Assembly: GCA_965249725.1 (NCBI GenBank)
Contig: OZ252251.1
Coordinates: 704,001 to 768,000 of the forward strand
Source of the DNA: Longimicrobiales bacterium
GTDB taxonomy: Bacteria; Gemmatimonadota; Gemmatimonadetes; Longimicrobiales; Gaopeijiaceae
Direction: 5' to 3'
Length of the DNA: 64,000 bases
Both the position numbers and the translations under genes were made by a program. The notes beneath the pieces are model-generated. The model had not been told where the DNA came from and did not search any database. It saw only the letters and a program-made list of their open reading frames with translations. Positions 1 through 64,000 of the stretch are shown piece by piece (the first letter of the stretch is position 1; each line of letters starts with the position of its first letter).

Positions 1-2
1 GT

Positions 3-17
3 TGGCACCTTACTTGC
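3..17 (+). promoter_or_regulatory. sigma54 (-24/-12) promoter
   Basis: TGGCAC-CTTAC-TTGC (GG-N10-GC) about 30 nt upstream of the cytochrome c start; AGGA SD-like sequence at about 35. Confidence 0.6.
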
Positions 18-48
18 CGATCGTCTCTCATATCAGGAAACGAACCAC

Positions 49-498
49 GTGACTCGACTGTTCGACCCGACGACGTCTTTGAAGCGAGGCACCTCGAGTC
101 GCCTATGGGTGGCTCTGTCGATCGCGATCGTCATGGTGTTCACGCTCGGGCCCGATGATGCGGCGGCTCAGGCGGGTTCATCGATGTCGACTCAAGATGG
201 AGTCTTCTCCGAGGCTCAGGCGCGAAGTGGGCAGGAGACGTTCGAGACCGTGTGCGCAGCCTGTCACGAGCCGTCCCAATTCGGCGAGGGCTTCATCTCG
301 GCCTGGGCAGGCGCCACGGTCGGAGACCTCTTCGACTTGTTGAGCGCGCTCATGCCCGAGGATCAGCCGGGCTCCCTGGAGCCGGCGCAGTACGTAGCGG
401 TCCTCTCCTACATCTTCGAGATGAACGGACTCCCTACCGGGCCCCTCGCGCTCGGTGAGCAGAGGGACGTCTTGGGCAGTATCCGCATCGAGAATTGA
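49..498 (+). CDS. Periplasmic class I c-type cytochrome
   Basis: Signal peptide, CAACH heme-binding motif, distal MP (LMPEDQPG). Confidence 0.85.
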   Translation: MTRLFDPTTSLKRGTSSRLWVALSIAIVMVFTLGPDDAAAQAGSSMSTQDGVFSEAQARSGQETFETVCAACHEPSQFGEGFISAWAGATVGDLFDLLSALMPEDQPGSLEPAQYVAVLSYIFEMNGLPTGPLALGEQRDVLGSIRIEN

Positions 499-560
499 AA
501 CCGAGGCGAACGGATGCCCCAGAGCGGGGTGACGAACGCTTCCTGAGAGAAGGAGTCAGC

Positions 561-1205
561 ATGCGAAATTTTCGTTTGATTCTTGCCGCCGTTCCGCTGG
601 TGTTGCTGGGCTGGAGCCCTGCACCCGTTCAGGAGCCCGCGATGAGCTTCTTCCTCACCAGCGCCGGACCTGGAAACGGGGCCGACCTGGGTGGACTCGA
701 GGGTGCAGACCGCTACTGTCGGATGTTGGCCCGGACCGTGGAGGGTGACGATGAGCGTGCATGGCGCGCCTATCTCAGCACGACAGGGCCGATGGGGTTC
801 AACGCACGGGATCGGATCGGATCAGGTCCGTGGTACAATTCGCGCGGCGTCCGTATAGCGGACAACGTGGCAAACCTGCACAGTGACTCGAACAACCTCA
901 CGAAGGACACGCAGCTATCCGAAAAGGGTGAGGTGATCAACGGTCGAGGCGACAGCCCCAACCGACACGACATCCTTACGGGCTCCCAGTTGGACGGCAC
1001 TGCCGCTCCGGGTGGAGACGACACGAACTGCTCGAACTGGACGAGTCAGGGAGAGGGTAGCGCTCTGGTGGGTCACCACGATCGCCAAGGTGGTGGTGCG
1101 AACCCAACGTCATGGAACTCCGCGCACGCCTCCAGAGGCTGCAGCCAGGACAACCTACAGGGCACCGGCGGAGATGGCCTCTTCTATTGTTTCGTCGGGA
1201 TCTGA
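561..1205 (+). CDS. Secreted lectin-like (endostatin/C-type lectin fold) protein
   Basis: ATG 561 after AAGGAG; signal peptide; GLEGADRYC, WRAYLS, ARDRIGSGPW, GLFYCF motifs. Confidence 0.75.
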   Translation: MRNFRLILAAVPLVLLGWSPAPVQEPAMSFFLTSAGPGNGADLGGLEGADRYCRMLARTVEGDDERAWRAYLSTTGPMGFNARDRIGSGPWYNSRGVRIADNVANLHSDSNNLTKDTQLSEKGEVINGRGDSPNRHDILTGSQLDGTAAPGGDDTNCSNWTSQGEGSALVGHHDRQGGGANPTSWNSAHASRGCSQDNLQGTGGDGLFYCFVGI

Positions 1206-1437
1206 TTCCCCGATAGCGGAAGTGGCGGGCTCCTCTCTGGCGTACGTGTCGGGGGGGAGCTTTGCCGTACGTGTGGCCGTGGCCTTGGTGATTACGCTAT
1301 GCGTCCAGGCTCCGCTCGGGGCTCAGCAAGTCCTGGTCCCTTGCCCATCCTGCGGCCTGTAGGCTGGTGGCTCCGGACAACTCGCACGGACTCTGCTGGG
1401 AGCGAATTGTGTCCTCTGGAGAGGACGTGTGATCGGG

Positions 1438-3591
1438 CTAGCGAGAGGCCCGACGTAGGAGCGCGGCAGCGTTGGGAAGTGCAACGAGGGCCATTGTGGC
1501 TGCGGTCAACGTACCCAGGATGACGGCGAAGCCGAAGCGCCGGGTGGGTGGGAAGGTGGAGAGGGCGAAGATGCCGAAACCGACGCAAATGAGGAGCGTC
1601 GCCGCAAGTACCGGTTGAAGGATCTGACTCCTGGCGGTGGTCCAACTCTCGGTCCGAGCAAAGCCGCGGTCCCGCAGATGTCGCACTCTTACGACCAGGT
1701 GAATCATGGAATCCACTCCCATGGCCAGCGCAACGTTGGCTGCGGGAGACGTGATGATGTCCACGGCTATCCCCAGGTGGCCGAAGGTGCCGAGCACGAC
1801 CAAGGGGATCGTGGTGAGGCAGGCCACCATGACCAGTGCGTGTCGCGACGAGCGAGAGACGACGAGGGCCACGCCTACGAACAGGATCAGCAGCCCCCCC
1901 AACCCGATGCGAAGGCTCGACGCGATCAGGCGTCCCAGTTGTGCCTGCAGATCGTAGAGGCCCCCGACCAAGACGGGCTCCAGGCCCGCGTCACGGGCGT
2001 GATCCGTCAAGCGCTCGATCACAACGTCTCGCGAAGCTTCCTTCGCCGACTCTCGCATGCGAAGAAAGAAGAGCCCCTCGTCCCTCTCTCTGGTGACGAA
2101 GCTCAGTGCTACTTGGTCGAGGGCCGGGCTTTCCGCGATGTCCAAGAGGGTGCTCAGGCCCATGAAACGAGCGAGGGGCTGCAGCCGAGCGTGTCCGAGC
2201 AGCACGGGGGGTGACACGACCACTCCGACCGCCGAATCGGCTTCCAAAGCGTCCTGGAACGCCCACATGCGTTCGTTGACCACATCCTCGTCGATGCGCC
2301 CTCCCGCGGCGTCGCGGACGGCGATGTTGAGGGTGCTGCTGCCGCCGTCACGGTCGACGCGCTCGAGGCCCTCGCGCAGGCTCGATCCCTCAGCGAAGTA
2401 GGTGAGCAGGCCGGGATCGGTATCCAGCTTCGGCACGCCGACACCCAAGGCGATAGCGATCACAGCGATCCCGGCGAGCATGCCGGGTCGGGCCCTCCAC
2501 GGGGACTCTGGCGTGCCCGCCGCCGCCGACTCGTCGGGGCCGGGTCCCGGCATCGCCCCGCGACTTAAGAACGTCGGGTAGATCGTGTAGGCCACAACCA
2601 TGGCCGTAGCCGCGCCAATGGCTCCCGCGATTCCCAACTCCCTCAGCGGCCTGGCAGACGCCACGAGCAGGCTCAGAAAGCCCAAGAGGGTCGTTGCCAT
2701 GGACCAAAAGGAAGCCTCCACGGTCGATGCCACGGCATGACCCACCACTTCGTCGGCCGTAAGCGCTTCACCTCGGGTTCGTCGCCAGTTCGCTGTGAGA
2801 AACACGACGTGCGACAAGGTGAGCACGAAGACGATCGTGATGAGGTTGGCGGTGAGCAGCCCGATCTGTATGCCCAGGGACTGGGTCACCAACAAGGTGG
2901 CAGCGCACGCAGTGACGCAGGTCGTCAACGCCCCAATGACGATGGCGCCGTCCCGGTAGACGACTCCAGCCAGGAAGCCGTAGAGGAGGAGGGCCGCAAG
3001 GCTGAACACAACCAGGTCTCGAAACAGGTTGCGTCGAATCTGTTCGACGATGACCGGGACCCCTGACATCACCAGGCCGAGTTCCGGGGCCTCGTGGGCG
3101 TCGATCACTGTCTCCAGCCGCGGCAGCAGCACCTCTGGGTCGGTGCCGTCCGTCTGGAGGATGAGGTTGGTCGCGTTTTCGTCAGCCGTCAGCAGGATCC
3201 GCGAGAACAGGGGGCTCCTCGCAGGGGAGTCTGTGGTGATCGAGAACACGTTCACCGCGCCGTTCACCTCGGAGAGGGCTTGGGTCAGGTCGCTCACTCG
3301 TTCGCGGTAGAGGGCCGGATCGCCTCCCCGATCTGCCGCGCGGACCACCACTTGAGGCGGGGACGGATATCTGTGGTCGAGCTCGACCGACGCCTGGAGC
3401 TGAGGATCGTCGGCGGAAAAGAAAAAGTCCGTCTCGACCTTGGGCGACAGGTCCACCCACTGTCCGACGGCCAAGAGCCCTGCCGCCATCACCCCCAGCG
3501 AGCCCCATGGTGCGGTCGGGTGGGTCCAAGCACGACGGAACATCAGAGTGCCAAGACGGTCGAAGGGTGTGAATATCGTCGCCACCGACAC
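1438..3591 (-). CDS. MMPL/RND family membrane transporter
   Basis: Two repeats of TM + periplasmic loop + TM bundle; MGVDSMIH motif; start uncertain. Confidence 0.85.
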   Translation of the reverse strand: MSVATIFTPFDRLGTLMFRRAWTHPTAPWGSLGVMAAGLLAVGQWVDLSPKVETDFFFSADDPQLQASVELDHRYPSPPQVVVRAADRGGDPALYRERVSDLTQALSEVNGAVNVFSITTDSPARSPLFSRILLTADENATNLILQTDGTDPEVLLPRLETVIDAHEAPELGLVMSGVPVIVEQIRRNLFRDLVVFSLAALLLYGFLAGVVYRDGAIVIGALTTCVTACAATLLVTQSLGIQIGLLTANLITIVFVLTLSHVVFLTANWRRTRGEALTADEVVGHAVASTVEASFWSMATTLLGFLSLLVASARPLRELGIAGAIGAATAMVVAYTIYPTFLSRGAMPGPGPDESAAAGTPESPWRARPGMLAGIAVIAIALGVGVPKLDTDPGLLTYFAEGSSLREGLERVDRDGGSSTLNIAVRDAAGGRIDEDVVNERMWAFQDALEADSAVGVVVSPPVLLGHARLQPLARFMGLSTLLDIAESPALDQVALSFVTRERDEGLFFLRMRESAKEASRDVVIERLTDHARDAGLEPVLVGGLYDLQAQLGRLIASSLRIGLGGLLILFVGVALVVSRSSRHALVMVACLTTIPLVVLGTFGHLGIAVDIITSPAANVALAMGVDSMIHLVVRVRHLRDRGFARTESWTTARSQILQPVLAATLLICVGFGIFALSTFPPTRRFGFAVILGTLTAATMALVALPNAAALLRRASR

Positions 3592-3605
3592 AAGGAAGCG
3601 CTCAC

Positions 3606-4061
3606 GTGAGAGCCCACACAGTCATCCTCGTCCTATCCCTCGTATTGTCATGGCAAGCTCAACCCGCGGCGAGCCAGGAGGCCGAGGTACGGCAAGCCGT
3701 TACCGAGACGCTCGAGGCGTGGAGATCCGGTGACTTCGGGCGGTTCGCGACCTTCTACCACGCCGAAACCCGTGGGTTCTTTCTCGACGGCGGGGCACTC
3801 CTCGAAGGGTTCAACGTGGCGGCTCTCGAGGCCGCGTACAACACCGGATTCCGGGCCGAGCTGGACCTCGGCGAGGTGAGTGTTCGGGTGCGTGGCGACG
3901 TGGCGACGACGACGGCACTCCTGGAGGGGGCATTGACCATGCCCGGAGGGTCCACCGTGGAGGGTACGTGGCGCTACACGGACACCCGAGTTCTCGAAGA
4001 GGGGACATGGAAGGTCCTGCAATACCACTTCTCCGAGATGGAGGCTCCGGTAGGTCGGTGA
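3606..4061 (+). CDS. Secreted NTF2/SnoaL-like (DUF4440-type) protein
   Basis: Signal peptide; RYTDTRVLEEGTWKVLQYHFS terminal strands. Confidence 0.75.
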   Translation: MRAHTVILVLSLVLSWQAQPAASQEAEVRQAVTETLEAWRSGDFGRFATFYHAETRGFFLDGGALLEGFNVAALEAAYNTGFRAELDLGEVSVRVRGDVATTTALLEGALTMPGGSTVEGTWRYTDTRVLEEGTWKVLQYHFSEMEAPVGR

Positions 4062-4063
4062 CG

Positions 4064-4801
4064 TCACCGCATCCGGTCTTCGTCTCTCAGTGAGTTCCCG
4101 AGGAAATCCGCTGCGTAGTCGATCGTGCACATGGTCCGAAACGTGAAGTGAGGGCCGCAGGCTACGCCGATGAAGCGGAACTCGGGGCTGAAGATGTTGT
4201 GCCGGTGGCCCCGGTCGGGCACCCCGTCGTCGATGATCAAACCCATGACCACCCGGCGCGCTTGGTCCGGCCCGTAGGAGATGTTCTCGCCGACCACCAC
4301 GTCCCACTTGCCGTAGCGTGCGACCCGGTCCCAGGGCTTCGAGCCATCACTCCCGTCGTGACCGGTGGCACCCCTCGGCCCCTGGTCGAGAACGTGGTCT
4401 TCTGCCGCTCGCGAAATGCCTTTGGATGCCGTGAGGGGGGGCAGAGGGTTCACGTCCAAGAGGTACTGAATCGCCTCGGTCACCGCTTTGACCCCTTCCT
4501 GCGTGATCACGCTCGGTTCCCCCGGGAAGTGGATCATCTTCCCCTCGAACCGGCGTCCCAGGATGGCCAAGTGTTGGACGTACGCCTTGGGATTCTGCCG
4601 AGCGAGATTGTGCTCCTCGACGATCGCGTCCTCAAGGGCGCCGAAGCGGTCGTAGGGGGTGACGGTTGCTCCGGCCGCAGGCTCGTCAGCACGAGCGTTG
4701 TCAGCAGCGTTGGTAGCAGCGTTGGTAGGAGCGTTGGTAGGCGAACCGGTCACGGATAGGGCGCCCACGGTGGCCAGGATGACAAGAACAATGCGCGTCA
4801 T
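4064..4801 (-). CDS. CAP (SCP-like) domain secreted protein
   Basis: HNLAR, GHDGSDG, GENISYG, DDGVPDRGHRHNI motifs. Confidence 0.85.
   Translation of the reverse strand: MTRIVLVILATVGALSVTGSPTNAPTNAATNAADNARADEPAAGATVTPYDRFGALEDAIVEEHNLARQNPKAYVQHLAILGRRFEGKMIHFPGEPSVITQEGVKAVTEAIQYLLDVNPLPPLTASKGISRAAEDHVLDQGPRGATGHDGSDGSKPWDRVARYGKWDVVVGENISYGPDQARRVVMGLIIDDGVPDRGHRHNIFSPEFRFIGVACGPHFTFRTMCTIDYAADFLGNSLRDEDRMR
4694..4741. repeat. 12-bp tandem repeat x4 (AGCGTTGGTAGS) encoding PTNA/ATNA
   Basis: Read directly. Confidence 0.9.
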
Positions 4802-4866
4802 GATGTGTCAACGTATACTGATTGCCTCAGATAGGTTCCTCGCACCGACGAGAAGGAGGGCTCCCG

Positions 4867-5499
4867 ATGCGACTACGCTGGACTGCGTTCGTCTTCGCCC
4901 TTGCCTTGGGGTTCGTGTTGGTCCAACCCGCTGAAGCCCAGAATGAAGAATCCACGCTCATTGCCGTGGGTGAGATGGCGCCGGACTTCTCGCTTCCCGG
5001 TGCAACCCGCTACGGAGTCCTCCAGGACCCGGTCCGCTTGTCGGATTTGAGGGGAGAGGTGGTGGTATTGGCGTTCTTCTTCAGGGCGCGAACACGTGGC
5101 TGAACAATTCAAATGGAAGCGTACCGTGATCAGTACGCCAGCGTATTCAGGGGTGGCCGAGGCGTAACCGTCATCGGCATCAGCGACGACTCCGCGGAGG
5201 AACTCGGTTCGTGGGCTGCCGACGCCGATTTCCCCGTCCTCTTCGCACAGGACGAGGGCCATGAGGTTGCCGAGGCCTATGGTCTCGGACTCCGTACGAG
5301 CGGTAACATCGCCTCACGATCGGTCATCGTGATCGGTCCGGATGGTAGGATTGCCTGGGTGACCGAACGGTTCCGTGAGATCGACCCGACGGCCTACGAA
5401 GAGCTCGGCGCCGAGGTTGAGCGCGTGGCTCCGGCCCTGGACGAGGGAGATGACGAGTCCATGGACGATGGACCTGAGGGAGCGGGTCCCGACTGCTAG
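4867..5499 (+). CDS. Secreted peroxiredoxin-like (BCP/AhpC-TSA) selenoprotein, Sec at TGA 5101-5103
   Basis: The two track ORFs are in one frame: APDFSLPG...VVLAFFFRARTRG-TGA-TIQMEAYRDQY...VIGISDDS; TGA sits at the peroxidatic Cys position (TxGC); AGGAGG SD before ATG 4867. Confidence 0.85.
5114..5140 (+). promoter_or_regulatory. Bacterial SECIS-like hairpin
   Basis: Stem GCGTAC 5119-5124 / GTACGC 5133-5138, loop CGTGATCA with G at position 2, 21 nt after the TGA. Confidence 0.7.
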
Positions 5500-5537
5500 C
5501 CCGGAGTGTCCACAGGGCGTGGACATCGAATTGAATG

Positions 5538-5569
5538 AGAGGGGTCTGGCCAGGTGGCCAGGCCCCTCT
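5538..5569. terminator. Hairpin between convergent genes (probable terminator)
   Basis: AGAGGGGTCTGGCC-aggt-GGCCAGGCCCCTCT, 14-bp stem with one G-U pair. Confidence 0.65.
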
Positions 5570-5593
5570 TCGCTTGCAACGGCTAAGGGCGGG

Positions 5594-6157
5594 CTAGTCC
5601 GACCCGTCCAGGGCGGTCATGACGGCGGCCTCGATGTTCTGCTCCGGCCCCACCCCGGTGTAGGTGACGACGCCCTGCGTGTCCAAGACGACGATGTATG
5701 AGGTGGCGGGAGCGAGGAAGGCTCGCACGGCTCGCCCACCTTCGTCCCAGATCGTGGCGTAGTCGACCGGATGGTCCGCGAGCGCTCGCTTGACCGATCG
5801 GGGCGACTGAGACACGGCGACGCTGATGGCCAGAAACTCGATGCGGTCACGGAATCGCCCATAAACGTCGACCATCTGTGGCACGAGCGCCTCGCAGTTC
5901 TCGCACCATCGTGCGTAGAACTCGATCAGTAGAGGCTTCTCGCCCACGTAGTCCGTCAGCTTCACCGGGTTGCCATCGAGGTCCGCGATCTCCACGAGCT
6001 CGGGGCGCTCCCCCAGCGCGATTCCCACCTCCCCACGCATCTGGGCTGAGGCGCTCCGAGGAGCTGTCACGAGAATCGTGAAGACCAGCATCGTGACGAG
6101 TGTCGGAAGCAGGCCCGCGGACGGGTGCCAGAGTCCATCGAGATCGATCTTGTTCAC
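5594..6157 (-). CDS. TlpA/ResA-family thioredoxin-like disulfide reductase
   Basis: LIEFYARWCENC; GTG overlaps the ccdA stop; the 626-aa track ORF is over-extended. Confidence 0.85.
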   Translation of the reverse strand: MNKIDLDGLWHPSAGLLPTLVTMLVFTILVTAPRSASAQMRGEVGIALGERPELVEIADLDGNPVKLTDYVGEKPLLIEFYARWCENCEALVPQMVDVYGRFRDRIEFLAISVAVSQSPRSVKRALADHPVDYATIWDEGGRAVRAFLAPATSYIVVLDTQGVVTYTGVGPEQNIEAAVMTALDGSD

Positions 6158-6882
6158 AGTACCATGCCCACCTGAACGAAGTAGTACTCGGCCATCAAGA
6201 GCATAATCACCGCGGCGGCCTTTTTGATCCAGACCATCCACGAGCCGGAGGCGGGCAACGCCGCTCCGAAGCCCGAGAAGAGGCCCACTCCAACCAGTAG
6301 CGCCGTCATCCCGAGGGAGAAGACGAACAGGTAGAGGAAGCCCATCAGTCCCGCCTGGGTCGCCGCCACCCACGTGAGAACCACGGCGAACGCGGGTGCG
6401 CCACACGGAGCGGCCACGACGCCCGAGGTCGCTCCGAGGGCGAACACTGCGGGATAGGAGCCGCCTCCCAGGCCGCCCGCCCACGCCAGAAGCCGTCGGG
6501 GCGCGGAGAGGGGGAAGACGTCGAGCATGGCCAGGCCGAACACCAGAAGCAGGTTGGCGATCGCGAACCGGGCCCACGGGCTCGCGCTCACGGTCCCGAA
6601 AAGTGTGCCCGTCATGCCGGCGATGAGTCCCACCGTGGCGTAGAGCAGTGCGAGGCCCATCACATAGGTGAGCGTAAGACCGACGACCCTCGATCGGGGC
6701 GCGTCGTGGTCCGTCGTGCCGGCCAGGACGGAGGCCGTGATCGGGATCATCGGGTAGATGCACGGCGTCAGGCTTGTCAGCACGCCAGCCCCGAACAGAG
6801 TCACGAGCGCGAGGAGCGGGCTTTGCGAAAGGCTCTCCGAGAGGCCGGAGCTCTGAAGCGTCAGATAGAGCATGGCCGTCAT
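6154..6882 (-). CDS. ccdA: CcdA/DsbD transmembrane electron transporter
   Basis: SLTPCIYPMIP and VAAPCGAP motifs; about six TM helices. Confidence 0.85.
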   Translation of the reverse strand: MTAMLYLTLQSSGLSESLSQSPLLALVTLFGAGVLTSLTPCIYPMIPITASVLAGTTDHDAPRSRVVGLTLTYVMGLALLYATVGLIAGMTGTLFGTVSASPWARFAIANLLLVFGLAMLDVFPLSAPRRLLAWAGGLGGGSYPAVFALGATSGVVAAPCGAPAFAVVLTWVAATQAGLMGFLYLFVFSLGMTALLVGVGLFSGFGAALPASGSWMVWIKKAAAVIMLLMAEYYFVQVGMVL

Positions 6883-6961
6883 TGTAGTGGGACGAAACCG
6901 AAGTTCCTAGCGTCGCTCCGACCGAAGTGCTCGCTTTGACGTTTGGGGTGGGGCAAGTTAG

Positions 6962-9900
6962 ATGGTAGGCGCCGTACAGACCTACCGCGGGAAACTCCAC
7001 TTCACGAACTCTCCAATTGAGGACTCGAGCGTGCGGAAAACCGGCCATCATCGACTTCACCCCCTGTCCGCCGCTTCGAAGCGCGGCGACAGGATAGACT
7101 TCCAGAAGCTCCTTCCTGTGACCGTCGCGCTGTCCCTCGGCTTGACGAGTTGTGGAGGTGGTGGAGACGGTGGCGGTGGTGGTGGTGGCGGCGTCCAACC
7201 CGATCCTCCCAGGGCAACGAGCATGACCGCGTCGCCCACGACCGTGGCATTGGCCTTCTTGGGAGAGTCGACGCACCTGACCGCTTCGGTACGAGATCAA
7301 AACGGACAGCCCTTCAATACGTCCGTCACCTGGTCGTCGGCCGATCCGAGTGTGGCCACCGTGTCTGCGAGTGGCGACGTGACGGCAGTGGCCAACGGTA
7401 CGACTCAGGTGAACGCCGCGGCCGGATCGGTATCGGCCACGGTGGCGGTGACCGTGCAGCAGGTGGCAACCCAAGTGACGATCGTCTCGGGAGACGGCCA
7501 GACCGCGGCGGTAGGCGCGGCCCTGGCGAACCCTCTGGTCGCCCAGAGCAGCGACGCCGGTGGTGCCGCGGTTGGCAACACCGCCATGTCCCTCGCGGTG
7601 ACGACAGGCGGCGGAGCGCTTACGGAGACCTCGGTGACGACCGGCGCAGACGGAAGGGCATCTTCTTCTTGGACGTTAGGCACCGTAGCGGGCACTCAGG
7701 AGGTCACGGCATCCATCGTCGGTGTGACCGGCGGGGCAGCACGGTTCACTGCGGAAGCGACGGCGGGTGCGGCGACGGCCTTTGCGGTTGAGTCCGGTAA
7801 CAACCAGTCCGGTCCGAAGGGCTTTGCCCTTGCGGCGCCGGTCGTTGTGAAGCTCTCCGACGAGTTCGGAAACGGGGTCGCAGACGGCTCCGTTACGTTC
7901 GCGGTAACGGGTGGAGGCGGTTCGGTAGCTCCCGCGGTCGCCACAACGGGATCCGACGGTCTAGCCGAGGCAGCTTGGACCATGGGACCGGCACAGGGCC
8001 CAAACGTGATGACGGCGACGGTTGCGGGTTTCGATGCCGTGACGCTCAACGCCACTTCCGTAGGGATTGCCGATCTCACAGTGGGAGCGATCACCACGAG
8101 CCCGTCATTCCCCACGCCGGCGGATGCGATCACCGCGACCGCGACGATCACCAATGGCGGTGATGGTTCCACGGTGATCGCGTTTCCCGTTCGAGTCCTC
8201 GTGGACAACGTCGAGCAGGCGACGGTCACGGTGGCGGCCCTCGCCGCCGGGGCCGCATTCACGGTGAATCTCCCCGTCGGTGCGTTGGCCGAAGGCACGC
8301 ACGCCTTGAGCGTCGAAGCCGACCCTGATGCGAACGTCCCAGAGTCGGACGAGACCAACAATACGGCGGCGGCGACGGTGAGTTCGCAGACCGGCACAGC
8401 TCTCGCGGCGGGCACCCCCGTGACGGGATTGTCGGGGGCCGCGGGCACCATGACCTTCTTCACGTTCGAGGTTCCCGGCCCGACCGCCGCGCCAGGCCAG
8501 GCGGCGGTGGCGAGCTCTATTCAGGTGGGTGAGGGCCCACAGAAGCCTGGACCTTCGGTTGGGGACATCCGGAAGGTGAACCCAGGTCCAGCCGCCACGT
8601 CATCGGCATCTGTGGTGACCGGGACGGTGAGTCAGTTGGACGTAACCCTGTCGGGCGGCACGGGCGACGCGGACTTGTACGTCAACTTCGGGGATCGGCC
8701 CGATGTCCTGGCAGACTGGGATTGCTTCTCGCTGACGTTCACGAGTGAGGAGACCTGTACCCTGACCGATCCGGTGCCAGGCACCTATCACATCGGGTTT
8801 CAGGCGTTCGGCGCCTTTTCCGGCCTTACGGTCAACGCCGAGACGGTCGTGACCTTCCCCGACCTCGGCGTGACCTCGGTCAACGTGACCCCGGCCAGTC
8901 CCACGCTCACTCAGACCGTCGACGTCGACGTGGTCGTCTCGAACATTGGCGATGGCCCGACCGTTCTGGACTTCGACACCCGACTCATGGTGGACGGAGT
9001 GGCGGTCGAGAGCACGAACGTCAGCGCCCTGGGGACGGGGGGGACCGCCAACGTGTCGTTCACCACGGGCCCGCTCGCCGAAGGGGATCATACGTTCGGG
9101 ATCGAGGTGGACCCGGCGGATGTGATCGACGAGTCGAATGAGGCGAACAACACCACGGAAACGACTGTATCCGCGGTCGATGCGACGCCCATCGTCGCAG
9201 GTATGGCGGTCGACGGGCTATCCGGCGCTGTCGGTAGCGCCGCCTTCTTCACCATCGAGGTGCCGGCCGCAGCGGCCGCACCGGCGTGGGGTCCGGTAGC
9301 GAGTTCCATCGAGGCCGGCGTGGGACCCCAGAAGTTCAGTTCGGCCAGGGGCCGGCCGAGGACGGTCGACTTCGACGGGGACGCGGCTGGCTTCACGGCG
9401 GCGGCTGCGATCACGCAACTCGAGATCACGCTCTCGGGCGGGACCGGGGATTCCGATCTCTTCGTGAGCCATGGGAGCCGCGGAAGTACCACGCCATCGC
9501 CCACCGATTGGGATTGTGCCTCGCAAGGTCCCGCGAGCACCGAGTCGTGCGTGTTCAACAGCCCGGCACCCGGCACGTACCACATCATGATACAGGGCTT
9601 TTCCGCCTTCTCCGGGGCGAGCCTGTTGGGGGCGACGTCCGAGGGCCCGGTGGAGAGCGCATTCAAGATCGAGTTGGTGTACATCAACCATGGCACCGCC
9701 TCTCAGGACGCCGCCTTCCAAGCCGCGGCGGATCGTTGGATGAGCATCATCACTGCCGATGTACCCAGCGTTTCGGTGAGTCTCGCGGCCGACGACTGTA
9801 CGGACGGGTCGCCCGCGTTCACGGGCCTGGTCGACGACTTGATCATCTACGTGGACATCACGCCCATCGACGGGCTCTTCAACACCGTGGGACAGGCCGG

Positions 9901-10508
9901 CCCCTGCATCATCCGAGGCGGCACCGGTATTCCCGCCGTCGGAGCGATGCAGTTCGACAATGCCGATCTCGCGCAGATGGAGAACAGACGGCGACCTCGT
10001 GGAGGTGGCTATCCACGAAATGGGCCACGTGCTCGGAGTCGGCGTGCTGTGGAACCAGCTCGGATTCATCACGAATCCGTCTCTCCCCTCCAATGGAGGC
10101 ACCCAGGGCGCCGACACGCACTTCACCGGTCCGTTGGCGATCGCGGCCTTCGACGCAGCGGGCGGGACGGGGTACACCGGGGGATCCAAGGTGCCGGTCG
10201 AAAATATGCTCGGGGACGGCTCCGGGGATTCCCACTGGAGGGAGGATCCCTTGGGCAACGAGCTCATGACGCCTTCGTTCACTGCCGGGCAGGTGAACCC
10301 GCTGAGCGCGATCTCGATCCAATCCGTGGCGGACATAGGCTACACGGTCGATGTCTCGCAGGCGGAGCCGTACAGCAAGGCATTCACGAGTCCGCCTAGG
10401 GCTCCAGCACCCGGAGTGCGCATGATCGATCTTTCCAACGACGTCCGGCGAGGGCCCATCCGTGTGGTGGACGAGAACGGTCGAGTGCTGCGGGAGATCC
10501 GGCGATGA
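6962..10508 (+). pseudogene. Large surface lipoprotein (Ig-like, 2x CARDB+PPC, leishmanolysin/M8-like zinc protease) with a +1 frameshift near 9983
   Basis: Lipobox LTSC; Ig-like repeats; LSGGTGDADLYV PPC motifs; HEMGHVLG, SHW and NELMT occur only in the shifted frame 9960..10508. Confidence 0.8.
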
Positions 10509-11206
10509 GCGGCGTGCGAGGAGCCCGGCGAGGAGCCCGGCGAGGAGCCCGGCGGCGGGCCCGGCGGTGGGCCCGGCGGGGGGGAGCGTTGGCCTTGCTG
10601 TTCCTGGCGCCTCTTGCTCTCGCATCGTGCACGGGATCTGGAGGCGAGTCTTCGTCTGAGGGCGGAGATGTGCCTGAGGCCTCGGTCGAAGCCGCCGCGA
10701 CGTGCGTGGAGTCGATGGGCTCGCTCGGATTAGGTGCCTCGTTGAACGGCCGGGCTGGAGAGTACGTGCTGACGATGGTGGGAGGCGCCGAGGGCGACGA
10801 CCCGGCTTCCGTCCAGGGAGCCCTCGCTCTGCAGGATCAATTAGAAGATCTGAGGCAGTTTTCAGGGAGCGGCGGAGACGCGATTCCCGGCGTACTCTCG
10901 CCCCTCTTTGGCACGACCGATGTGGGCGTCGAGGGCGTGGGAGCACTCCGGGTCGGTGATCTGTCGAGTGTCGATCCCGCTGCTCCCGGCGTCCTCGTCA
11001 TCGAGAGCAAGACTGCCGAAGGGCCCAGCATTCTCCTTCGGTTCGGGTCTGATGCGAACCGTCGGGACGTGGTTCGCTTCGACGGTGGATTCACGGTCCT
11101 GGAGCTCACCGAGATCAGGGACGACGGGTTTAGCGGGAGGTGGAACAGCGGCGCACAGGGCCCGAGAGCAGCCGGGTATTTCTGTGCCGAGCTGGTGTCG
11201 GGCTAA
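10505..11206 (+). CDS. Hypothetical lipoprotein
   Basis: ATGA overlap with the upstream stop; LASC lipobox. Confidence 0.7.
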   Translation: MSGVRGARRGARRGARRRARRWARRGGALALLFLAPLALASCTGSGGESSSEGGDVPEASVEAAATCVESMGSLGLGASLNGRAGEYVLTMVGGAEGDDPASVQGALALQDQLEDLRQFSGSGGDAIPGVLSPLFGTTDVGVEGVGALRVGDLSSVDPAAPGVLVIESKTAEGPSILLRFGSDANRRDVVRFDGGFTVLELTEIRDDGFSGRWNSGAQGPRAAGYFCAELVSG

Positions 11207-11324
11207 CGGTCCCCGGCAACTTTTCCGCCGCTCGAATGGTCCAACTGCGCAAAGAGAAACCCCTCGGGCGTTACCCGCGTAGGGGGGTTGCAGGAGAGAC
11301 ACAGAACTTCAACGGGAGCCGAAC

Positions 11325-11612
11325 AGCGCCATGATGACCGGGGAGCGCGTGGGCGTCGGCCACGACCCGAGCCGCGGGGCCGCCTACGTCGAGGGGTGGG
11401 TCGCTGCCCTCGAGGAGGATCCCCGGGAGATCCGCCGCGCCGCGGCCGACGCACAGAAGATCTCCGACTTCGTGCTCGCCCGAAGCCGTGAGCGCCAGGT
11501 CGAGCGCGAGCCGGCGCCCGTGGCCGCCACCCGCGCCCCCGCCCGGGAGCCCGCCGTCCGGCCGGAGCTTCCGCTGCCGCTACCGAACCGGAGCTTCGGC
11601 CCGCGCCGCTGA
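11325..11612 (+). pseudogene. ArdC-like antirestriction protein, C-terminal fragment
   Basis: SAMMTG...HDPSRGAAYVEGWVAAL..DPREIRRAAADAQKISDFVL; N-terminal part absent. Confidence 0.7.
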
Positions 11613-11630
11613 CGCCCAAGGAGGGACAAC

Positions 11631-12512
11631 ATGATGGACCGAACGATCGAATCGGACCCGCGCCCCGCCGCGCCACAAAGCCGCACTCACTACCGCATGC
11701 GGGACGGCCATCGCCGAGAATACGACGCGCGCGAGGGCGCCGGGTCCATCTCCTTCCGCGACCGCTCCGAGCGGGCGCTCGCCGATGTGGGCATCTACCG
11801 CTGCGTCTCGTTCCGGGACCTGGCCGAGACCCATTTCGGCGGGCATCCTTACACCACCCGGCGGGCCGTGAACGCCTGGATCCGCGAAGGGCTCGCCAAG
11901 GAGTCCACGGCCGAGGGGCCGAAGGGAAGGCCGTTCAAGGTTCTGACGCTCACACGGAGCGGCGTCGCCGCCACACGTGAGCTGGCCTCCGCGCGAGGGC
12001 TGGATCCCGGCCAGGAGATCGGTATCGCTCGCCTCCAACGCTCCCAGCTCGCACACGACACCGCGATCTACAGGGCCTGCGGGCTCGAGCGCCAACGCCT
12101 GCTTGAGCGGGGCGCCACCATCCGGCGCGTGCGGCTCGACGGCGAGCTCAAGAGCACCGTCGCACGCAAGAGCGAGGCCGCAAGGGTGAGAGACGGCCGG
12201 CGGGCCGGCGACGCCGAACGGCACCGCGCCGCCCAAGAACTGGACCTGCCTATCGACGCCCGGGGACGCGTGCTCTACCCCGATGCACAGATCGAATACA
12301 CCGACTCCGACGGGCGGAGCGGCCGCGTCAACATCGAGGTCGCCTCCGGCAACTACCGCCAGGGAGCGGTCCGGGCCAAGGCCGCCGCCGGGTTCCGGAT
12401 GCATGCCAACGGACCGGCCGGGAGACGGGTCCTCCGAATCCTCGGGCCGGGCAACGATCGTAGCTCCCTGCGCGGCCCGGCCGAGCACGACCCCGCGGCG
12501 CTCGAGCTCTAA
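11631..12512 (+). CDS. Replication-relaxation (Replic_Relax)-like wHTH + PD-(D/E)xK protein
   Basis: N-terminal wHTH (LTLTRSG), LAHD, YPDAQIEY...VNIEVAS. Confidence 0.55.
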   Translation: MMDRTIESDPRPAAPQSRTHYRMRDGHRREYDAREGAGSISFRDRSERALADVGIYRCVSFRDLAETHFGGHPYTTRRAVNAWIREGLAKESTAEGPKGRPFKVLTLTRSGVAATRELASARGLDPGQEIGIARLQRSQLAHDTAIYRACGLERQRLLERGATIRRVRLDGELKSTVARKSEAARVRDGRRAGDAERHRAAQELDLPIDARGRVLYPDAQIEYTDSDGRSGRVNIEVASGNYRQGAVRAKAAAGFRMHANGPAGRRVLRILGPGNDRSSLRGPAEHDPAALEL

Positions 12513-12521
12513 GGACCTCGC

Positions 12522-12836
12522 GTGCAACCCTGGAAGATCAGCGTAGGGCTCAGCGCTGCCCTTGCCGGCTCGGTCGTCCTCCTAGCCGGATCCCGCCTCG
12601 AGTACCTCGCGCCGTTCTGGCGGATGATACTCGCCGACCATGGCGCCTCGCTCGTGATGCACCTCGGGCTGGCGCTCGCGGCGGTCGCGGCCGCCATCTA
12701 CGCCATCGCCCGCGGTGCCGGGCTCGCCGACCTGGGCCGCCGCGTCGATCTCGCCGAACGCTCCGTCCGCCGCGGCGAGGGCGATCCCGCACTCGCCGAC
12801 GCGCTCCGCAGGGATGCGGAGGGCGAGTGGGACTGA
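12522..12836 (+). CDS. Small membrane protein
   Basis: Two hydrophobic helices; follows the Replic_Relax-like gene. Confidence 0.55.
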   Translation: MQPWKISVGLSAALAGSVVLLAGSRLEYLAPFWRMILADHGASLVMHLGLALAAVAAAIYAIARGAGLADLGRRVDLAERSVRRGEGDPALADALRRDAEGEWD

Positions 12837-12884
12837 GCCCAGACCCTTGCCGGGGCTGGACGCGTCCCCGGAAGACGCACTCCC

Positions 12885-13019
12885 GATGTGGAGCTGGTGA
12901 GCCTCGAACTACGACTGGTGAAATGGATCGTCGGTGCCGCGCTGGCCGGCGCCGGCCTCGTCATCGCGGCCGTATGGCTCTTCGGCGGCCAGCCTTACAT
13001 CCCCGTTTTTGGGGCTTAG
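12885..13019 (+). pseudogene. DUF1640/CCDC90-like C-terminal remnant
   Basis: LELRLVKWIVGAALAGAGLVIAAV. Confidence 0.4.
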
Positions 13020-13403
13020 GAGCCGTCCCAAGAAGGCTTAGCAGCTTCTGGGCGCCTAGAAGCCGTTTACCCCCCCGGATCCGTCTCCAGGTCCTCGACG
13101 TCGGCCTGCTCCGCGCCGCCCTCGCCCTCCTGGAAGCCGAACTCGGCCGCGATGGACCAGCTGCAAGCGACCGGCAGCCCCAAGTCGCCGGTCGCGTCCA
13201 GCGTCGCGCCGAGGTCGGCCGATCGCCAAATCAAGACCGCAGGCTCGCCGCCGAGCATCGTGATCGTCACGTCTCCTCCTCCTGGGCCATTCGGCAGGGT
13301 TGACCTCATCCGGGAATCGTGACCGTAGGGACCCGTAACCACGGGACACAGCGGCCGATATAGCCGGTGGAGGCCCGTCCGGTCTGGCCCGCCCGGGATC
13401 CAC

Positions 13404-15500
13404 CTACGCCTCGTGGGGGTCGGGCATGCGGTAGCCGACGCCGTGCTCGTTGAAGATGTAGGCGGGAGTGGAGGCGCTGTCGCCGAGCTTGTGGCGGAGC
13501 CTCTTGACGGCCGATCGGATGCGGTCGGCGTTGTCGGCGTGGCGCCTGCCCCACACCCGGCGGAGCAGGACGCGGGTCGTCACGACATCCCCGGCGTTGA
13601 GGGAAAGGACGCGGAGGAGATCGAACTCGGTGGCCGTGAGCGGGACCACTTGGCCGGCCAGGCTCACCCGCCGGGGTCCGTAGTCGATGGCGAGGTCGCC
13701 GAGGACGAACGTCTCGGGCTCGGCCCGGTCCCTGAGCGCGGCCTGGACACGGGCCACGAGCTCGGTGGGGGAGAACGGCTTGACGATGTAGTCGGCCGCG
13801 CCGCTCTCGAGCGCCTTGGCGATCGTCTCGTCGCGCCCGTAGGCGGAGATGAAGATGACAGGGAGGTGGTCGAGCTCGGGCACCTGCTTCATGAGCTCGA
13901 TGCCGTCGGTTCCGGGGAGCATCAGGTCGAGGAGCACGAGGCCGGGCCTCTCGGAGCGGATCAAGCGGGAGAGCCCTGCCGGATCGCCCGTGACGACCGG
14001 CGCGTAGCCTGCGTCGGACAGCACGCTCCTCACGTAGCGCAGCGTCTCGGGATCGTCGTCGAGGATGAGGATCGGCGTCTTCGCGCGGCCTCGCCCGGGA
14101 GCGCGCGGCGGGCCGCCGGACGGCGCTCCCTCCGGGGCGGCGCCTCCGGCGACCGGGATCGTGAACGTGAAGCGGGATCCGAGGCCCATCCCTCCGCTCT
14201 CGGCCCGGATGCGGCCGGCGTGCGCCTCGACGAGCCCTTTGCATATCGCGAGGCCGAGTCCGGTGCCTCCGGCCAGCCCGGCCCGCTTGCGGAAGAGGTG
14301 CGGGACTGCGTCGGGGGATGGCGGCCCCCGCCGGTCAGGAACGTGGTGCGGGCCTGGTCGACGAGCGCGGCGACGTTCGAGGGCTCGGGCGCGACGGTGA
14401 GCGTCCCCGCCTCGATGCTGCCCGCGTCGAGGAGGTTCGCGATCAGGCGCCTCATGCGGTCGGCCTGCCCGTCGATGATGCGGAAGAACTGGCGCATCTC
14501 GGCCCGCGTCGGAGCCGGGGCGGCGTGGAGCACGGTCGTCGTCGAGCCCTTGATCGAGGTGAGCGGCGCGCGCAGCTCGTGGCTCACCATCTCGAGGAAC
14601 TCCGCCCGCTGCCGCTCGAGCTCCTCGAGCGGCGCGAGATCCTGCATCGTGACGACGACCGAGACGACCATGCCGTCGTCCGAGCGGATGGGGGTGGCGT
14701 TGACGAGCGTGCGCATGCTCCGCCCGTCGGGCACCGACAGCTCGATCTCCTCGGCGTGGGTCCCCGTACTGCCCTCGAGCTGGTGGACAAGGGGAAGCTC
14801 TTCGAAGGAGACCTCCCGCCCGTCGGCGCGCCGGCAGGTCACCACGTCGAGGAGCTGTTCGGTGGGGCAGCCCGGCGTCCGGATCTCCTCGACGATGCGC
14901 CGCGCCTCACGGTTGAGCGAGACCGCCCGGCCGGTGGCCGCGTCCAGCACCACGACGCCGACCGGCGAGGTCTCGACCAGCGCCTCGAGGTTGGCCCGCG
15001 CCCGCTCCACGTCGCGGTGCGTCCTGGCGTTCACGATCGCCGTCGCCGCCTGCGAGGCGAAGAGCACCAGGATCTCCTCGTCCTCGGCGGTGAACGCCTC
15101 CCCGTCCTCCTTGTCGCCGAGGAAGAAGTGGCCGAGATGCTCGCCCCGGTGGTGCATCGGAGCTCCCTGCAGCGACCTGGAGGCCCAGGGGACCGCGGAA
15201 AAGCCGAGCGATTTCAGGTAACCGGAAAGGTCCGCCACCCGAAGCGGCCCCGGACGGTCCCACAGGTGCTCGAAGAGCCGAGGCCCGTCCGGCCACTCGA
15301 TGATCTCCCGGCGCTCCTCCCGCGAGACGCCGGAGGTGATGAAGCTCCGGATCCGTCCCCGCTCGCAGACCATCGCAATCGCACCGGAGTTGGCACCGGT
15401 GAGCGAGCGGGCGCCCGCGATGGCTTCCCGGAGCACCCTGGCCACATCGAGGCTCTGGCTGATGCGGAGGATCGCCGCGCTCAGCCGGGACGCGCGGTCC
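13404..15500 (-). pseudogene. Hybrid GAF-PAS-HisKA-HATPase-REC-OmpR wHTH regulator with an internal deletion/frameshift near 14320
   Basis: [10 protein letters not shown]-box; G2 box GTGLGLAIC in a different frame; N and G1 boxes missing; LLDLMLP, KPF and NEHGVGYR in 13404..14189. Confidence 0.8.
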
Positions 15501-15626
15501 GCCGAGGGTCCGCTCCGGTCCGGATCGCTGATCGTTCCGCTCCCGCCACAGGGTGAGACGTCCGGCGGGGGCTCCGCCGGACTGCCGGGGACGGAAAAGA
15601 TAGCGTCGCTCGGAAAAAGAGAAAAA

Positions 15627-15650
15627 CGCGTGTCACGACCATGACATGCG
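15627..15650. promoter_or_regulatory. TGTCA-N6-TGACA palindrome (possible CRP/FNR-family-type operator)
   Basis: CGCGTGTCA-cgacca-TGACATGCG in an AT-rich intergenic region. Confidence 0.35.
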
Positions 15651-15704
15651 GGTTTTCCACAATGTCACAACTCAGGCACGAAATACCGCCTAGATTGTCG
15701 GCAA

Positions 15705-15732
15705 GCTCCCGATAATTGCAGTTATCGGGAGC
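15705..15732. other. Candidate tyrosine-recombinase crossover site (11-6-11)
   Basis: GCTCCCGATAA-ttgcag-TTATCGGGAGC perfect inverted arms about 60 bp past the recombinase stop. Confidence 0.65.
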
Positions 15733-15791
15733 AAAGCATCAAGAAAAATGTGACAAGAGCGCGCAAAGGCAACCCCGGCGGCCTTCGGCGC

Positions 15792-16125
15792 TCACTTGCG
15801 CTTCTGCAGCCGTGCGAGCTGCGCGGCGCCGTTCCGCTGCGCGAGCAGCCGCTCGCCGTAACGCTGCACCATCGAGGCGCTCTTCCAGCGCCCGGCCTGC
15901 ATGATCGCGGGGATCCCGATCCCCGAAGCGATCATGTCCTGGGCCGCCCCCACGCGCGGGCTGTGCCCGGAGATCCGCCGCACCACGTCGGAAGGCAGGC
16001 CCGCGCGCTCGGCCATCGCGCGGTAAATGCGCGGCACATGGCTTGGGTCGAGCGCCTCGCCCAAGGCGCCGTCCTTCGTGACCGAACGGAACAGCCTGCC
16101 CGAAGCGATGCCTGTGCGCGCCCGC
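15792..16125 (-). pseudogene. Cre-like tyrosine recombinase, C-terminal fragment
   Basis: LFR, GHSPRVGAAQDM, AGRWKS..MVQRY (H-x-x-R, W, Y); N-terminus missing. Confidence 0.85.
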
Positions 16126-16204
16126 GGCAGCCCACGGCCACGGCTGTCGGGGAGCGCCGCCACTCGCTCGCCTCCACACGGCGTGCCTGCTCCTGCTCGG
16201 GGCG

Positions 16205-19200
16205 TTGGCGCTGGCGCTGCCCGTTCCAGCGCAGGCCCAGGCGCCGATGCCGAGCGTCTGCGATCGCACCAGTCAGGTAAGGGATGTCATCGTGAGTGAG
16301 GTATCCGGCGTGAGTAACTGCGCCAACATCACCACCACGCACCTGGCGGCGATCCTCGAACTGGATTTCGATCCCGCCAACAACAGGAGCATACACAGCC
16401 TCCAGTCGGGCGACTTTGCGGGTCTCACCGGGCTGAAGGTCCTGAATCTGCATAACAACAACCCCGTAGGTAGTGGACGCACGTTGACACTTCCGGCGGA
16501 TATTTTCGACGGTCTCACCTCGCTTGAGGAATTGGATCTCGGCCGAAACGCGATCCCGAGCCTGCCCACCGGTGTTTTTGACGATCTCACCGTCTTGACT
16601 GACTTGAACCTCAATGGTGGCGATATCGCCAGCGTGTCCGCGAATGTGTTCAGTCGCCTCTCGAACCTTGAATTGCTGAATTTGACCAGTTCGGCACCCG
16701 CGCTGCCCGCCGGCATTTTCGACGGCCTGACCAAGCTGACTCGATTGGTATTGCATTCACCTAGTCTCTCCTCTGGCCTGACCAGTATTCGCAGCGACCT
16801 CTTCGACGAACTGACCGCGTTGGAATCCCTGTCGCTTCAAGGTTTCAGCCTTTCGACGCTTCCGGCGGATATATTCGACAACCTGGCCCGTCTGACCGAA
16901 TTGATCATCGGCAACAATGGGCTGACGAGTCTGCCCGCCGGCATTTTCAACAACCTCCCCGGCCTGACCACGTTGTACGTAGCGGGTGAGGCGATCTCGA
17001 GCCTGCCGCTCGGGATTTTCGACAACGTCACTCGGCTGACTTACCTGGGCCTCTATGACAACCGCCTGCAGACGCTACCGGACGACCTGTTCGAACGACT
17101 CACCGCGCTCCAGGCGCTCGTTTTCCACGGCAATCCCGGCATGGACAGCTTCGTCCCCACGGCCGTGGCCGGCGACAACCAGGCGGTCGCGCCGGGCGCG
17201 GCGGTGACGCTTGACGCCACCGCCAGCGGCGGCGCCTGGGGCACGAACGTCACCTACGCCTGGACCCAGGCCAGCGGCGCGCCGGTGGACCTGACGGGTG
17301 CCGGCACCGCCACGCCGAGCTTCACCGCGCCGGACTCTGCGGGCGATCTCGAATTCGAGCTCGCCGTGATGGGCGTGAGTTGCGGGGCTTATTGTCAAGG
17401 GGACCAGCCAAGCGCGCTTACGTCGACCGGCAGGGTGACGGTCCAGGTGGGCCCAGTCGTCTCCATCACCCCCGGTCTCCAGTCCGTTGCCGAGGATGCC
17501 GGCGAGGCCGTGCTCACGATTTCGCTGCACCGGCCCGCCGAGTCCGCGCTGTCCGTTTCCTGGCATACGCAGGATGAACGTGCGGACGCGCCGGCCGACT
17601 ACACCGCCCGGCAGGATGCGGTAACCTTTGCCGCCGGAGAAGACCGGAAGACCATCTCCGTCTCCATCGTGGACGACGCGGTGCGGGAGGACCCGGACCC
17701 GGTCTATGGCTTGCACGAGAACTTCTGGGTCATCCTCGAGGCAGGCCAGGACTACACCCGTGGAGACGAGTTCGCCGCCATCGTGGAAATCGTCGACAAC
17801 GACGGCGACGCCCCGGGGGACGTGACGCCGCCGCGGCTCCTCCAAAGGACGGTGAACGGGACCACGCTGGTGCTGACCTACGACGAGACGCTCGACGACG
17901 CGTCGGTCCCGGCGGTGGGCGACTTCGTCGTGCAGTCCGGGGGGAACACCATCAACGTGAGCCAAGTGAGCGTCGACGGATCGAGAGTGACGCTGACGCT
18001 GGCCGCCCCCGTCCAGCCCAACCAGGCGGTGTCGATCGACTACACGCCGGGGGCGAACCCGATTCAGGACGCGGCGGGCAACGACGCGGCGCCGCTCTCG
18101 GGCACGGACGTGACGCCGCCGCATCTCACCCGGGCGGCGGTGAACGCGGGCACGCTGGTGCTGACCTACGACGAGACGCTCGACGTCGCGTCGGCCCCGG
18201 CTCCGGGCGACTTCGTCGTGACGGCGGCGGGGAACTCGGTCGGTGTCAGCGGCGTGAGCGTGGGCGGATCAAGGGTGACGCTGACGCTGGCCACCGCCGT
18301 CCAGGCGAACCAGGCGGTGACGCTCGACTACACGCCGGGCGCGAACCCGACCCAGGACGTGGCGGGCAACGACGCGGCGGCGCTCTCCGGACAGGCCGTG
18401 ACCAACAACACTCCGGGAAGCGGTGAAGGCAGCGGCGGTGGCGGAGGGGACCCCTCGGTGCCGGGCGCGCCCGCGTCCCTGACGGCGACGGCGGGCGACG
18501 AAGAGGTGGAGATCGTCTGGAGTGCCCCTGCGGACGATGGCGGCGCACCCGTCACCGGCTACGAGTACCGCTACGCGGCGGGAGACGCGGTGCCCGGGGA
18601 CACGCCTTGGCAATCCGCCGGACTGAACCTCGAGTGGACGGTGACCGGCTTGACCAACGGCCAGGAGTACGCCTTCGAGATGCGGGCGCGGAACAGCGTG
18701 GGCGAAGGCCCGGCACGGGGAGCCCTGGCCACTCCGGGGGGGCAGCCGGGCGTGCCGTCATCCCTGACGGCGACGGCGGGCGACGAAGAGGTGGAGCTCG
18801 TCTGGAGCGCGCCCGCGGACGATGGCGGCGCACCCGTCACCGGCTACGAGTACCGCTACGCGGCGGGAGACGCGGTGCCCGGGGACACGCCTTGGCGGTC
18901 CGCGGGGCTGAGCCTCCAGTGGACGGTGACCGGACTGACCAATGGCCAACAGTACGCCTTCGAGGTGCGGGCGCTGAGCCGCGTGGGCGAGGGTGCAGCA
19001 CGGGGAGCCCTGGCCACTCCGGTGGGCGCGCCGGGCGCGCCCGCGTCTCTGACGGCGACGGCGGGCGACGGAGAGGTGGAGCTCGTCTGGAGTGCGCCCG
19101 GGGCCGATGGCGGCGCGCCCGTCACCGGCTACGAGTACCGCTACGCGGCGGGAGACGCGGTGCCCGGGGCGATGCCCTGGCAAGAGGCCGACGGCGACGG

Positions 19201-21520
19201 GACGGCGACGGTCACGGAGCTGGAGAACGAGACGCGCCACGCCTTCGAGGTGCGGGCGCGGAACCGCGTGGGCGAAGGCGAGGCGGCGAGGACGACGGCC
19301 CTGCCGCTTCGGCTGCGGGCGGAGTTGTTCAGCTCGCCGTCGGCGGCGGAGGGCGAGGCGCTCGTGATCGGGGTGCGCCGGAGCGGGGGGCTCGCGCTTC
19401 CGGCCCACGCCTACATCGGCGTGACGGACAGCGCGCTGCCCGGCGTGACCGCGACGGAAGAGGGGCGCGACGACGGGCTCGGCCGCCACCGGCTGGAGTT
19501 CGCGGCCGGCGCGGCCGAGGCGACGGTCGCCGTCACGGTGGCCTTCGACGGCGGGCGACGGCAGGACCGGGTGCTGAGGGCGACGCTCGATTCCGCGGAA
19601 TCGGAGGTCGACGGCGTGACGCGGGTCCATGAACTCGTCACGCCGGCACTGGTTGTTCCGGTGACGGAGGGGGACGCCGGGCTGTCGGTGGCCGATGCCC
19701 GAGTGCAGGGAGGGAGCGTGGTGCTGGCGTTCACGGTGAGCATGGACCGCACGCGGGACGCGGCTGTGCGGGTGGACTACGCCACGGAAGACGGTTCGGC
19801 CAAGGCCGGGGAGGACTACACTCCGGTCACGGGGACGTTGACGATCGCCGGCGGCGGGCGCGAGGGCACGGTCGAGGTGCCGGTGCTTCCGGCCCTGCAC
19901 GTGACGGGCGAACGGACGCTGACCCTGAGGCTGTCGAATGCCAGGGGCGCGGTGATCGACGACGCGTCGGCGACGGGCACGATCGTTCGCGAGTCGGAGC
20001 TGCCCAAGGCTTGGCTGGCGCGGTTCGGGCGGACGGCTTCGGACCATGCGGCCCAGGCGATCGCCGGTAGGTTGGAGACCGGTGGGCGGGAGACGCATGT
20101 GACAGTGGCGGGCCGGCGTGTGGACGGGCTGTCCGTGGGCGGGCTGCTTGCGGGGGCACTGCCTTCGCGCGGAAGGGGGCTGGCTTCGACGGCCCGGAAC
20201 GTGGTGACCAGACTGGCCGCGCCCGCTCGGGCGGTTTCCGGCGCCTCGGGGACGGGTCAGGGTGTACCGGGTGTGTCACCCGGCGGCTGGGGCGGGGCTC
20301 CGGACGGGTTCGGGCAGGAGTCCTCCAGAGATGCCGGGCAGGCGTTGCGCCGGGCGGTGCTTCCCGACTTCGGGTTCCGCCTGCCGGGGGTGGAGGAAGC
20401 GCTCCTGGGCAGTTCATTCTACGTCGGAGGCGGAGCACAACAGGCCGAGGGCGGCGGCACTTGGGCCGCATGGGGCGACGTGGCCGCGACCCGTTTCGAG
20501 GGTGACGCGAACGGGCTTGCGCTCGACGGTGACGTGGTGACGGGCACGGTAGGGCTCGACCGGCAGTGGCGGACACTCCTCGTCGGGATCGCGCTCTCGA
20601 GGAGCAGCGGTGAGGGAGGGTACGGCACGGGCGCCGGGACGATCGCGAGCACGCTGACGAGCGTCCACCCGTACGTGCGACTACGGCTCGCGGACCGCGC
20701 GCAGCTGTGGGGCGCGGCGGGCTGGGGCCGGGGCGGACTCGAGATCACGCCGGAGAGTGGGACCGCGCTCGAGGCGGATCTCACGAACAGGATGGGGGCG
20801 CTCGGCGGGAGGGCGGTGCTCGCGGGCGCCGGTGCGCTCGAGATCGCGCTCCGCTCCGACCTGCTCTGGACGGAGACCTCCTCCGACGAGACCGCTGGGC
20901 TGGCGGAGGCCGTGGGCACGGCGAGCCGCGGGCGGCTGATGCTCGAGAGCACGGGCCGGATCCAGGGGCTCGGAGGCGTCGTGCGGCCCAGGATCGAGGG
21001 CGGCGTCCGCTACGACCGCGGGGATGCGGAGACCGGACGAGGGTTCGAGGTGGGCGGCGGGCTCGGCTGGGCCCGGGGATCGCTCATGCTCGAAGCGAGT
21101 GGGAGAGTGCTCGTCGCCCACGCCGACGCCTCCTACGAGGAGTGGGGCTACAGCGGCTCGCTCGTTTACGCGCCGGGCACCGACGGACTGGGTCTCCAGA
21201 TGCGGGTCGGATCCACAGCGGGTGCGGCGGTGAGCGGCGTCCGCAACCTGTGGATGCTCGAGAACGCGAGCGGCCTGGTGCGCCCGGGCCACGGCGGGAT
21301 GCCCCTCGCGCAGCGGTTCGACGCCGAGGTCGGCTACGGGCTCGGGGGTGGAGCACTGTGTTACCCGTACTTCGTCGCCGACGACTCCGGGCTGACGAGG
21401 CTCGGCCTCAAGCTCACCTCGGCAGACGTGCTCGGCGTCGGCCTCGAGTTCGGGCGAAGGGAGGGTGTGGACCTCGGGCCGGAGGACACCATGCTCCTCC
21501 GGGGGGAGCTCAGGTTCTAG
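16205..21520 (+). CDS. Autotransporter-like adhesin: LRRs, PKD-like, Calx-beta, 2 SwmB-like repeats, 3 FN3, Calx-beta, C-terminal beta-barrel
   Basis: LPxGIFDxLTxL repeats; DYTAR/EDYTP Calx motifs; WSAPADDGGAPVTGYEYRY x3; C-terminal ELRF; native start apparently deleted. Confidence 0.85.
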   Translation: MALALPVPAQAQAPMPSVCDRTSQVRDVIVSEVSGVSNCANITTTHLAAILELDFDPANNRSIHSLQSGDFAGLTGLKVLNLHNNNPVGSGRTLTLPADIFDGLTSLEELDLGRNAIPSLPTGVFDDLTVLTDLNLNGGDIASVSANVFSRLSNLELLNLTSSAPALPAGIFDGLTKLTRLVLHSPSLSSGLTSIRSDLFDELTALESLSLQGFSLSTLPADIFDNLARLTELIIGNNGLTSLPAGIFNNLPGLTTLYVAGEAISSLPLGIFDNVTRLTYLGLYDNRLQTLPDDLFERLTALQALVFHGNPGMDSFVPTAVAGDNQAVAPGAAVTLDATASGGAWGTNVTYAWTQASGAPVDLTGAGTATPSFTAPDSAGDLEFELAVMGVSCGAYCQGDQPSALTSTGRVTVQVGPVVSITPGLQSVAEDAGEAVLTISLHRPAESALSVSWHTQDERADAPADYTARQDAVTFAAGEDRKTISVSIVDDAVREDPDPVYGLHENFWVILEAGQDYTRGDEFAAIVEIVDNDGDAPGDVTPPRLLQRTVNGTTLVLTYDETLDDASVPAVGDFVVQSGGNTINVSQVSVDGSRVTLTLAAPVQPNQAVSIDYTPGANPIQDAAGNDAAPLSGTDVTPPHLTRAAVNAGTLVLTYDETLDVASAPAPGDFVVTAAGNSVGVSGVSVGGSRVTLTLATAVQANQAVTLDYTPGANPTQDVAGNDAAALSGQAVTNNTPGSGEGSGGGGGDPSVPGAPASLTATAGDEEVEIVWSAPADDGGAPVTGYEYRYAAGDAVPGDTPWQSAGLNLEWTVTGLTNGQEYAFEMRARNSVGEGPARGALATPGGQPGVPSSLTATAGDEEVELVWSAPADDGGAPVTGYEYRYAAGDAVPGDTPWRSAGLSLQWTVTGLTNGQQYAFEVRALSRVGEGAARGALATPVGAPGAPASLTATAGDGEVELVWSAPGADGGAPVTGYEYRYAAGDAVPGAMPWQEADGDGTATVTELENETRHAFEVRARNRVGEGEAARTTALPLRLRAELFSSPSAAEGEALVIGVRRSGGLALPAHAYIGVTDSALPGVTATEEGRDDGLGRHRLEFAAGAAEATVAVTVAFDGGRRQDRVLRATLDSAESEVDGVTRVHELVTPALVVPVTEGDAGLSVADARVQGGSVVLAFTVSMDRTRDAAVRVDYATEDGSAKAGEDYTPVTGTLTIAGGGREGTVEVPVLPALHVTGERTLTLRLSNARGAVIDDASATGTIVRESELPKAWLARFGRTASDHAAQAIAGRLETGGRETHVTVAGRRVDGLSVGGLLAGALPSRGRGLASTARNVVTRLAAPARAVSGASGTGQGVPGVSPGGWGGAPDGFGQESSRDAGQALRRAVLPDFGFRLPGVEEALLGSSFYVGGGAQQAEGGGTWAAWGDVAATRFEGDANGLALDGDVVTGTVGLDRQWRTLLVGIALSRSSGEGGYGTGAGTIASTLTSVHPYVRLRLADRAQLWGAAGWGRGGLEITPESGTALEADLTNRMGALGGRAVLAGAGALEIALRSDLLWTETSSDETAGLAEAVGTASRGRLMLESTGRIQGLGGVVRPRIEGGVRYDRGDAETGRGFEVGGGLGWARGSLMLEASGRVLVAHADASYEEWGYSGSLVYAPGTDGLGLQMRVGSTAGAAVSGVRNLWMLENASGLVRPGHGGMPLAQRFDAEVGYGLGGGALCYPYFVADDSGLTRLGLKLTSADVLGVGLEFGRREGVDLGPEDTMLLRGELRF
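17818..18410 (+). repeat. Two near-identical ~290-bp SwmB-like domain repeats
   Basis: DVTPP...TLVLTYDETLD...DYTPGANP.QD.AGNDAA occurs twice. Confidence 0.8.
18455..19300 (+). repeat. Three ~285-bp FN3 repeats
   Basis: Near-identical DNA (gtcaccggctacgagtaccgctacgcggcgggagacgcggtgcccgggg) x3. Confidence 0.9.
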
Positions 21521-21895
21521 CGGCTGGGGCTCGGGGAGGTGGATACGCTACGGGCCCAGGCGGTCGCGCGCGCGGCCTGCCGGAGCAGCCACTCCGAGAG
21601 CGCGGCGCCGGGGGGTGCGTACAGCCCGCCCCCTTCGATGCCCGCCCGAAGTCCGGCTGGCGATATTCTCCGCTCGTGCGGTCAGACACTCTCGGTTCCT
21701 CCGTGGCGTCCGCTCCGGTCCCGGTCCCCCCGCGTTGGACGCCCCTGCCCGCATCGATGCGATGCACGGCGCTGTAGCCCGGGGCCGCGCCCGCTCGCGC
21801 AGTTCGCGACTCGCCTAGCAAACACACCCGCAGATCGCGTATCGGCCGTTGCCGCCGCGGAGACGCTGGCCGGGCACGTCCGATCGCGACCGGCT

Positions 21896-22037
21896 GCGTC
21901 CCTCGAGCGCGCGGGCATCACGACATCGACGCCCGGTCGGCAAGCGGTGGGCGATCCACACCTGGTGCGTCACCTCCGTCCTGGCCGCTCGCCGAAGCTC
22001 GCGACGACCTGCCGTGTCCCGGTGTTCACGGAAGCCC
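21896..22037 (+). pseudogene. Degenerate Cro-like HTH remnant
   Basis: LERAGITTSTPGRQAVGDPHLVRHLRPGRSPKLAT resembles phage-type small DNA-binding proteins. Confidence 0.4.
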
Positions 22038-22119
22038 GCAGCCGGGCCCGTGTGGCCCCTGTTCCCTCCCGGGGCAACGCGCCCCGGAATCCCTTCCGGA
22101 ACAGAACGGAGGCAGTCCA

Positions 22120-22347
22120 ATGTCAATAGGAATGGAACAGGGCATGGACGCGCCCGTACGCGTCCTGCGGTTGCCCCGAGTGCAGGCCCGCACCGGCCTC
22201 TCGCGGAGCTCCATCTATATGCGAGTGGCTGACAGGAGCTTTCCCCAACCGATCCGCCTCGGCCCCCGAGCCATCGGCTGGATCGAATCGGAGGTCGATC
22301 AGTGGATCCGAGACCAGATCTCCGCAAGCCGCGGCAACGCGGAGTGA
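22120..22347 (+). CDS. alpA: AlpA-family regulator / recombination directionality factor
   Basis: LRLPRVQARTGLSRSSIY...FPQPIRLGPRAIGWIESEV. Confidence 0.9.
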   Translation: MSIGMEQGMDAPVRVLRLPRVQARTGLSRSSIYMRVADRSFPQPIRLGPRAIGWIESEVDQWIRDQISASRGNAE

Positions 22348-22657
22348 TCTTAGACGTAAACCATCCCAATAGTTCGTAGTCAGAGAGGACAGGGGCCATC
22401 CACAACCGTCCTCCGGCACGCCTACGCTTCTTCGCCATTTCGCCGACAGTTCCTTGGCCTGCGTCGCCCACCTGCCTACGCCGATCGGGGTGACACCGCG
22501 CTCGGCGAGGTTGGTTCGGTTCGCCCTACAGCTCGTTCGCTAAGCCCCGCTACAGTCCACTGGATTCCCGTTCAGAAAGAGGGGTGTAATGAGGGGATAG
22601 CAGCCAGGTCATAAGCCTTATCTCTATTATTAACAATGCTTTATAATTATATCGGCA

Positions 22658-22730
22658 CGGCTCATGGACGATTGGGCTGCCTATCTGGCCGGGGGGCGTC
22701 GAAACCCGGAGGCCCGTCCGTTCCGGTTAG
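22658..22730 (+). pseudogene. Extreme C-terminus of a P4-type integrase
   Basis: RLMDDWAAYLAG, the typical terminal helix of P4-like integrases. Confidence 0.55.
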
Positions 22731-23150
22731 GGGCTGGCGAGGGGATCCCCCGTGAGAGCCCCGGAGAGCGCCGATCTCCCCGCCAGATGGCGGTCTAGCC
22801 CACCCGATTGTCTCCGGCACCGAACGCCAGCCGGCGCCGGTCCTCCGCCGTCAGCACCGGGTAGGCTTCCGGGTCAGCCGCCCAGGTGCGTTGTCCTCCA
22901 GAGCGGGGAATCACTACCCGCGTCTTCCCGGACCTCCAGGTCACTGACCGGGCGGCGAGTGCACCTCGAGCCGGGCCAGCTCACGCCCGCCGATGATCGG
23001 CCCGCTCGCTGTCCCCGGCGGGAGCTCCACGTCGAGGAGCACCAGGTCGTCCAGGCCCGCGTCTCGGTTGCACCGCCCCGGAGCGCGATCGGCAGCCAAT
23101 CGCGCACAGTCTCGCCCTCCCAGAGGGCGCCACAGGGGAAGCGTCAATCC

Positions 23151-23549
23151 TCAATCAACAGAGTCAAAGGCAATATCGCCATTCTTCCAAAGGGCTATTG
23201 CTACATCCATTTGTCCGTTGCGTTGCTTAATCTGGCCCTGCATGACGCATTCCCACAATTGTGTGGAGTTATCAGACAGATCGGGCGAGGTCTGCAACAA
23301 TTTAACCGCTTCAAGCGCGTAGCCCTTGTTGTCTATAGATCGTGTGTACCTTCCTGGAGGTATACCACGAATCAACCCCTCTTCCGCCAGCCCCAAAAAC
23401 GCGTTGCGTGGACAGCTCTTTTCCCGACTCGCCGTTTGTTCTGAAAAAATTTCCTCAGCGGATGTCTTCCAAGCTGAGATCGGGCATAGGCCGTTTCCCT
23501 CGCGTACTTTCTTAGCCGCACACACTGCAATAGTCCCGTATTTCGACAT
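23151..23549 (-). CDS. Uncharacterised protein (DUF6979-like), lower GC
   Basis: KSCPRNAFLGLAEEGL, NKGYA, QMDV motifs; GAGGAG SD. Confidence 0.7.
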   Translation of the reverse strand: MSKYGTIAVCAAKKVREGNGLCPISAWKTSAEEIFSEQTASREKSCPRNAFLGLAEEGLIRGIPPGRYTRSIDNKGYALEAVKLLQTSPDLSDNSTQLWECVMQGQIKQRNGQMDVAIALWKNGDIAFDSVD

Positions 23550-23610
23550 GTGCTCTCCTCTTCATTAAATTGTAGTCACGAACTCAGAGATGCTTTACGC
23601 ATACGGCCGC

Positions 23611-23967
23611 TCACGCGGGGATGATGTCATCCACCGCAACCCGAAGAGCATCGGCCAGCTTGCGAAGGGTGTGCACCGACCCGCTGTTGCGTCCCGATTC
23701 GATCTCGACGATCTGCACCCGGTTGACGCCGCAGGCGCGCGCGAGGGCGGACTGAGACAGTCCACGGTATTCGCGCCAGACCCGTAGGGGCGGTTCCCGG
23801 TCGATAAGTCGGTCGGCCACATGCGCCGGCACAAGTTCTTCCGCGCCGCTGGCGATTCTCGCCTCGACGGCCAGCGCCGTCCGTATATCCGTAAAATCTT
23901 CTTCCATGGCACACAGGCGTTCATACTCGACTCTGGGAATCGTCACGGTTTCGTTCATGATATTCAC
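23611..23967 (-). CDS. XRE-family HTH antitoxin
   Basis: WREYRGLSQSALARACGVNRVQIVEIESG; overlaps the toxin stop. Confidence 0.85.
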   Translation of the reverse strand: MNIMNETVTIPRVEYERLCAMEEDFTDIRTALAVEARIASGAEELVPAHVADRLIDREPPLRVWREYRGLSQSALARACGVNRVQIVEIESGRNSGSVHTLRKLADALRVAVDDIIPA

Positions 23968-24218
23968 TCCTTGTAGGCGCTGCCGCGGCTGGCCACATGC
24001 AGAACTCGCAGCACGTTTCCATCTCTCATTACTACGCGCCAGTCTCCCACCCGAAGGCGCACCAGTCCGTCTTGGCCCTTCAGACGTATGACGTTGTTGG
24101 CCTGCGACGCCGGGTCATCGGCGTAAGCCCGGATCTTGTCCCGGAGACGCTCCGCCCAATTACGGGGCATCTGGGTCAGGACCTTCAGAGCCGTACGGCT
24201 GTAGGCAATTTCTTTCAC
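23964..24218 (-). CDS. RelE/ParE-family toxin
   Basis: IAYSRTALK...RLRVGDWRVV...RGSAY; GTG 24218. Confidence 0.85.
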   Translation of the reverse strand: MKEIAYSRTALKVLTQMPRNWAERLRDKIRAYADDPASQANNVIRLKGQDGLVRLRVGDWRVVMRDGNVLRVLHVASRGSAYKE

Positions 24219-24789
24219 AGCAAGTATGTAGCGCAAGACTACGATGTAGTCAATAACGACAATGCCCCCTCCGGCGTTACTGTCGTTCGGAAGCTCTGCC
24301 CTGAGCACGTCCATGTCCCTGGAGCGCGACGTTCAGGGACATGACCGCCGCTCCCCGGCACCTGACGGGCCATGCATCGCCTCCTTGGTGCGCCTTGCCG
24401 CCTCGGCAAGGGTGCTCCGCCGCGCAGTGCGGGGGGTCCTCTCCGGGGGGGCACTACTCCATCACAGTGTCCGGACGCGCTCCCGGTCGCCGGCCAAGCT
24501 AGGGTGCCAAGTCGAGCCGAACAGGAAGCCGCGAAGCTCCCGGACGATCGTGACAAGCTCCCCGTCGATTTCCGGGAGGCTGTGGGGGGGGCAGGATGCA
24601 CGCGCCGATGTAGACAGCCAGGTCCCCGAGGGGTGCGCCTCGACCTCAGGCCGTGGTGGGGATGCCGTGGGAGTCCACGAGCGTATCTCGCCAGCGAGCG
24701 TCGAGACGCGGAGGCCGGACCGATCCGCTGAGGAGCCGGCTCATGACCCGTATGTGGACGCCCCCCGGGTTGGCAAGCCTGACTTCGAA

Positions 24790-25040
24790 CCGAGGTTGGT
24801 GGCAATCAGGTCCGGTACTGTCGTATGTCCGGCCTCTTGATGCAGCCCTCGTTGGCTGCGGGCCCGTATGGTGTTCGTGAGATCGGATCCAAATCGTTAG
24901 GTCGGGCTCGGTGGCCCTTCGGGTCATCCTGGTGTTTCCGATCCCGTCTTCCAGACCGTTTGCCCTTACCCGTTCTTGCGTCCTGCTGCCCACATCTCCC
25001 AGCAGCTTTCTCTGTTTGCGCTTCTCTCCTTTCGTTGGCC
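24790..25040 (-). ncRNA. Bridge/seek RNA of the IS110 element
   Basis: Two stem-internal-loop structures whose loop strands match the target and donor junctions; ends approximate. Confidence 0.8.
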
Positions 25041-25042
25041 GG

Positions 25043-26065
25043 TCAGGCGGCAGCGCGAACCCGATGGATCTCCTTCTTCGTGGTCAGCGCCCAGACCATC
25101 CGCGCCGTCCTGTTGGCGAGCACCACCGCGACCAGCATCTTCGGCTTGCGTGCCAGCATCCTGGCCAGCCACGGATCCGTGATCTCGCCGCGCCGGATCG
25201 CGTTTTGGACGACCGCCATGGCTCCCGTGATCAAGAGCCGCCGGAGATCGCGCTGGCCCATCTTCGATATCCTGCCCAGCCTCGGCTTGCCGCCGGTGGT
25301 GTGCTGCCGCGGCACAAGGCCGAGCCAGGCCGAGAAGTCGCGCCCGCGCCGGAAGCTCTCCATCGGCGGTGCGAAGGCCTGCAGTGCCATCGCGGTGATC
25401 GGTCCGATTCCGGGGATTGTCATCAGCCGCGCCGTCTCTTCGCGCTCCCGTGTGCTCGCCCGGAGCTTCCTGTCGAGTCCATCGATCTTCTCATCGAGCT
25501 CGTCGATCGGCCCGAGCAGCAGCCATCCCAGCTCGACGACCGCCTCCGGCAGGCCGGCGTCCCCGTCTTCCAGCACCCGGGCCAGTTGCCCGATCCGGGC
25601 CCTGCCCTGCGGAGCAACAACTCCGAACTCGGCGAGGTGACCCCGAAGGGCATTGATCGTCTGTGTGCGCTGGCGCACCAGCAGGTCACGCGTGCGAAAG
25701 AGCATCCCCTGACCCTGCTGCGCTTCGGTCTTGACCGCCACGAAGCGCATGGTCGGACGCTGTGCGGCTTCCGAGATCGCCTCCGCGTCCGCCGTGTCGT
25801 TCTTCTGCCTCTTGACGAAGGGCTTCACGTAGATCGGTGGAACCAGCCTCACCTCGTGACCGAGCGCCACGATCTCCCGGCCCCAGTAATGGGCGCTGGC
25901 GCACGCCTCCATCGCCACCGTGCAAGGCGGCTGCGAGGCGAGAAAACTCAGCAGCTTCCCGCGGCTCAGCTTCTTGCGGTACGCTACCGACCCGTCCGCC
26001 TTCGCCCCGTGTACCTGAAAGCTGCGCTTTGCCAGATCGATCCCGATGATGCTAACCTCCTCCAT
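25043..26065 (-). CDS. IS110-family recombinase/transposase
   Basis: GIDLAK, MEAC, KNDTADAEAI (DEDD); IPGIGPITA, WLGLVP. Confidence 0.95.
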   Translation of the reverse strand: MEEVSIIGIDLAKRSFQVHGAKADGSVAYRKKLSRGKLLSFLASQPPCTVAMEACASAHYWGREIVALGHEVRLVPPIYVKPFVKRQKNDTADAEAISEAAQRPTMRFVAVKTEAQQGQGMLFRTRDLLVRQRTQTINALRGHLAEFGVVAPQGRARIGQLARVLEDGDAGLPEAVVELGWLLLGPIDELDEKIDGLDRKLRASTREREETARLMTIPGIGPITAMALQAFAPPMESFRRGRDFSAWLGLVPRQHTTGGKPRLGRISKMGQRDLRRLLITGAMAVVQNAIRRGEITDPWLARMLARKPKMLVAVVLANRTARMVWALTTKKEIHRVRAAA

Positions 26066-26596
26066 TGGATGCCTCCTCCCTCAGATGGTCGAAAAATGCT
26101 CAGTACCATCTTGGCACATTGCGATGCCGCCGGGAGGGGGCGTCCACCCCATCGTTAGCAGTCATGAGCCAGCCCACGCAATGTTGAACATTGCGATCTG
26201 GCGAGGGGATGCTGCGCCCCCCTTCGAACCCCCGGCTTCCTGCGCCGCTGCCGGGGCAGCGGGCGGGCGGGGGGCGCCGCCCCCCGAACCCCGTCGCCGG
26301 TGCGCTCATGGCTGACCGCCGCACCGCCACCGCGCTCAGCGGCGCTCGATGTCCTTCCCGCACGGGACCCCTGGTCGGGAGCCCCGGATCGGCACCGCGC
26401 CCCCCGCGCCCGCGCCGGAAGCGCGAGGACGCCAGCCACATACGGACGCGGTGGCCTGCACATGGAAGCAAGCCTTTCGGTGTGCATGCACCCCATTTGT
26501 CTCATGTGCACTTGCCGATCGGCACCGACCCTCGCCGATCCGCGTCCAAGATCCGCCTCCAAGGAGCTGTCTCAAACGCCAGGTCGGGAAGCCCTC

Positions 26597-26862
26597 GATT
26601 CTCCGCGTAGATGTGGTTGATCCCCTACCGGTCGCGGATGATCTCGACGGGAGCCTGGATGCCGGGGAGGGTGAGGGTGGTGGTGGCGGCGAGGCCGGAC
26701 GGGGTGGCGGTGAGAGCCGCCACGCCCGGCCCTGCCAGTGGGGGCCGCAACGTCAGCCCTGGCGGCATCGGCTGGTGGCGGGGACTGGGCGGTGGTGGGG
26801 GCGGGCGCCGCGAGCAGGTCTCCCAGGGCGAGCAGGGCCCGTGGGTGCTGACAGTTCGGCAT
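26597..26862 (-). pseudogene. Penicillin acylase family N-terminal remnant
   Basis: LPGIQAPVEIIRDR*GINHIYAEN (TAG at the usual Trp, 26625-26627); frameshift after the signal peptide; truncated. Confidence 0.7.
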
Positions 26863-27186
26863 CGTGAGAGGATCTCCCGTTCTGGAGAGGATCGCGGTTG
26901 AAGCTGGAGCCGCATGCGTGGGCAAACACCTGACTGTGGCAGGTAAGGCGCACCGTGCCTGTCGCGCTTCCCCGCCACCCTGTGCAGAGAATCACGCTGC
27001 AAACCGAACAGTGGTACGCGAGATGCGAACAGGGGCGTCCCGGTTTGCGGATTCCACGGTCGCTCCCTAGCATAGAGGTAACTAGCGCCACCATGACCAC
27101 CCGGGTCGACCGGGGAGCCGACGGTGGTATGCGCTCCGCTTGCCGAATAGGGCCAAGCAGTTCTCATCACCAGGGGGGACCAGACC

Positions 27187-27738
27187 ATGAGGAAGCCCAT
27201 CTTCACATCCTTCGCGCTTCTGGCATTTCTCAGCGTGACCGCCTGCGAGCAGGGCACGCAGGACCAGAGCATGGAAGACCTGAGCCCGGCAAGCGTCGAC
27301 CACTACCTGCAAGCTTCCTCGTCGGTGACGCAGTGCCCGGGGACGGCGCCCGAGGTGGTCGCCATGGACATCACGGACGCCGCCAGCGGAGTCGCCATTG
27401 CGGCCAACCAGATCACGGTGTCCGAAGCCGGAGCGTATCTCATCGTGGCCGCGCCCCAGGTCGGTCGTGAGGGCGGCGGTCCTTACGGCTGCTTCGATCT
27501 CTGGCTGCGCGTCAACGGGACCGATGTGGCCAACTCCAACGTCCAGCTCTGCCAGGACGAGGGGAGCATGGCCAAGGACGTCATCATCTCGCAGGGCATT
27601 GTGCCACTCGAGGCGGGTGACATGGTCGAGGTCATGATGTCCGTCAGCAATCCGGAGGCGAACATCTGCATCGAGGCGATTCAGCCGGAGGGCGAACCGC
27701 TGGTGCCTGCGATCATCTTCTCGATGATCAAGTACTAG
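27187..27738 (+). CDS. Lipoprotein with TNF/C1q-like (BclA-C-like) jelly-roll domain
   Basis: VTAC lipobox; ITVSEAGAYLI, LWLRVNG, LEAGDMVEV strands. Confidence 0.6.
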   Translation: MRKPIFTSFALLAFLSVTACEQGTQDQSMEDLSPASVDHYLQASSSVTQCPGTAPEVVAMDITDAASGVAIAANQITVSEAGAYLIVAAPQVGREGGGPYGCFDLWLRVNGTDVANSNVQLCQDEGSMAKDVIISQGIVPLEAGDMVEVMMSVSNPEANICIEAIQPEGEPLVPAIIFSMIKY

Positions 27739-27970
27739 GGGTCATCTTCGCCCGTCCAGCCCGCGGCAGCGGAATCAAGGCCGAGGTCGTGGCCTGGTAG
27801 CCGGGGTACTTGGCAACGGACAACGCCTCGGTCATCCGCAAGGACGGAATGAACAGCGTCAGCCCGATGCAGCCCATGACCCGTCCAGTGTAGCCATTCG
27901 CCGGACGCCGCGACCGCGAACGGGTAGAATACCCACCACATGGCGATCTCGCAGAAGAAGTTCGGGTGAC
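27735..27970 (-). pseudogene. DUF1295 (steroid-reductase-like) C-terminal remnant
   Basis: RHPNFFCEIAMWW...TEALSVAKYPGYQ..TSALIP split across frames. Confidence 0.65.
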
Positions 27971-28100
27971 GGCCTGACAACGGCGGAGCGCGAGGAACTG
28001 CGTCGGCTGGCGCTGTGGCAGAGGAGGCCCGAGGCGGTGATCCATCACTCGGACCAGGGGGGCCAGGCCAGTCCCTCGCCGTCGGGCGCCGGTGCAAGAC
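27968..28100 (+). mobile_element. Internally deleted IS3-family remnant
   Basis: OrfA DGLTTAEREELRRL joined directly to OrfB ALWQRRPEAVIHHSDQGGQ. Confidence 0.7.
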
Positions 28101-28280
28101 GGGCAGCCGGAGCCGGATCGAGGCGAACCGCAGCCGAGTGTGTCGTCTTCGACCGAGGGTAATCTTCCGAGCGGTGGGGGCTTTCGCAATCCGCAGCGCT
28201 CCGCTTACTTACCACATGAACCGTGACGGAGCGCATCTAGCGCCGCGACTCGGGAGGGCACAGAACCGAGGGGAGAGGCG

Positions 28281-28841
28281 ATGGGGAAGCTGTTGCTCCT
28301 GGTCGCCGCCGTGCTCGCGGCGGCCGACGCAAGTGCGCAGACCACTTGGCGGGGATTGGTGGTTGCACCAGAGCACCGTTGTTCACCGTACCGGTCTGGC
28401 GACTACAGCTATCCGCAGTCCGTCCAGGCCTCGATCGTCCGAGAGTTGGGCGGCATCTACTCGCCGTACACCGGAGAGCGGTTCGCGTCAATGGGTCAGA
28501 CGGATATCGAGCACACGGTGGCTCGTAGCGAAGCCCATGATTCCGGTCTTTGCGCGGCGAGCCGCGAAACACGCCGGGCGTTCGCTCGGGACTTGCTGAA
28601 CCTCACGCTGGCCAGTCCGGGACTGAACCGGGGAGCCAAGGGTGCGGATGATGCCGCCGAATGGATGCCTCAGCGTAACCGCTGCTGGTTTGCAGACCGA
28701 GTTGTGGCGGTCCGTCGGCGGTGGGGGCTGACCATTGACGCCCGAGAGGCAAACGCCCTGGAGGCCGTACTGGCCGGCTGCACGACTACGGCTCTGGAGG
28801 CTGCCGGGGGCGGCGCCTTCGCGCCCATTGGTCATGCCTAG
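28281..28841 (+). CDS. Secreted HNH nuclease-like protein (DUF1524-type), C-terminus probably clipped by IS
   Basis: Signal peptide; DIEHTVARSEAHDSG, NLTLA...NR.KG..DAAEW. Confidence 0.75.
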   Translation: MGKLLLLVAAVLAAADASAQTTWRGLVVAPEHRCSPYRSGDYSYPQSVQASIVRELGGIYSPYTGERFASMGQTDIEHTVARSEAHDSGLCAASRETRRAFARDLLNLTLASPGLNRGAKGADDAAEWMPQRNRCWFADRVVAVRRRWGLTIDAREANALEAVLAGCTTTALEAAGGGAFAPIGHA

Positions 28842-29321
28842 CTGAGCGGGTTTTGGCGGAGGGATTTTAGCAAAGTTTGATACTTGTCGGCATGTCGATA
28901 GTTGTATCGCCATTCGGTTTCCTTGAGGTGCAAATGGAAGGTGTGTCTGAGGAGCCCTTTGAACTTCGCCAGCCGGACCTTGGCCAGGCCCCAGAAGCCC
29001 TCGATGCAGTTGATATGAACGGTGCCCTTGGTGAACTCGTCGCGGGCATGATCGACGCGGAAGTGGCCATAGCCTAGATCAACCAGGCCGTTGTAGCCGC
29101 GCCAGCCATCGGAGTTGATGACGGTGTGCGGGTCCACCCGGCCACGGATGATGCCCTGCAGGGTTGGCTTCGAGCAGTCCGGGACGATCTCGGTATACAC
29201 TTGGCCCTGCCACTCGAAGATGCCCAAGACGACCGTCTTGCCGTAAGCGCCGCGCCCACGCCGGCCCTTGACCCGGCGCGCTCCGAAGAAGCTCTCGTCG
29301 ACATCGACGACCCCGAACGGG
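28830..29321 (-). mobile_element. IS1595-family (IS1016-like) transposase, 5-prime truncated
   Basis: VDESFFG, RGRGAYGK, SDGWRGY, HINCIEGFW, LKETEWRYN. Confidence 0.85.
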
Positions 29322-29324
29322 AAG

Positions 29325-29727
29325 CTCTACAACGAGATAAGACCGCATGAGGCGTTAGGCGGTAACGTGCCCGCCGACCACTACCGACCCTCACCTCGAC
29401 CCTTCCCCAATCAACTCGAGCCGGTCACGTATCCAGGCCACTTCGAGACCCGGCTCGTCAGCTCGAACGGTGGCATCCGATGGTACGGTGACCGCGTCCC
29501 TGTCGGTCGACTCTTCGCCGGACATGAAGTCGGACTCGAAGAGATTGACCACGGCCTCTTTGAGGTCTACTTCGGTCCCATCTGGCTAGGACGCTTTGTT
29601 GAACCCAAACGCCTCATCTTCGACTCCCTCGGACGAGGGCAAAGACGAACTGGAGGTACTTGCAAAGGACGCAGAACTGTTACCTAGGTCTCTTTACTTA
29701 ACTGTCACCCAGGTCTTTTACCGCTCA
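29325..29727 (+). mobile_element. IS481-family 3-prime remnant with terminal repeats
   Basis: YNEIRPHEALG..PADHY; end carries ACTGTTACCTAGGTC / ACTGTCACCCAGGTC repeats. Confidence 0.75.
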
Positions 29728-29923
29728 ACCGGCCTGGCTGATGCGCCTATGGTGCGGAAAGCCACAAGGAAAGCCTGTAGAGAGGGAGCATCAGTTCGAG
29801 CGCCACTACGACGGCATCCGGTCCTTGCGTGGTGCCAGATCTCCGCGAGAACGCACCGAGCTGGTTGTCTCGTCTGGATGGTGGCCTTGGGACTCCTGCC
29901 CTCCGACTCACCGACTACCCGGG

Positions 29924-32194
29924 TCAGAGAATCCTGAGCTGCCTCGAGTATTTCACGATCAACGACCGTGTGAGGGGTCCGGTGAGGCTCGCCAAGCCGT
30001 GAGACTCTTGTGCTTCGTTGTAGACCACGTACAGCCCCGTCCCCGCGGTGTCTAACACGCCGAGACGTGCGTTCACCGACCACACATCGGCTTGATCCGA
30101 GTATTGAAGAAGGGTCTGCAAGAAGATTCGCGGTGTGAAAAAATATCCGACCCGAAAGCTCGTTCGTGTGGTCTTGAGGTCGCCCTCGTCCAATCGGACG
30201 ATGTTGTGGTCGAACCTGAACTCGGCGGTCAGAGTCTCTCCCTGCCGATAGGTGATCCCCATGTCGCCCGTGTACCGTGTGCCGGAGAAGAACTGGCCGC
30301 CATGAACCATAATGCGGCCTGACCAGCGAGCCGAGGGGTCGGTCCTCAGCTCCAGCGCCGGGAGAAAGTCGTTGTAACGCCCCGCAGGGATGACGACGCC
30401 CGGAGCGACCTCGAACGGCTCGCTGAGCCCCTCCTGGTGGAAGTTGAATTCCGGACCGAACCGACCTCCGCCCTCGGTGATGAACTCGGTATCGAGGTGG
30501 AAGTATCCCGTCTGTAGTTCCCCATCCAAGTCCCAGTAGTAGCTCGAGTTAATGTGCGGCGAAAACTCCCGGATCCACGACACCGAGGGCATCCGGACAG
30601 CCTTGGCGATGTTGGCATCGAGGTAGCGGTACCCAACCCGGCTCACGAAGCCCACCTCCGGGTTGAAATTTTTTCCGACCGCCCGCAACTGCATGCTCGT
30701 GCTGAAATCGCGGATCTGGTACGACAGATTGACGTTCGCGGCTTCGTCGCCTCCGATCAGCCCCGGGGTCTCCGTGCGGGCCACCCAGGCGTCGACGCTA
30801 AACGCGTCTCCAATGCCCAAACGCCCATCGACGGCGTATGTGCGGTTGTGGTCGCCCCCATCGTGGGTCGCCCTCCGTTGTACGAACATGGCCCCGGCGC
30901 GTGAGCGGTTGGGCAGTTCCTTAGTCACGCGGGCCACCGTGAAGGAATTCTCGCGGACACCCACCTCGACGTTCTCGTCGAGGTTATCCGTGAAGATCTG
31001 CACCAGCCCCACGCCAAGGCCTCGCACCTTGCCACTCAGCCGGCCGCCTCCCAGGATCGGCACCGCCTTGCCGCCGGGCGATATCCCGATCCTTCGACTG
31101 AAGAACAGATCCGCCGCCCGAGGTGTGCCGGCGGCGAAGGTCCCGGCGTTCTCGAGGAAGAACGGCCGCTTCTCCTGGAAGAACAGAGCGAACCGCTCGT
31201 TGACCGCGATCTGACCGGCGTCGGCCTCTACCTGACTGAAATCCGGATTGACCGTCCCGTCCAGGGTGAGGTTCGACGTCAGCCCATACGTCAGGTTGGC
31301 ACCGAAGTCGCCAGTGGGATCATCCCGAAGGAACACGTCGTTATCGTCGAGTGCACCGTTCAGGCTGCCCGTAACCACCGGATTGATCTCCATGAAGAGG
31401 CCCGGATCGAGGTCTCGGAGGTCCTGGAGCTTGCCAGCCTCCAAGAGCTTGTTGGGTTGGTTCGCAAAGGACGGCGCCCACGACTGCTGGTAGCCATTGC
31501 GCTGGATCCGACGGGTCACCTGAATGCCCCAGTCCTGGACCGGCACGTCGGCAAACCGCACGCTCTTGAACGGAATCCGTAGCTCGACCTCGTACCCTTG
31601 GTCGGTGAGGCGTCCTCCCGACTCCCATATGAAGTCGGGATTGTCGTCGATCGGCGGGCGGGAAAAGCCGCCGCCCCCGCCTCCGCTCCCGCCCCAGTGT
31701 CCACTTCGCCCGCCGCTGCCTCCCTCGAGCCAGATGCCGTCCTACTGGACTCCGAACGGGTTCACCGAAAAGGCGTACGCCCGCCGCTGATCGTCGAACG
31801 TATCCAGTACGACGCGGACATAGTCGTTCGAACGCGTCACCTGGTCGCGCTCCGTCATGGTCGCGCGGATGCCCGCTGGATCCGAGTCGAGAGCCTTGAT
31901 CGCGAAGTAGACGGCGTCATCGGTTACGAAGACACGTACCTCCGTCTGTTGCGAGCCGGGAATCCCCTCGGAGGGGTCGTACTGCGTGAAGCCGGTGAGG
32001 ACGGGCGCGGCATCCCAGACCGACTCGTCGATCCGGCCGTCGATGCTCACGTCCGGGTTCGTGAAACGTGGCGTGACGATCTGGGTCTGTCCGGCGGAGC
32101 CGTCGTATTCGAGAGCCGGCGACCGCGACGGCTGCGCATCGACCGTTGCCGAGGCAGCGCTGATCTGGAGGACGGCGAAAAGAACTGGAATCAT
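29924..32194 (-). pseudogene. CBM9-like + DUF5916 outer-membrane protein with in-frame TAG at 31742-31744
   Basis: FSVNPFGVQ*DGIW continues in frame to ELRIPFKS, NPDFSQVEAD, EKRPFFLE. Confidence 0.8.
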
Positions 32195-32237
32195 CTGATC
32201 TCGCTATAGACCGAACGGGGGTCCCGTCCGAATAACA

Positions 32238-32305
32238 GTGAAGCACCCACGGTGAAGCACTATGGTGAAGCTCGATGGTGAAGCTCGATGGTGAAGCTCG
32301 ATGGT
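32238..32305. repeat. 13-bp tandem repeat (GGTGAAGCTCGAT), 3 perfect + 2 degenerate
   Basis: Read directly; lies upstream of the DUF5916 gene. Confidence 0.85.
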
Positions 32306-32497
32306 CGAGCCATTTAAGATACTGAATCAGGAGCGCGGGCGTGGGGTTTCTCCTCACTTCCGCCCATCCGGTCCAGCACGCCATAGACGACCCCCAACCG
32401 ACCCATATGGTTGAGCCGGGCTTGCGCCCATCGTGTCGGCGAGCCTCATATTCGCCTGATCGCAGGTGCCGACCGATCCCGTGGAACCGTGGAACGC

Positions 32498-32707
32498 ATG
32501 AGTCATGACTTCGAGCCGACAGAGCGAGCTCAGATCCAGGCCGCACTGACTGAGGGCACCGTCCCGGCGTGCCCGTGCTGCTCCTCACCTCTCGATCAAA
32601 CGGTAATACCCCCGCGTACGGACGTGTCTTACGTTCGTCGCCGCGTGTGGCTCACCTGCGGGTCGTGCGACAAGAGCCTGGTGCTGGACCAACCGAGAGC
32701 GACGTAG
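32498..32707 (+). CDS. Small zinc-ribbon protein
   Basis: CPCC...CGSC, 69 aa. Confidence 0.65.
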   Translation: MSHDFEPTERAQIQAALTEGTVPACPCCSSPLDQTVIPPRTDVSYVRRRVWLTCGSCDKSLVLDQPRAT

Positions 32708-32712
32708 CCGGT

Positions 32713-33702
32713 ATGCGCATATCCGAGAAGCCGAAGGGGCCATGGAGGGGCACGGTCCGTCACGGCGTCGTGTCGCCCTGCCTCAGCTTTGTCGTCGCAT
32801 TGACCCTCGCCACCACAGCACCGCTTGGCGGCCAGGTGCGCGACCACGGCCCGGTCATTCTTCAGCTCCCCGCGAGCACCAGCGCCCAGGCCATGGGCGG
32901 GGCCTTCCAGCTAACCGGCGGTCGAAGCGGCGCGATCTTCTACAATCCGGCTCTCCTGGCCGGAGCGTCGGGGTTTGGACTCGATGGCCAGACGTTCGGC
33001 TCCAAGTCCAACTACCTCGCGCTGTCTGCCGTAACCGGCTGGTGGCAGGGCAATGTGGGCGTCGGCCTCCAGACCCTCAGCTACTCCACCGACGCCACGA
33101 ACGCCCGAGAGGTGGCTCCAGGGGAGACCGACCTGCTGACCGGGGGCGCGGTCGGCTCCACTGAATTCGTGGCTACGGTCGGCTACGCCCAGGAAGTGGC
33201 GGGCCTCGAGTGGGGTATCGCCGCCAAGAGCGTCGAGCACCGGCTCGGCGGCACCAAGGATGTGGCTCTGGCGGCGGACCTAGGGATCTCAATGGAGTTG
33301 GGTGACGTCAGGGTCGGTCTGGCCGCGCAGAATCTGGGGGCGAGCCTGGAGCTGGGGGGAGCATCCGTGGATCTCGCTCAACGGGTTACTCTGGGTGCCT
33401 CCGGGCAGGGATGGGAGGTCGGCCCGTTCGACCTCGGGGTGTCAGCCGCCCTGTCCAGGGAAGCCGACGGAACGGTGATCCCCGCTCTGGGCGGGGAGGT
33501 CGCGTGGTGGCCGATCCGAGGTAGAACCTTTACCGGGTGGATCGGGGTCCGCCGAGTAGAAGAGGGCCCGGCCGACGAGCTCACCTTCGGGGCGGCCTTT
33601 CACGGCGACGCCCTGGGGATCGAATACGCGTACCAGGGCTTCAACGATCAGGGCTTCGACGCATTCGGCGCCGCGCACCGGCTCGGGATCAGCTGGCGCT
33701 GA
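32713..33702 (+). CDS. PorV/PorQ(FadL)-like outer-membrane beta-barrel
   Basis: AMGGA..AIFYNPALL; C-terminal HRLGISWR. Confidence 0.65.
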   Translation: MRISEKPKGPWRGTVRHGVVSPCLSFVVALTLATTAPLGGQVRDHGPVILQLPASTSAQAMGGAFQLTGGRSGAIFYNPALLAGASGFGLDGQTFGSKSNYLALSAVTGWWQGNVGVGLQTLSYSTDATNAREVAPGETDLLTGGAVGSTEFVATVGYAQEVAGLEWGIAAKSVEHRLGGTKDVALAADLGISMELGDVRVGLAAQNLGASLELGGASVDLAQRVTLGASGQGWEVGPFDLGVSAALSREADGTVIPALGGEVAWWPIRGRTFTGWIGVRRVEEGPADELTFGAAFHGDALGIEYAYQGFNDQGFDAFGAAHRLGISWR

Positions 33703-33724
33703 TCGGCGCTAAGCGCCGCCGAAC

Positions 33725-33775
33725 CGCCCACCGCAGCGGCACGCCCACCGAGGCGGCACGCCCACCGCAGCGGCA
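33725..33775. repeat. 17-bp tandem repeat x3 (CGCCCACCGCAGCGGCA)
   Basis: Intergenic between convergent genes. Confidence 0.85.
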
Positions 33776-33787
33776 AGCGCCTCAGCG

Positions 33788-35731
33788 TCACGGCCGGGGA
33801 GCGACCCTCACCGAAGTGAATGCGGGGTCGAGGTAGGAGATCCCCACATCGTCCACCACGACCGTGCCGGCGTCGGTCCGGTCGAAGACGAACCGGATCT
33901 CCCTGAGGCTTCGGAGATCCAGGGCCGGCCGGAGCCGTGTGAAGTCCGACAGCGGAATCGAGTACGTCTGTAGCACCAACTCTGCGAGCTCGGTGAACCG
34001 CTCTTCCTCCAGATCACCTCGCCGGAGGATGTGCGTCTCGAGTGGGCGCCGAATCGGCCCGTATGAGCTGAGGGCCACTCTAGCCGAACGACCCTGAGAG
34101 TCGACCACCTCGATACTGAGGTCGACAGGCTCGTCGTCGTCCTCGTCGTCCTCCGCATCCTCACCCTCGTCATCCGTATCGGCTCCCTCCTCGTTCTGCG
34201 TGCTGTCTCCCGCAGCGTCCCTCGGCCCCGGCACGTCCTCGGAAACGGTCAGCGCAATCTGAAGGGACGCCCCCTCTCCCAACCTCCAAGCACGACCCAA
34301 CGTGTCCGGCACGGAGACGGTAAACGTCGAAGGGCGACCCAACTCCTCAGATCCTTTCACCTCTCGGTTCCAGCCCAGCCAGAGCGCTTGGTTCATCTGT
34401 GTCGACGAGGTAGTGGGCCGATTGCGCGAGCGCAGCACCATCTCCCTCTCTCTCCAGGTGGAGAGACTGTCACCGCTCAGGACCACCCCGGCGGCACTGC
34501 CTGTGGTCACGTCGATATCCTCTTCGAACGTGGCCAACGGCTTGAACGTGCCGTCCTCGAACCGAGTCACATACATGGTCTTTGGCAGCCATCCACCGGC
34601 AACCCGGTGGTCCCGGAAGAGCGGCAGAAACTCCGGGTTGCCCCGTAACGAATACTCCAGGAACGCGGAGACGTAGATTCTCGCAAACTCCTGCTGCTCG
34701 CTCGGCTCGAGCAGGGGTCTCAGGTCGAGGGTCCGACCGCTCCGTGGTCCGTTGTCGTGAGGACCCCACACACTGTTCCACTGACCGTGATTCGCCCGAT
34801 AGACGAAGACGGCCGTCTTCAGGTGAGGCAATCCGTCGGTGAACTTCACGCGATCATAGAGCCGAAGTCCGTGGAAGCTCGTGACATCCCCGTCGTGCGA
34901 ACCATGGAACACCATGTAGTTCACGTTTTCGACAGGCACGAATCGGTCCGTAGGGAGATACTGCCCGTCGACTGGAGCGATGGCGATGATCGCCTTGATG
35001 TCGAAGTTGAAGTCGAACGTCAGGTTGGCATCGTCGGGGTAGTGGCTGAGCCGGTTGAACGCCGCGGCATGCCCGACCGCTCCCCCGCCCCTGCTGTGTC
35101 CCATGAGCGCAAGGTTCTTTATATCCACCTTTCCGAAGAACGGGTTCTCGGCGTCTTGGTTGAAGCCGCCCCACGCCTCGAGGTGCTTGAGGAGAAGCCA
35201 GCCCCTCGCATCGTTCTCCTGCCGGATTCCCCCGTTCACGAAATTCATGTCGATCGACGCCAGGATGTAGCCGCGACTCGCCAGGAGCTCACCCAAGTAG
35301 TCGTATCCGGGGTCCGAATAGTCCCGCATGTTGTGATTGCCGTGCACCACCAGCACGAGCGGGAAGAGTCCGGCGCCATCGGGATACCAGACACGCCCGT
35401 TCAAGGGGAACTCCTCGGGAGTGAAGCCCCAGTAGTCATTCCTGGAGTCGGCCTGATCTCCGAGATCGATGAGCTTCGATGCGTCGACGCTCGCGGTGGT
35501 GAACTCGACGCCCTCACGGTACTCGTCACGGTTCTTGTCGTCACCGTGCCCATAAGTAAGGGTGCGTACCGAGAACGGCCCCCGAGAAGCAGGGCTCGAT
35601 CCCTCCATGAGCTGCCGAGCCAGAACCGTGGGATGGTCGCTCTCTTCGAGCTGCACCGCACCACGACAACCAGCGATCAAAAGGACCATCAACCCCGCGA
35701 CGACGAGGCGGCGATGACTCGGAAAATCCAT
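33788..35731 (-). CDS. Alpha/beta hydrolase lipoprotein (chlorophyllase-like)
   Basis: IAGC lipobox; VHGNH, GHSRGG nucleophile elbow, DGDV, ANHGQWN. Confidence 0.8.
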   Translation of the reverse strand: MDFPSHRRLVVAGLMVLLIAGCRGAVQLEESDHPTVLARQLMEGSSPASRGPFSVRTLTYGHGDDKNRDEYREGVEFTTASVDASKLIDLGDQADSRNDYWGFTPEEFPLNGRVWYPDGAGLFPLVLVVHGNHNMRDYSDPGYDYLGELLASRGYILASIDMNFVNGGIRQENDARGWLLLKHLEAWGGFNQDAENPFFGKVDIKNLALMGHSRGGGAVGHAAAFNRLSHYPDDANLTFDFNFDIKAIIAIAPVDGQYLPTDRFVPVENVNYMVFHGSHDGDVTSFHGLRLYDRVKFTDGLPHLKTAVFVYRANHGQWNSVWGPHDNGPRSGRTLDLRPLLEPSEQQEFARIYVSAFLEYSLRGNPEFLPLFRDHRVAGGWLPKTMYVTRFEDGTFKPLATFEEDIDVTTGSAAGVVLSGDSLSTWREREMVLRSRNRPTTSSTQMNQALWLGWNREVKGSEELGRPSTFTVSVPDTLGRAWRLGEGASLQIALTVSEDVPGPRDAAGDSTQNEEGADTDDEGEDAEDDEDDDEPVDLSIEVVDSQGRSARVALSSYGPIRRPLETHILRRGDLEEERFTELAELVLQTYSIPLSDFTRLRPALDLRSLREIRFVFDRTDAGTVVVDDVGISYLDPAFTSVRVAPRP

Positions 35732-36005
35732 GGTCTCTTCCTGCTGTCTGCGGGCGGGACCCAAGAGGTCGGGCCCATACCCTGTCTGGTTCTCGGCGCC
35801 TTCACCGCGGATTCTAGGTAGCGGGTAGCCCGAAGGGCAATTCCTGTCGGGCCGGGCCAAAGGCTGGACCCCGGGCGTCACGTTGGCGAATGTTCCGGGT
35901 CACTACAGGGAGTCATGCTCGTTCCTGACCCATGCTTTCCACGCCACGGAGGAGCCGACGACCGGTCCGCCCACTGGTTCGCCCACTTCAGCAACAGGTG
36001 AGTCC

Positions 36006-36491
36006 ATGCCGAATCGCATCGCACAATTCACGACCAATCAAGGCGAGTTCAAGGTCGAGCTCTTCGAGGAGCGCGCACCCGAAACGACGAAGAACTTCAT
36101 CGACCTCGTGGAGAAGGAGTACTACGACGGCATCGTCTTCCACCGCGTCATCGAGGGGTTCATGCTTCAGGGCGGATGCCCCACGGGCAACGGCACGGGC
36201 GGCCCCGGCTACACGATCGCCGATGAGTTCCACCCCGAGCTGCGGCATGACGTCGAAGGTGTTCTCTCGATGGCCAACGCCGGCCCCAACACCGGCGGCT
36301 CACAGTTCTTCGTGACTTTGGCCCCCACGGCCTGGCTCGATGGGAAGCACGCGGTCTTCGGCAAGGTCGTCGACGGCATGGACACCATCCGGGCTATCGG
36401 CACGACCGCCACCGGCCCAGGAGACAGACCTCTTCAAGAGATCGTCATGGAGCGGGTCGAGATCGTGGGACAGGGCCAGGAAGCCGACTGA
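36006..36491 (+). CDS. Cyclophilin-type peptidyl-prolyl isomerase
   Basis: FHRVIEGFMLQGG, LSMANAGPNTGGSQFF, HAVFGKV. Confidence 0.95.
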   Translation: MPNRIAQFTTNQGEFKVELFEERAPETTKNFIDLVEKEYYDGIVFHRVIEGFMLQGGCPTGNGTGGPGYTIADEFHPELRHDVEGVLSMANAGPNTGGSQFFVTLAPTAWLDGKHAVFGKVVDGMDTIRAIGTTATGPGDRPLQEIVMERVEIVGQGQEAD

Positions 36492-36518
36492 CAAGCATTC
36501 TTACGTTTGTCTCGGAAT

Positions 36519-36535
36519 CGTAACATTCTGTTGCG
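36519..36535. promoter_or_regulatory. Candidate upstream activator sequence
   Basis: CGTAACA-ttc-TGTTGCG imperfect palindrome about 110-125 bp upstream of the -24 box. Confidence 0.45.
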
Positions 36536-36601
36536 TTTTCGGGGAAATAGGTAAATATATTAACAGCTAAGCCTGCTGACCTCTCAGAGGTCAAGTAGGC
36601 T

Positions 36602-36614
36602 TAAGTTGTTGATA
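36602..36614 (-). promoter_or_regulatory. IHF binding site
   Basis: TATCAACAACTTA matches WATCAANNNNTTR exactly; lies between the candidate UAS and the promoter. Confidence 0.65.
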
Positions 36615-36642
36615 CTATGTCGGTTGCGGGTCCTGACAAGGT

Positions 36643-36658
36643 TGGCACCGAGATTGCA
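36643..36658 (+). promoter_or_regulatory. sigma54 (-24/-12) promoter
   Basis: TGGCAC-CGAGA-TTGCA consensus. Confidence 0.85.
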
Positions 36659-36715
36659 TATACCACCCTCACCCGCATGATCTCGGAGTTGTCGTCGACC
36701 TGACGGAGGAGAAGG

Positions 36716-37333
36716 ATGTTTAGGAAGAGAGACGTTTGGCGCATACTGCCTTTCGCCGTGCTGTTCGGTGTTTGGTCCTGCACCGACACACCGACGGACG
36801 AAGGCCCCGCCGCGCCCGCTGAGGGCTTGGCATCTGCGTTCTTCGAAACCGCTCCAGCACCCGGCTTCGCGGCCCACCAGTGGCGTGACTCGCGAGAGAG
36901 CCAGATGACGGTGACGCGCACCATCGGCGCGGAGGGGGGCGTGATGGAGTTCCGGAAGCTCGGAGCCTCGATCGTCTTCCCAGAGGGCGCCCTCTCGGAG
37001 GCAACAACGATCGAGGCGAAGGCGATCGCCGGCCCGGTCGTGGCCCTCGAGTTCAGTCCGCATGGCATCGACTTTGGCGTGCCCGTGCAGATTCGCATCA
37101 ATGCACGCATGCTGGCGCCCGGATGGGGCGGGAGCCTCGAGAGCGGCGACGAGCTGGGTGAGCACGACGGCGAGGTCCTGCGTCGGCACCTCTCGAAGCT
37201 CATAGGCGTCTACTATGTGGGCGGTCACACATCAGGCGCTGCCCCTCTGGAGACTCTGCCGATGTTCTTCGAGGACGGAGATGTCGTGCTCGAAGTGAGG
37301 CACTTCTGCGGCTACGCAGTGGCGTCGGGTTAG
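36716..37333 (+). CDS. Lipoprotein with ZU5/GAIN-like domain ending HF-CGYAVASG
   Basis: VWSC lipobox; IGAEGG, IVFPEGAL, FSPHGIDF..PV ZU5-like motifs; terminal HFC. Confidence 0.7.
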   Translation: MFRKRDVWRILPFAVLFGVWSCTDTPTDEGPAAPAEGLASAFFETAPAPGFAAHQWRDSRESQMTVTRTIGAEGGVMEFRKLGASIVFPEGALSEATTIEAKAIAGPVVALEFSPHGIDFGVPVQIRINARMLAPGWGGSLESGDELGEHDGEVLRRHLSKLIGVYYVGGHTSGAAPLETLPMFFEDGDVVLEVRHFCGYAVASG

Positions 37334-37389
37334 CTGGGAAGGGTGTGACTCGTGCTCGTAAGAGATGCACACTCCAGAGGAACGAATAG

Positions 37390-38451
37390 ATGAACCGCGC
37401 CATTGACGTGACAAGTGAATCTCCGGAAGAGAGACAGGTCAGGGCGGGCGATCTCGCCCGTGCGGGCCGAGAAGCGGAGACCCAGGGAGCCCTAGGTGAC
37501 TCCCTGGAGAAGCTGACCGCGGCGTTGGACCTTCTTCCCGATAACGAACCGTCGCCGCTCCGAGCCGACATCCTCCGGTGGCTCGGCACGACGCTTCGCG
37601 AACTCGGGCAAACGACCGATGCCGAGTCCCGCTACGAAGAGAGCAGTGCCCTCTCGCGAGACATCGCATACGGAACCGGCGAAGCCCACGCCCTGAACTG
37701 CCTCGCGATCATTGCCCAACGGCGGGGCGACATGAATGCCGCCCAGTCCAGGTATCGACAGGCCGCGCGCCAGGCAAGCGACTCGGGAGATCACCGACTC
37801 GCCGGAATGGTCGAGCAAAACCTCGGCGTCCTCGCGAACATCCAAGGAGATCTGGACGGTGCCCTCGTGCGCTACCGGGCCAGCCTCAGGGCGTTCGAAG
37901 AGGGCGATTTCGAGGAAGGCATGTCGTGGGTGCTCAACAATCTGGGCATGCTCCACACCGACCTCGGCAAGTACGACGACGCTGAGGAGCACTTTACCCG
38001 CGGCCTCGATATCGCCCGCCGTCGGAAGGACCTTCATACTCAGGCTCTTCTGGAATCGAACCTCGCCGAGGTCTACATCCGACTCGAGCAATGGGAAGCG
38101 GCCGAGGCCTACGTAGAAAGGGCGCTCGGCATCGCTGAAGAGAGGGGCGACCCACTCCGGAAGGCCGACGCTCTCAAGTTCCTCGGCATGATCCAGCGGG
38201 CCCAGGGTCACCTCTCCCTCGCAGACGAGTCTCTTTCGAGCGCCAATCGTCTCGCAGAGGAGAGTGAAGACGCCCTGCTGGCCGCAGAGGTGTGCCGGGA
38301 ATTGGGGGAGACCCGTGCCCAGATGGGACAATACCCTGATGCCACCGAGCTCCTGGAGCGCGCCGTACGGCTCTTCAGAGAAATGAACGCGTCGCTCGAC
38401 GCCACCAAGGCACAAGAGCGATTGGATCGGATCCATGCGGACTCCGAATAG
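37390..38451 (+). CDS. Stand-alone TPR protein (MalT/RRNPP-like helical repeats)
   Basis: About 40-aa repeats: ALNCLA, QNLG, LNNLG, SNLA. Confidence 0.85.
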   Translation: MNRAIDVTSESPEERQVRAGDLARAGREAETQGALGDSLEKLTAALDLLPDNEPSPLRADILRWLGTTLRELGQTTDAESRYEESSALSRDIAYGTGEAHALNCLAIIAQRRGDMNAAQSRYRQAARQASDSGDHRLAGMVEQNLGVLANIQGDLDGALVRYRASLRAFEEGDFEEGMSWVLNNLGMLHTDLGKYDDAEEHFTRGLDIARRRKDLHTQALLESNLAEVYIRLEQWEAAEAYVERALGIAEERGDPLRKADALKFLGMIQRAQGHLSLADESLSSANRLAEESEDALLAAEVCRELGETRAQMGQYPDATELLERAVRLFREMNASLDATKAQERLDRIHADSE

Positions 38452-38475
38452 ACACCCCAGACCTCGAGGCGAATC

Positions 38476-39534
38476 GTGAGCTATCAACTCGCCAGCAGAG
38501 AAGTAGAAGAGACTGTCCCGACCGGCGACCGCACCGCCACCGATATCGGCTTTCAGGCGATCATCGGGGAGGGCGCCTCGCTCAAGAAGGCGATCGATTT
38601 CGCCAAGAGGGTGGCGACCCGAAAACTGACGACGGTCCTCATTGTGGGAGACACGGGCACCGGCAAAGGCCTGTTCGCCCGCGGCATCCACTACGCCAGC
38701 CAGGATGCCCAGGAGCCTTTCGTCACGGTGAACTGCGCGGCCATCCCCGGGAACCTCCTCGAGTCCGAGCTGTTCGGACACGAACGCGGGGCGTTCACGG
38801 ATGCCCGGTCGCGGAAGCTGGGTCTCCTAGAATTGGCAGGAGCAGGTACGCTCTTCCTCGACGAGGTCAGTGAACTGCCTCCCAACCTTCAGCCCAAGCT
38901 GCTGCGGGCACTCGAGGAGAGGCGCTTCCGGAGAATCGGAGGCACGGAGGAGATCGCGGCCAAGTGCCGCCTGCTCGCTGCCGCGAACAGTTCGTTCGAG
39001 GATGCGTTGAGCGAAGGGCGTTTCCGCGAAGACCTGTTCTACCGACTCAACGTCCTCCGCATCAACGTCCCTCCCCTGCGGGAGCGCGGAAAGGACCCGG
39101 AGTTGCTGGCGCGCCACTTCATGGCCGAGATCGCTCGCGAGATGGGCATTGCGCCGAAGGCCCTCCGCAAGGACGCCGTCGAGGTCCTCAATCGCCACGA
39201 CTGGCCAGGCAATGTCCGAGAGCTGAAGAACGTCATCCAACGGGCCATCGTGCTGACCGACGGACCGGCCGTGCGTGCCGAGCACCTCAGCATCTTCGGT
39301 CGGGCGAGAGTGGACGGGGATGCCCCGGAGGACCGGGACCGTTCGATCCACATTCCACCCACGGGTCTGCGCCTGTCTGAGATCGAAGCTCAAGCGCTAC
39401 GCATCACCCTCGACATTACCGGGGGAAACCGAAGCGCCGCTGCCCGCATTCTCGGCCTCTCTCGGCCCACGGTCCATCGTAAGATCCGGGATTACGGTCT
39501 CGACGATCGCAAAAGTCTCGACGCCACCGCGTGA
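38476..39534 (+). CDS. sigma54 enhancer-binding protein without an N-terminal sensory domain
   Basis: GDTGTGK, ESELFGHERGAFTDA, LFLDE, FREDLFYRL, WPGNVREL, Fis-type HTH. Confidence 0.92.
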   Translation: MSYQLASREVEETVPTGDRTATDIGFQAIIGEGASLKKAIDFAKRVATRKLTTVLIVGDTGTGKGLFARGIHYASQDAQEPFVTVNCAAIPGNLLESELFGHERGAFTDARSRKLGLLELAGAGTLFLDEVSELPPNLQPKLLRALEERRFRRIGGTEEIAAKCRLLAAANSSFEDALSEGRFREDLFYRLNVLRINVPPLRERGKDPELLARHFMAEIAREMGIAPKALRKDAVEVLNRHDWPGNVRELKNVIQRAIVLTDGPAVRAEHLSIFGRARVDGDAPEDRDRSIHIPPTGLRLSEIEAQALRITLDITGGNRSAAARILGLSRPTVHRKIRDYGLDDRKSLDATA

Positions 39535-39538
39535 CATC

Positions 39539-41260
39539 GTGGAATCGACCACCGCCCTGGGAATCCCGGAGGGTGCCCGAAGCCTGATCGCAGAGGCCAG
39601 GGCCGCGGAGCGGCGGGCGCGCCGAAGCCGCGCCCGCGCGTGTTACGAAGAGGCCCTACGTAGCCTGAATGGCTGGGAACACGGTGCCCTGGCCAGCGCC
39701 ATCCTCCGGTGGATCGCCCGCACCCATTACGAAAGCGGACACCTCGCCGCTGCGATGGACTGCTTCGAGGCGGCCCTGGCCGTAGCCGACGCCCACGACG
39801 ACATGCTGGGCAAGGCGCACGCCCTGAACGGCAAGGGCATCGTCGAGCAGCTCCGCGGCAACCTCGAGACGGCTGCCGCCCACTTCGCGTGGAGCCTGGA
39901 TCGGGCCTCGCGCGCCGGTGACGCCGCCCTACCCGCGATGATCCATCAGAACCTGGGTGTAATCGCCAACATCCAGGGCGACTTCGCGGAGGCCCTCGTC
40001 CAGTACCGCTCCAGCAAAGACGCGTACGACCGGCTGGGTGAAGACGATCGAGTGGGTCCTCTTCTCAACAACATCGGCCGTCTGCATACGGACCGTGGAG
40101 AGTGGAGCGAGGCCGAGGCGGCGCTCGAAGAGGCGAGCCGTCGCTGTGTCGAATCAGGCGACGTGGACCATCACGTCCACGCTCAGGTGAACCTCGCGCG
40201 CCTCTGGATCGCCCGAGGGGACCTAGAGCGAGCCCGGGCCTCCTGCGATACCGCGTGCAACGTCTCGCGCGATGTCGCGGAGGGTCGATGGTCCGGAGAG
40301 ATCTTGAAGCACTACGGCACCATCTACCGGCTGACCAAGCGACCGGAACTCGCGCTCGACTCTCTGCGACAGGCGCGACTCCTCGCAGATGACCAGAGGA
40401 ACACGCTCTTGGCCGCCGAGATCGCACGAGAATTCGCCGACGTCTACGCCGATCAGGGGCGGAATCGGGACACACTGAGGGCGCTGAACGAGTGTCTACG
40501 ACTCTTCTCGGAGTTCCAAGCCAAGCACAACCTGGCCGAGGTGAGGGACCGGATCTCTCGTCTCGAGTATCGCTTCCTGGACGTGGTCTGCTCCTGGGGA
40601 GAGTCCATCGAATCGAAGGACCGCTACACACAGGGTCACTGTGAACGAGTGGCGGACCTGGCCTGCGCCCTGGCGACCGCGGCCGGCCTGGACAAGGACG
40701 TTCTGACCTGGTTCCGCATGGGCGCGCTTCTCCACGACCTCGGCAAGATCGCCGTGCCCTCGTCCATTCTGAACAAGCCGGGCGCCCTTACGGCGGAGGA
40801 GTGGGTCATCATGAAGCGGCATCCGGAAGCCGGGGTCGAGCTCCTCCAAGGCATCGAGTTCCCATGGGACATCCGACCCATGCTGCGCCACCACCACGAG
40901 CGCTGGGACGGATCTGGATATCCGCACGGCCTGATGGGGGCCGACATCCCCCTTTCAGCTCGGATCCTGTGCCTGGCCGACGTGTTCGACGCTCTCACGA
41001 CAGACCGCAGCTACCGGAGTGGACTGCCCCCCGACCAAGCGATGTCGGTCATGCGGAACGAGGCAGGCTCCACATTCGACCCGCACCTGTTCGGCGTGTT
41101 CGAGGGCTTGTCTCAGGACTCCCCTCGGCGGTGGGCGACACGCTCGGCCCGCGATCGCCGCCGCAAGCCGGTGGGCACGCCACACCTCATACCGGTGGCG
41201 GGGGCGCTCAGCTCGCCCATCCCTCGCCGAACCCTGCCGCCGCAGGAAATCTGGGCCTAG
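39539..41260 (+). CDS. TPR + HD-GYP cyclic-dinucleotide phosphodiesterase
   Basis: TPR array, then DRYTQGH, LLHDLGK, HHHERWDGSGYP, ADVFDALTTDRSYR. Confidence 0.9.
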   Translation: MESTTALGIPEGARSLIAEARAAERRARRSRARACYEEALRSLNGWEHGALASAILRWIARTHYESGHLAAAMDCFEAALAVADAHDDMLGKAHALNGKGIVEQLRGNLETAAAHFAWSLDRASRAGDAALPAMIHQNLGVIANIQGDFAEALVQYRSSKDAYDRLGEDDRVGPLLNNIGRLHTDRGEWSEAEAALEEASRRCVESGDVDHHVHAQVNLARLWIARGDLERARASCDTACNVSRDVAEGRWSGEILKHYGTIYRLTKRPELALDSLRQARLLADDQRNTLLAAEIAREFADVYADQGRNRDTLRALNECLRLFSEFQAKHNLAEVRDRISRLEYRFLDVVCSWGESIESKDRYTQGHCERVADLACALATAAGLDKDVLTWFRMGALLHDLGKIAVPSSILNKPGALTAEEWVIMKRHPEAGVELLQGIEFPWDIRPMLRHHHERWDGSGYPHGLMGADIPLSARILCLADVFDALTTDRSYRSGLPPDQAMSVMRNEAGSTFDPHLFGVFEGLSQDSPRRWATRSARDRRRKPVGTPHLIPVAGALSSPIPRRTLPPQEIWA

Positions 41261-41296
41261 TCACGTAGCGGTCGCTCGACCCTCGCGAGCCTCCCC

Positions 41297-43132
41297 CTAC
41301 CGATACCCTGCCGCCTGAAGGGTGAAGAGTTCGGCGTAACGGCCCTCCAGCGCGAGGAGCTCCTCGTGGGTCCCTTCCTCCTTCACGCTTCCGTGCTCGA
41401 GCACGACGATTCGATCGGCCATGCGCACCGTTGAGAAGCGGTGGGAAATCAGCACGGCCATTCTTCCGCGGGTCAACTCGGCGAACCGCTCGAAGACGTG
41501 GTATTCGGCCTTCGCGTCCAGGGCTGCGGTGGGCTCGTCGAGGATGAGTACTTGGGCATCACGCATGTAGGCGCGGGCGAGTCCGACCTTTTGCCACTCC
41601 CCGCCAGAGAGGTTGGCCCCACCGTCGAACCGTCGGCCGAGCATATGTTCGAAACCCTCTTCGAGCTCGGACACGACCGTGTCTGCCAGGCTGTCTTCGG
41701 CCGCTCGGGCGATACGCGACTGATCCCCCAGGGCCTCGATCTGACCTACCGCGATGTTCTCCCGCATGATCAGATCGTAGCGGACGAAGTCCTGGAAGAT
41801 GACCCCGATCGCCCGGCGCAACTCGCTCACGTCGTACTCCTTGAGGTCCACCCCGTCCAGGAGAATGCGTCCTTCATCGGGGTCGTATAGCCGAGCCAGG
41901 AGCTTCACGAGCGTGGTCTTCCCTGCACCGTTCTCGCCGACGAAGGCAACTCGATCGTCGGCCCCCAATCGGAGGGAGACGTTGCGAATGGCCCACCGGT
42001 CGCTGTCGGGATACCGGAAGCCGACGTTCTCGAACACGATCCCGTCCTTGATGGGGCGAGGTATCGGCACCGGATCGGCCGGGCACGGAGCCGCAGGCGT
42101 CATCTCCAAGAAGGTGAAGAGATCGCGGAGGAACAGGCTCTGCTCGTAGACGTCGGCGGAGCGCAACAGGATGCCACTGATCAGGGCCCTGCTACGCTGG
42201 CAAGACCCCACCAGGAATGTCAGGTCTCCTAGCGAGAGAACCCCGCGGACGGTATCGACGATGATGAAGACGCTGGCGGCGTAGTACCCCAGCGTCGACA
42301 CCGCAGTCAGTCCGCCCGAAGTGGCCGCGCGCCTGGTCGAGAGTGCCTTGTTCGCTTCGTAGAACTTGTCCGCCAGACGTTCGTACTTCCGGGTGAAGTA
42401 GTCCGACAGACCGAAGAGCTTCACTTCCTTCGCCGTCACGTTGCTCGTGGCCACGTACCGCAGGTAGTCCAGTTCCCTGCGCTCGGGGGTCCACTTGAAC
42501 AGCAGCGAGTACGACAGACCGGCGAAGTGGGTCTCGCCGATGAACGACGGCAGTACCGCCACGACGAGCAGAAGCAGGAGCCAGACATTGAACGCCACGA
42601 GCACGACGAGAAGAGAGGCCAGGGTCAGGGCGCTTTGGCCGATGCCCAGAAGGAGTGCCACCAGCCCGATTCTCCCCACGGTCTGTCGGCGGGCCCTCTC
42701 GAGCGAATCGTAGAACTGAGGATCCTCGAAGTTCTCCAGATCGAGCGTCGCGGCGTGCTCCATGATGCGCACGGAGAGGCGGTTGCCGAACAGGTCGGCC
42801 AAGAGACTCTCCAGAAGGTTGGAGGCTCTTTGGAAGAGGTCGGACACGAGGGCGACCGCCAGCTCCAGCGCCACCAGACGCATAATGCCCGTCCAGTCCG
42901 GCTGCGCGGCCCCGATGTTCGCCACCACCGCATCGATGATGAGCTTCCCGATCCACAGCTGCACGACCGGTGAGAACGCGAGCACCAGCCGTAGCGATAC
43001 GATCGCTGTGGCATAGTAGGGCTGGGCGCGCCAGACCATGCGCAGAAAGCGTGGCACAAGGCGGAGCGCCACCAAGCGCTCCCTGAAGGGTGGAAGATCG
43101 ACGGAACGACGGCGCCCGAGACCCGGAGGCAC
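41297..43132 (-). CDS. ABC transporter, fused permease/ATPase
   Basis: GENGAGKTT, LSGGEWQ, ILDEPT. Confidence 0.92.
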   Translation of the reverse strand: MPPGLGRRRSVDLPPFRERLVALRLVPRFLRMVWRAQPYYATAIVSLRLVLAFSPVVQLWIGKLIIDAVVANIGAAQPDWTGIMRLVALELAVALVSDLFQRASNLLESLLADLFGNRLSVRIMEHAATLDLENFEDPQFYDSLERARRQTVGRIGLVALLLGIGQSALTLASLLVVLVAFNVWLLLLLVVAVLPSFIGETHFAGLSYSLLFKWTPERRELDYLRYVATSNVTAKEVKLFGLSDYFTRKYERLADKFYEANKALSTRRAATSGGLTAVSTLGYYAASVFIIVDTVRGVLSLGDLTFLVGSCQRSRALISGILLRSADVYEQSLFLRDLFTFLEMTPAAPCPADPVPIPRPIKDGIVFENVGFRYPDSDRWAIRNVSLRLGADDRVAFVGENGAGKTTLVKLLARLYDPDEGRILLDGVDLKEYDVSELRRAIGVIFQDFVRYDLIMRENIAVGQIEALGDQSRIARAAEDSLADTVVSELEEGFEHMLGRRFDGGANLSGGEWQKVGLARAYMRDAQVLILDEPTAALDAKAEYHVFERFAELTRGRMAVLISHRFSTVRMADRIVVLEHGSVKEEGTHEELLALEGRYAELFTLQAAGYR

Positions 43133-43161
43133 CGCTTACACGCTCCGCCTTCGGTCCCTGA

Positions 43162-43665
43162 TCAACCCTCGTCGTCCTCCGGGGCCCGGTTGCCGAATTC
43201 CCGGTCCAGCATGAGAAGAGCGGCCTGGTCGTCACCAGCCATCTTCACCTGATCGCTAGCGGCTGAAGCGCTATCCTCCTCTTCGACCTGCTCGGCGATG
43301 AACCACTGCAGCTCCTGCTGCGCCGCCCAGTCGCCCTCCTCGCCCGAGAGTTCGAAGAGGCGGTGGATGAGAGCCGTCACCTTCTGCTCATGGGCCAAGA
43401 CGCTCTCGAATATCTCCGCCGGAGGTCCGAACTGCGTCTGGGGTCCGTCGATGGCCTGAAGCTCGACCCGGCCGCCGCGACGCAGCACGTGATCGTACAG
43501 CCGCAGAGCGTGCTCCAACTCCTCCTGAGCCTGAAGCTTCATCCAGTGGGCGAAACCGGGAAGGTTCTCGGCCTCGAAGTGGGCGGATATGGACAGGTAA
43601 AGATATCCGGAAAAGAGCTCGTCTTTGATCTGCTCGTTGAATGCGGCCTGCACCTTGTCGTTCAT
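43162..43665 (-). CDS. ftnA: Non-heme ferritin
   Basis: ELFSGYLY, QAQEELEH, WFIAEQVEEE ferroxidase motifs. Confidence 0.9.
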   Translation of the reverse strand: MNDKVQAAFNEQIKDELFSGYLYLSISAHFEAENLPGFAHWMKLQAQEELEHALRLYDHVLRRGGRVELQAIDGPQTQFGPPAEIFESVLAHEQKVTALIHRLFELSGEEGDWAAQQELQWFIAEQVEEEDSASAASDQVKMAGDDQAALLMLDREFGNRAPEDDEG

Positions 43666-43813
43666 CGGGACCTCTTGGTGGCTGAGCGTCTGACCGTCCC
43701 CGGGAAGGGCGGAGATCGGCCGAGGGAACGCTTCACACTACCCCCGACCCGCCGAGATGTGCAGTCGCGTTTTCCGGATTCCGGAAAGAGCACGATTCGG
43801 TCGGATCACCGCC

Positions 43814-44191
43814 CTATCCGGCTCTCCCCCCGTCATCCGACGAGTCGCCGCCTGCATCGAGCTTCCGTGACGGCTCGTCCCCTCCCCGGGTGATCTGCTC
43901 GAGCTTTCCAAGGAGCGTGTTGCTCCCGGCCCGGCTGACACCGAAGAGGCCGTCATCGCTCGCTTCGGCGCGCTCGGCCGCACCGTGCAAGTTGAGCCAC
44001 AGGTCGAACTTCTCGCTCACTCGCATGACTTTGTAGAAGTACCGCCGTTGACCATGGCGCCGAAAAACGAGATCAGCGGCGAATGCGACGAACGATACCG
44101 TGAACACCGCACCGTCCTTGAGGCCATCGATCAGCAGCTTGAGCTGGAAGATGGCGAAGTCTCTGATCGAGACCTTGGTTCTGGGGTCCAT
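43814..44191 (-). CDS. Hypothetical protein
   Basis: ATG start, plausible codon usage, FQLKLLIDGLKD. Confidence 0.65.
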   Translation of the reverse strand: MDPRTKVSIRDFAIFQLKLLIDGLKDGAVFTVSFVAFAADLVFRRHGQRRYFYKVMRVSEKFDLWLNLHGAAERAEASDDGLFGVSRAGSNTLLGKLEQITRGGDEPSRKLDAGGDSSDDGGRAG

Positions 44192-44438
44192 AACGACGCC
44201 TTGTTTACCCTGCTGTACACGGCGGAATTTGACGAGGCCAACCCTACGGATCTATTACGTGTTTTGCTTCTCCTCCGCCAGGTTTCGCAGGCGGCGGGAT
44301 CCTTCGATTATCAGAGGAACCTTTCCCTTGGGGGTTACGTACCGATACATCCCCCTCGGCCCGGCCAGAGCGCCGCTTTCGCGCGTTCGAACGCTCCTGC
44401 CGGGAAAGGGAGTGTTGACGACGAGATTGGAGTGAACG

Positions 44439-45329
44439 GTGCGCGCAATGGTATCTCTCATCAGTGCGGCCACACTCACGCTTATCATCGGTTCGCCCAC
44501 ACCCCCATCGGCGTACCCATCGGCGTACCCATCGGCGCACCCATCGGCGCAACAGACCTCGCCACGCGCCTCGTTCCTCTCGTCTGAAGCCGTTGCGACT
44601 GCGCCGGGGACCGCTCGTCCCATCGGGTCGGCCGACCCATCCGTACAGGCCGAGGGCATCCCGCGCGAGTTCTACTTCTCGCGCGTCGCCTATACGGGTT
44701 ACAGCCGAGGGTTCTACGGACGCGGGCCGTCCTGGGCGACGGACTTTCCCAAGGCCGATCAGATCTTCCTTTCGTTCATCGACCGGCTGCTTTCCAACCT
44801 GGACGCGTACGAGAGGGAGCACCCGGTCCAGTTGAACGATCCCGAGATACGCCGTTTCCCTTACCTCTACGCGCTCGAAGTCGGTCGTATGGCTCTCACC
44901 GACCCCGAGATCCAAGGGCTGCGGAGTTACCTGATGGCTGGCGGCTTCCTGGTCATCGACGACTTCTGGGGGTCACGCGAGTGGCAGAATTTCGAGTACC
45001 AGATGCAGCTCGTACTGCCCGGCCACTCCATCGCCGACCTGCCGCTCGACCACCCGATCTTCACCGCGTTCTACGAGATCGAAGAGATCATGCAGGTCCC
45101 CAACGTCCGCAATGGCGTGAACGGTTGGCAGACTCACGAGGGCGACGGAATCGTGCCCATGGTCAAGGGGATCCACGATGAGAACGGCCGCCTGATGGTG
45201 GTCATCAACTTCAATACCGATCTGGGCGACGCCTGGGAATGGGCGGACAATCCTTACTATCCCCTCAAGTACTCGACGTATGCCTACGAGATGGGCGTGA
45301 ACATGATCGTGTACGCCATGAGTCACTGA
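44439..45329 (+). CDS. DUF4159 domain secreted protein
   Basis: WATDFP, YLMAGGFLVIDDFW, NTDLGDAWE, MGVN..YAMSH. Confidence 0.85.
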   Translation: MRAMVSLISAATLTLIIGSPTPPSAYPSAYPSAHPSAQQTSPRASFLSSEAVATAPGTARPIGSADPSVQAEGIPREFYFSRVAYTGYSRGFYGRGPSWATDFPKADQIFLSFIDRLLSNLDAYEREHPVQLNDPEIRRFPYLYALEVGRMALTDPEIQGLRSYLMAGGFLVIDDFWGSREWQNFEYQMQLVLPGHSIADLPLDHPIFTAFYEIEEIMQVPNVRNGVNGWQTHEGDGIVPMVKGIHDENGRLMVVINFNTDLGDAWEWADNPYYPLKYSTYAYEMGVNMIVYAMSH

Positions 45330-45351
45330 TCATGCTCCAGGAAACGACCTG

Positions 45352-47640
45352 ATGCAGGGCCTCTTCGAATTCCTGTTCAAGTATCGCCCTCTTCTCTTTC
45401 AGGAGGGCGAGTTCACCTTCGGATCTCCGTGGCCCACCATGGTGGTGCTCGGGCTGGTCGCCGCACTCTCGATTCCGACGGTCCTTACCTACACGGCAGC
45501 AAGGGGTAATACGCAGCCCGTGGATCGGGCGGTCATGGCCACCCTTCGACTCGGGGTGATCGCGCTGCTGGTGTTCATCCTCTTCCAGCCCACACTCGTC
45601 CTCACTTCGGTGGTACCACAGCGGAACTTCGTGGGGATTCTCGTCGACGATTCCCAGAGCATGCAGATTGCATCAGACGATGGGGTGCCTCGAAGTGACT
45701 TCATCCGTCAGACGTTTGGAGCGGAGGGAAGCGAATTGCTCAGCGAACTCAGCGACAAGTTCGCCCTCCGATTCTTCCGATTCAGCAGAGAGACGAGCCG
45801 GATGGAGGACGTGTCGGAGCTGACGTTCGCAGGGACCGGCACTGAGCTCGGTAGCGCGATGGTCCGCGCCCAGGAGGAATTGGCCGGAGTCCCGCTTTCC
45901 GGCTTGGTCGTGATCTCCGACGGCGCGGATAACTCGGGCGAGACCCTCGCGGAGTCATTGTTGCCGCTCCAGGCGGCCAACATACCCGTCTACACGGTCG
46001 GCCTCGGGGAGGAAACGCTCTCGCCAGACGTGCAGGTCAGTCGCGTCGAGGTCCCGCGAACGGTGCTCTTGGGCACGTCGCTGGTCGTCGACGTGATCGT
46101 TTCGCACCGCGGCTTCCCCGGCCAAACCGTCCCCCTCGTGGTTGAGGACGGTGGTATCCTCATGGCCACCGAGGACGTGACGTTCGAGGGAGACGGGGAG
46201 CCGGTCGTGGCACGCATCAGGCTCGAGGTCTCCGAGAGTGGACCGCGCCTGCTCCAGTTCAGAGTGCCGGTTCAGGACGGCGAGAGGGTGGCCCGCAACA
46301 ACGTTCGCGAAGTCCTGATCGATGTCGTCGACGAGGCGGAGAAGGTCCTCTACTTCGAGGGCGAGCCTCGCTGGGAGGTGAAGTTCCTACGTCGCGCCGT
46401 GTCGGGCGACGACAACCTGCAGGTGGTGGTGCTCCAGCGAACCGCCGAGAGCAAATTCCTTCGTCTGGACGTGGACGACGCCGAAGAGTTGGCGGCCGGC
46501 TTCCCGAAGACCCGGGAGGAGTTGTTCCGCTACCGGGCCCTGATCCTCGGTAGTGTCGAGGCTAGTTTCTTCACGCACGACCAGCTCAACATGATCGCGG
46601 ACTTCGTGTCCAAGCGGGGTGGAGGACTCCTCCTTCTCGGAGGCCGCAATTCGTTCCGAGAGGGAGGCTACGTCGGAACACCTGTCGAGGAAGCCCTTCC
46701 CGTGTTCCTGGACGACGAACTGAGCGACGGCCGCCCCTTCTTCTCCGAGCTCGTCGTGAGCCCGACGCGTACCGGGTTGACCCACCCCGCGACACAGCTG
46801 GGAGGTGACGGAGGCGAGGAGGTGAGGGCGCTTTGGGAGTCTCTCCCACCGGTCTCCTCCCTGAACCCCATCACCCGCCTCAAGCCGGGCGCTACCAGCC
46901 TGCTTACAGGTGGGAGTGAGGAAGACCGCACGACACAGGTGGTGCTGGCCTATCACCGCTACGGCCGTGGCAAGGTCATCGTGCTTCCCATCCAGGACTC
47001 GTGGATCTGGCAGATGCACGCAGAGGTGGATCTGGAGGACCAGACCCATGAGACCTTCTGGCGCCAGCTCATCCGTTGGCTGGCTGACGGCGTACCGCAT
47101 CGGGTCGGCGCCCAGGGCGAGCGCGAGGTCGTGGAGCCCGGGCAGTCGGTCGGCATCTCGGCCGAGGTGAACGACTCGGCGTACGTGGAGGTCAACAACG
47201 GCAACATCGTCGCGACGGTCCGGAGCCCCGGTGGGGACTCCCTGAGCGTACCCCTAGACTGGGCGGTCGACCAGGACGGACGCTATGACGCCAACTTCAC
47301 GACGTCGGAGCCGGGCTTGTACGAGATCTCCGTCCAGGCCACGCGCGCGGCCGACACGTTGGGAACGGCCGTCACCTACGTGCACGCGGCCCCGTCCGAC
47401 GACGAGTACTTCGACGCGAGCATGCGCGGCACCACCCTACGGCGCGTGGCCGAAGAGACTGGGGGCCTGTTCTACACGCCCGACGATGTCGCGTCCCTGC
47501 CTGAAGACATCAGCCTGACCGGTGCGGGGGTGACCCTCACGGAGGAGCGGGATCTTTGGGACATGCCGTTCCTCCTGATCCTCCTTCTGAGCCTCATGGC
47601 CGGTGAGTGGGGCTACCGCCGCAAGAGGAGCCTCGTTTGA
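45352..47640 (+). CDS. Membrane protein with vWA and glutamine-amidotransferase-like domains
   Basis: DDSQSM MIDAS, SDG, GGGLLLLGG, YGRGKV, EWGYRR. Confidence 0.8.
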   Translation: MQGLFEFLFKYRPLLFQEGEFTFGSPWPTMVVLGLVAALSIPTVLTYTAARGNTQPVDRAVMATLRLGVIALLVFILFQPTLVLTSVVPQRNFVGILVDDSQSMQIASDDGVPRSDFIRQTFGAEGSELLSELSDKFALRFFRFSRETSRMEDVSELTFAGTGTELGSAMVRAQEELAGVPLSGLVVISDGADNSGETLAESLLPLQAANIPVYTVGLGEETLSPDVQVSRVEVPRTVLLGTSLVVDVIVSHRGFPGQTVPLVVEDGGILMATEDVTFEGDGEPVVARIRLEVSESGPRLLQFRVPVQDGERVARNNVREVLIDVVDEAEKVLYFEGEPRWEVKFLRRAVSGDDNLQVVVLQRTAESKFLRLDVDDAEELAAGFPKTREELFRYRALILGSVEASFFTHDQLNMIADFVSKRGGGLLLLGGRNSFREGGYVGTPVEEALPVFLDDELSDGRPFFSELVVSPTRTGLTHPATQLGGDGGEEVRALWESLPPVSSLNPITRLKPGATSLLTGGSEEDRTTQVVLAYHRYGRGKVIVLPIQDSWIWQMHAEVDLEDQTHETFWRQLIRWLADGVPHRVGAQGEREVVEPGQSVGISAEVNDSAYVEVNNGNIVATVRSPGGDSLSVPLDWAVDQDGRYDANFTTSEPGLYEISVQATRAADTLGTAVTYVHAAPSDDEYFDASMRGTTLRRVAEETGGLFYTPDDVASLPEDISLTGAGVTLTEERDLWDMPFLLILLLSLMAGEWGYRRKRSLV

Positions 47641-48656
47641 CCCTCAAGCGTTTCTGCGTGGCGGCCCTCGTGGCTGGTGTGTCCGTCCCCGGCACCCTAT
47701 CGACGCCGAGCCTTGCTGCGGCGCAGGAGACGCACGTCCTCGTGATCGGCGGGCTCGGCGGTGACGACGCGTATCGAGAGCGCTTCCTCGAGTGGGGTGG
47801 CTCGTTCGTCGACGCCGCCACGGAACGCCTCGGCGTACCCCGTGATCACATCGTATATCTGGGCGAGAAGCCCGAGGCGGATCCTCGGATCACCGACCGC
47901 TCGAGCCGCGACAACGTTGAGCGGGTCTTTGCGGAGATCGCGTCCAAGGCCGCTCCGGGCGATCACGTGTTCATCATGCTGATCGGACACGGCAGCTACA
48001 CCTCGGGCGAATCGCGATTCAACCTGCCCGGACCCGACCTGACCGCAGAGGACTTCGCGCTCATGCTCGACCAGCTGGTCGAGCAGAGGGTCTCCTTCGC
48101 CAATGTGACGAGTGCCAGCGGCGGTTTCGTCACCGCCCTCTCCGGCCCGGGCCGGGCCATCGTAACGGCCACGAAGACCGGCATGGAGCGCAACGAGTCC
48201 GTGTTCGCGGGCTATTTCATCAGCGCGTTCACGGGAGACGGGGCGGACCTCGACAAGAACGGTCGCGTCTCGCTGTCCGAGGCATTCGAGTTCGCACGCA
48301 CGGAGGTCGCTCGAGAGTACGAGAGTGACGGACGGATCATGACCGAGCACGCGCTCCTCGACGACAATGGTGACGGCGAGGGGAGTGAGAGCCTGGAGGA
48401 GGGGCTGGACGGAGTGTTGGCCGGGAAGCTGTTCCTGGGGGTGAGCCCCACGGCGGTGGCGGCCATGTCCACCGATGATCCCGCGCTGAGGGCGCTCTAC
48501 GAGGAAAAGGCCGTCTTGGAGCAACGCATCGAGGAGCTCCGGGCCATCAAGGACCAAATGGACGAGGAGCGCTACGAAACGACGTTCGAAGACCTACTCG
48601 TCGAGCTGGCACTCAAGAATCGTGCGATCCAGGCACGAGAGGGTGCCGGTTCGTGA
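47637..48656 (+). CDS. Secreted caspase/C13-fold-like protein
   Basis: LIGHGS; TSASGGF at the expected Cys position; DLDKNGRVS EF-hand-like loop. Confidence 0.55.
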   Translation: MTLKRFCVAALVAGVSVPGTLSTPSLAAAQETHVLVIGGLGGDDAYRERFLEWGGSFVDAATERLGVPRDHIVYLGEKPEADPRITDRSSRDNVERVFAEIASKAAPGDHVFIMLIGHGSYTSGESRFNLPGPDLTAEDFALMLDQLVEQRVSFANVTSASGGFVTALSGPGRAIVTATKTGMERNESVFAGYFISAFTGDGADLDKNGRVSLSEAFEFARTEVAREYESDGRIMTEHALLDDNGDGEGSESLEEGLDGVLAGKLFLGVSPTAVAAMSTDDPALRALYEEKAVLEQRIEELRAIKDQMDEERYETTFEDLLVELALKNRAIQAREGAGS

Positions 48657-51328
48657 AGCGTTTGATCACCGTCCTGCTGCTCGCGGTTTCGGCCCAACTC
48701 GGCTCATGGACCCCTGCGGGGGCCCAGACGACGCTCGAGCAGGCCCGGCGCCAGGCACGCTCTGGAGAGTACGACGCGGCCATCTCGGCACTCCGTGCAC
48801 TGGCGGCCCCCGGCGAGAACGCTCCGTCCAGTATCACGACCGACGTCCGGCTGGGCGCGTACATCGCGTATTTGAACGCCCTCGCTGAGGTGGGTCGCTA
48901 CGACGAGGCTCTCGACGCGGGAGCGCAGGCTCCCGAGGCCCTGTCCGCGGAGTTGGCAAACTCCGTGGGTGAGGTACTCTACCAGGTCGGTCGCCTCGAC
49001 GAGGCGCGAGAACAGTTCGATCGGTCCTGGAATGCGGGCGCGCGAGACCGGCACACCGCACGGCTGAACCGGGCGATTCTCGAATGGCGCTACGGCGATC
49101 GTGACACGGCCATTAGCGAGTTCGACTCGTTCATCGATCTCTACAACGACGCCCCTACGCTCTCTTCGAGCGAGCTCACGTCGATCGCAACCGCGGTCCG
49201 CTACCTGGGCACCGCAGAGCACGAGCTCTTCCAGGATGCCCTCAAGGCCTACGACGAGGCGATCGTAGCGGATCCGGGCTCCTTGGAGGCCCGCGTGCTC
49301 CTGAGCGAACTGTTCCTGGAGAAGTACAACGGCACGGAGGCAGACGCGTCCCTGAATGCCGTCCTCTCCCAGAACCCCCGTCACCCACGGGCGCTTCTGG
49401 GCCTGGCTAGGGCCATGGAGTTCAATGGCACGATCGGCGTCATGGATCAGGTGGAGGCGGCGTTGGAGAGCAATCCCAATCTCGTCGCCGGCAGAGTCTT
49501 CAAGGCCTGGCTCCACCTCGGGGTGGAGAGGCACGACGAGGCCCGTGCCGAGATCGAGGCCGCTCTGGAGGTAAACCCGGTCTCGCTCGAGGCCCTGAGC
49601 GCGCTGGCTGCCAGCCACTATCTCCGCGGAGAGGTCGACGACTACGAGAGATTGCGAAACCGGGTTGGCGAGCTGAGCCCAGACTACGGCGAGATCTACA
49701 ACGATATAGCCGAGCTGAGCGTGAAGAGCCGCAAGTACCACGATGCCGCCCGCCTCGCCTCCCAGGCCATCGCCCTCGATCCTAAGTCCTGGAGAGGCTA
49801 TGGCCTCCTGGGGGTGAACCAGCTCCGGCTCGGCCAGATAGAGGAGGGTCGAGCGAACCTGGAGACCGCGTTCGAAGGTGACCCGTACAACGTCTGGTTC
49901 TTCAACACGCTGAGCCTTCTCGACACCTTCGAGCACTACGAGGTGCTGGAGGAGGACTCACGCTTCGAGTACGTGCTCCACGAGCGCGAGGCCGAGGTCC
50001 TGGCTCCGTATATCGAACAGATCGCGGAGGAATCCCTTGAGGCTCTCGTGGACCGATACGGCGGGTACACACCGCCCCTGCCGGTCCGCATCGAGGTCTT
50101 CCCGAGCCATATGGACTTCTCGGTGCGCACAGTGGGCTTGGGAGGCCTCGGTGCCCTGGGCGTGACCTTCGGAAGCGTCGTCGCGATGGACTCGCCCTCG
50201 GCCAGGGCCCAGGGGGACTTCAACTGGGCGTCCGTCCTCTGGCACGAGATGGCTCACGTTTTTCACCTCGGCCTCAGCGAGCACGAGGTGCCCCGATGGT
50301 TCTCGGAGGGGTTGGCGGTGCACGAGCAGCGCCGAGCAAGGCCGGGCTGGGGCCACCAGCCGTCACCGGGCTTCCTGAGCAGATACCAGGAAGGGCTCAT
50401 GCTTCCGGTGAGCCAGATGAACGCCGGGTTCGTCCAACCGTCCTATCCCCAGCAGGTCGTGGACTCGTACCTGCAGGCATCGCTGGTCTTCGACTTCATC
50501 GAAGGCCGCTGGGGATTCGAGCCGATCCTGCAGATGCTGCACGGCTATCGTGACGGAGAGACGACCCCCGCGTTGGTGGAGCGCCTGCTGGACATCGAGA
50601 TGGAGGATCTGGACCGGGACTTCGACGAGTATTTCCGGGGCCGGTACGAAAGCTCTCTCAACGCCCTGGCCGCGCCGGCTGGAAGCGCCGGGATGTCGAC
50701 ACAGCCCACCTCGGTTGAAGACATCGCCCGGCTGGCTCGTGAGAACCCGGACAACTTCCGCGCGCGGCTCACGGCTGGCGTGGCCCTCTTCCAGCGGGAC
50801 CGCCCGGACGAAGCCGAAGGTCACCTGCGCGCCGCGCTGCGTCTCTTCCCGGAGTATGGAGGCATCGACAGCCCCTACTGGTTCCTGGCTCAAATCCACG
50901 CGCAGCGGGGGGAGACCGAGTTGGCCGCGGCGGCCCTCGCCCGTCAAACCGCCCTGAACGAAAGCCACTACGAGGCCTTCCTCCAGCACGGCGAGCTGCT
51001 GAACGAACTGGGGGACGTCGAAGGGGCGGCGGCAGCCTTGGACGCCGCCGTGTTGATCTACCCTTATGAGATCGAGCTCCACGATCGACTGGCCACCGTC
51101 CACACCGAGCGGGGCGACCTCACGGGCGCCGTTAGAGAGCGCCGCGCAGTGGTGGCGCTCGAGCCTACCGACAGGGCCGGAGCATACTACCAGCTGGCGC
51201 GCGCCTATTGGGCGGACGGCCAGATACGAGAGGCACGCAGGGCCGTCCTGAAAGCCCTCGAGAACGCCCCCAACTACCAAGAGGCATTGGATCTCCTGTT
51301 GGAGATTCGAGCGGGAGGTACGCAATGA
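48653..51328 (+). CDS. TPR protein with peptidase MA-like (gluzincin) domain
   Basis: WHEMAHVF...PRWFSEGLA flanked by TPR arrays; signal peptide. Confidence 0.85.
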   Translation: MKRLITVLLLAVSAQLGSWTPAGAQTTLEQARRQARSGEYDAAISALRALAAPGENAPSSITTDVRLGAYIAYLNALAEVGRYDEALDAGAQAPEALSAELANSVGEVLYQVGRLDEAREQFDRSWNAGARDRHTARLNRAILEWRYGDRDTAISEFDSFIDLYNDAPTLSSSELTSIATAVRYLGTAEHELFQDALKAYDEAIVADPGSLEARVLLSELFLEKYNGTEADASLNAVLSQNPRHPRALLGLARAMEFNGTIGVMDQVEAALESNPNLVAGRVFKAWLHLGVERHDEARAEIEAALEVNPVSLEALSALAASHYLRGEVDDYERLRNRVGELSPDYGEIYNDIAELSVKSRKYHDAARLASQAIALDPKSWRGYGLLGVNQLRLGQIEEGRANLETAFEGDPYNVWFFNTLSLLDTFEHYEVLEEDSRFEYVLHEREAEVLAPYIEQIAEESLEALVDRYGGYTPPLPVRIEVFPSHMDFSVRTVGLGGLGALGVTFGSVVAMDSPSARAQGDFNWASVLWHEMAHVFHLGLSEHEVPRWFSEGLAVHEQRRARPGWGHQPSPGFLSRYQEGLMLPVSQMNAGFVQPSYPQQVVDSYLQASLVFDFIEGRWGFEPILQMLHGYRDGETTPALVERLLDIEMEDLDRDFDEYFRGRYESSLNALAAPAGSAGMSTQPTSVEDIARLARENPDNFRARLTAGVALFQRDRPDEAEGHLRAALRLFPEYGGIDSPYWFLAQIHAQRGETELAAAALARQTALNESHYEAFLQHGELLNELGDVEGAAAALDAAVLIYPYEIELHDRLATVHTERGDLTGAVRERRAVVALEPTDRAGAYYQLARAYWADGQIREARRAVLKALENAPNYQEALDLLLEIRAGGTQ

Positions 51329-52167
51329 AGCGCGCCTCGACGCTTGCGATCGTCGGTTTGGGTGTCGCGACCTACCTGGCGGGTTCGGTGGCATTCCGTA
51401 TCGGTTCGGCAGGCACGTCGGCGGGCACGTCGGCGGGCACGTCGGCGGGCATTTCGGCAGGCGACGCCGGCATCGCGACCCAAACGGGCAACACTCCCTA
51501 CGACGGGCGATTCACCTTCGCTCGCATACGCTTCGGAGGCGGTCTGTCGAGTGGCAGCTTCCGAGGGGGCCGGCGCGGACGGGGCGGCCAGCCGCCCTGG
51601 GCCCACGACTTTCCGCGGGCCGAACGCAACTTCATGAACATCATTTCAGAGACGACGCTCATCCGACCGTATATGGATGGCGGAAACGTGTTCGACACCG
51701 ACGATCCGGAGTTCACTCGCTTCCCGTTGTCCTACATCTCCGAACCGGGTTTCTGGTATCCCTCGGACGAAGAGATCCTGGGTCTACGGAACTACCTCAT
51801 GAAGGGTGGCTTCATGATTGCAGACGACTTCCAGGGAAGCGACTGGTACAACTTCGACGCACAGATGAAGAAGGTGATTCCCGGCGCTCAGTTCGTGCAG
51901 CTCGACGAGAGCCACCCGATTTTCGATTCCTTTTTCCGTATCGAGTCGCTGGAGACCCTCTCCCCCCCTTATTCTCGGAATCCGGCCGTGTACCTCGGAC
52001 TACACGAAGACAACGATCCGGAGAAGCGTTTGGTCGTGATTGCGAACTACAACAACGACATCGGCGAGTATTGGGAGTTTTCCGACGTCGGGTGGTACCC
52101 TATCGACCTCTCGAACGAAGCCTACAAGCTGGGTGTGAACTATTTGATCTATGCGATGACGCATTGA
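51325..52167 (+). CDS. DUF4159 domain protein (paralog)
   Basis: WAHDFP, KGGFMIADDF, NNDIGEYWE, LGVN..YAMTH. Confidence 0.85.
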   Translation: MKRASTLAIVGLGVATYLAGSVAFRIGSAGTSAGTSAGTSAGISAGDAGIATQTGNTPYDGRFTFARIRFGGGLSSGSFRGGRRGRGGQPPWAHDFPRAERNFMNIISETTLIRPYMDGGNVFDTDDPEFTRFPLSYISEPGFWYPSDEEILGLRNYLMKGGFMIADDFQGSDWYNFDAQMKKVIPGAQFVQLDESHPIFDSFFRIESLETLSPPYSRNPAVYLGLHEDNDPEKRLVVIANYNNDIGEYWEFSDVGWYPIDLSNEAYKLGVNYLIYAMTH

Positions 52168-52273
52168 TGACTTCTTTTCGAACCGGCCGACCCCGGCGTT
52201 GAGGCGGGCTATCTAACCCACAGCAGTGACGACACGTCACCAGGCGGCTTTCGCCGCCTGAACGGAGCAACAC

Positions 52274-53344
52274 ATGGCATTCATGGACGACAACGAAGCA
52301 GTCGGCGCGGCCACCGGGACGGATGAGCTTCAGCTCGACAGCCCAGATGACATCGACCTCGCCGACCGGATGAAGGCCGGGCGAGAGAGGATCCTGTCCG
52401 AGATTCGCAAGCTCATCATCGGCCAGGAAGAGGTCATCGAGCAGGTGCTCCTCTCCCTGTTCGTGGGTGGAAACAGCCTTCTGCTGGGAGTGCCGGGTCT
52501 CGCCAAGACGCTGCTCATCCACACGGTCGCGGAGGTGCTGGACCTGAAGTTCTCCAGAATCCAGTTCACACCCGACTTGATGCCGTCCGACATCACCGGC
52601 ACGGACATCATCCAGGAGGATTCTGAGACGGGGCGGCGCAGCATGGTCTTCGCGCCGGGTCCGATTTTCGCGAATATCGTCCTGGCCGACGAGATCAACC
52701 GCACGCCACCCAAGACCCAGTCGGCGCTTCTGGAGGCCATGCAGGAGCACCGGGTGACGGTGCAGGGCGAAACGTACACACTGGAAGAGCCCTTCTACGT
52801 CTTCGCGACTCAGAATCCCATCGAGCTTGAGGGGACCTATCCCCTTCCCGAGGCGCAGTTGGACCGCTTCATGTTCGAGATCGTCATCGAGCACCTCTCC
52901 GAGGACGAGGAGCTCGACGTGGTACGCACCACCACCGGGATCCAGGACCCGCAGTTCAGCCACACGGTCACGGGTCCCGACCTGGTGTCCTTCCAGCGCT
53001 TGGTGCGGAAGGTCCCGGTGCCTGATGCGGCGCTGCGCTACGCCGTGAGCTTGGTGCGAGCCAGCCGGCCGAGCCCCAACGGTGAGTCCCCAGACTTCGT
53101 CAACAACTGGATCGCCTTCGGCGCGAGCGTACGCGCGGCTCAGTACCTGACTCTGGGCGCGAAGGCTCGCGCCCTCACTCAGGGGCGGTACAACGTGAGC
53201 TTCGAGGACATTCGGGCGCTGGCACATCCCGTGATGCGCCACCGCATCCTCACGAACTTCCACGCGGAGTCTGAGGGCGTCACGTCAGGCGAGTTGGTGG
53301 ACAAGCTGCTTGAAGCCGTCCCCGCGCCCACTTCGGGTCTCTAG
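52274..53344 (+). CDS. moxR: MoxR-family AAA+ ATPase
   Basis: GVPGLAKT, RIQFTPDLMPSD, DEINR, ATQNPIE, LPEAQLDRF. Confidence 0.95.
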   Translation: MAFMDDNEAVGAATGTDELQLDSPDDIDLADRMKAGRERILSEIRKLIIGQEEVIEQVLLSLFVGGNSLLLGVPGLAKTLLIHTVAEVLDLKFSRIQFTPDLMPSDITGTDIIQEDSETGRRSMVFAPGPIFANIVLADEINRTPPKTQSALLEAMQEHRVTVQGETYTLEEPFYVFATQNPIELEGTYPLPEAQLDRFMFEIVIEHLSEDEELDVVRTTTGIQDPQFSHTVTGPDLVSFQRLVRKVPVPDAALRYAVSLVRASRPSPNGESPDFVNNWIAFGASVRAAQYLTLGAKARALTQGRYNVSFEDIRALAHPVMRHRILTNFHAESEGVTSGELVDKLLEAVPAPTSGL

Positions 53345-53356
53345 GAGCCCGGGTCC

Positions 53357-54280
53357 GTGGCAGTCCGAGCTCGTTCGGGATTCCAGGCTAGCGGGGCACA
53401 GTTCCTGGATCCGGCCGTTTTGGGCCGGATCGACAACCTGGAACTGTTGGCGCGTACCGTGGTGGACGGCTTCCTTCACGGACTGCACCGCTCCCCGCAC
53501 CTAGGGCTGTCCCTGGACTTCGCGGAGCACCGGGCGTACATGCCGGGCGACGACATCCGGCGTATCGACTGGCGTCTTTTCGCGCGCACCGATCGCTTCT
53601 ACGTGAAGCAGTTCGACGCCGAGACGAGCGCCAACTTCGTCGTGGTTCTCGACGTTTCCAAGTCCATGAGCTTCGGCACTCACTCAGCCACGAAGCTCGA
53701 CTACGCACGCTATTTGGCCGCCGCCCTGGCCTATTTCTCTCAGAAGCAGCGGGACCGCGTGGGGCTCGTCACGTTCGACCACGACATCGTGGACTGGGTG
53801 CCGCCGTCCACTCGACACCTCGAGTTGATTCTCCACAGCCTGGCCCGCGCCGAGCCTGGAAAGCCCGGTACTCTTCGTGATCCTCTGATGCAGGTCGGAG
53901 AGAACCTGACGAGCCGCGGCGTCATCCTGCTGCTTTCAGACTTCTACGAAGAGCCGCAGCAGGTCATCGAGTCCGTTCGACACCTGCGAGCACGAGGCCA
54001 CGACGTCATCGTCTTCCACGTCCTGGACCCCGCCGAGCTCGATTTTCCGTACGAGAGCCCGGCCAGCTTCCAGGACCTCGAGAGTGAGACGATGATCCCG
54101 ATCGTTCCCGACGAACTCGCGGGGGAGTACCGCCAACTGGTCGGTGAACACACGGCGGAGCTGGAGCGCCTCTTCACCGGAAGTCGCATCGACTACACGG
54201 TCGTCGACACCTCAAGGCCACTCGACTTCGCGCTCTTCCGCTATCTGTCGAGCCGCGAGAAGATGAGCAGGGTGCGCTGA
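53357..54280 (+). CDS. DUF58 (vWA-like) protein
   Basis: FAEHRAYMPGDDIRRIDW, DVSKSM, LSDF. Confidence 0.9.
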   Translation: MAVRARSGFQASGAQFLDPAVLGRIDNLELLARTVVDGFLHGLHRSPHLGLSLDFAEHRAYMPGDDIRRIDWRLFARTDRFYVKQFDAETSANFVVVLDVSKSMSFGTHSATKLDYARYLAAALAYFSQKQRDRVGLVTFDHDIVDWVPPSTRHLELILHSLARAEPGKPGTLRDPLMQVGENLTSRGVILLLSDFYEEPQQVIESVRHLRARGHDVIVFHVLDPAELDFPYESPASFQDLESETMIPIVPDELAGEYRQLVGEHTAELERLFTGSRIDYTVVDTSRPLDFALFRYLSSREKMSRVR

Positions 54281-56400
54281 TGGGTTGGCTCGCCCCGCTG
54301 TTCTTTCTCGGCCTCGCGGGGCTGGCAGTGCCCGTGTTGGTGCATCTCACGGAGCGGCAGCGCCGCAACGTGGTGGAGTTCCCGTCGCTCATGTTCCTCC
54401 GGAAGATTCCCTACCGCTCGGTGCAACGACGGAAGATCCACCACTGGGTGCTGCTCCTCATCCGGGCCGCGGCCCTGGCCCTGCTGGTGGCGGCCTTTGC
54501 TCGCCCGTTCTTCCAGAACGCCGAGATTGCCGTCGGATCGACGCTCGGTCCCCGTGAGATGGTGATCGTACTCGATCACTCCTACTCGATGGGCTTCGGC
54601 GATCGTTGGGAGAGAGCCACAGCGGAGGCACGTGGGCTCGTGTCGAGCCTCGGCGCCTCGGATCGGGCCAGCCTGGTGCTGCTCGGGCAGGGGGCGGCGG
54701 CCGTCGTCCGGTCCAGTGCGGATCACCAGCGGCTGCTCGCGGCCTTGGACACTGCGGTTGTGAGTCCCTACGGCACTCGGTTCGGGCCGGGGCTGAAGCT
54801 CGCCCAGACCATCTTGGATGAATCCGAATTGGGGAACCTCGAGGTCGCCATCATCAGCGACTTCCAACGCTCGGGTTGGTCGGGCGACGAAGGCGTGACG
54901 CTGCCACGGGGGACTGTGGTGAACACGCACGAGATTTCCGACGAGGAGACTCCGAACGCGACGGTAGCGTCGGTCACGCTGCGCCGCGACTTCTTCTCGG
55001 GCCGTGAGCGCATGACCGCAATCGCCCGCATCACTCGACGCCAAGGCGGCGACGCCGTGGACGTGCCCGTGGTGCTCGAAGTCGATGGCCAGGAGGTGCA
55101 GAGCCGGGACGTCCGCCTGGATCCGACGGGGTCCGCGACCGTCACGTTCGATCCGTTCACGCTCTCGGAGTCCTATACGCGTGGTACCGTCCGCCTGGGC
55201 CCCGACCAACTGCCGCAGGACAACGAGCTGCATTTCGTGCTGTCGCCCGGACGAGCGCTGCGCACCCTGATCCTCGAAGGCACGGGCGCCCGCTCCGAGG
55301 CGAGCCTTTACATGCGGCGGGCCTTGGAGATCAGCGAAGAAGCGGCGTTTCAGGTCGACGTACGTCGCTCCACGAACGTCGGCACGGCCGATCTGGACGC
55401 GACCGCCGTCGTCGTGCTGAACGACGTCCGCTCTCCGCAGGGGGCGGTCTCGGATCGCTTGCGGACCTTCGTCGAGAACGGTGGGGGCCTGCTCGTCGTG
55501 CTCGGGGAGCGGACCACGTGGCAGGCGAGTATGGAAGACCTGATGGCGGGTCAGTTCGGCGCCGCCATGGACCACAGGAGCGTCGCCCGGCTCGGGTTCC
55601 TGGACTACACGCACCCAATCTTCGAGGTGTTCGGCGGTCCCCGAGGCGGAGACTTCGCCCGGGCTCGTTTCTTCCGTTCCCGCGCGATCACCGTCGGTCC
55701 GGAGGATCAGGTGCTGGCGCGCTTCGACGACGGCTCGGTCGCCCTGGTCGAGCGTCGGATAGGACAGGGACGTGTGTTGGTTTGGGCCAGCACTCTAGAT
55801 GCGTTTTGGAACGATTTGTCGGTGCAACCGGTTTTTCTGCCCTTCATGCATCAGGTCGTTCGCTACCTCGGGGGCCACCGCGAGCGCGTGCCATGGTTCG
55901 CGGCGGGTCAGGTGCTAGACCTTGCGGATCCCGAAGGATCGGCGTTCGCGACGGGGCTGGATGAGGAGTTCGCACTTGATGTGGAGCAGGTCGCACTCAC
56001 CCCGGGCGGCGGTAGTGTTTCGCTGCCCGCAGGAGCGGCGACACGATTCCTCGCCCTGAACGAGCAGGGCTTCTATCAGGTCCGCCAGCCCGGCTCGGAT
56101 CCGACCCGGCCGTTCACCGTTGCGGTGAACGTGGACGTGGCCGAGTCCGAACTCGAGGCGATGGATCCGAGTGAGTTGGCGGGGTCGATATCTCCTCGGG
56201 AGGCGGACGCCGGGGCGGCGGTTGCGGGGCTCTTGCCGGCCGAGGTCAGGGCACAGGACCAGGAACGACGGCAGTCGCTCTGGCGGCTCTTGTTGGTCGG
56301 GGCGCTAGTTCTGTTGTTGACGGAGACCGCTGTTTCGAACTGGCTTTCTCGTGGTGTGACGAAGAGATTCGAGGAGGGGAGAGAAAATGTACAAGGGTAA
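54280..56400 (+). CDS. BatA + vWA domain membrane protein
   Basis: PVLVHL...FPSLMFL...AFARP; DHSYSM; ISDFQ. Confidence 0.85.
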   Translation: MGWLAPLFFLGLAGLAVPVLVHLTERQRRNVVEFPSLMFLRKIPYRSVQRRKIHHWVLLLIRAAALALLVAAFARPFFQNAEIAVGSTLGPREMVIVLDHSYSMGFGDRWERATAEARGLVSSLGASDRASLVLLGQGAAAVVRSSADHQRLLAALDTAVVSPYGTRFGPGLKLAQTILDESELGNLEVAIISDFQRSGWSGDEGVTLPRGTVVNTHEISDEETPNATVASVTLRRDFFSGRERMTAIARITRRQGGDAVDVPVVLEVDGQEVQSRDVRLDPTGSATVTFDPFTLSESYTRGTVRLGPDQLPQDNELHFVLSPGRALRTLILEGTGARSEASLYMRRALEISEEAAFQVDVRRSTNVGTADLDATAVVVLNDVRSPQGAVSDRLRTFVENGGGLLVVLGERTTWQASMEDLMAGQFGAAMDHRSVARLGFLDYTHPIFEVFGGPRGGDFARARFFRSRAITVGPEDQVLARFDDGSVALVERRIGQGRVLVWASTLDAFWNDLSVQPVFLPFMHQVVRYLGGHRERVPWFAAGQVLDLADPEGSAFATGLDEEFALDVEQVALTPGGGSVSLPAGAATRFLALNEQGFYQVRQPGSDPTRPFTVAVNVDVAESELEAMDPSELAGSISPREADAGAAVAGLLPAEVRAQDQERRQSLWRLLLVGALVLLLTETAVSNWLSRGVTKRFEEGRENVQG

Positions 56401-59400
56401 ACACAGGGCGGCGCGACACCTAGAGATCCTCCGCGTGATCGACCGGATCCGACGTCGCTGGCGTACGCGCATCGCGATGCGAGGCATGGCCATCGCGTTG
56501 GGCGCCAGCCTGACTGCCTTTCTGATCTCGGTATACGGCCTCGAGATCTTCCGATTCAGTGCCACGGCGGTAGTGACCCTTCGCATCCTCCTCTGGCTCG
56601 CCGTGATCGGCTTCGTAACCCGATTCCTCGCCTGGCCCCTCGCGCGTCGCGTCTCCGACGAGCAGGCGGCCCTCTACCTCGAAGAGAACGAACCCTCCCT
56701 CGAGGCGGCCGTGTTGAGCGCCCTGGAGGCGGGCAACGGTGACCCGGGAACGTCCGATTCCCTCGAGCGCGGGCTGGTCGAAAACGCCCTGCATCGAGTC
56801 CGAAGGGTGGACTACGGCCGCGGGATCGAGCAAAAGGGGCTCTATCGAGCCTCGGGCGCCCTGGCCGCGGCCGCGTTGGCCACCCTGGTCCTCATGCTCT
56901 TCGGGCCGGCTCAACTCCGCCACGGAGCCTCGGCCCTGCTCTTTCCCACGCGCGATGCGGGCACTGTAAACCCGTATGCCATCAACGTGGAGCCGGGGGA
57001 CGTGACCATTGCGCGGGGGTCCGATCAACTGGTGGCCGTCCAACTCTCGGGGTTCGAGAGCGACGAGGTCCGGATTTTCTTCAAGTCCGAGTCGTCCGAC
57101 GGCTTCGACCAGCTCTCGATGCTCCCACAGGTCTTCGACGACCTCTCGATGCTCCCCGCCGATACGGAGGGCGTCGAGCTTCTCCTGCTCGGCCTCGACG
57201 AGAACACCGAGTACTTCGTGGAGTCCTCGGGCATACGTTCCGCCACCCATCGCATCGAGGTGGCCGATCTCCCTTACGTGGACCGACTCGAGTTGGAATA
57301 TCACTTCCCGTCCTACACCGGGCTCGCTGTACGAACCGTCGAGGGAGGCGGCGACATCGCGGCCCTCGAAGGGACGGAGGTGAGGGTCAAGATCTTCCCC
57401 ACCATGCTGACTCCGGGTGGGCGTCTCATCGTGAACGGCGAGGCCGCCGAGCTGACCGACGTCGGTGACGGAACCTGGTTGGGCACCCTTCAGGTGAAGC
57501 GCGAGGGCTACTACGAAATCGAGTTGGCCCGAGCCGACGGCGATCTGGTCCCCGCTTCGCCGGAGTACACCATCGACGTACTGACCGACCAGCCACCGGC
57601 GGTTTCGTTCTCCAAGCCCGGACGCGACACGAGGGCGAGTCCCATCGAGGAGTTGTTCCTCGAGGCACAGGCCGACGATGACTATGGAATCTCCAACTTG
57701 GTCCTGATCTACTCCGCCAACGGTGAGCCCGAAGACACCGTCACCCTGTACGGCAGTAGCCCCACGCCCGAGGTCACGGCGGGGCACACGCTGTACCTGG
57801 AGGAATTCGGGCTCGAGCCTGGCGATCTGGTGTCGTACTACGCCCAAGCCAAGGACAACAACCGATCAGGAGGTGTCCGCACTGTCACGAGCGACATCTA
57901 CTTCGTGCAGATCCGTCCCTTCCGCATCGATTTCCGCCAAGGTGAGCAGGCTGGTGGTGGCGGCGGTGGAGGTGGAGTTGCGATGGAAGAGGAGGGCCTT
58001 TCTGATCTCCAGCGGGAGATCGTCGCCGCGACGTTCAACCTGGTGCGCGATGAGGAGGAGCTCCCGAAGAGCGAGTTCGACGAGAACGTGGTCAGCGTGC
58101 GACTCGCCCAGGCTCGCGTTCGAGAGCAGGTGGCCGGTCTGTTGGAGCGTCTCCTAGCCAGGGGAATGGGCACGGACCCGCAGTTCCAGCGAATCGCAGA
58201 GCTCCTTCCCCAAGCCCTCGAGGAGATGGAGAACGCCGAGAGGATCCTAGGGGACGGTGAACCCAAGGAAGCCATCTCGCCCGAGCAGAAGGCCCTTCTC
58301 CACCTGCAAAAGGCAGAGGAGACGTACGAGGCGGTCGTGCAGCAGGGTGGGCAACAAGGTGGCGGGGGCGGAGGGGGCGGTGCATCAGCCGAGGACCTCG
58401 CCGACCTCTTCGAGCTCGAGCTCGACAAGCTGAAGAACCAGTACGAGACCCTCGAGCGCGGCGAGCGACAGCAGGCCACCGAGCAGGTCGACGAGACCCT
58501 CGAGAAGCTCAAGGAACTCGCGAGACGCCAGCAGCAGCAGGCGGAGCGTCAGCGCCGTGCGGCACAACAAGGTGGTGGCGGCGGAGCCGCTGCGCGGGGT
58601 CAGCGTGAGCTCGCGGACGAGACCGAGGAGGCCGCCCGCCAGTTGGAGCGGCTGGCTAGAGAGACGAACGACCAGCGCCTGATGGAGGCGTCGAGGGAGC
58701 TTCAGCAGGCGGCGGACGAAATGCGCCGCTCGGCTTCAGCGAGCGGGAACGCGGGCACGGCCGACGCCGCGTCCGCCCTCGACAGGCTCGAGGAGGCCCG
58801 CCGTCGGTTGGAGCGGGACCGCGTCGATCGACTGCGGGACGACGCCGAGGACGCTGCCCGGCGGGCAGAGGCGCTGGCAGAGGAGCAGAGGGAGATCCAG
58901 CGCCAGATGGACCGTCTCAACGATCAGGAGGGCGCGGCCCTGCAGGAATCGGCCCGGCGCCTTTTCGAGCGCAAGGAGGCCATGACCGAGGAGCTCGGTG
59001 ATCTCGAGAGCCAGATCGATCGGTTGAGTGCGGACGCGCGCGCGAGTCAGAGGGATGCCTCCGACCAACTGGGCGAGGCCGCCAACTCGATTCGTGACAA
59101 CAAGCTCAAGGAGCGGGTGCGTTATTCGCGTGGGCTCATCGGAACGGGAGACCAGGATTACACGCGCGAATTCGAATCCGAGACACAGCGTGGGCTAGAC
59201 GAGTTGGAGGAACGCCTGGAGCGTGCCGTTGGCGCAGTAGGCGAGATGGAGGAGGACGGTCGGACCGAAGCCCTGGACCGCACTCGGGATCTGGTGCGCG
59301 GCATGGAATCGATGTCGCGACGTCTCGGGGAGCGCGGAGACCAGGGGCAGCAGCAGGGCCAGCAGGGCGAGGGACAACAGGGTGAGGGCCAGGAAGGTGA

Positions 59401-59959
59401 AGGCCAGGGTCAGGGTCAAGGCGAGGGCCAGGGTCAGGGTCAAGGCGAGGGCCAAGGTCAGGGTCAAGGCGAGGGCCAAGGTCAGGGCGAAGGCCAGGGA
59501 CAAGGCCAGCAGGGCCAACAAGGTCAGGGCGGCGGAAACCAAGGCGGATTCGGCACCCCGGACGGATCGGGCGGCGGCCGTCGGCCGGGCAACGTCTCGC
59601 CCGGCGATGTCCGTCAGTTCAGGCGAGAGATCCGGGAGCGGGTCCAAGAGACACGGGAGCTCCAGCGGATCCTGGAGCAGGAGGATCTCGAGGCGCTCGA
59701 CGGACAGCGACTCGACGAGGTCGTATCCGCCCTTCGCGAGTTGGACAGCGAGCGTGTCTACTCGGACCTAGCCGAGGTAGAACGGCTCCAGGAACAGATC
59801 CTGGAGGGGTTGAAACAGCTCGAGTTCGGACTTCGCCGAGAACTGGACGGCGAGGATCGCGATCGCGTCTTCGTCTCGGGTTCTGACGAGGTCCCGACGG
59901 GCTTCCGAAAGTTGGTGGACGAGTACTACAAAGCCCTGTCTCGGAATCCCGGGAACTGA
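56387..59959 (+). CDS. Large membrane-anchored coiled-coil protein (DUF4175-like)
   Basis: N-terminal TMs, DQPP/DDYG, long heptads, QG repeats, LVDEYYKAL end. Confidence 0.8.
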   Translation: MYKGKHRAARHLEILRVIDRIRRRWRTRIAMRGMAIALGASLTAFLISVYGLEIFRFSATAVVTLRILLWLAVIGFVTRFLAWPLARRVSDEQAALYLEENEPSLEAAVLSALEAGNGDPGTSDSLERGLVENALHRVRRVDYGRGIEQKGLYRASGALAAAALATLVLMLFGPAQLRHGASALLFPTRDAGTVNPYAINVEPGDVTIARGSDQLVAVQLSGFESDEVRIFFKSESSDGFDQLSMLPQVFDDLSMLPADTEGVELLLLGLDENTEYFVESSGIRSATHRIEVADLPYVDRLELEYHFPSYTGLAVRTVEGGGDIAALEGTEVRVKIFPTMLTPGGRLIVNGEAAELTDVGDGTWLGTLQVKREGYYEIELARADGDLVPASPEYTIDVLTDQPPAVSFSKPGRDTRASPIEELFLEAQADDDYGISNLVLIYSANGEPEDTVTLYGSSPTPEVTAGHTLYLEEFGLEPGDLVSYYAQAKDNNRSGGVRTVTSDIYFVQIRPFRIDFRQGEQAGGGGGGGGVAMEEEGLSDLQREIVAATFNLVRDEEELPKSEFDENVVSVRLAQARVREQVAGLLERLLARGMGTDPQFQRIAELLPQALEEMENAERILGDGEPKEAISPEQKALLHLQKAEETYEAVVQQGGQQGGGGGGGGASAEDLADLFELELDKLKNQYETLERGERQQATEQVDETLEKLKELARRQQQQAERQRRAAQQGGGGGAAARGQRELADETEEAARQLERLARETNDQRLMEASRELQQAADEMRRSASASGNAGTADAASALDRLEEARRRLERDRVDRLRDDAEDAARRAEALAEEQREIQRQMDRLNDQEGAALQESARRLFERKEAMTEELGDLESQIDRLSADARASQRDASDQLGEAANSIRDNKLKERVRYSRGLIGTGDQDYTREFESETQRGLDELEERLERAVGAVGEMEEDGRTEALDRTRDLVRGMESMSRRLGERGDQGQQQGQQGEGQQGEGQEGEGQGQGQGEGQGQGQGEGQGQGQGEGQGQGEGQGQGQQGQQGQGGGNQGGFGTPDGSGGGRRPGNVSPGDVRQFRREIRERVQETRELQRILEQEDLEALDGQRLDEVVSALRELDSERVYSDLAEVERLQEQILEGLKQLEFGLRRELDGEDRDRVFVSGSDEVPTGFRKLVDEYYKALSRNPGN
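59340..59530 (+). repeat. Low-complexity GQGQGQGE coding repeat
   Basis: 24-bp units read directly. Confidence 0.85.
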
Positions 59960-59999
59960 TGGCTCACGCCCCGCGGACACCCACAGGAATGATCCAGTC

Positions 60000-61037
60000 A
60001 TGAAGATCGGCGTCTTGATCCTCAACTTCGGCGAGCCTGAGCACGCCACGCTCGAGGAAGTCGTTCCGTATCTGGAGCGGATCTTCCTTCGGAACGCGGC
60101 CCTGGAGTCCAAGGGAGGTGGACCCGCGCGAGCCCGACAGCTCGCCGAGACCCGGGCCCCCGGATTGATCGAGGACTACGAGAAGATCGGTGGATCCCCT
60201 CTCAACGATCAGGCCCGAAAGCAAGTCCGCATGGTCCAGCTCGCGCTGAGGCGACGAGGGATCGACGTGATGTGCTATTCGGGCATGCAGTTCACGGACC
60301 CGTCGATCCTCACCGCCGTGCATGATGCCAAGTCGGACGGAGTGGAGAAGCTGATGGCCCTTCCGGTCTATCCACTCTGCGGCATGTCGACGACCGTGGC
60401 CGCACTCGAGGATGTAGAGGCAGCTCTAGAGGAACTCGAGTGGGACGTGCCCCTTCGGGAAATCACCGGTTGGCACCGGCACCCCGACTACGTGCGTCTC
60501 CGCGCCGACAACATTCTGGAGTTCGTGAAGCAGCAAGGAATCGACCTTCACGCCACGGATACCAGGCTCGTATTCTCGGCTCACGGCACCCCCATCAAGT
60601 ATGTGGAAGGCGGGCCCCGGTACGTCGGCTATGTGGAGGAGGCGTGTCGTATGATCGCGCGCGGGCTCGGCACCAAGGACTACGTGCTCGGCTACCAGAA
60701 CCATGCCAACCGAGGGGTGAAGTGGACCGAGCCCGAGGTGGACCATGTGATGAAGGGGCTCGAGGGAGCCCGAGTGGTGGTCGAGCCGCTCAGCTTCATG
60801 CACGAGCAGTCCGAGACCCTCGGTGAACTCGACAGCGACCTCCGAGAGGTCGCGGAAGTGGCAGGACTGGACTTCTATCGCGTGCCGGTCCCCCATGCCG
60901 ACCCGCGCTTCGCCGCGCTTCTGGCCGATCTGATCGAAGACGCCCTGCGACCCGAGCCCATCATGGGAGAACTGGGCCTCCGCCGCTGTCTTTGCCGGGC
61001 GACGCCCCAGACGTTCTGCCTCAACGCGGCCGACTAA
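60000..61037 (+). CDS. hemH: Ferrochelatase
   Basis: LNFGEP, IGGSPL, FSAHG, WTEP, ETLGELD. Confidence 0.92.
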   Translation: MKIGVLILNFGEPEHATLEEVVPYLERIFLRNAALESKGGGPARARQLAETRAPGLIEDYEKIGGSPLNDQARKQVRMVQLALRRRGIDVMCYSGMQFTDPSILTAVHDAKSDGVEKLMALPVYPLCGMSTTVAALEDVEAALEELEWDVPLREITGWHRHPDYVRLRADNILEFVKQQGIDLHATDTRLVFSAHGTPIKYVEGGPRYVGYVEEACRMIARGLGTKDYVLGYQNHANRGVKWTEPEVDHVMKGLEGARVVVEPLSFMHEQSETLGELDSDLREVAEVAGLDFYRVPVPHADPRFAALLADLIEDALRPEPIMGELGLRRCLCRATPQTFCLNAAD

Positions 61038-61061
61038 GCCAGCGACCTCGGGCCTTCGGCG

Positions 61062-62330
61062 CTAGGACGCCGTAAGACGACGTGCCAGCCGCTTCGCCTC
61101 GACGATGCGCCCGGCAATGCCCGGCCTGGCCGAATAGTTGGCGCAGAGGTGCAATCCCGCGGGAAGATCCAGATTCGGCATCGGGTCCCAGCTCTCGTCC
61201 CAAGCGGGCATCCGTGTGCGGGAGACCATGAGCGTCTCCGCCGCATAGCCCGTAACTGTCTCGAACTCCTCACAGGCGATCCGCCCGAGCTCTTCGTCGG
61301 GCCGGTCCACGATTGCCGGGTTCTTCATGCCCCCCAGGTACGCCGTGTAGAGCCCCGAACGCTTGAAGAGGCTGTGGTTCCACGTCACACCTCGCGTCTC
61401 GAAGTTCTCCCCCAAAGCCAATTGGTATCCGAGACCACGGAGATCCGCCTCGGAGCGCATGTGCACGACCGCCAGTGGGTTGTAGCGGATTCCGGCGAGA
61501 GTGCTCGCTCCCGCCTCAGACACACCCCCGAGGATCTTCGCGGCCTGGTCCGCCGGGCAGGTGAGCACCACGTGGGAGGCCCGAACCCGCTCGCCACCAT
61601 CCAGAACGATCTCCCAACCATCCCCGCTCTCGCGAAGCGCTCGCACCGGGCTGTCCATATGCACCCTGTCGCCCAAGTGAGCCTGCAGCGCGCGAGGCAG
61701 GGCGGCGAGACCGTCGTGAAACGAGCAGGGTGGCGCTTCGTCGGCCCGACCACCGGCCGAAATCATCCGCCACAGGATGCTCCGCCCTACTCCCATGTTC
61801 TTCAAGGTGCGTGCCAGGCCGTGGCGGGCAGGCATCCGATCCGGATCCGACCCGTAGAGCCCTCCGTAGAGAGGGCCGAGAAGGTCACGATAGGCGACCT
61901 CGCCGAACTTCCTCCGCAGAAAGCCACCCGCCGTCTCATCGGGGCGGGGTCCCGCACGGAATGGTTCAGTCAGAATGCGGAGCTTGCTCGAGAGAGGAAG
62001 CAGGTCCGTGGAGACCGCCTGCCCCAAGGACAGGGGCGCCGTCCTGAGCTTTCCCCGGGTGTAGACGAACAGCGGAAGATCGACGGGCGCCGTGACCAGC
62101 TCTTCCGATAGCCCAACCGCCTCTACCAGATCGCGGAATCCCTCTGTGAGGCGGGCCCTCTGCGGCCCCAGCTCGACTTGTACTCCTCCGCAGTCCTGGG
62201 ACCAGAGCACGCCTCCGGGTCGCTCGGACGCCTCCCAAAGCGTGACGTCCTCTCCCAGCCTCACGAGTTCGTGACCGAGCACGAGGCCCGAAATCCCGCC
62301 CCCCACGATTCCAATCAACTGGCTCTTCAC
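61062..62330 (-). CDS. hemG: Protoporphyrinogen/coproporphyrinogen oxidase (HemY-type, FAD)
   Basis: IVGGGISGL, ELGP, LYGGLYG; GTG 62330. Confidence 0.88.
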   Translation of the reverse strand: MKSQLIGIVGGGISGLVLGHELVRLGEDVTLWEASERPGGVLWSQDCGGVQVELGPQRARLTEGFRDLVEAVGLSEELVTAPVDLPLFVYTRGKLRTAPLSLGQAVSTDLLPLSSKLRILTEPFRAGPRPDETAGGFLRRKFGEVAYRDLLGPLYGGLYGSDPDRMPARHGLARTLKNMGVGRSILWRMISAGGRADEAPPCSFHDGLAALPRALQAHLGDRVHMDSPVRALRESGDGWEIVLDGGERVRASHVVLTCPADQAAKILGGVSEAGASTLAGIRYNPLAVVHMRSEADLRGLGYQLALGENFETRGVTWNHSLFKRSGLYTAYLGGMKNPAIVDRPDEELGRIACEEFETVTGYAAETLMVSRTRMPAWDESWDPMPNLDLPAGLHLCANYSARPGIAGRIVEAKRLARRLTAS

Positions 62331-62355
62331 CCCCCCATTCGGCGCCGAGACTACT

Positions 62356-62442
62356 CTAGCCGGCTGTTGAAGAAGTACCGCGGTCCGCGAACTGACCCGT
62401 GGGAGTCTACTGCGTTGATCGGAAGTATCAACAACTGCCTGG
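62356..62442. mobile_element. Possible degenerate MITE (IS5/IS1182-like ends)
   Basis: CTAG-CCGGCTGTTGA...TCAACAACTGC-CTGG imperfect IR (10/13). Confidence 0.35.
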
Positions 62443-62540
62443 TGAACGGCGACGCGGCCTTCCGATTCCGCCACCGACACAGTGTGTTTAGATTGTGCCC
62501 CCAAAGGTCGGCAACCCCCGTGTGAAGTGGATTCCTTGCG

Positions 62541-64000
62541 ATGAGCAACGAGCAGTTCATCTACGTGATGAAGGACCTGCGAAAGCTCGTCCCACCGAAA
62601 CGCGAGATCCTCAAAGGGATCTGGCTGTCCTTCTATCACGGGGCGAAGATCGGGGTGGTGGGACCCAACGGGTCCGGCAAGAGCACGCTGCTACGCATCA
62701 TGGCAGGGCTCGATGACGATTTTCTGGGGGATGCCTGGGCGGCCAAAGGCACCCGGGTGAGCTATCTGGCCCAGGAGCCCGAGCTCGACCCCACCCTGGA
62801 TGTTCGCGGCAATGTCGAAGAGGGTGTGCGCGAGACCCGTGATCTCCTCACACAGTTCGAGGAGGTCAGCATGCAGTTCGCGGAACCCATGAGCGACGAC
62901 GAGATGGAGTCGCTCATCGCCAAGCAATCCCGCCTACAGGATCGAATCGACGCCTCCAACGCTTGGGATCTCGATAGGAGGGTGGAAATCGCCATGGAGG
63001 CGCTCCGCCTCCCCCCTCCCGACACTGACGTCACGACGCTTTCTGGGGGTGAACGGAGGCGAGTCGCTCTATGTCGGGTACTGCTCGAGGAGCCGGACAT
63101 GCTCCTGCTGGACGAGCCCACCAATCACTTGGACGCCGAATCGGTCGCTTGGCTCGAGCGGTTCCTGGCCGACTTCACGGGCACGATCGTCGCCATCACG
63201 CACGACCGCTACTTCCTCGACAACGTCGCAGAGTGGATCCTCGAGCTCGACCGCGGCGAGGGAATCCCCTGGAAGGGCAACTACTCCTCCTGGCTCGAGC
63301 AGAAGCGGGAGCGACTGCGGGTCGAGGAGAAGCAGGCGTCGACCCGACAGGGCACCTTGGAGCGTGAGTTGGAGTGGATCCGGATGGCGCCTCGGGCTCG
63401 TCACGCCAAGGGCAAGGCGCGCATCGGCGCGTACGAGGATCTTCTGGCTCAGGACGAGCGTGAGCAGGTCAAGACGGCAGAGATTCTCATCCCGAAGGGC
63501 CCTCGCCTAGGCAACGACGTGGTGCTTTGCGAGGGAGTGAAGAAGGGCTACGACGAGGTCTTGCTGTTGGAGCATCTCTCCTTTTCGCTTCCCCCTGGCG
63601 CGATCGTGGGCATTATCGGGCCCAACGGCGCAGGCAAAACGACCCTCTTCCGCATGATCACAGATCAGGAAGAGCCTGATGCAGGCACCATGCAGCTGGG
63701 TCAGACCGTCCAACTCGCCTATGTCGACCAGTCGAGGGCGGATCTCGATCCCGAGAAGACCGTGTTCGAGGAGGTGGCGCAGGGTCAGGAAATCCTCGAG
63801 TTCGGGCGGGTCGAGGTGAACCCGCGCGCCTACTTGTCCTGGTTCAACTTCCGGGGCGCAGATCAGCAGAAGAAAGTCGGGGTGCTCTCGGGAGGGGAGC
63901 GGAATCGCCTGCACCTGGCCAAGCTCCTCAAGGAAGGCGGGAACCTCATTCTCCTGGATGAGCCCACCAACGATCTCGACGTCGACACCCTGCGGGCCCT
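62541..64000 (+). CDS. ettA: Energy-dependent translational throttle ABC-F ATPase, runs off the window end
   Basis: MSNEQFIY...ILKGIWLSF..GAKIG..GPNGSGKS, LSGGERRR, GNYSSWLEQK, second Walker A GPNGAGKT. Confidence 0.93.
   Translation, partial: MSNEQFIYVMKDLRKLVPPKREILKGIWLSFYHGAKIGVVGPNGSGKSTLLRIMAGLDDDFLGDAWAAKGTRVSYLAQEPELDPTLDVRGNVEEGVRETRDLLTQFEEVSMQFAEPMSDDEMESLIAKQSRLQDRIDASNAWDLDRRVEIAMEALRLPPPDTDVTTLSGGERRRVALCRVLLEEPDMLLLDEPTNHLDAESVAWLERFLADFTGTIVAITHDRYFLDNVAEWILELDRGEGIPWKGNYSSWLEQKRERLRVEEKQASTRQGTLERELEWIRMAPRARHAKGKARIGAYEDLLAQDEREQVKTAEILIPKGPRLGNDVVLCEGVKKGYDEVLLLEHLSFSLPPGAIVGIIGPNGAGKTTLFRMITDQEEPDAGTMQLGQTVQLAYVDQSRADLDPEKTVFEEVAQGQEILEFGRVEVNPRAYLSWFNFRGADQQKKVGVLSGGERNRLHLAKLLKEGGNLILLDEPTNDLDVDTLRA

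Follow-up and report, generated by a model that had tools for sequence, protein, structure and literature searches.

The question raised by this locus is what signal, if any, links a lipoprotein, two TPR proteins and a sigma54 activator that are encoded side by side. The ORF list of the 64-kb window (the whole stretch of DNA that was analysed) places four co-oriented genes at 36716-41260 on the + strand, as an initial annotation had described, with both sigma54 transcription of the lipoprotein gene and c-di-GMP turnover answering to one signal perceived by the TPR domains. The survey of gene neighbourhoods that it proposed finds the four-gene order in 15 of 139 TPR-selected Gemmatimonadota loci; its reading stands for the synteny, the activator-linked sigma54 promoter and the HD-GYP enzyme, but probably not for the lipoprotein as a mere output. 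It missed the ZU5/GAIN fold of the lipoprotein and an HF|C site eight residues from its end. We give a probability of roughly 0.55 to the reading that the C-terminal tail of the lipoprotein serves as a peptide signal that Opp brings in and cytoplasmic TPRs detect, these TPRs steering sigma54 transcription and c-di-GMP breakdown.

Features of the locus, with coordinates in the 64-kb window (+, rightwards; -, leftwards;., no strand assigned)
Feature	Coordinates	Strand	Details
Candidate enhancer site 1	36489..36505	.	153 bp upstream of the sigma54 site, overlapping the stop codon of the cyclophilin gene that lies upstream
Candidate enhancer site 2, the initially annotated palindrome	36519..36535	.	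123 bp upstream, 3 mismatches
Candidate enhancer site 3, weak in the window copy	36549..36565	.	93 bp upstream, 6 mismatches, matrix score 6.7
Inverted repeat between enhancers and IHF site	36568..36603	+	-12.3 kcal/mol as DNA, z -4.67, 0/200 shuffles
IHF consensus match	36602..36614	-	exact, 1 match, reached by 11/100 shuffles
Sigma54 -24/-12 promoter	36643..36658	+	1 match in 64 kb, 0.02 expected, 2/100 shuffles
Lipoprotein, ZU5/GAIN-superfamily fold, candidate signal precursor	36716..37333	+	205 aa, Cys22 lipobox, Pfam ZU5
His196-Phe197|Cys198 predicted autoproteolysis site and tail CGYAVASG, candidate signal peptide	37301..37330	+	S/T/C conservation, model
Stand-alone TPR protein, predicted cytoplasmic, candidate peptide receptor and activator partner	37390..38451	+	353 aa, ~8 repeats
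Sensor-less sigma54 enhancer-binding protein	38476..39534	+	352 aa, AAA+ and Fis-type HTH
TPR-HD-GYP phosphodiesterase, predicted active, trinuclear type	39539..41260	+	573 aa

The lipoprotein and solo TPR genes are separated by 56 nt. The longest-ORF start of the TPR-HD-GYP gene, at 39275, would overlap the activator gene, and we favor a start at 39539 because the gene in a relative (L022) begins 7 nt past the activator stop.

Across the phylum, the lipoprotein and TPR(-HD-GYP) genes are the core of the cassette, to which the activator module is added in a minority of cases. Of 401 genomes, 146 have the TPR family, 231 the lipoprotein family and 23 the activator. In 110 of the 139 TPR-selected loci the run that includes the TPR gene has a lipoprotein gene ahead of it, the others being at contig edges (six) or having no ZU5 gene in the run (23/139); conversely, the TPR gene directly follows the lipoprotein gene in 36 of 40 lipoprotein-selected loci, and three of the 40 have no TPR, these counts overstating independence because the loci are related by descent. 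At the strand level, 57 gene strings consist of ZU5 and TPR-HD genes alone, and further outputs in relatives include GGDEF proteins and a STAND-type ATPase. The lipoprotein gene is absent from seven held-out activator loci. The commonest other neighbors are Opp genes, with SBP_bac_5 peptide-binding genes in 36 of the 139 loci (16 of 63 genera) and any Opp component in 48, against a background of 0-7 SBP_bac_5 copies per genome, or by arithmetic ~1-2% per 10 kb. These linked genes encode transporters of the oligopeptide class (SBP_bac_5, oligo_HPY and PTR2). Counting against a peptide signal, only three of the 40 lipoprotein-selected loci have an SBP gene, and the window locus has no Opp gene, the three SBP loci of this genome lying elsewhere.

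The intergenic region has a GC content of 48% (44% in its first 149 nt) compared with ~64% for the genome, and these figures and the promoter scan bear out the AT-rich region and consensus sigma54 promoter described initially; rpoN and two IHF/HU genes are found in the genome. Of 21 activator-containing operons, 18 have a sigma54 score of at least 18 upstream of the lipoprotein gene, compared with 2.3 after shuffling. The palindromic enhancer of the initial annotation is a real site, but it is the middle one of three spaced by 30 bp rather than a single site. Its offset (122/123) is conserved among 14 related promoters, and a matrix derived from 15 sites in other genera ranks the window promoter first, by this site, among 750 sigma54-like sites in the genome. 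Site 1 lies at the best-matching offset across the 14 promoters (152/153), with five mismatches in 12 to TGTAAC-N5-GTTACA in the window copy, and site 3 at the third-best (92/93). The three candidate enhancers track the sensor-less activator (17/18 versus 6/56; 10/10 in the held-out set), which supports the proposal that the promoter is under the operon's own activator, and we infer strongly from sequence that the activator drives its own operon through these sites and the sigma54 promoter. The IHF match is exact as annotated, and one is present in the L021 promoter too, but it is the weakest promoter element because 11/100 shuffles match it and none of ten held-out relative promoters has the exact consensus. 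The inverted repeat is possibly a terminator of the upstream gene, and hairpins judged by eye to resemble it are present in L021 and L037.

The activator has Sigma54_activat, AAA lid and HTH_8 domains starting at residue 29, and the Pfam scan confirms that it lacks REC, GAF and PAS domains. Its Walker A and B motifs are intact and it has a GAFTDA loop (38788-38805); the GAFTGA-type loop is lost in two relatives, L007 and L024. In the activator tree it belongs to a single 23-row clade (support 95) that excludes the seven other activators of the genome that were entered. It scores under every NCBIfam equivalog cut-off, and a PspF equivalog is rejected at 247.8 bits for TIGR02974 against a cut-off of 443.55. 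PspF and HrpR/S activators are regulated in trans and, like this protein, consist of AAA+ and HTH domains alone, with no N-terminal regulatory domain; unlike them, it forms its own clade and appears to drive its own operon, and whereas the partner of PspF is the coiled-coil PspA, here it would be a TPR protein. Three tandem enhancers similarly lie upstream of the -24/-12 promoter of norVW, the NorR target (PMC2831303). An autoregulated clade of sensor-less sigma54 activators with its own enhancer and a TPR partner is not described in the literature that we found.

Pfam finds only TPRs in the solo TPR protein, including a TPR_MalT match, and TPR and HD_5 in the fourth protein; the two TPR domains are related as initially suggested, with 33% identity over 292 aa (E 1e-39). 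An asparagine ladder (Asn103, 144, 184 and 224) is conserved in 115, 116, 118 and 105 of 118 paired TPRs, respectively. The solo TPRs form a clade of 22 rows (support 100) with the sensor-less activator in the loci of all 22 and in 14 of 14 genomes, in keeping with the initial pairing of the two proteins, but an obligatory pair is disfavored because five of 23 activator-bearing genomes show no adjacent solo TPR. The best fold match of the TPR protein is the C-degron reader APPBP2 in complex with its C-terminal degron (Z 31.1), followed by the MalT sensor domain, domain III (Z 30.5, rmsd 3.6 over 334) and a Rap-peptide complex (Z 25.6, rmsd 4.1 over 305), with NprR at Z 21.1; that the best two are not RRNPP proteins counts against a peptide signal. 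No RRNPP chain is among the best 60 of 154 sequence matches of the TPR profile.

The initial HD-GYP assignment holds, with an active site that is intact by motif conservation: E358, H367, H399, D400, H428, H452, H453, D481, GYP and R490 are all present, and none of them is conserved in fewer than 157 of the 160 TPR-linked HD-GYP domains. The protein is predicted to be an active phosphodiesterase of the trinuclear type; cGAMP is another possible HD-GYP substrate. With the trinuclear PmGH type it shares the metal ligands, HHExxDGxGYP and the N-terminal Glu, E358 being equated by motif position with PmGH E185, and differs in its TPR input domain (bioRxiv 10.1101/2021.11.05.467447). The main text of that HD-GYP survey has no occurrence of TPR or Gemmatimonad.

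The lipoprotein matches Pfam ZU5 (27.6 bits, cut-off 21) and ankyrin sequences (E 1e-5), and its model (pLDDT 87) matches the ZU5/GAIN fold in Foldseek (E 9e-8), with ankyrin ZU5 at Z 11.3 (rmsd 3.0 over 114) and CD97 GAIN at Z 7.7; overall, ZU5 domains score Z 9-11, GAIN domains 5.6-7.7, CARD8 6.1 and Nup98 4.4. Cys22 is invariant in 12 of 12 lipoproteins, and 232 of 242 homologs have a lipobox-like signal. H196-F197-C198 sits in the turn that leads into the final strand (153-158 in the model), and the residue after Phe is S/T/C in all 259 motif-bearing proteins among 267. The fold and this conservation suggest that the lipoprotein cuts itself at Phe197|Cys198, a reaction shown only for other members of the ZU5/GAIN superfamily. 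It would not be obligatory, because seven close relatives have lost HF|S: nine of 20 have an insertion at the cut, seven of these nine without HF[S/T/C], and all nine still end in G[YF]AVASG. The genome's other ZU5 protein has x-F-S-x-Y in mid-chain and no TPR neighbor, so this motif belongs to the fold itself, another point against a peptide signal.

The stop codon falls 7-8 residues past the cut in 116 of 145 locus tails and in 241 of 259 proteins from two sets gathered without regard to context, with 13 library tails and 29 locus tails extending beyond +8. Further copies of the motif lie past the folded strand in L132, L217, L176, L198, L108, L026, L115, L264 and L272, in four Longimicrobium-group loci and in four library proteins, which supports a signal role because these copies have no structural job. 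In five loci the gene ahead of TPR-HD-GYP codes for a lipoprotein of just 51-78 aa with a similar Gly/Tyr-rich end. The lipoprotein is probably the precursor of a signal and not just an output. A point against a peptide signal is that, in the model, the tail forms the final beta-strand of the beta-sandwich.

In the circuit that we favor, the activator would bind the three enhancers and drive its own operon from the sigma54 promoter, and the lipoprotein would be exported, anchored at Cys22 and self-cut within its ZU5/GAIN-type domain. Unfolding or turnover of the lipoprotein would free the last 7-8 residues, which would return to the cytoplasm via an Opp/Dpp permease encoded elsewhere in the genome, the weakest step of the scheme. 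The peptide would then bind the Asn-lined groove of both TPR domains, as an Asn-backbone contact anchors the peptide in Rap-Phr (PMC3601957); the solo TPR would act in trans as a gate on the activator and so complete a feedback loop, and c-di-GMP would change as the fused TPR gates the HD-GYP domain. Complex prediction lends weak support, with 0.59 for the solo TPR and the last 30 lipoprotein residues versus 0.02 for the best control; the mark for support was reached by 116 of 157 solved and two of 215 mismatched pairs but, at 0.60 or below, by only 18 of the 157 solved pairs and by both mismatches; at least 70% of contacts agree in the runs and the partner pLDDT is at least 47. More tentatively, and at somewhat under even odds, the lipoprotein would cut off the strand that is the tethered agonist in adhesion GPCRs and release it as a diffusible 7-8 residue signal for phylum-wide Opp/TPR communication, with the TPR receptors coupling it to c-di-GMP turnover and, in this lineage, to a self-amplifying sigma54 loop. 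We found no self-cleaving lipoprotein/TPR signaling circuit in the literature searched.

The same genes could form a circuit of protein-protein contacts with no peptide, resembling RcbA/RcbB or PspA/PspF, in which the solo TPR controls the activator, TPR-HD-GYP or both directly in response to another cue, and the lipoprotein is a co-inherited output whose tail is kept as a structural strand. The tail being a core strand of the model and the seven activator loci without a lipoprotein gene agree with this, as do the de-repression of RcbB by RcbA through TPR-TPR contact (PMC12282931) and the stable association of cleaved MAIN/GAIN products (bioRxiv 10.64898/2026.05.12.724683), which also counts against a freed tail. 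We consider such a circuit rather unlikely, since it does not account for a stop codon at +7/+8, tail copies located outside the fold, the survival of the tail where HF|S is lost, the 51-78 aa precursors and the Opp linkage, and most TPR-HD-GYP genes have a lipoprotein gene and no solo TPR.

The TPRs might instead read the C-terminal tail as a C-degron is read, in a cell-autonomous monitor of export or the envelope with no cell-to-cell signal, the tail being presented on unexported lipoprotein or on periplasmic fragments recycled after unfolding or degradation. The APPBP2 match, the persistence of the last seven residues where the cleavage site is lost, and the near identity of most tails across genera (25 of 81 share the same 7-mer), unlike specificity-coded pheromones, all suit a monitor, and the outer membrane of a diderm would trap a peptide in the periplasm. 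Yet the cytoplasmic version has no need of the Opp genes so common beside the cassette, and a fixed C-terminus is not universal because the 13 library and 29 locus tails run past +8; we regard a monitor as improbable. Least probable are MalT-like sensors of a small molecule imported by the linked ABC binding proteins, with the lipoprotein a regulated surface protein: MalT domain III and the TPR_MalT match favor them, but transporters of the oligopeptide class are the ones linked, a ladder of four Asn residues is characteristic of peptide-backbone binding, and no catabolic genes recur near the cassette.

The preferred peptide-signal reading resembles RRNPP systems in mode of working and not in family membership, so that the initial label of RRNPP-like is apt in the former sense alone. 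RRNPP systems are defined by a Sec-exported 10-100 aa propeptide and an adjacent 250-500 aa TPR receptor, which the mature peptide switches after its return to the cell (PMC10075063). As in Rap-Phr, NprR-NprX and PlcR-PapR, the gene for an exported precursor adjoins that of a cytoplasmic TPR protein with an Asn-lined groove, the window Asn residues being candidate peptide anchors, and Opp linkage is shared in relatives of the window locus. Like Rap, the solo TPR has no DNA-binding domain and would act on another regulator; it falls within the receptor size range, which TPR-HD-GYP exceeds at 573 aa. The precursor differs from the exopeptidase-trimmed propeptides as a folded 205-aa lipoprotein with a predicted self-cleavage site, the 51-78 aa versions occurring in the five related loci only; it has a lipoprotein-type signal with an invariant Cys, and its maturation appears autoproteolytic. 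The outputs, a sigma54 activator and HD-GYP, also differ, and RRNPP systems are described from Firmicutes and the mobile elements of these, whereas this cassette is in a diderm phylum, its nearest named records being from Longimicrobiales and Gemmatimonadales.

With the ZU5/GAIN superfamily (ankyrin/UNC5/PIDD, the adhesion GPCR GPS, NLRP1/CARD8 FIIND and Nup98; PMC3482391) the lipoprotein shares the fold and a last turn with H-F-[S/T/C], which is where Edman sequencing showed a B. subtilis MAIN domain to be cut (bioRxiv 10.64898/2026.05.12.724683). MAIN proteins average 158 kDa and release an N-terminal ectodomain from a C-terminal anchor, whereas the lipoprotein has an N-terminal lipid anchor and eight residues past the cut; with no adhesion or enzyme passenger and no C-terminal anchor, it is rejected as a MAIN protein. 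The main text of that preprint has no occurrence of Gemmatimonad, ZU5, TPR, lipoprotein, HD-GYP or quorum. The sole part of the lipoprotein that could be released is the 7-8 residue strand, the counterpart of the tethered agonist in adhesion GPCRs. RcbA/RcbB of Vibrio vulnificus likewise pair adjacent genes for a TPR protein and a TPR-gated c-di-GMP enzyme, but the enzyme, RcbB, is a GGDEF cyclase, RcbA carries an additional C-terminal region, and the abstract mentions no lipoprotein, activator or peptide ligand (PMC12282931).

Intracellular peptide sensing through TPR receptors is described for Firmicutes (PMC10075063), and the role proposed for those bacterial GAIN-like domains already described is the shedding of passengers, not signaling (bioRxiv 10.64898/2026.05.12.724683); the cassette would join TPR peptide sensing and a GAIN-like domain in an abundant, barely studied phylum of soil and marine bacteria. 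The circuit could be tested cheaply, as the candidate peptide is 8 residues long, both receptors are soluble, the enzyme offers a read-out and the promoter is defined, with its three enhancer sites. Should the peptide step fail, the sensor-less sigma54 activators would still stand as an autoregulated clade that the literature found does not describe. If the reading is true, a diderm phylum would have a quorum circuit based on intracellular peptide sensing, and bacteria would be using a GAIN cleavage product as a ligand; this would also bear on the origin of the tethered-agonist logic of adhesion GPCRs.

The four-gene cassette is a conserved signalling operon, and one that apparently has not been described as such; a full-text literature search, with subscription journals largely outside it and judged mostly from abstracts, found no paper on the cassette. 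As in the initial annotation, four co-oriented genes follow an AT-rich gap and all of the features named there are present in the sequence, including a sensor-less activator; a cyclophilin gene lies upstream of the gap. Each cassette gene is single-copy in the genome, which contains rpoN, two IHF/HU genes and nine sigma54 activators, and the nearest named records are from Longimicrobiales. A TPR-HD-GYP start at 39275 was rejected because of its overlap with the activator gene and the start positions in relatives.

Positions of the cassette genes and promoter elements in the window
Feature	Position	Length or offset	Remark
Candidate enhancer site 1	36489	offset 152 bp	5 mismatches
Candidate enhancer site 2	36519	offset 122 bp	3 mismatches
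Candidate enhancer site 3	36549	offset 92 bp	6 mismatches
Sigma54 site	36643-36658		
Lipoprotein	36716-37333	205 aa	first cassette gene
Solo TPR protein	37390-38451	353 aa	second gene
Sigma54 activator	38476-39534	352 aa	AAA+ and HTH only
TPR-HD-GYP	39539-41260	573 aa	fourth gene

A rightwards operon at 44439-51328 (+), coding for a DUF4159 protein, a GATase1-like membrane protein of 762 aa, a protein of 349 aa and a TPR protein of 891 aa, is kept downstream of the cassette in relatives' loci L021-L023. At 29924-32194 (-), a DUF5916 outer-membrane-type gene is apparently in two ORFs (31742-32194 and 29924-31561), a possible frameshift.

The proposed synteny is borne out, with the order lipoprotein-TPR-activator-TPR(HD-GYP) present in 15 of 139 TPR-selected loci (the window, 18 early loci and the surroundings of 120 of 150 listed matches) and in three families. 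Scanning metagenomes separately added 22 loci, of which 20 have close relatives of the solo TPR; five contain all four genes and the rest hold the order to the contig limit, except L323, where no TPR-HD-GYP lies behind the activator. The most frequent arrangement in the phylum is a plain lipoprotein plus TPR-HD-GYP (57 gene strings), and the sensor-less activator is a minority add-on (23 of 401 genomes). The lipoprotein gene precedes the TPR gene in 110 of the 139 loci (another six run into a contig end and 23 lack one), and in the reverse test on 40 lipoprotein-selected loci a TPR gene is directly downstream in 36, absent in three and at a contig end in one. Counting one lipoprotein per TPR was ruled out, the gene strings having between zero and four lipoproteins per receptor. 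Of 401 Gemmatimonadota genomes, 146 contain the TPR domain of the TPR-HD-GYP protein (E<=1e-20), and the full-length protein is found in 16 of 40 relatives; a search of genome contigs returned mostly generic HD-GYP matches, with 3 of 41 being full-length relatives, all Gemmatimonadota. The ESM Atlas contains unnamed Gemmatimonadota clusters at 0.92-0.95 and one ZU5 cluster at 0.89, which is no more than a lead. A close relative (L037:3740-9720) has an ORF resembling a transposase, by eye of the IS256 kind, that separates the sigma54 promoter from the lipoprotein gene; its reading frames for the activator and the TPR-HD-GYP are interrupted, reflecting either a decaying copy or assembly errors.

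The sigma54 consensus reported at 36643 is the sole one in the 64 kb (0.02 expected) and one of four strict matches in the 4.16-Mb genome; a scan for sigma70 promoters and terminators found nothing on the + strand. The IHF site is indeed an exact match, but is less telling than the sigma54 site, as it is reached in 11 of 100 shuffles. With our own score (18 or above, no more than 330 nt ahead of the lipoprotein gene), sigma54-like sites precede 18 of 21 activator-containing operons (2.3 in shuffles, two on the opposite strand). Where the locus has no activator, 56 of 116 cases have such a site too (15 after shuffling), and there the strict pattern gives 42 versus none on the opposite strand, and the lipoprotein gene is therefore probably sigma54-driven more widely.

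A palindrome, TGTAAC-N5-GTTACA with no more than three mismatches, precedes the sigma54 site in 17 of the 18 promoters from operons that have the sensor-less activator versus 6 of 56 from those that do not, a count that is partly circular because the consensus was derived from that promoter set; in held-out checks it is present in 10 of 10 metagenome promoters of sufficient length and, at a distance of 98-100 bp, in five of seven additional activator loci. With an enhancer matrix from other genera, the window promoter ranks first of 750 sigma54-like sites in the genome, and the genome-wide search of these sites found no second promoter with a score close to it (8.6 versus 6.4 for the next). 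The palindrome first proposed as the enhancer is site 2, at one of the three best offsets (152, 122 and 92 bp) in 14 related promoters; 63 genome 17-mers match its score, so it is not distinctive without the promoter. The counts, held-out checks and rank argue that the promoter belongs to the activator and, with the activator gene inside the operon, the sigma54 loop would be autoregulatory. A set of three enhancers is known from NorR at norVW (PMC2831303).

The cassette activators form one clade (23 rows, support 95) with a common recognition helix; resemblance to PspF is limited to the build, and NCBIfam has no equivalog above cut-off. The solo TPR clade (22 rows, support 100 in FastTree) occurs only in loci that also have the sensor-less activator. 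Genome-wide, a top-scoring solo TPR occurs in 14 genomes, every one of which has the activator; four more, outside the models, have a more distant solo TPR directly upstream of it, and 5 of 23 activator genomes have no solo TPR beside it. The two TPRs of the window fall in separate clades and are old paralogues, not a local duplication.

Several variants of the activator locus were seen. Two activator-clade members (L007:189-1172 and L024:7693-8658) have no GAFTGA loop or Walker B but keep the HTH, and are possibly dead activators or repressors; the L024 genome contains one more lipoprotein-TPR-activator locus, as well as other lipoprotein genes that carry the enhancer. A second sigma54 activator type adjoins lipoprotein-TPR pairs (L030, L133, L134, L150, L165, L199, L207, L274, L278, L307-L310 and L312); its N-terminal region of ~130 aa is receiver-like by eye, with no Pfam match in three proteins scanned, and 12 of these activators form their own clade. 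The activator loci at L297-L303 and L127 lack the lipoprotein gene and follow a conserved gene of ~300 aa that by eye resembles a serine hydrolase/beta-lactamase; three of these loci have an OppA-like gene after them.

The HD-GYP metal and substrate residues are all present in the window, and each is kept by 157 or more of 160 relatives; among them is the N-terminal Glu that is linked to full hydrolysis to GMP (bioRxiv 10.1101/2021.11.05.467447). In other lineages the TPR is fused to HD-GYP and GGDEF, in some proteins with a STAND-type ATPase and another TPR in addition.

The lipoprotein scores above the Pfam ZU5 cut-off, a feature absent from the initial annotation. Its model (pLDDT 87) matches the ankyrin/UNC5 ZU5 domains (Z 9.2-11.3), adhesion-GPCR GAIN (up to 7.7) and, more weakly, CARD8 (Z 6.1) and Nup98 (Z 4.4), of which only the ZU5 matches rise above the tool's noise. 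All of these domains are members of a single autoproteolytic superfamily (PMC3482391), in which a bacterial protein was shown to be cut between F and S of HFS (bioRxiv 10.64898/2026.05.12.724683); the corresponding motif here is H196-F197-C198. Among 267 homologs collected without genomic context, and with the residue after Phe left free, 259 have the motif, that residue is S, T or C in all 259, and the chain stops 7 or 8 residues past the predicted cut in 241. Ser, Thr and Cys can start an N-O/S acyl shift. With the N-terminal anchor and no passenger, the tail (CGYAVASG) would be the only releasable product. The lipoprotein belongs to the ZU5/GAIN superfamily but does not have the architecture of the microbial GAIN-like (MAIN) domains. 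MAIN homolog tables may list such proteins. Outside the window, the genome codes for a second ZU5-family protein (C1:485053-486870, ~600 aa) with further domains after a mid-chain motif; it has no TPR gene next to it, and its build is nearer to that of MAIN proteins.

The circuit first proposed, in which one signal read by both TPRs controls sigma54 transcription and c-di-GMP turnover, is largely plausible, but it treated the lipoprotein as a mere target, the cut site and tail having been overlooked; more probably, the signal originates from this protein. Sequence and tools gave the operon, pairing, fold, motifs and enhancer-activator correlation, from which a chain can be drawn: the lipoprotein would be exported and cleave itself, the tail would be released, imported by the oligopeptide permease (Opp) and bound by the TPRs, and two outputs would be controlled. 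We put peptide signalling by the tail at about 0.55. A TPR circuit that uses no peptide is a weaker candidate, a monitor in which the tail reports only within its own cell is unlikely, and sensing of small molecules by the TPRs is improbable. The motif is part of the fold, so that alone it is no proof of a signal; the genome's other ZU5 protein has it mid-chain. Five findings go further. In 13 loci and four library proteins there is a second copy or Gly-rich variant of the motif past the folded strand, and the outer copy of L132 is the 7-mer of loci with the same TPR groove residues as L132. An insertion at the cut site, probably from a single event, is present in nine of 20 close relatives; seven of the nine have lost HF[S/T/C] while all nine keep the G[YF]AVASG end, and self-cleavage is therefore dispensable in those relatives. 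Five loci (L027, L028, L029, L030, L032) have as candidate precursor, directly before TPR-HD-GYP, a lipoprotein of 51-78 aa that lacks a ZU5 domain but has a similar, Gly-rich end; these pairs are closest to the size criterion of RRNPP, the Firmicutes TPR peptide receptors.

Neither TPR has a signal peptide, and both keep four groove asparagines, the anchoring mode of Rap-Phr (PMC3601957). Complex prediction for the solo TPR with the last 30 lipoprotein residues gives 0.59 versus 0.02 for the best control, which is weak support. Of 157 solved pairs 116 reach the mark, as do 2 of 215 mismatched ones, but at 0.60 or under only 18 of the 157 do so, together with both mismatched pairs; at least 70% of contacts agree between runs and partner pLDDT is at least 47. 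Across 81 single-precursor pairs, strong raw peptide-receptor associations (reaching at least 0.88) shrink to 2-4 independent contrasts on the tree, too few to weigh for or against co-variation. Apart from the cassette genes, the most frequent neighbours code for oligopeptide-binding proteins, which lie in 36 of 139 loci and in 16 of 63 genera, while 48 of the 139 loci have some part of Opp; the expectation from 0-7 copies per genome is ~1-2%. The lipoprotein-selected set has a peptide-binding gene in 3 of 40 and any Opp part in 6 of 40, and the window's own locus has no Opp gene.

Transporter genes also occur in other settings. At L116 and L169-L172 the gene for a TPR-HD-GYP-GGDEF-STAND ATPase-TPR protein of 1,570-1,600 aa immediately follows oppA-oppB-oppC, and the ZU5 lipoprotein gene lies upstream of oppA in divergent orientation; at L223:5396-6847, POT/PTR2 peptide transporter and Opp ATPase genes are directly upstream of the lipoprotein gene. 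In another Gemmatimonadota genome (G050 C1:2136268-2141978), the only peptide-binding SBP_bac_5 found lies ~4 kb upstream of a lipoprotein-TPR-HD-GYP pair.

Peptide signalling by the tail would resemble RRNPP systems in mode of action and differ in two defining features, propeptide size and phylum (PMC10075063); RcbA/RcbB is the nearest TPR/c-di-GMP pair (PMC12282931). Tail release is the weak step, since GAIN/MAIN fragments remain attached after cleavage and the tail forms a strand in the core of the fold; the lipoprotein would need to unfold or be turned over to let it go. A system with its tail freed in this way would report the state of the envelope as much as cell density.

Follow-up and report, generated by a model that had tools for sequence, protein, structure and literature searches.

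The window examined here, a 64,000 nt stretch of genomic DNA from a Gemmatimonadota bacterium to which all coordinates refer, contains a gene unit that is a strong candidate for a peptide-TPR signalling system not described before, in which the precursor would cleave itself. The unit itself, which consists of a sigma54-type promoter, a ZU5 lipoprotein, a TPR protein, a sigma54 activator and a TPR-HD-GYP fusion, is real and conserved, and it recurs across the Gemmatimonadota. The lipoprotein is the first gene of the unit and all of its parts lie on one strand:

36643..36658, plus strand: sigma54-type -24/-12 promoter, TGGCAC-N5-TTGCA, 73 nt before the start codon
36716..37333, plus strand: ZU5/GAIN-like lipoprotein, predicted peptide precursor (205 aa; ORF, Pfam, AlphaFold, Foldseek)
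36716..36781, plus strand: lipoprotein signal peptide, last residue Cys22 (lipobox-like VWS-C22)
37301..37309, plus strand: His196-Phe197-Cys198, predicted autoproteolysis site with the cut between Phe and Cys (structural register, conservation)
37307..37330, plus strand: 8-residue tail CGYAVASG, last beta-strand and candidate ligand (model, paralogue comparison, co-variation)
37390..38451, plus strand: stand-alone TPR protein, predicted peptide receptor (353 aa, 17 helices)
38476..39534, plus strand: sigma54 enhancer-binding protein with AAA+ and HTH domains and a GAFTDA motif (domain search)
39539..41260, plus strand: TPR of the same family fused to HD-GYP, predicted c-di-GMP phosphodiesterase (573 aa)

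We lean somewhat towards Rap-Phr-like signalling, in which the self-cleaving lipoprotein would be the precursor, its peptide would be imported and the TPR proteins would switch the outputs. The observations on which this reading is built are the fold, the cleavage register, the gene unit, the sigma54 site, the conservation and the co-variation of tail and TPR. An initial annotation of the locus had proposed a self-cleaving precursor of a TPR ligand; sequence comparison and modelling support that proposal, in which cleavage, release and binding are predicted steps.

The promoter matches 7 of 8 scored positions of the sigma54 -24/-12 consensus. The site is conserved in the nearest relative, L031. 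Sites of this type precede 29 of 101 ZU5 genes, with 1.2 expected by shuffling, and the background among the lipoprotein-like ORFs of this genome is 11 of 452. The TPR gene starts 56 nt downstream of the lipoprotein ORF, and its product carries an Asn ladder (N103, N144, N184 and N224) whose residues occupy an equivalent helix position from one repeat to the next and are maintained in at least 90% of 35 sequences. The closest solved relatives of this TPR are LGN/Pins and kinesin light chain, structures with peptide partners. The match to RapF was weak (E 1.3e-4) and Rap phi3T held Foldseek rank 42, both far below LGN/Pins. Neither of the two TPR proteins has a signal peptide or a clear transmembrane stretch by hydropathy, in agreement with the earlier description of them as cytoplasmic in appearance, and no importer gene is located within the unit, as had also been noted. 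The sigma54 activator has about 28 residues ahead of its AAA+ domain and no N-terminal sensor domain, while the HD-GYP domain of the fusion has intact HD and HHERWDGSGYP motifs. Only one such unit is found in this genome, which encodes RpoN and at least three Opp/Dpp-type (SBP_bac_5) peptide-binding proteins elsewhere. The sigma54 promoter and the activator, both absent from the initial annotation, suggest a feedback loop.

Other readings of the region were rejected. A near-perfect 55-nt hairpin (36557-36611, -35 kcal/mol) between the cyclophilin gene and the promoter was considered as the site of the activator, but it is not seen in L031 and is possibly a small insertion or a terminator. TTAC/GTAA words, which are repeated in the upstream regions of this locus, L031 and L071, are possible binding sites of the activator. 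The second ZU5 protein of the genome was discarded as a member of the system; it is a 606-aa multidomain lipoprotein without H-X-S, its last strand reads SFSIYGML and no TPR of this family is located nearby. An anti-phage or toxin reading, prompted by the occurrence of ZU5 in polymorphic toxins, was set aside with no toxin or immunity gene in the unit.

A profile of 26 sequences matched 125 of the 251 genomes of the order, multidomain ZU5 proteins included, and yielded 3,243 clusters at 50% identity (E <=1e-10). Linkage was examined from both sides. The ZU5-centred set held 81 loci, namely the window and 80 regions (60 from the 150 matches listed and 20 from another search) chosen for their long flanks with the neighbours unseen, some of them from one genome. 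A TPR of this family lies within 10 kb in 72 of the 81, with TPR plus HD-GYP present in 46 and a sigma54 activator in 42. The TPR-centred set comprised 70 regions around matches outside the ZU5-centred set; a ZU5-type gene is found within about 3 kb in 55 of these (52 by profile, 3 by eye), one has a small repeat precursor instead, and 14 have no precursor, three of them at contig ends. The TPR family is present in 53 of 121 genomes of the phylum. Within one TPR clade all 80 named relatives belong to the Gemmatimonadota, and 77 of these 80 loci carry a ZU5 gene, the other three being incomplete upstream.

The lipoprotein ORF is directly preceded by an RBS-like GGAGGAG and its translation ends in EVRHFCGYAVASG, followed by the stop codon. 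This codon comes eight residues after the predicted cut site, and the ORF thus has nothing beyond its last strand, as first described. Cys22 is conserved in 13 of 14 homologues, the fourteenth being without its N-terminus, and a lipoprotein-like signal was scored by a rule of our own in 143 of 168 ZU5 family members (L178 left out). The claim of a ZU5/GAIN-like fold was borne out by both profile and model. The protein scores 27.6 bits against Pfam ZU5, for which the cut-off is 21. An AlphaFold model built from 14 sequences has a pLDDT of 66 overall, with most of the core at 83-95, and its top Foldseek and VIA-align matches are ZU5 and GAIN domains. The ZU5 domains of ankyrin, ZO-1 and UNC5B were matched at a Foldseek E of 7e-7 and aligned with a Z of 11.8 and an rmsd of 2.6 A over 116 residues; GAIN domains ranked after them (Z 6.7-8.4). 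According to the model, the lipoprotein has a ZU5/GAIN-B beta-sandwich fold, and on predicted fold and motif its domain belongs to the ZU5/GAIN/MAIN superfamily. NCBIfam contains no family matching the lipoprotein or two of the small precursors described below. Among 24 cluster members listed for homologues (eight from the first cluster, one from the last) three have a name, which is 'hypothetical protein' each time.

Structural alignments of the model to NLRP1 (6x6c), ADGRL3, GPR56, GPR110 and GPR97 all stop at model residue 197. The chain residues opposite are 1212 in NLRP1, 854 in ADGRL3, 382 in GPR56, 566 in GPR110 and 249 in GPR97, of which the latter four are presumably the last residues preceding their cut sites. 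NLRP1 is cut before Ser1213, the nucleophile (PMC3210808). Because the alignments end at 197, opposite NLRP1 1212 and the GAIN cut-site residues, F197/C198 is placed in cleavage register. In the model the HFC turn is followed by the last strand, residues 200-204. Conservation was counted over 171 ZU5 domains, from which five duplicate loci and one protein with a long extension had been removed beforehand. The His is conserved in 155 of the 171 and lost in 16. In all 155 the nucleophile position is taken by Ser (153) or by Cys (2, from different families), and Ala or gaps at that position are confined to domains without the His. The proposed conservation of HF[S/C] therefore holds, with His and Ser/Cys kept together in most of the family.

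Bacterial MAIN domains are reported to cleave HF/S in vitro, the pieces remaining together (bioRxiv 10.64898/2026.05.12.724683). GAIN sites are listed as L/T/S/C, that is Leu followed by T, S or C (PMC3321182), and Cys is among the nucleophiles given for this autoproteolysis chemistry (PMC3321182, PMC3210808). The canonical motif H-X-S/T, as worded in PMC13062082, leaves out Cys, and according to the same source H-X-S is insufficient for cleavage, given that ADGRB2 has HLS and is barely cleaved. With HFC in register and HFS in most of the family, the sequences conform to an H-hydrophobic-S/T(/C) motif. On this analysis the lipoprotein, a Cys variant, probably cuts itself at Phe197/Cys198.

A tail that is a TPR ligand could also be freed by an ordinary protease, either after Arg or through degradation of the domain, with HF/C self-cleavage being dispensable or decaying in this lineage. 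The nearest relatives (L031, P0010-P0014) have lost HF[S/C] and kept the GYAVASG tail, with a loop or an Arg ahead of it, and the Cys found here is a rare choice (2 of 155), both of which would fit such a course. However, five homologues at 64-80% identity retain HFC, the joint retention of His and nucleophile in 155 domains speaks for a working site, and no Arg immediately precedes the tail, Arg195 being located before the His. We regard release by a protease in place of self-cleavage as unlikely, even though Arg precedes the motif in most duplicated tails and in most precursors that have no ZU5 domain.

Those duplicated tails and ZU5-less precursors are informative in their own right. Tail lengths in 103 motif-bearing ORFs are 7-8 residues in 56, 10-33 residues in 45 and long extensions in 2, and some ZU5 tails are duplicated after Arg. 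Ten long tails have a nearest short-tail TPR at least 45% identical to their own; for six of them the outer second copy is the better match to the tail of that neighbour, as with GYVVATD versus SGYVIATD. The first copy matches better in the other four, where the extensions are not repeats, and a free C-terminus is therefore not always needed. Nine loci (L107, L054, L064, L070, L108, L112, L114, L115 and L176, of which L054, L064 and L070 are close relatives of one another) contain small ZU5-less lipoproteins of 64-99 aa that carry tail motifs and adjoin the same TPR family. The small lipoprotein of L107 ends in YALCIE, as do its ZU5 neighbours, and those of L114, L115 and L176 have two motif copies each; duplicated peptide copies also occur in Phr propeptides (PMC11343458). 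In a FastTree phylogeny, midpoint-rooted and used for grouping only, the TPRs of ZU5-less loci group with ZU5-linked TPRs bearing similar tails. A strict scan for small lipoproteins gave 36 candidates within 3 kb, and among the 14 listed 5 were convincing; a loose scan gave mostly noise.

In the Rap-Phr-like scheme that we favour, the lipoprotein would be exported, lipidated and folded, and would then, by analogy with its relatives, cleave itself at Phe197/Cys198 by an N-to-S acyl shift. The CGYAVASG strand may be freed by slow dissociation or through unfolding or degradation of the domain. Release is the weakest step of the scheme, because a cleaved GAIN strand, like that of MAIN domains, stays tightly bound (PMC3321182; bioRxiv 10.64898/2026.05.12.724683), and nothing is attached to CGYAVASG for force to pull on. 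RRNPPA peptides are imported by Opp/Dpp (PMC9765709), and the freed peptide could likewise enter through a general Opp/Dpp permease. It would bind the Asn-lined groove of both neighbouring cytoplasmic TPR proteins. The stand-alone TPR might control the sensorless sigma54 activator in trans in a Rap-like way, and the peptide-bound TPR of the fusion would switch its HD-GYP phosphodiesterase. Positive feedback could arise through the sigma54 promoter of the unit.

Self-cleavage and TPR binding might both be real in a unit that monitors its own envelope or export, with the peptide caged until the domain unfolds or is degraded, or else made in the cytoplasm upon a failure of export. The precursor is lipid-anchored and has no linked importer, the cleavage products of MAIN and GAIN domains remain associated (bioRxiv 10.64898/2026.05.12.724683; PMC3321182), and the C-fragment of the NLRP1/CARD8 ZU5 is freed by functional degradation (PMC11760013), all of which would suit such a monitor. 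The tail is also nearly uniform in a large clade of Gemmatimonadales, where 66 of 83 tails read SRYAVAW or SRYAVAY, and it is therefore a poor fit to a kin-specific code. On the other hand, unstructured repeat-copy precursors have no cage and resemble Phr-type propeptides (cf. PMC11343458), and separate units of one genome or locus bear different tails (L048, L091, L093). In our analysis a role confined to envelope or export monitoring appears improbable.

That the tail behaves as a ligand, beyond its part as a structural strand, is likely from several sequence comparisons, with binding itself being predicted. Conservation of S-x-Y-A alone proves nothing, because a last strand would be conserved anyway. 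More telling are tandem ZU5 paralogues: among 21 pairs from 12 loci, 13 do not differ at any of the six variable tail positions. Tandem paralogues of only 27-56% identity usually have the tail in common, and where core identity of paralogues falls below 0.6 the mean tail identity is 0.86-1.0, as against 0.18-0.65 between loci. Five control strands showed no consistent excess identity in the tandem paralogues. No other ORF of the genome ends in a matching tail motif.

Co-variation of the tail with the TPR groove, suggested earlier as a check, was then found in the family. Over 115 ZU5-TPR pairs (five gappy TPRs left out), the partial rank correlation of tail with TPR given the core is 0.36 and that of tail with core given the TPR is 0.11, so that the tail tracks its TPR over its own core. 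Control strands gave 0.13-0.27 with the TPR and 0.19-0.39 with the core, although one control strand also follows the TPR, with a partial correlation of 0.38 in the TPR-only subset. Because pairs share ancestry, these correlations are not independent tests and their p-values are not to be read as tests. In 110 pairs, with L178 and further gappy TPRs left out, the 15 TPR columns with the strongest link to the tail include 8-9 predicted groove positions, a class that makes up 37 of 303 columns; the control strands gave 0, 1, 1, 2 and 6. Groove positions were assigned from TPR geometry, not from a complex. It is quite unlikely that the tail is a structural last strand only, with the lipoprotein an output of the sigma54 unit and the TPRs sensing something else: S-x-Y-A-hydrophobic does resemble the general last strand of the fold, as in the unlinked multidomain ZU5 protein, kinship inflates the tail-TPR correlations and the predicted binding rests on that co-variation, but such a reading leaves unexplained the ZU5-less lipoproteins with the same tail, the outer-copy matching in duplicated tails, the tail identity of paralogues at 27-45% identity and the groove enrichment.

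In overall design the unit would be of the Rap-Phr kind, and its maturation step has, in our assessment, no counterpart in the literature found. As with Rap-Phr (PMC10075063, PMC9765709, PMC11343458), the gene of an exported precursor lies beside that of a cytoplasmic TPR protein of about 350 aa without a DNA-binding domain, the peptide would be short and C-terminal with copies duplicated in some precursors, and re-import by Opp is predicted. Unlike Rap-Phr, the host is a diderm phylum, the precursor is a 205-aa folded, lipid-anchored and predicted self-cleaving domain, the TPR is nearer to LGN/Pins than to Rap, and the unit would act through a sigma54 activator and an HD-GYP domain. RRNPP propeptides are expected at 10-100 aa (PMC10075063), a size that the 205-aa precursor exceeds and the ZU5-less relatives fit. 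A predicted TPR receptor within the 250-500 aa range is encoded directly beside the precursor gene, as in RRNPP systems, and an export signal is present, of the lipoprotein type by motif, which RRNPP_detector accepts at its 'relaxed' level only. The hosts of RRNPPA systems are described as Bacillota or their mobile elements (PMC9765709), whereas the named TPR relatives here are all Gemmatimonadota.

MAIN domains (bioRxiv 10.64898/2026.05.12.724683) and toxin ZU5 autopeptidases (PMC3482391) share with the lipoprotein a GAIN/ZU5-like sandwich, an HF/S-type site before the last strand and export. Bacterial ZU5 domains are known from polymorphic toxins and large surface proteins (PMC3482391). MAIN proteins have a mean size of 158 kDa and are laid out as signal peptide, adhesion or enzyme cargo, MAIN domain and C-terminal anchor, the cargo being released (bioRxiv 10.64898/2026.05.12.724683); the lipoprotein, by contrast, has an N-terminal anchor and no cargo, and only its strand could leave. 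The main text of the MAIN preprint contains no mention of Gemmatimon, lipoprotein, TPR or ZU5. NLRP1/CARD8 FIIND and PIDD ZU5 (PMC3210808, PMC11760013) have the same fold and cleavage register, and there too a C-fragment is the signal once freed. However, that fragment consists of UPA and CARD or death domains, all cytosolic, while here it would be eight residues long and exported. In adhesion GPCRs the strand after the cut, the Stachel, is likewise the proposed activating ligand (PMC3321182, PMC13062082), but it stays tethered to its own 7TM receptor, whereas a free peptide is proposed here, with separate cytoplasmic receptors across the inner membrane. In the literature searched, which consisted of titles and abstracts with subscription papers mostly outside, no description of this unit was found.

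A more specific 'free Stachel' form of the proposal is possible, though we put it forward tentatively and with some doubt. The self-cut lipoprotein would cage its own last strand and then release it as a diffusible, membrane-crossing ligand, the receptors being phylum-wide TPRs that control sigma54 and c-di-GMP and that also take cage-less Phr-like precursor peptides. If so, bacteria would have a counterpart of adhesion-GPCR activation that works with a soluble agonist, and RRNPP-like signalling would occur in a diderm. More generally, if the Rap-Phr-like reading is true, TPR-peptide signalling, described as a trait of the Bacillota in the literature consulted, would also be widespread in a poorly studied diderm phylum and would feed into sigma54 transcription and c-di-GMP. 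GAIN/ZU5 autoproteolysis would gain a third use besides cargo release and tethered agonism, as the source of a soluble ligand without an outside protease. A minimal domain with an 8-mer would also offer a simple system for studying at the bench when a Stachel-type strand departs after cleavage, which is a question in adhesion-GPCR work.

Several variations in layout were seen among the other loci. L157, L164, L170 and L158 encode proteins of more than 1,350 aa that begin with TPR-HD-GYP, that of L158 being arranged as TPR, HD-GYP, GGDEF, STAND ATPase and TPR. In L157 and L164 the gene comes immediately after Opp/Dpp-like permease genes (Pfam BPD_transp_1 in L164), the only link to peptide import seen. 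The gene run in L054, L064 and L070 is ZU5 lipoprotein, small ZU5-less precursor, GGDEF-STAND-TPR, sigma54 activator and TPR-HD-GYP. In L032, L057-L062, L069, L072, L075, L085, L086 and L184-L194 the layout is a different one, with ZU5 and TPR preceded by a receiver-like sigma54 activator. One clade with this layout has long tails ending in R-G-G-x-x-x-x-G-G-like motifs, and in L185, L190, L191 and L194 an inserted loop replaces HFS while YALADHN-type tails are kept. At L128:4035-4737 a ZU5 gene runs across two reading frames, upstream of a TPR-HD-GYP gene.

A sequence artefact at the tail was considered and rejected, as 5 of 6 sequencing runs give the same tail, although four of these are from one sample, which may be the source of the window. 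The sixth run (X6, from a third study) lacks 6 nt at window position 37325, which code for the final Ser-Gly of the tail, and a single nucleotide at 40461 in the TPR-HD-GYP gene, before the HD domain. The 1-nt loss coincides with a short run of G and is possibly an error. Only two other differences occur in 4.8 kb of the X6 contigs, each position being covered by one contig at a depth of 8-9. X6 could represent a strain in which both signal and output are lost.

Downstream of the unit, an ABC transporter (membrane protein plus ATPase) and a ferritin at 41297-43665 are encoded on the opposite strand, converging on it. They are followed at 44439-48656 by a DUF4159 protein and two large membrane or secreted proteins. 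Elsewhere in the window, at 25043-26065 and 28838-29687, an IS110-like transposase and other transposase pieces were recognized by eye from the translations.
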